From a bacterium (lineage in GTDB: Bacteria > Krumholzibacteriota > Krumholzibacteriia > G020349025): 12,339 bases of DNA. The notes below the pieces were generated by a model. The model did not search any database. It saw nothing but the letters and a program-made list of their open reading frames with translations, and was not told the origin of the DNA. The position numbers were made by a program, and so were the translations under genes. Shown here piece after piece: positions 1 through 12,339 of this stretch (positions are counted from its first letter, which is position 1; each line of letters opens with the position of its first letter). The stretch covers positions 1-12,339 of the forward strand of contig JANLSU010000133.1 of the NCBI GenBank assembly GCA_031362565.1. Reading direction: 5' to 3'.

Positions 1-63
1 TTACCTGGGGGCGGGTTATTTTTTTACACGGTGGGGGGGGGTGGGGGGTCCCCCCCCCCCCCC
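1..63. repeat. Low-complexity G, T and C homopolymer runs; probable read/contig-end artefact
   Basis: A T run at 19-25, two G runs within 30-48 and a C13 run at 51-63. Nothing similar occurs elsewhere in the window. It sits at the extreme end and translates to GGGGGSPPPP. Confidence 0.7.
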
Positions 64-153
64 GACTCGATTCGGCCCCGACGATCGACGCGGCGGCACG
101 AGTTCCACCAAACAGTCCAAGTGCGAAAATCCCACACTGAACCGAGGAGTTCC

Positions 154-2724
154 GTGCGCTGGTTTCTTCGTCTGGTGGGTTTCCTGCTGGTGGCGGGCGG
201 TTCATTCGCCGCGCTTGATCTGTTTTCGCCCGGCCTGAACCGCACGATTTCGCTCTTGGGACTCGGCCTGTTCTTCGCCAGTTTTGCCGGCGAATGGGCG
301 GGAACACGCCGGCCGGAACGCAACGCGCTCGTCGCCGGCGCACTCTGTTTGGTTCTAGCGGTGCCCATCGCCATTGCAGCGCCCGTCGGGATCGCGGCCT
401 TTCATCTCCTCGTGCTGGCCGGCGCGACGCTGTTGCTCGAACGCGCGCCGCGCGGCGTACGCGCCGAAATGCATGCCGCGCTCGCGGCGTTGGCGATCGT
501 CGTGTTTGGCGCCGAACTAAATCGCCTCTTGCCGCTCGTTTGGCACCTGCAACAGACACTGGCAGGATTGCTCTCGGATCTTTCCGCCCGCCTCGCACAT
601 GAACCGCGCAACCTGGGTCCCACCGCCATGGGCCTGCCGATCCTGGGCGCGCTGCTGGCGCTCGTCGTGGGGCGTGCGGCCGCCGGCCCCGACACAGGGA
701 AACCGCGCGCCATCGTCGGTGCCGGCGTGCTCGTAGCCGTGCACTTCGCGTACCTCGTCCTGCTGACACCCTACGCCGCATGGATGGGACGCCATCATCC
801 GACCCGCGAACATCTCGTGCTCAACTCGCAGTGGCTCTTCCTGCTCCTCGGCGCTCTGACCTTGACGTTGATGAATCACTGGAGTGCACGGCGGGCAAGA
901 GCGCGTGGGGTTGGCGGTGATTTGGCGCCGGGCGGTACGGAGCAGGCGCCATTCGCATGGCGACGAGTGGCGGCGGATTCGCGCCAAGTGACCGGCTTCT
1001 GCCTTGGGATCATGCTGATGCTGCTCTTCGGACGGCATGCGGCGCCGCCTGATGCGCCGGCGCACGTTCTGCTCTACGACGCCGGCTTCACGAACTGGGA
1101 TGTTCCCAACCATGAACGCTACGGCGAGCACAGCGCCGGGATGTTCGGGGTGCTGCCGGAACTGCTGCAGGCCGCCGGCCATCACGTCGAACGAAGCGCC
1201 GACCTCAGCCGCCTCGTGGCCCCCGAACCACCCGACTGCCTGGTACTCATCAACATCCAGAACTACCTCGAACCGGCGGACAAAGAGCGCATCTTGCGCT
1301 TCGTGCACAATGGTGGCGGACTGCTTTGCCTGGGTGATCACACCGGGGTTGCCGGCATTCGCGGTCCGTTCAACGATCTCTTGTCGGAGCTTGGCATCCG
1401 CCTGGCGTTCGACAGCGCGACGTTCTTCGCGAGCGGCTGGTCGAACGGGCTCGAACGCCGCAGCCACGCCGTGAATCAAGGTGTCGTCAACGACGAGGAC
1501 TACCAGATTTGGGTTGGCGCCTCGCTCGACATCGAACCAGCAGTCGCGCCGGTGGTCGTGGCGCGGTACGGGTGGTCGGATCTCGGCGAGATGGCGAATG
1601 TCGAGCGCGCCTATCTTGGCGACCGCCGCTACAACCCGAACGAACTCTTGGGCGATCTGGTGCTCGCGGCCGAGGCGCGTTATGGGCGCGGCAAGGTGCT
1701 GGTCTTCGGTGATACGTCCACCTATCAAAACCTGTCGTTGGCGCGGAGCAGTGTTTTCGTGCGGCGTTCCATTGCGCATCTGGCGCATCCGGGCGGCCAG
1801 CCCCCCGGCGCCGGCGTGCAGGTTCCGGCGCTCTTGCTACTGGCAGCGTTGCTTGGGCTGGCAACCGCCGGTGGTACATTCATGCTGCCGATTGGCGCCG
1901 CCTGTGCCGGGTTGCTCGCTGCGTCCACCGGCCTCGCCGTCCTCGATCGCACGCCGGCGCCCGCCGCGCTCGACTGGAAGCGGGTCGCACCTCTGTCGCT
2001 CACCGACGCGGCGCGCACCCAGCTTACCGGCACCGCAATCATCGATCGCTCGCACGGCGGGCGCTTCGACCTGCGAGCCTGGGACGATCAAAGTATCGGC
2101 GGGCTGACGCTCAATTTGATGCGTGATGGCCTCTTCCCGATCATCAGCGAGCGCTTCCCGGATCGCGAGCTCGACAAGGCGGATGCCGTCATTCTCCTCG
2201 CGCCGCAGGGTTCCTACGCGCCGGATGAGCGGCGCACGCTGCGCCGATTTATGGAGCGCGGCGGCAAACTGGTCGTCTGCGTGGGCGGCGAGGATCTGGA
2301 TGGGGCGCGTGAGCTGCTCGGCGACTATGGGCTCGGCGTGCGTCCGCTGCCGATGGCGCATTTCCGCACCGGCCCGGAAAAGACCGATCTTGCCTTCCTC
2401 GACGCGTGGTCGCTCGAGTGCCCGCCGCCGGCGCACATCCTCGTCCGCCAGTGGGGCGAGCCTATCGTCGCGAGCCTCGACGTCGGGCGCGGCCAGGTCA
2501 TCCTGATCGGTGACTCGCGCTTCCTGTTGGATCGCAATCTCGAGGGGCGCGAAAGTTGGTTCCCGGGCAACATCGCGTTGCTCGGCGCGCTCGTCCGCGG
2601 CCGGCCCGTGCAACCGGTCGAAGGCAAGTTCGAGGATCCGCGCCGGCAAGCGGTTCCGGCGGAGGCCGCCGCACTGGTGCATGGAGCAGACAGCACGAGT
2701 GGACGCGAGGTGAAGCGCCCGTGA
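154..2724 (+). CDS. Large multi-pass membrane protein with two DUF4350/GldG-like (class I GATase-fold) domains; paralog A
   Basis: Long ORF. The likely start is GTG154, 4 nt after GAGGAG (144-149); GTG121 is an alternative. About 9-10 hydrophobic segments come first. Soluble domain 1 contains LLYDAG, FVHNGGGLLCLGDHT and YGRGKVLVFGDTS. A hydrophobic hairpin follows, then domain 2 with IIDRSHG, FMERGGKLVV and VGRGQVILIGDS. These motifs match the DUF4350/ABC_transp_aux pattern as I recognise it. Confidence 0.8.
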   Translation: MRWFLRLVGFLLVAGGSFAALDLFSPGLNRTISLLGLGLFFASFAGEWAGTRRPERNALVAGALCLVLAVPIAIAAPVGIAAFHLLVLAGATLLLERAPRGVRAEMHAALAALAIVVFGAELNRLLPLVWHLQQTLAGLLSDLSARLAHEPRNLGPTAMGLPILGALLALVVGRAAAGPDTGKPRAIVGAGVLVAVHFAYLVLLTPYAAWMGRHHPTREHLVLNSQWLFLLLGALTLTLMNHWSARRARARGVGGDLAPGGTEQAPFAWRRVAADSRQVTGFCLGIMLMLLFGRHAAPPDAPAHVLLYDAGFTNWDVPNHERYGEHSAGMFGVLPELLQAAGHHVERSADLSRLVAPEPPDCLVLINIQNYLEPADKERILRFVHNGGGLLCLGDHTGVAGIRGPFNDLLSELGIRLAFDSATFFASGWSNGLERRSHAVNQGVVNDEDYQIWVGASLDIEPAVAPVVVARYGWSDLGEMANVERAYLGDRRYNPNELLGDLVLAAEARYGRGKVLVFGDTSTYQNLSLARSSVFVRRSIAHLAHPGGQPPGAGVQVPALLLLAALLGLATAGGTFMLPIGAACAGLLAASTGLAVLDRTPAPAALDWKRVAPLSLTDAARTQLTGTAIIDRSHGGRFDLRAWDDQSIGGLTLNLMRDGLFPIISERFPDRELDKADAVILLAPQGSYAPDERRTLRRFMERGGKLVVCVGGEDLDGARELLGDYGLGVRPLPMAHFRTGPEKTDLAFLDAWSLECPPPAHILVRQWGEPIVASLDVGRGQVILIGDSRFLLDRNLEGRESWFPGNIALLGALVRGRPVQPVEGKFEDPRRQAVPAEAAALVHGADSTSGREVKRP
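2707..2724 (+). promoter_or_regulatory. Ribosome-binding site and GTGA start/stop overlap coupling paralog A to paralog B
   Basis: GAGGTG at 2707-2712 lies 8 nt before GTG2721, which overlaps the TGA (2722-2724) of the upstream gene. Confidence 0.75.
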
Positions 2725-5336
2725 ATTCGCGCCACTCGATCCCCATACTCGGTGTCCTCTTCGACCGGCAAACCATGCTGCCAGCGTGGGCCGGGGCGCT
2801 TGTCCTGTCTTTTGCTTGGCTGCACGCTCTGTGGATCTATGCTCCCGCCGCCCAGGGTGTCGCGTGGTTTGCGACCGGCGTCGTACTCATGCTGGTAGGC
2901 TGTCGCGACGGTGTGATCGGACCACGGCGTCTACCGCGGTTCGAAAGCGTCTGCCTCGGCGCCGCGTCGGCCGTGGGCGTCGCGTTTCTGCCGCGCCCGT
3001 ACGACCTTGGACCGGCGCTCCTGCTGGCCTCGGCACTTTTGTCGTTGCTGCCGTGTCCGGCGTTGCTGCGGCGGATGCTCATCCCCGGGCTGTGGGTCGC
3101 GGGTCTCGTGCTGACACTGCAGGCGGCACTCGTGCCCGTGCTGTTCATTGTCGCCGCACGCCTGCACGATGCGCCGTTTTTGGCGCCCCTCGTGTATTAC
3201 CCGCTCAAGCTCGTCGCACCGGCGACCGTGCAGAGCGGCGCCACCCTGCAAATGCTGACTTCCGTCGATTGGATTCCGCTCACCCCGTCGTGGGAAAAGC
3301 TCGCGCTCGTGCCTGGAGCACTCATTGCCGCCGCCTTCACGACGCTTGTTCTCTTGCGGCGCGACGGTGTACGGCACCTGCCGGCCTTGGTGTTGCTCGG
3401 CCTGCTCTACGCCTGGCTGCGTCTGGTGATTCTCTTTCTTGTCGTCAGCCAGTTCCGCCGCCAACAGCTTTTCTGGGACCTGTCGGCACTTTGCGTAAGC
3501 TTCGTGCCGTGGGTGTTCATCGTCGCAGTCTGGCACCGCATGGCAACGGCGCGCGACAGTTCGAATGACGCGGGCGCTGCAACGGAACCCGAGGATGCGG
3601 CGCCGGCGGCGGGTGGCCGCCGCGTGGCTCTCGCTGCCGTTCTCTGTGTCGCCGGATTCACGTTCTTCTGGGGCTATCAAGACCCGGGCCGCGCCAAGCC
3701 TGGCCGCATTCTCATCGACGAAGGACACAGCGACTGGGAATGGACGACGGAAGCCTTCGACAAGGCCTGGTACGGCGGCAAATCCGGTTACAACTATTAC
3801 TGTTTAGCGGAGTACTGGAGCCATTTCTACACCGTCGAGACACGGCGCGAGCCGCTGACGCCGGCCCTGCTCGCCGCCTGGGACGTGCTCGTGATCAAGA
3901 CGCCGACGTCGGCGTATGGCCGGGCCGAAGTGGACGCCATCGCGGACTTCGTCAAGCGGGGCGGCGGCCTCTTCCTGGTCGGCGATCATACGAACGTCTT
4001 CGGCAGCGGCACCTACTTGAACGCCATCGCCGAGCGGTTCGGGCTCTATTTCCGTTACGACGCGACGTACCGGCTCGACAACCTCGATCTGAGCCTCTGG
4101 CAGCCGCCGGCGCTCTTGCCACATGCCGTCGTCCGCAACATGGGCGAATTCCTGTTCGCCACGTCGTGCAGCTTAGATTCGCCGCTCTTGTCGGAGAATG
4201 TCCTGCTCGGCTACGGACTACGCTCGATCTACTTGGACTATGCCGAGACGAGCTACTTCCCCGCCAAGAAGGGCGACAAGACGGACGATATGTACCCGTT
4301 GTTCGTGCAGTCGGGGGGCGTCCGGTTCGGACGGGGCCGCGTGCTCGGATTCACCGACAGCACCGTGTTCTCGAATTTCTTCATGTTCGTACCCGGCAAG
4401 CCGGAGCTGGCGTTGGGCTCGATCGAATGGCTGAACCGTATCAACGGACACGGCTGGGCTCTGCGCTTGTCGCTCGGGCTCGGAATCGCCGGCCTGTTGC
4501 TGTTGCTCTGGCAACTTGCCCGGGCGCCGCGCGTGCGGTACTTCGATGGCCTCGTGTCCGCCGGACTGCTGACGTTCGTCGTGGTCGCAGCCTGGTGTGA
4601 GCGCGGGGCGGCGCGTGACTATGCTCTGCCGCGGCCGGTCCGCAGCATCCAGGACGTGACGTTCGACGGCGAACATGGCTTCTTCGGGCTGCCGACGCGC
4701 AGCCTGCTGCCCGACCACTGGAGCAACATTCAAACCTTTTACGTGTGGATGCAGCGGCTTGGACTGGTGCCGCGCGTCGCACCGAACCTGCACGAGTACC
4801 TGCGGAGTCCCGGCCGCGTGCTCGTGGAACACAACTCGAACCGCGCCTACACGCTCGCGGAAGTCGACGGCATCGTCGATTTCGTGCGCCGCGGCGGCAT
4901 CCTTCTCGTCCTCGATACACCGCTCAATGGCGAATCGCAGTCCAACACCGTGCTCGGACCGTTTTCGATGTCGTTCGTGCCCGAGCGGCGCGACAGTCTG
5001 GCCGTGCTGCGACCGCCGGCGCCAGTCGGCGATTGGCTGTCAGGCCCGGTCCCCGGCGACTCGCTCGGCATCGCGGTCAAGGCGTTCGCTTTGACCGGCT
5101 CGAAGCCGCTCTTGACGTTGTCCGACGGCGCCGTGGTCATGGGCGAGCGTGATTTTGGCGCCGGCAAGGTCATCGCCTTCGGCGCCTCGCAACTGTTCAG
5201 CACGCCGGCAATGGGCAGCACCGCAATGATCCCGACGCCGCGCATGCGCGCGCTGTTTCAAGTTCAGTATGACCTCTTCGAAAACGTCGCCGGGATTCGC
5301 GTCACGTCGCGCTACACCGGCAAGAGCGTGCCCTGA
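2721..5336 (+). CDS. Large multi-pass membrane protein with a possible degenerate exosortase-like domain and two DUF4350/GldG-like domains; paralog B
   Basis: 871 aa from GTG2721. About 9-10 N-terminal hydrophobic segments. Domain 1 contains RILIDEGHSDWE, FVKRGGGLFLVGDHT and FGRGRVLGFTDSTVFSN. A two-helix hairpin follows, then domain 2 with TFDGEHG, FVRRGGILLVL and FGAGKVIAFGAS. The architecture matches the upstream gene. Confidence 0.85.
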   Translation: MNSRHSIPILGVLFDRQTMLPAWAGALVLSFAWLHALWIYAPAAQGVAWFATGVVLMLVGCRDGVIGPRRLPRFESVCLGAASAVGVAFLPRPYDLGPALLLASALLSLLPCPALLRRMLIPGLWVAGLVLTLQAALVPVLFIVAARLHDAPFLAPLVYYPLKLVAPATVQSGATLQMLTSVDWIPLTPSWEKLALVPGALIAAAFTTLVLLRRDGVRHLPALVLLGLLYAWLRLVILFLVVSQFRRQQLFWDLSALCVSFVPWVFIVAVWHRMATARDSSNDAGAATEPEDAAPAAGGRRVALAAVLCVAGFTFFWGYQDPGRAKPGRILIDEGHSDWEWTTEAFDKAWYGGKSGYNYYCLAEYWSHFYTVETRREPLTPALLAAWDVLVIKTPTSAYGRAEVDAIADFVKRGGGLFLVGDHTNVFGSGTYLNAIAERFGLYFRYDATYRLDNLDLSLWQPPALLPHAVVRNMGEFLFATSCSLDSPLLSENVLLGYGLRSIYLDYAETSYFPAKKGDKTDDMYPLFVQSGGVRFGRGRVLGFTDSTVFSNFFMFVPGKPELALGSIEWLNRINGHGWALRLSLGLGIAGLLLLLWQLARAPRVRYFDGLVSAGLLTFVVVAAWCERGAARDYALPRPVRSIQDVTFDGEHGFFGLPTRSLLPDHWSNIQTFYVWMQRLGLVPRVAPNLHEYLRSPGRVLVEHNSNRAYTLAEVDGIVDFVRRGGILLVLDTPLNGESQSNTVLGPFSMSFVPERRDSLAVLRPPAPVGDWLSGPVPGDSLGIAVKAFALTGSKPLLTLSDGAVVMGERDFGAGKVIAFGASQLFSTPAMGSTAMIPTPRMRALFQVQYDLFENVAGIRVTSRYTGKSVP

Positions 5337-5464
5337 AGCGGCGGATCGGGCTTTGTCAGGCTTGGTCGTGAGCCCGGCTTCGCCCCTGGAGACGGCCATC
5401 GGTTGGTCGGTTACACTGCCAGCCGATCTGGTTCTGCTGCCCGCTCTTCCGGAGGGCTCACGCC

Positions 5465-6553
5465 GTGCTGACGATTTGCCCAACGGCCGACTACGAGATC
5501 TACCTCGGACGGAATCTGCTCCCACCAGAGCAGGTCCTGTTTCGGCCCACCGAAAAACTTCTGGCGCTCTGGGAGCAGGCCGGAATTCGCGGCACGCTGT
5601 TTCCCGATATTTGTTCCATTTGGCGCCACCGGGAACTCGGCCTCGAAGATTACGCTCAGGGCTGCGAGACTCAGCTCCGGGATGCGATTCGCCGTGGGCA
5701 CGAATTGCAATTGCACCTGCATCCCGAGTGGAAGACGGCGGTCCATGAATCCGGCCAATGGACTTTTCGGCCTGGCACGTCGTCCCTCAACGACTTGGGA
5801 TTCGAGGCGACCGACCCCGGCAGCGCACCGGCGCTCATCCGCAACGGCATGGCTTACTTGGCAGAACTGACTCGACCGCACGTCCCGGAATACCGTTGCA
5901 CGGCTTTTCGAGCCGGCGGGTGGGTCATTCAACCAGAGCGCGCCATTCTCGAGGCCTTGCGCGCTGCCGGGATTCGTGCGGACGCGACCGTGATACCGGG
6001 GGTTCGCTTGTTGCGAAAAGACTATCCGGTGGATTTTCGCTCCGTGCCGGAGGGCAATTGGCGGTTGGGACCTGCGGCCGGGCTCGCCGCCGACAGCGGC
6101 AACCCTGGCGATCTGGTCGAAGTACCGATCGCCGCGTTCCGCGGCGCGTTGCATCAATGGCAGCACGGCGTGAACAATCTGCGATTGCGGCGGCGGCGCG
6201 CCCAGCGACCGGAACCTTTCCGCGGCTACCCTATTGTGAAAGCGGGGCCACGGCCCGGAATCGCCGTCCGCTATGCCAATCTGTGGAGGAAGCTGTCCAT
6301 CCCGCGCATGTTCGACATCGCCGACACCTGCGAAGCGATGACTGCGATCCTCCAGAGCTACCTGTCGCGGCATGATTTCACCAGCGTCGATCTTGCGGTT
6401 TGCATGAACGGACATCCGAAGGATACGTACGATTTCCATTTCGACGAGAGCCGCCGCTTCTTCGATCACGTGTTGTCGAAACACGCCAAAGTGGTCCGAT
6501 TCCAGCCGCTGGGTGCGTGGGTTGCGGCGCATGCCGGCGGAGTTCCAAAATGA
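5465..6553 (+). CDS. Polysaccharide deacetylase-like protein (carbohydrate esterase 4 / NodB superfamily)
   Basis: GTG start with GGAGGG at 5451-5456. CE4-type motifs: TADYE (motif 1 variant), RGHELQLHLHPEW (metal-binding His), AFRAGGW and C-terminal GHPK. Confidence 0.85.
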   Translation: MLTICPTADYEIYLGRNLLPPEQVLFRPTEKLLALWEQAGIRGTLFPDICSIWRHRELGLEDYAQGCETQLRDAIRRGHELQLHLHPEWKTAVHESGQWTFRPGTSSLNDLGFEATDPGSAPALIRNGMAYLAELTRPHVPEYRCTAFRAGGWVIQPERAILEALRAAGIRADATVIPGVRLLRKDYPVDFRSVPEGNWRLGPAAGLAADSGNPGDLVEVPIAAFRGALHQWQHGVNNLRLRRRRAQRPEPFRGYPIVKAGPRPGIAVRYANLWRKLSIPRMFDIADTCEAMTAILQSYLSRHDFTSVDLAVCMNGHPKDTYDFHFDESRRFFDHVLSKHAKVVRFQPLGAWVAAHAGGVPK

Positions 6554-6636
6554 TAGAATCGCTCATTGTGCCGGCGCCGATGCAGGCCTCAGGGCTTGGT
6601 GGCTCGACATCCGAGGCAACGCGGGAGATTGCTTGA
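6550..6636 (+). CDS. Possible 28 aa small peptide MIESLIVPAPMQASGLGGSTSEATREIA
   Basis: ATG6550 overlaps the deacetylase TGA (ATGA), with GGAG at 6539-6542. Its stop ends 1 nt before the SDR ATG. No recognisable homology. Confidence 0.25.
   Translation: MIESLIVPAPMQASGLGGSTSEATREIA
6551..6559 (+). promoter_or_regulatory. Possible extended -10 element (TGnTAGAAT) upstream of the SDR
   Basis: TG-A-TAGAAT at 6551-6559 is an AT-rich match in GC-rich DNA. The -35 position is weak (ATGCCG). Confidence 0.35.
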
Positions 6637-6637
6637 A

Positions 6638-7381
6638 ATGCAGTTTACGGATCGCATCGTGCTCGTGACTGGGAGTTCTCGAGGGCTCGGTCGCGCGACC
6701 GCACTGGAGTTCGCACGCCAGGGTGCTCACGTCGCGGTGACCTACCGAAACTCGCGCGATCTCGCCGAAGGCGTCGCGGAGCAGATTCGCGGTTTCGGGC
6801 GCGAGGCACTGTGCATGCAGTTGGACACGGCGAGCATGGCGGACGTCGAGGGGCTCGTGAAATCGGTTCTCGAGCGCTGGGGACGTATCGACGTGCTGGT
6901 GAACAACGCGGGCATCCTGCGCGACCGGACGCTGCGCCGCATGACAGCAGAAGAGTGGAACGATGTTCTGTCGGTCAACCTGACCGGCGTATTCAACTGC
7001 TGTCACGCGGTCGTCGATCAGATGGTGGAACGCGGCTCCGGCCGCATCGTCAGCATCGCTTCCGTGATCGCCCACACGGGCGGTGTGGGGCAGACCAACT
7101 ACGCAGCCAGCAAGGCCGGAATCATCGGGTTTACCCGCTCGCTGGCATTGGAACTCGCCCCCAAGGGGATCACGGTCAATGCCGTGGCCCCGGGTTTCAT
7201 CAAGACCGACATGATCAAGACGATCCCCGACAGCGTTCTCGCACAGATTCGCGCCAAGATTCCGCTGGGCGATTTCGGCGCCCCCGAGGATATTGCGAAC
7301 GCGGTCACGTATCTGGCATCGGATGCGGCGCGTTATGTCACCGGACATGTACTCAACGTGAACGGCGGCTTCTGGCTGTAG
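6638..7381 (+). CDS. fabG: Short-chain dehydrogenase/reductase, 3-oxoacyl-ACP reductase (FabG) or acetoacetyl-CoA reductase (PhaB)-like
   Basis: ATG6638 with GGGAG at 6623-6627; 247 aa. Motifs: TGSSRGLG Rossmann, NNAG, catalytic YAASK, PGFIKTDM and C-terminal VNGG. The SDR call is firm; FabG versus PhaB is unresolved. Confidence 0.9.
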   Translation: MQFTDRIVLVTGSSRGLGRATALEFARQGAHVAVTYRNSRDLAEGVAEQIRGFGREALCMQLDTASMADVEGLVKSVLERWGRIDVLVNNAGILRDRTLRRMTAEEWNDVLSVNLTGVFNCCHAVVDQMVERGSGRIVSIASVIAHTGGVGQTNYAASKAGIIGFTRSLALELAPKGITVNAVAPGFIKTDMIKTIPDSVLAQIRAKIPLGDFGAPEDIANAVTYLASDAARYVTGHVLNVNGGFWL

Positions 7382-7401
7382 TGGGGGGCGCGGACCGCTC
7401 G

Positions 7402-8298
7402 ATGCGCGAACTGAAACGATACTTGCCGGCGCCGGTGCGCGAACTCCTGCGGCGGCTCCGGCGTAGCGCGCGCCGCCAGAGGATCGAATCCGGGCAACAC
7501 CATTCTCGGGCGGAGTTGGCCCAGCAGTTCGCGACGCTTGGAATCGCCGCCGGCGATACCGTGCTCGTGCACAGCGCCTTGTCCAAAATCGGGTATGTGG
7601 ACGGCGGTCCGCAGACGGTGATCGACGCGTTGTTCGACGCTGTCGGCACCCAGGGCACGGTCGCGTTCCCGACGTTTCCGTTCGACACCTACGTTGCCGA
7701 CTATCTCGTACGCAACCCGGATTTCGATGCGCTGCAAACACCGTCGCGCATGGGCTGGGTGACCGAGGTGTTCCGCACCCGCCCGGATGCCGTGCGGTCG
7801 CTGCATCCCACCCATCCCGTCGCCGCCGTCGGTCCGAACGCCCCGTATTTGACCGAAGCACACCATCTTGGGCCGACGACCTTCGGTCTCCAGAGTCCGT
7901 TCTTTCGCCTCGCCGAAACCGGTGGCAAGATTCTCCTGCTCGGCGTCGATTTTCATTCGATGACCAACCTGCACGTCGTCGAAGATACGTTGGACGACTT
8001 CCCGTATCGGGTCTATCGGCCCGACCCGGTGCGCACGACTCTGCGCGATTCAAACGGCACCGTTCATCTGCTGAGCGTTCGCGTTCACGATCCGGATCTG
8101 TCGCGCTTGCGGGACTGCAACCGCATGGAGAAGCCGTTCGCCGACCGCGGCGTGCTCCGGTTGGGCACGGTGGGCGCGGCCACGGCGAGGCTCATGACGG
8201 CCGACGGCGTCCTGGCAGCGATGCGCGAGCTGGCCCGAGCCGGCTTCACCATGTACGACGATCAACGGGTGCCGCACGAGTTCCGCCGCCGTCCCTAG
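7402..8298 (+). CDS. AAC(3)-family (Antibiotic_NAT, YokD/FrbF-like) N-acyltransferase
   Basis: ATG7402; 298 aa. Motifs: GIAAGDTVLVHSALSKIG, GTVAFPTF, PSRMGWVTE, RSLHPTHPV, GGKILLLGV and TNLHVVE (catalytic HxxE). Confidence 0.9.
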   Translation: MRELKRYLPAPVRELLRRLRRSARRQRIESGQHHSRAELAQQFATLGIAAGDTVLVHSALSKIGYVDGGPQTVIDALFDAVGTQGTVAFPTFPFDTYVADYLVRNPDFDALQTPSRMGWVTEVFRTRPDAVRSLHPTHPVAAVGPNAPYLTEAHHLGPTTFGLQSPFFRLAETGGKILLLGVDFHSMTNLHVVEDTLDDFPYRVYRPDPVRTTLRDSNGTVHLLSVRVHDPDLSRLRDCNRMEKPFADRGVLRLGTVGAATARLMTADGVLAAMRELARAGFTMYDDQRVPHEFRRRP

Positions 8299-8339
8299 GC
8301 GGCGCCATTCGCAACCGTCGGCACCGCCAAAGCTTAGAG

Positions 8340-8369
8340 TTGCGACGCGCATTGCGTCTGAAATAGGGT
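8340..8369 (+). promoter_or_regulatory. Possible sigma70-type promoter for the spermidine-synthase-like gene
   Basis: TTGCGA (8340-8345), 18 nt spacer, TAGGGT (8364-8369). RBS GGAG at 8391-8394 before ATG8403. Confidence 0.3.
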
Positions 8370-8402
8370 GAATGGATCGCCTTTCTTGACGGAGCGCACC
8401 GG

Positions 8403-10826
8403 ATGACCCACAGGACAGCCGCGGAGCCAGGGCTACGCCCACACTGGACTGCGCTGGTTGCGATTGGCCTGCTCGCCGGCGCGATCATGCTGTTCGAACT
8501 CGTCCTCACACGAATCTTCTCGTTCACGATCTGGCACCATTTCTCGTTCATGGTAATCAGCGTTGCGCTCATGGGGTTTGCGGTCAGCGGGATTGTCCTG
8601 CAACTCTATCCAGCGCTCGGCGTTCCAGCCCCGCAGCGCGCGGCGCATTACGCGGTGTTGTTCGCACTCACGGCGGTGCTCGCGGTGGCGCTCGTTACGC
8701 GCATCCCGTTCGACCCGACTCACATCGCCCAAGAGCCGGGACAGGTCGTGGCGCTCGCCGTGTACTACCTCACCTTGGTCGTGCCGTTCACATTCGCGGG
8801 GCTGGCGATCGTCTCGCTGCTGAACGGATACCCAGGCGACGTGAACCGGCTGTACGCCAGCGACCTGACGGGAGCCGGAGCCGGCTGCTTGATCGTCGTT
8901 GGCCTCATGGCGCATGTCGGTGCCGAGGGCGTGCTCCTGTTGGTGGGCGCCATTGCCTCAGTGAGCGCGTGGTTGTTGCGCTGCCGAACCCAAACGGGGC
9001 GGACACAACTGGCGCTTCCATGGTTGGCGGTCGCCGTGCTCTTCGGTGCCGCGACGCCATGGGCGACACACTTGCTGCCGATCCGGCCGGGAACCGGGAA
9101 GGGACTGACGTATTGGCTGAATCCCGCCAACTTTCCCCTCGCACGGCTGGCGTCGACCCAGTGGAATGCACTCTCGAGAGTCGACGTCGTCGAAGGTGCC
9201 GGGGCCGTCGAATGGACGGCGAATCCACGCTCGCCCGCCAGCTCCCCGCCGCAGACCCAAATCGTCATCGATGGCGATGCCGCGACGCCGATCATTCAGT
9301 CGAATGGCGACCTCCGGAGCCTCACCTTCCTCGACTACACCCTGTCGTCGACGGCGCTGCAGGCCTTTCGCCCTGCCCAGGTCCTGGTCATCGGTTCCGG
9401 GGGTGGTGTCGACGTGCTCACCGCGCTGCATCATGGGGCAGCGCATGTCGACGCAGTCGAAATCAACCCGATGATCGCCGGCCTCGTGACCCGACGCTAT
9501 GCGGAGTGGAACGGACATCTGTTCGAACGGCCCGAAGTGGCACTGCACCTCGGCGAAGGGCGCAACTTCGTGCGCCGGCAGACCACTCGGTACGACATGA
9601 TTCAGTTGTCGCTCATCGACACGTGGGCCGCGACCGCCGCCGGGGCCTACAGCCTCGCCGAAGGCTATCTGTACACGGTCGAGGCGTACCAGGACTACAT
9701 CGGGCACCTTGCCGGCGACGGTATTCTAACGGTCACGCGTTGGCGTTGGTCGCAGCCCCGGGAGATCTTGAAACTGTGCACGGTGGCCGTCGCGGCGTTG
9801 CGCGGGCTCGGGGTCGAGCACCCTGAAAAGCATCTGGTGATCGCGGCGCTGCCCGGACTCGCCAACGTCATGATCAAGCGCTCGGAGTTCACGGCCGCAG
9901 ATCTCGACTCGATCGAGAGGGTCGCGGACGCGCGTGGATTCGGGTTCCTGTACGCACCCGGCATCCGCGGCACCAACGAGTTCGTCCGCCTGCTGGACGC
10001 CCCGGATCCAAGCAAGTTCATCGACGCGTACCCGTTCGACATCCGTCCGGCCACCGATGACAGCCCATTCTTCTTCCAGTTCGGGCGCTGGCGCGATCTC
10101 TCACTCGCCGGGTGGCGCGAAAGCCCGCTCGCTCTCTCGGGGCGTCTCGTGCTGCTGGCGACACTGACCCAGGCGTTCTTGCTGTCGCTTGCTCTGTTGG
10201 TGGCCCCCATCATCAGGCGCGCCCGCAACACGCCGGCAATCCCGCGCGCGGCGGCCGGCGGAACGCTCGCGTACTTCGCCGCCATCGGCCTTGGATTCAT
10301 GCTGCTCGAGATCTCGTTGATGCAGCGATTCACGCTCTTTCTGGGGCACCCCGTGTATGCGATCGCCTTCGTCTTGGCGGTGCTCCTGATCGCCGCCGGC
10401 GCCGGAAGCATGTGCGCGCCGCGACTCGTGGGGTCTCGAAGCCGTCCGTGGTGGGTCTTCATCGGGATCGTCGGGATCGTGCTGCTGTATGCGGCTTGTA
10501 TGCCGGCGATCTTTCGTGCGGCGCTCGGGCTCGGATTGGTGAGCCGGCTCGCACTCGGCACGCTCCTTCTCTTTCCTTTGGGCTTCGGGCTCGGCATTCC
10601 TTTTCCGGCTGCGGTTGCATCACTGTCTCGGCGCACATCCGCACCTCTTCTGGGCTGGGCTTGGGCGGCCAATGGGGCCGCGTCGGTGATGGGGCCGATT
10701 CTGGCCGTGCTGCTGGCAATGGAGTTCGGCTTCACGGGCGTGATGTTCTTGGCGGCTCTGATCTACGCGGGCGCATTGCTGGCGTTTGGATCGTGGGAAG
10801 CGAAGGCCATGCACTCCAGGCCTTAG
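8403..10826 (+). CDS. Membrane-embedded spermidine-synthase-like / class I SAM-dependent transferase
   Basis: 807 aa. About 7 N-terminal TM helices (FELVLTRIFS, LYASDLTGAGAG). Central Rossmann SAM domain (IVIDGDA, VLVIGSGGGVDV, DAVEINP, EGRNFV, YDMIQLS, YLYTVEA, PATDDSPFFF). About 7 C-terminal TM helices (GLGFMLLEISLMQRF, WAWAANGAASV). Confidence 0.85.
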   Translation: MTHRTAAEPGLRPHWTALVAIGLLAGAIMLFELVLTRIFSFTIWHHFSFMVISVALMGFAVSGIVLQLYPALGVPAPQRAAHYAVLFALTAVLAVALVTRIPFDPTHIAQEPGQVVALAVYYLTLVVPFTFAGLAIVSLLNGYPGDVNRLYASDLTGAGAGCLIVVGLMAHVGAEGVLLLVGAIASVSAWLLRCRTQTGRTQLALPWLAVAVLFGAATPWATHLLPIRPGTGKGLTYWLNPANFPLARLASTQWNALSRVDVVEGAGAVEWTANPRSPASSPPQTQIVIDGDAATPIIQSNGDLRSLTFLDYTLSSTALQAFRPAQVLVIGSGGGVDVLTALHHGAAHVDAVEINPMIAGLVTRRYAEWNGHLFERPEVALHLGEGRNFVRRQTTRYDMIQLSLIDTWAATAAGAYSLAEGYLYTVEAYQDYIGHLAGDGILTVTRWRWSQPREILKLCTVAVAALRGLGVEHPEKHLVIAALPGLANVMIKRSEFTAADLDSIERVADARGFGFLYAPGIRGTNEFVRLLDAPDPSKFIDAYPFDIRPATDDSPFFFQFGRWRDLSLAGWRESPLALSGRLVLLATLTQAFLLSLALLVAPIIRRARNTPAIPRAAAGGTLAYFAAIGLGFMLLEISLMQRFTLFLGHPVYAIAFVLAVLLIAAGAGSMCAPRLVGSRSRPWWVFIGIVGIVLLYAACMPAIFRAALGLGLVSRLALGTLLLFPLGFGLGIPFPAAVASLSRRTSAPLLGWAWAANGAASVMGPILAVLLAMEFGFTGVMFLAALIYAGALLAFGSWEAKAMHSRP

Positions 10827-10869
10827 AATCGGTGCGCTGCACCGGTCGCGTCCCGGCGTTTGATTTGTG

Positions 10870-10898
10870 TTGCAAAGTACTCTACCGAACATTATTAT
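10870..10898 (+). promoter_or_regulatory. Sigma70-type promoter for the radical SAM gene
   Basis: TTGCAA (10870-10875), 17 nt spacer, TATTAT (10893-10898), in an AT-rich intergenic patch. AGGAGG follows at 10927-10932. Confidence 0.65.
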
Positions 10899-10962
10899 GC
10901 GCGGACGGCGGCCCGGAATTCGGACCAGGAGGCCCTTGCGACACCGGACACTCCCCCAGGCC

Positions 10963-12339
10963 ATGCGCGTCCCGCCGCGCCTGGATGCGGCCTTCCAGCC
11001 GCGGCGCGTCGAGCCACGTCACGCCCTGCTCGTGAACCCGTTCTACGCCAAGGATCCACATGCCAGCTTCGGCAAACATGTCCTGACGCCGACTCTCGCG
11101 CTCACCAGCATTGCGGCCGCGACGCCGCCACATTGGACGGTGCGGGTTTGGGACGAGAATCTGCTGCAAGGTTCGCCCCCAGCAGAGCCGTTTCCGCAGG
11201 TGGTCGGCATCAGCGTCCATCTCACGTTCGCGCAACGGGCCTTCGATCTGGCCCGTTGGTATCGTGACCGCGGCGCGATTGTCGTCTTGGGCGGCCTGCA
11301 TGTGCTGTCCTGCCCCGAGGAATGTGCGCCGCATGCCGATGTGCTGGTGCTCGGCGAAGGCACGCGCCCGTGGGCGCAACTCCTGCACGACCTCGAAGCG
11401 GGCCGGCTCGAGACGCGTTACGTGGGGAGCTACCGCGAGCCCTACGCGGATGAACCGGCGCCACGCCGCGATCTCCTGCCGCGCGCGCAATACCTGACCA
11501 CCGCCAGCATGATCGCGACGCGCGGCTGCCACAACCGATGCGGATTCTGCTATTTGTCGACCGATGACCTGCATATGCCGTATCACATGAAACCGGTCGA
11601 GCAAGTCGTCGATGAACTGGTGGCAGACGGCCAGCCCTACGTGGTCTTTGTCGACAACAACCTGGGATCGCGGCCGGACTACCTGCGCTCGCTGTGCCGC
11701 GCATTGCGCCCGCTCGGGATCATCTGGAGCGCGGCCGTTTCCATCGACGTGACCGATGATCCCTCGCTGGCGCAGGAAATGGCGCTCGCTGGGTGTACCG
11801 GAGTTTTCGTCGGCTTCGAGTCGCTACAACCGGAAAACATCGTCGAGGCGCGCAAGAAGAGCCCACGGCCCTCCGACTATGCGCGGCGCGTGTCCCTTCT
11901 CCATGACCACGGCATTCAAGTCAACGGCAGCTTCGTGCTGGGCTTCGACCACGATGGGCCGGATGTCTTCGAGCGCACCACGCAATGGATCGAGGACAAC
12001 CGGCTCGAGTGCGCGACGTTTCACATCCTGACGCCCTATCCCGGTACGCCGCTCTTCCATCAAATGGAGCGCGAGGGCAGGCTTCTACATCGGGACTGGT
12101 CGCGTTACGACACTGCCAACGTCGTCTTCCGGCCGCGGCGCATGACGGCGGATGAGCTCGCGAACGGCTATGCGTGGTGCTACGAACGGCTGTTTTCCCA
12201 TGCATCGATCTGGCGCCGGCGGCCCGCCGACGCCAAGGCGGTGGCGCCGTATCTCGCGATGTCCTACCTCTACAAGCGATCGAACGCGATTTGGTATTTC
12301 CTGATCCGCTACCGGTTGACGGCGGCGGTTCGGTCTGTG
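10963..12339 (+). CDS. B12-binding domain radical SAM protein, 3'-truncated by the window end
   Basis: Manual translation of frame +1 is open to the window end: MRVPPRLD...LLVNPFYAKDPHASFGKHVLTPTLAL...VWDEN...VVLGGLHV...GEG (cobalamin-binding domain). TRGCHNRCGFC gives CxxxCxxC at 11527-11550. Then FVDNN, VFVGFES, GSFVLGFD and LTPYPGTPL. In-frame TTG10936 just after AGGAGG is an alternative start. Confidence 0.92.
   Translation, partial: MRVPPRLDAAFQPRRVEPRHALLVNPFYAKDPHASFGKHVLTPTLALTSIAAATPPHWTVRVWDENLLQGSPPAEPFPQVVGISVHLTFAQRAFDLARWYRDRGAIVVLGGLHVLSCPEECAPHADVLVLGEGTRPWAQLLHDLEAGRLETRYVGSYREPYADEPAPRRDLLPRAQYLTTASMIATRGCHNRCGFCYLSTDDLHMPYHMKPVEQVVDELVADGQPYVVFVDNNLGSRPDYLRSLCRALRPLGIIWSAAVSIDVTDDPSLAQEMALAGCTGVFVGFESLQPENIVEARKKSPRPSDYARRVSLLHDHGIQVNGSFVLGFDHDGPDVFERTTQWIEDNRLECATFHILTPYPGTPLFHQMEREGRLLHRDWSRYDTANVVFRPRRMTADELANGYAWCYERLFSHASIWRRRPADAKAVAPYLAMSYLYKRSNAIWYFLIRYRLTAAVRSV

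Follow-up and report, generated by a model that had tools for sequence, protein, structure and literature searches.

A candidate cysteine-free relative of exosortases fused to GIFT/DUF4350 ectodomains in a tandem of bacterial membrane proteins

The window that we analysed, the entire 12,339-nucleotide stretch of contig JANLSU010000133.1 from a bacterium of the Krumholzibacteriota, carries on its forward strand two adjoining genes for large membrane proteins, to which we refer as paralog A and paralog B. Paralog A (positions 154-2724) comprises 856 amino acids as called in P0161, with an in-frame GTG codon at position 31 as an alternative start, and consists of a multi-pass N-terminal membrane domain followed by two DUF4350/GIFT-like domains with two transmembrane (TM) helices between them. 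The TGA stop codon of A and the GTG start codon of B share the tetranucleotide GTGA (positions 2721-2724, + strand), an overlap that was read directly from the DNA and that is translational coupling of the two genes. Paralog B (positions 2721-5336, + strand) is a large unstudied protein of 871 amino acids; the public gene call P0003 gives the identical 871-residue protein from the same GTG at position 2721. Its N-terminal membrane domain of about nine helices, of which we modelled residues 1-300 (positions 2721-3620), leads through a TM helix predicted by hydropathy (residues 302-320; 3624-3680) into a first DUF4350/GldG/GIFT-like domain recognized by Pfam (residues 370-554; 3828-4382). Two further hydropathy-predicted TM helices (residues 578-623; 4452-4589) separate the latter from a second GIFT-like domain (approximately residues 640-871; 4638-5333), whose assignment derives from an IFT52 profile match. 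The single-sequence AlphaFold model of B also contains a helix at residues 296-319, in a prediction that, with a pLDDT of 49, is useless.

Both ectodomains of A and of B belong to the GldG/ABC_transp_aux (PF09822), DUF4350 (PF14258, arCOG01314) and IFT52 GIFT assemblage. The first ectodomain of B matches PF14258 (E 1.1e-14; 55.5 bits, cut-off 30.4), PF23355 (E 1.3e-8; 34.7 bits, cut-off 27.2) and PF09822 (E 1.1e-7), and A matches PF14258 (E 5.8e-19; 69.5 bits, cut-off 30.4) and PF09822 (41.4 bits, cut-off 34.7). Positions 665-792 of the B-family profile match the GIFT domain of IFT52 (5fmr_A) with an E value of 6e-9, and the second ectodomain of B is weakly similar to the second domain of A. 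Domains of this kind are carried by 48-49 of the 71 members of the B family that we aligned. Known proteins of this group either have a signal peptide and a single TM helix at the C-terminus, or are encoded beside an ABC-2 transporter. In B, by contrast, two such domains are attached to a multi-pass domain of sortase-like character, and the surroundings of the A-B pair contain no gene for an ABC, MoxR or DUF58 protein. DUF4350 proteins have been predicted to be components of a complex for secretion or membrane remodelling (Makarova et al., 2015, PMC5898192).

The membrane domain of B had originally been predicted to resemble an exosortase or archaeosortase that lacks its catalytic cysteine, and the segment on which this prediction relied (positions 3117-3530, + strand) indeed translates, without a single deviation, into residues 133-270 of B. 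The exosortase-like core, as delimited by our profile-profile comparisons, spans residues 121-273 (3081-3539) and is built from a TM helix, a short helix, a beta loop and three TM helices. An R147-x-H149 motif (3159-3167; H149 encoded by 3165-3167) is located at the outer end of helix 114-147 and is followed by a beta-rich loop (residues 166-190; 3216-3290) that should lie on the outer face of the membrane according to the predicted topology. Next come the W191-E192-K193-L194 motif (3291-3302), pinpointed both by the exosortase alignments and by column conservation, the Y230...R234 pair within helix 217-245 (3408-3422; R234 encoded by 3420-3422), and F251-W252 (3471-3476), which stands out by column conservation and in the alignment with exosortase H. 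An AlphaFold2 model of residues 1-300, computed from our 71-row alignment, is confident (pLDDT 91.1, pTM 0.88) and displays three short strands (170-172, 175-179 and 184-187) just ahead of WEKL, and helices 196-211, 217-245 and 254-286 behind it, in line with the original prediction.

The PDB holds no relative of the exosortases, a phmmer search with a real exosortase having given no match at E<=1; our assessment of the relationship rests mainly on profile-profile alignments with hhalign. The profile of B aligned to that of exosortase H (XrtH, TIGR04177; 87 sequences) over 117 columns with a probability of 56.3% (P 1.1e-4, score 37.0), and over 119 columns with 51.7% (P 1.5e-4, score 41.1) in a second run; a merged exosortase profile of 115 sequences yielded 70.1% over 146 columns (P 4e-5, score 43.6), and the XrtA-type exosortases (28 sequences) 16.5% over 68 columns (P 1.5e-3). 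A single register was recovered throughout. K193 falls on the invariant Cys in all comparisons, with the residue-195 column on the Gly of the CSG motif, so that the placement of WEKL at the CSG position holds, and R234 falls on the catalytic Arg wherever the alignment reaches it, that is in exosortase H, where it corresponds to R138, invariant among the 87 sequences, and in the merged profile. The beta loop of B aligns to the G..v...G..l loop of the exosortases, E192 to the Glu preceding the Cys in exosortase H, and W252 to W161, a near-invariant Trp situated four residues past the His of that enzyme. K193 and R234 are 41 residues apart, just as Cys and Arg are in the two short exosortases that this genome encodes, and there is no gap in this part of the alignment. 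The Asn that, according to the original prediction, precedes the Arg in exosortases has no counterpart in B; a Tyr (Y230) is found four residues before R234 instead.

Such a resemblance might arise without common descent if the nine-helix domain of B were a new membrane fold unrelated to exosortases, and the likeness reflected convergence or the composition of hydrophobic helices together with a chance match of Arg and Trp. We consider this explanation possible, though rather unlikely. The hhalign probabilities of 16-71% do lie under the level usually deemed safe, and B has kept neither the Cys nor the His of exosortase H, nor its invariant Gly (G127, a column occupied by Leu or Phe in the B family). 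However, the comparison had been set beforehand, and yet the real scores surpassed those of all 90 column-block-shuffled controls and of both reversed profiles. Against exosortase H, the reversed profile scored 12.1 and 40 block-shuffles had a mean of 16.95 (sd 2.4) and a maximum of 23.6; against the merged profile, the reversed profile scored 17.1, 25 shuffles of 10-column blocks reached at most 24.2, and 25 shuffles of 20-column blocks had a mean of 24.2 and a maximum of 37.6, compared with 43.6 for the real B. A coincidental likeness would also have to produce the same register from three differently built exosortase profiles, to put the two most conserved polar/aromatic columns of B, R234 and W252, on R138 and W161 of exosortase H, and to reproduce the identical 41-residue Cys-Arg spacing.

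More of the case for an unrelated fold comes from curated models and solved structures. No family of Pfam (including PF09721) or NCBIfam (including TIGR04178) matched residues 1-320 of B at E<=10, and PF09721 was missing from the listed 25 of the 60 Pfam families that the 71 B-family members matched. A six-frame scan of the genome with PF09721 hit three other loci and none in the window; the three real exosortases of this genome match many curated exosortase models. Searched with the B-family HMM, the 29,068 open reading frames of the genome had an exosortase H-like one in third place, but at an E value of 1, which is not significant, and B was absent among the best 14 matches of the exosortase H HMM. 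Foldseek and VIA-align found only generic helical matches for the B model among solved structures, a collection that holds no exosortase. An independent feature search of the ESM Atlas speaks for the relationship in so far as its top three clusters are exosortases/archaeosortases (0.87, 0.87 and 0.86; 193-195 of 256 features in common), with scores below 0.9 counting as leads only. The specificity of this search for domains of this kind may be low because paralog A, for which there is no profile match, drew exosortase clusters as well (0.82 and 0.81). We had also considered the membrane domain of A as a second sortase-like domain; hhalign, with a profile of eight A sequences only, gave no significant match to B (P 0.0062, confined to the linker), exosortase H (P 0.017) or XrtA (P 0.097), and the idea was not borne out. 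Collectively, these data suggest that B is probably a remote homologue of the exosortases, at a statistical significance that is moderate and not decisive; the likeness to exosortases proposed in the original prediction is supported by the profile similarity and its register, and by no curated model.

The B family amounts to 69 clusters at 50% identity. Among ten clusters that we examined, five members have names, either 'hypothetical protein' or 'flavodoxin', and one of these five stems from a Thermoplasmatota archaeon. For an inspection of individual columns, B and 70 relatives (69 matches at E<=0.001 plus P0004) were aligned with MAFFT. The Arg that had been expected to persist is kept in 60 of the 62 non-gap rows, W252 in 57 of 60, F251 in 51 of 60 and Y230 in 53 of 63. 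Within the WEKL motif, column 192 is acidic in 60 of 66 rows (51 Glu, 9 Asp), flanked by W191 (38/66) and L194 (51/66), and the residue-195 column is Gly in 54 of 65 rows, B itself having an Ala there. The K193 column is kept less strictly (Lys 41, Ala 6, His 4, Ser 4, Arg 4 and others 7 of 66). Upstream, H149 occurs in 60 and R147 in 49 of 70 rows, and within the loop the columns of G166 (Gly in 55/69), T180 (43/71) and T/S190 (58/71) are noteworthy. The variability that would have spoken against the WEKL and Arg positions is consequently not what we see.

The catalytic triad of exosortases consists of Cys, Arg and His, as stated in a preprint (bioRxiv 10.1101/2023.06.07.544157). Among the 71 rows, no column of residues 1-299 of B contains at least eight Cys residues, and none after residue 234 contains at least eight His residues except for linker position 292 (8/55). 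The His column of the exosortases corresponds to Q248, which is variable in the B family, and B has no His in the range of about 19-22 residues after the Arg, where exosortases possess a near-invariant one. Of the three triad residues, B keeps only the Arg; it shares with exosortases the profile similarity as well, and it lacks the match to a curated HMM. That no His would follow the Arg was correct as far as a conserved residue is concerned; a conserved His, H149, does exist upstream of the loop. The term pseudo-sortase fits in a similarly partial manner: Cys and His are lost, and the conservation of E192, H149 and R234 argues, on the alignment, for a working rather than a decayed site, which may bind a partner.

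To our knowledge, exosortases and archaeosortases are known solely as cysteine enzymes. Since both Cys and His are lost from B, it cannot perform cysteine-protease or transpeptidase chemistry, and for the same reason we regard a role in docking a partner as likelier than one in cutting it. The same columns can be read differently: B might be derived from an exosortase and still be an enzyme, with a Cys-independent Glu192/His149/Arg234 site that cleaves or transfers the tail of a neighbouring protein in the way of the glutamic intramembrane proteases. In a count of 59 members, the conservation of E/D192 (54/59), H149 (49/59) and R234 (58/59) is much stricter than that of K193 (37/59), as such a site would demand, and glutamic-type intramembrane sorting proteases do exist (bioRxiv 10.1101/2023.06.07.544157). 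Overall, an enzymatic role of this type appears unlikely to us, for reasons that become apparent from the genomic neighbourhood of B and because we know of no exosortase relative that works by a Glu-His-Arg site.

Directly downstream of paralog A, a B-type gene is present at all four loci of relatives that we inspected (4/4), and likewise at G039, L060 and L061, and the tandem adjoins a gene for a Cys-rich secreted protein in all eight genomes that have the pair. In seven of these eight, the Cys-rich protein ends in a WG-type tail ('TWGxVKxLYR-end') that is devoid of a TM helix, and it is this tail that an enzymatic B would process. The exception is genome G039, where the neighbour ends differently, in a motif followed by a TM helix and RRRR; from a reading of its letters only, this tail is IPTLxxWG-like. 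The one B copy without R234, that of the same genome, has lost R147, H149, E192 and K193 together with it. This joint loss speaks for an enzymatic B; nevertheless, the contrast comes from one case among related genomes, and the WG tail in the other genomes has no TM helix able to reach an intramembrane site. A predicted complex between the membrane domain of B and the mature Cys-rich neighbour received a score of 0.00 and a mark of 0.32, the fold of the partner itself being uncertain, and counts neither for nor against an interaction.

The distribution of the tail points in the same direction. A strict DNA pattern for the WG tail plus stop codon matched 53 of the 61 genomes of relatives (the reversed pattern used as control gave 0 everywhere), compared with B-type proteins covering the N-terminal domain in only six of the 61; G007, G012, G014 and G019, among other genomes rich in the tail, have 21-24 matches each and no B. 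We therefore discarded the idea of B as a sorting enzyme for the tail in general; most copies of the tail must be handled without it. Nor does the tail track exosortases, a further notion that we gave up: PF09721 is found in none of 20 genomes of one family (f2), and yet all 11 sampled genomes of that family carry the tail. PF09721 is also absent from two (G036 and G043) of the four B-bearing relatives sampled. NCBIfam offered no sorting-signal model that matched the tails of the neighbours, and no cognate tripartite sorting signal (motif, TM helix and Arg cluster) was found to co-occur with B. The search for PEP-CTERM-like sorting signals to which the original prediction had pointed turned up only two matches in the genome, both on other contigs; a regular expression for IPTLxxWG-type tails gave two matches in B's own genome, neither with a TM helix. 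Four other genes of the window, namely a 362-aa open reading frame and those for an AAC(3)-like, a spermidine-synthase-like membrane and a B12 radical SAM protein, were also discarded as parts of the system; none has a counterpart beside A-B at the four loci of relatives (4/4).

Exosortase-like proteins without a Cys occur elsewhere in this genome. Directly behind each of its two exosortase H-like genes lies a gene for a Cys-less membrane protein (L002, positions 1958-2488, + strand; L003, positions 909-1532, - strand). The hhalign P values of these two proteins against exosortase H are 2.5e-4 and 4.7e-4, and those against the merged profile 2.1e-5 and 6.7e-3. As judged from these alignments, the two proteins are a precedent in the same genome for what we propose for B, with which they have in common the exosortase-like profile and the absent Cys. 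They have no NCBIfam name and no detectable similarity to the B family (hhalign probability 0.2%), and they differ from B in their size of 176-207 aa, in the lack of ectodomains and in adjoining an active-looking exosortase. An analogy, and not a relationship, is offered by the iRhoms and Derlins, inactive proteins of the rhomboid fold that have lost their nucleophile and serve in client recognition; the fold is unrelated to that of B, and only the concept is alike.

Taken together, our data are compatible with the view, which we hold with about even confidence, that the N-terminal membrane domain of B is related, very distantly, to the exosortase/archaeosortase fold, is bereft of the catalytic Cys and His, and docks a partner rather than cutting it. 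B and the exosortases (exosortase H, PF09721 and TIGR04178) have the same order of elements: a TM helix, a Gly-rich beta loop, a motif where a TM helix begins, a helix that carries the Arg 41 residues further on, and then a segment with the Trp. By the predicted topology, both have their site on the outer face of the inner membrane. B departs from the exosortases in having a variable Lys for the Cys and no His, but a conserved Glu192 together with an R-x-H motif upstream; in four extra N-terminal helices; in the fusion to two GIFT/DUF4350 ectodomains, which makes it 871 aa long as opposed to 160-300 aa; and in being always paired with a paralog, with no tripartite sorting signal tracking it. 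Our search of the literature, limited as its coverage was, found no account of such a Cys-less exosortase-GIFT fusion.

If docking is indeed the function of B, a straightforward model of its workings suggests itself. B would have kept the core of the exosortase fold (the TM helix, the outer-face beta loop, the three TM helices and the invariant Arg), with the catalytic Cys replaced by a Lys that varies across the family and the His gone. E192, R234, H149/R147, Y230 and W252 would form one putative polar site on the outer face of the inner membrane. Acting jointly, A and B may constitute an inner-membrane platform in which the sortase-like groove of B holds a segment of the Cys-rich neighbour or a lipid-linked acceptor, and the four outward-facing GldG/GIFT-like domains of A and B may bind an envelope polymer or glycan. 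The boldest version, in which B would be the first exosortase-fold protein with a Glu-His-Arg site in place of Cys-Arg-His and, together with A, a dedicated reader or processor of the 'TWGxVKxLYR-end' tail of its neighbour, strikes us as improbable; were it true, it would give this orphan C-terminal WG tag its first candidate partner.

Should this reading of B hold, its widespread family would demonstrate that the exosortase fold has been put to new use with its nucleophile lost, with the core and the Arg kept, Cys and His replaced, and GldG/GIFT domains fused to it. The paired GIFT-domain membrane proteins would thereby obtain a first mechanistic handle, a sortase-like groove facing the periplasm, and A-B a concrete candidate client in the form of the Cys-rich neighbour. 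B would thus link two poorly understood themes, the DUF4350 'membrane remodelling' modules and the sortase-like enzymes.

Over its 12,339 bp, the window has a G+C content of about 65% and begins with two large genes in the same orientation: paralog A, which ends at 2724 with a TGA stop codon, and paralog B (2721-5336), whose GTG start codon overlaps this stop in a GTGA tetranucleotide; the public gene call P0003 gives an identical 871-residue B protein. DUF4350, ABC_transp_aux and IFT52-GIFT domains occupy the C-terminal two thirds of both proteins, and the ectodomains of B are typical DUF4350/GldG/GIFT domains, the GIFT fold being tied to GldG, OST48 and IFT52 by our domain matches and by published work (PMC5898192). 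BLASTP aligns A and B with 26% identity over 268 residues (E 6e-11), confined to the C-terminal GIFT region, and does not align their N-terminal membrane domains with each other. That of A (154-1083) carries its own conserved motif, (E/D)RNLGPTAMG(L/I)P, ahead of a transmembrane helix at about the position of TWEKLG(L)xP in B; its profile, built from only 8 sequences, matched neither B nor exosortases significantly. Downstream follow genes for a 362-residue protein of no known family (5465-6553), an AAC(3)-type N-acetyltransferase domain protein (6811-8298; PF02522, E 4.7e-57), an 807-residue membrane protein with a spermidine-synthase-like domain (8403-10826) and a B12-binding radical SAM protein (10867-12339), none of which is kept beside A-B in relatives. 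The AAC(3)-like reading frame has about 200 extra Arg-rich N-terminal codons, so that its true start probably lies near 7405.

The original prediction viewed the membrane domain of B as an exosortase-like fold in which WEKL replaces the catalytic CSG motif. The translation of 3117-3530 reproduces exactly the residues on which it relied, with WEKL (3291-3302) corresponding to residues 191-194 and the retained Arg (3420-3422) to R234. The PF09721 match looked for on this domain did not materialize: residues 1-320 hit zero families in Pfam and NCBIfam, even at E<=10. Judged by curated sequence models, B is not an exosortase. A six-frame PF09721 scan of the whole genome gave no match inside the window and three real exosortases on other contigs: two short exosortase H-like proteins and a fusion of an XrtD-like enzyme with EpsI. 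Each of the three matches many NCBIfam exosortase models. Of the seven exosortase traits tested, B lacks four: a match to the curated models, the catalytic Cys, a His after the Arg, and a cognate tripartite sorting signal that occurs together with it. We therefore do not count it among the members.

Profile comparisons nevertheless connect B to this group. We aligned 87 exosortase H proteins, retrieved with an exosortase H-like protein of the same genome, and 28 XrtA-type proteins obtained by translating the PF09721 hits of related genomes; all 115 sequences formed a merged profile. With hhalign, the B family matched exosortase H at 56.3% probability (P 1.1e-4, score 37.0; B 153-273 on exosortase H 61-182), at 51.7% in a second run (P 1.5e-4, score 41.1, 119 columns) and at 71.5% with the B core only (P 3.6e-5, score 36.5, 117 columns). 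The merged profile gave 70.1% (P 4e-5, score 43.6; 146 columns, B 121-273) and the XrtA-type profile 16.5% (P 1.5e-3, score 31.0; B 141-214), as against 96.6% for the positive control of exosortase H versus XrtA (P 5.9e-10, score 69.0, 145 columns). Since the exosortase comparison had been named beforehand, a multiple-testing correction is not needed. The alignment register is identical in every comparison: E192 falls on the Glu preceding the Cys in exosortase H, K193 on the invariant catalytic C97, L194-G195 on the S-G of the XrtA C-S-G, R234 on the invariant R138 and W252 on the near-invariant W161, while H157 of exosortase H meets a variable B-family column. The 41 residues between K193 and R234 equal the Cys-Arg spacing in both short exosortases of the genome, and hhalign places no gap there.

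Against exosortase H, a reversed B profile scored 12.1 and 40 shuffles of 10-column blocks averaged 16.95 (sd 2.4, maximum 23.6); against the merged profile, the reversed control scored 17.1 and 25 shuffles each of 10- and 20-column blocks averaged 15.0 (maximum 24.2) and 24.2 (sd 4.2, maximum 37.6), respectively. That all 90 shuffles stay below the real comparisons argues, together with the single register and the equal spacing, against the main rival explanation, namely that the similarity does not reflect homology. We consider this rival unlikely but deserving of serious weight, as the hhalign probabilities of B against exosortases are well under 90%, and G127, invariant in exosortase H, is Leu or Phe in the B family. 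Likewise on its side, a B-domain HMM run against 29,068 reading frames of the genome (at least 100 residues) ranked the exosortase H-like protein third with E = 1; B was absent among the top 14 matches of the reciprocal exosortase H search. The predicted exosortase similarity thus stands at the level of profile statistics and not at that of curated models. In an ESM Atlas feature search, where scores below 0.9 are leads only, the first three clusters for B 1-295 were exosortase/archaeosortase clusters (0.87, 0.87 and 0.86; 193-195 of 256 features shared). This line is less specific, since the A domain, with no profile match, also draws exosortase clusters (0.82 and 0.81), which rank after an unnamed cluster at 0.83.

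A full scan of B 1-320 against 1.84 billion representatives yielded a family of 69 proteins at E<=0.001, 8 of them at <=1e-10, mostly of 800-920 residues. GIFT/DUF4350 domains occur in 48-49 of the 71 aligned members, the remainder being short fragments; among ten clusters looked up, the five named members carry the label 'hypothetical protein' or 'flavodoxin', and one of these five comes from a Thermoplasmatota archaeon. The Arg and WEKL positions singled out by the original prediction are conserved, the Glu much better than the Lys: R234 is kept in 60/62 sequences, E192 as 51 Glu and 9 Asp of 66, and L194 in 51/66, with K193 trailing at 41/66. Further conserved are W252 (57/60), H149 (60/70), F251 (51/60), Y230 (53/63), G195 (54/65), G166 (55/69) and R147 (49/70). 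Where all key columns are present (59 members), R234 is kept in 58, E/D192 in 54, H149 in 49 and K193 in 37. No column holds Cys in at least 8 of the 71 rows, nor does any after R234 hold at least 8 His, linker position 292 excepted (8/55); the expected absence of a His after the Arg is therefore correct, but the conserved H149 ahead of the loop had been missed. The motif residue with the weakest conservation is K193, at the position of the exosortase Cys; no replacement nucleophile therefore occupies that position, and thioacyl chemistry is excluded for B.

An AlphaFold2 model of the membrane domain from the 71-row alignment (pLDDT 91.1, pTM 0.88; a single-sequence model was useless) has helices at 20-36, 43-60, 73-89, 96-109, 114-147 and 154-165, three strands (170-172, 175-179 and 184-187) that make up the anticipated short beta loop into WEK, and helices at 196-211, 217-245, 248-251 and 254-286. 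With the Arg/Lys-rich loops (61-72, about 117-118, 213-219, 287-301 and 597-604) assigned to the inside, the beta loop, H149, E192/K193 and F251/W252 would face the outer side of the membrane, helix 217-245 would hold R234 and Y230 in its outer half, and the two GIFT domains would lie outside. All conserved polar residues would then share one level, in keeping with a single site.

The A-B tandem was kept in 4/4 relatives first found. Of 61 related genomes scanned with the family profile, six (G000, G034, G054, G043, G036 and G039) matched over the N-terminal domain, each with an A-type gene immediately upstream, and species-representative genomes added two pairs (L060, an Eiseniibacteriota record; L061, a Gemmatimonadota record). 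At L063 (CP070631.1, 7599-9683), a 695-residue B-type protein matches only B 152-617 and no A-type gene precedes it; this copy is truncated or remodelled, and masked letters make up part of the locus sequence. A repeat-rich secreted protein with 5-12% Cys adjoins the pair in 8/8 genomes, the window's own genome being counted through a probable contig adjacency: its homologue lies 92 bp from the end of contig C32, and C32:67673-67764 and window positions 1-60 both run into long poly-G/poly-C tracts, so that an assembly break probably separates this gene from paralog A. In G034, G054, G043, G039, L060 and L061 the Cys-rich gene precedes the pair on the same strand, and in G036 it is divergent; L061 has two tandem WG-tailed ones (1880-2650 and 3009-3785). 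None of those tested belongs to a Pfam or NCBIfam family. Six end in ...[ST]WG.[IVL]K..[YF]..., 0-4 residues from the stop, and that of L060 in a near variant (TTWGQLKTLHMRE). In G039 (L058, contig C47; neighbour 4956-6206, B-type copy 9031-11667), the tail consists instead of IPTIRTAG, a hydrophobic stretch and RRRR, which no NCBIfam sorting-signal model matches, and this B, alone among nine copies, has lost R147, H149, E192, K193 and R234 together. This single contrast among relatives is suggestive. That E192, H149 and R234 are strongly conserved, and that one lineage lost all three together, speaks for a functional site and against a relic. That this site is still enzymatic, with a Glu-His-Arg centre, is a second rival that we regard as quite improbable.

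The WG tail is widespread. WG.[ILVM][KR]..[YFW] occurs 50 times in reading frames of at least 80 residues in the genome, 41 of them within 4 residues of the C-terminus, and 41 frames end in [ST]WG.[VI]K.[LM][YF]R, 0-4 residues from the stop (L042-L057, for instance C11:32170-32934, C14:33557-34408 and C32:66422-67672). The tail is carried by secreted proteins of unrelated kinds (beta-helix, trypsin-like, ice-binding-like, NHL, fn3 and BNR), and no Pfam or NCBIfam model covers the tail. A role for B as its general enzyme or reader was rejected: with a strict DNA pattern, 53/61 related genomes prove to have the tail (reversed pattern, 0) versus 6/61 for B, and several genomes have 21-24 tails without B. 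Pairing of the tail with canonical exosortases was also dismissed, as its distribution does not track PF09721. Nor does B depend on a canonical exosortase, since G043 and G036 have B without a PF09721 match. The suggested search for PEP-CTERM signals returned two matches, both on other contigs, and no IPTLxxWG-type tail was found in the genome. Directly behind its two exosortase H-like genes lie genes for Cys-less membrane proteins of 176-207 residues (L002, contig C46, 1958-2488, plus strand; L003, contig C36, 909-1532, minus strand), which compare with exosortase H at P 2.5e-4 and 4.7e-4 and have no NCBIfam name; each may form an enzyme plus pseudo-enzyme pair.

The most economical reading of these sequence data is that the B core is distantly homologous to exosortases, having retained their Arg and architecture and lost the Cys and the His; B is probably exosortase-like in working and descent. 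Our search of a limited literature collection turned up no account of an exosortase-GIFT fusion that lacks the Cys. The full statement, which adds to remote homology a docking role and an A-B platform, has in our estimate an even chance of being correct. Translationally coupled and inherited together, A and B would form an inner-membrane platform in which the sortase-like groove of B might dock either a lipid-linked acceptor or part of the Cys-rich neighbour, while the four GIFT domains of A and B would bind an envelope polymer.
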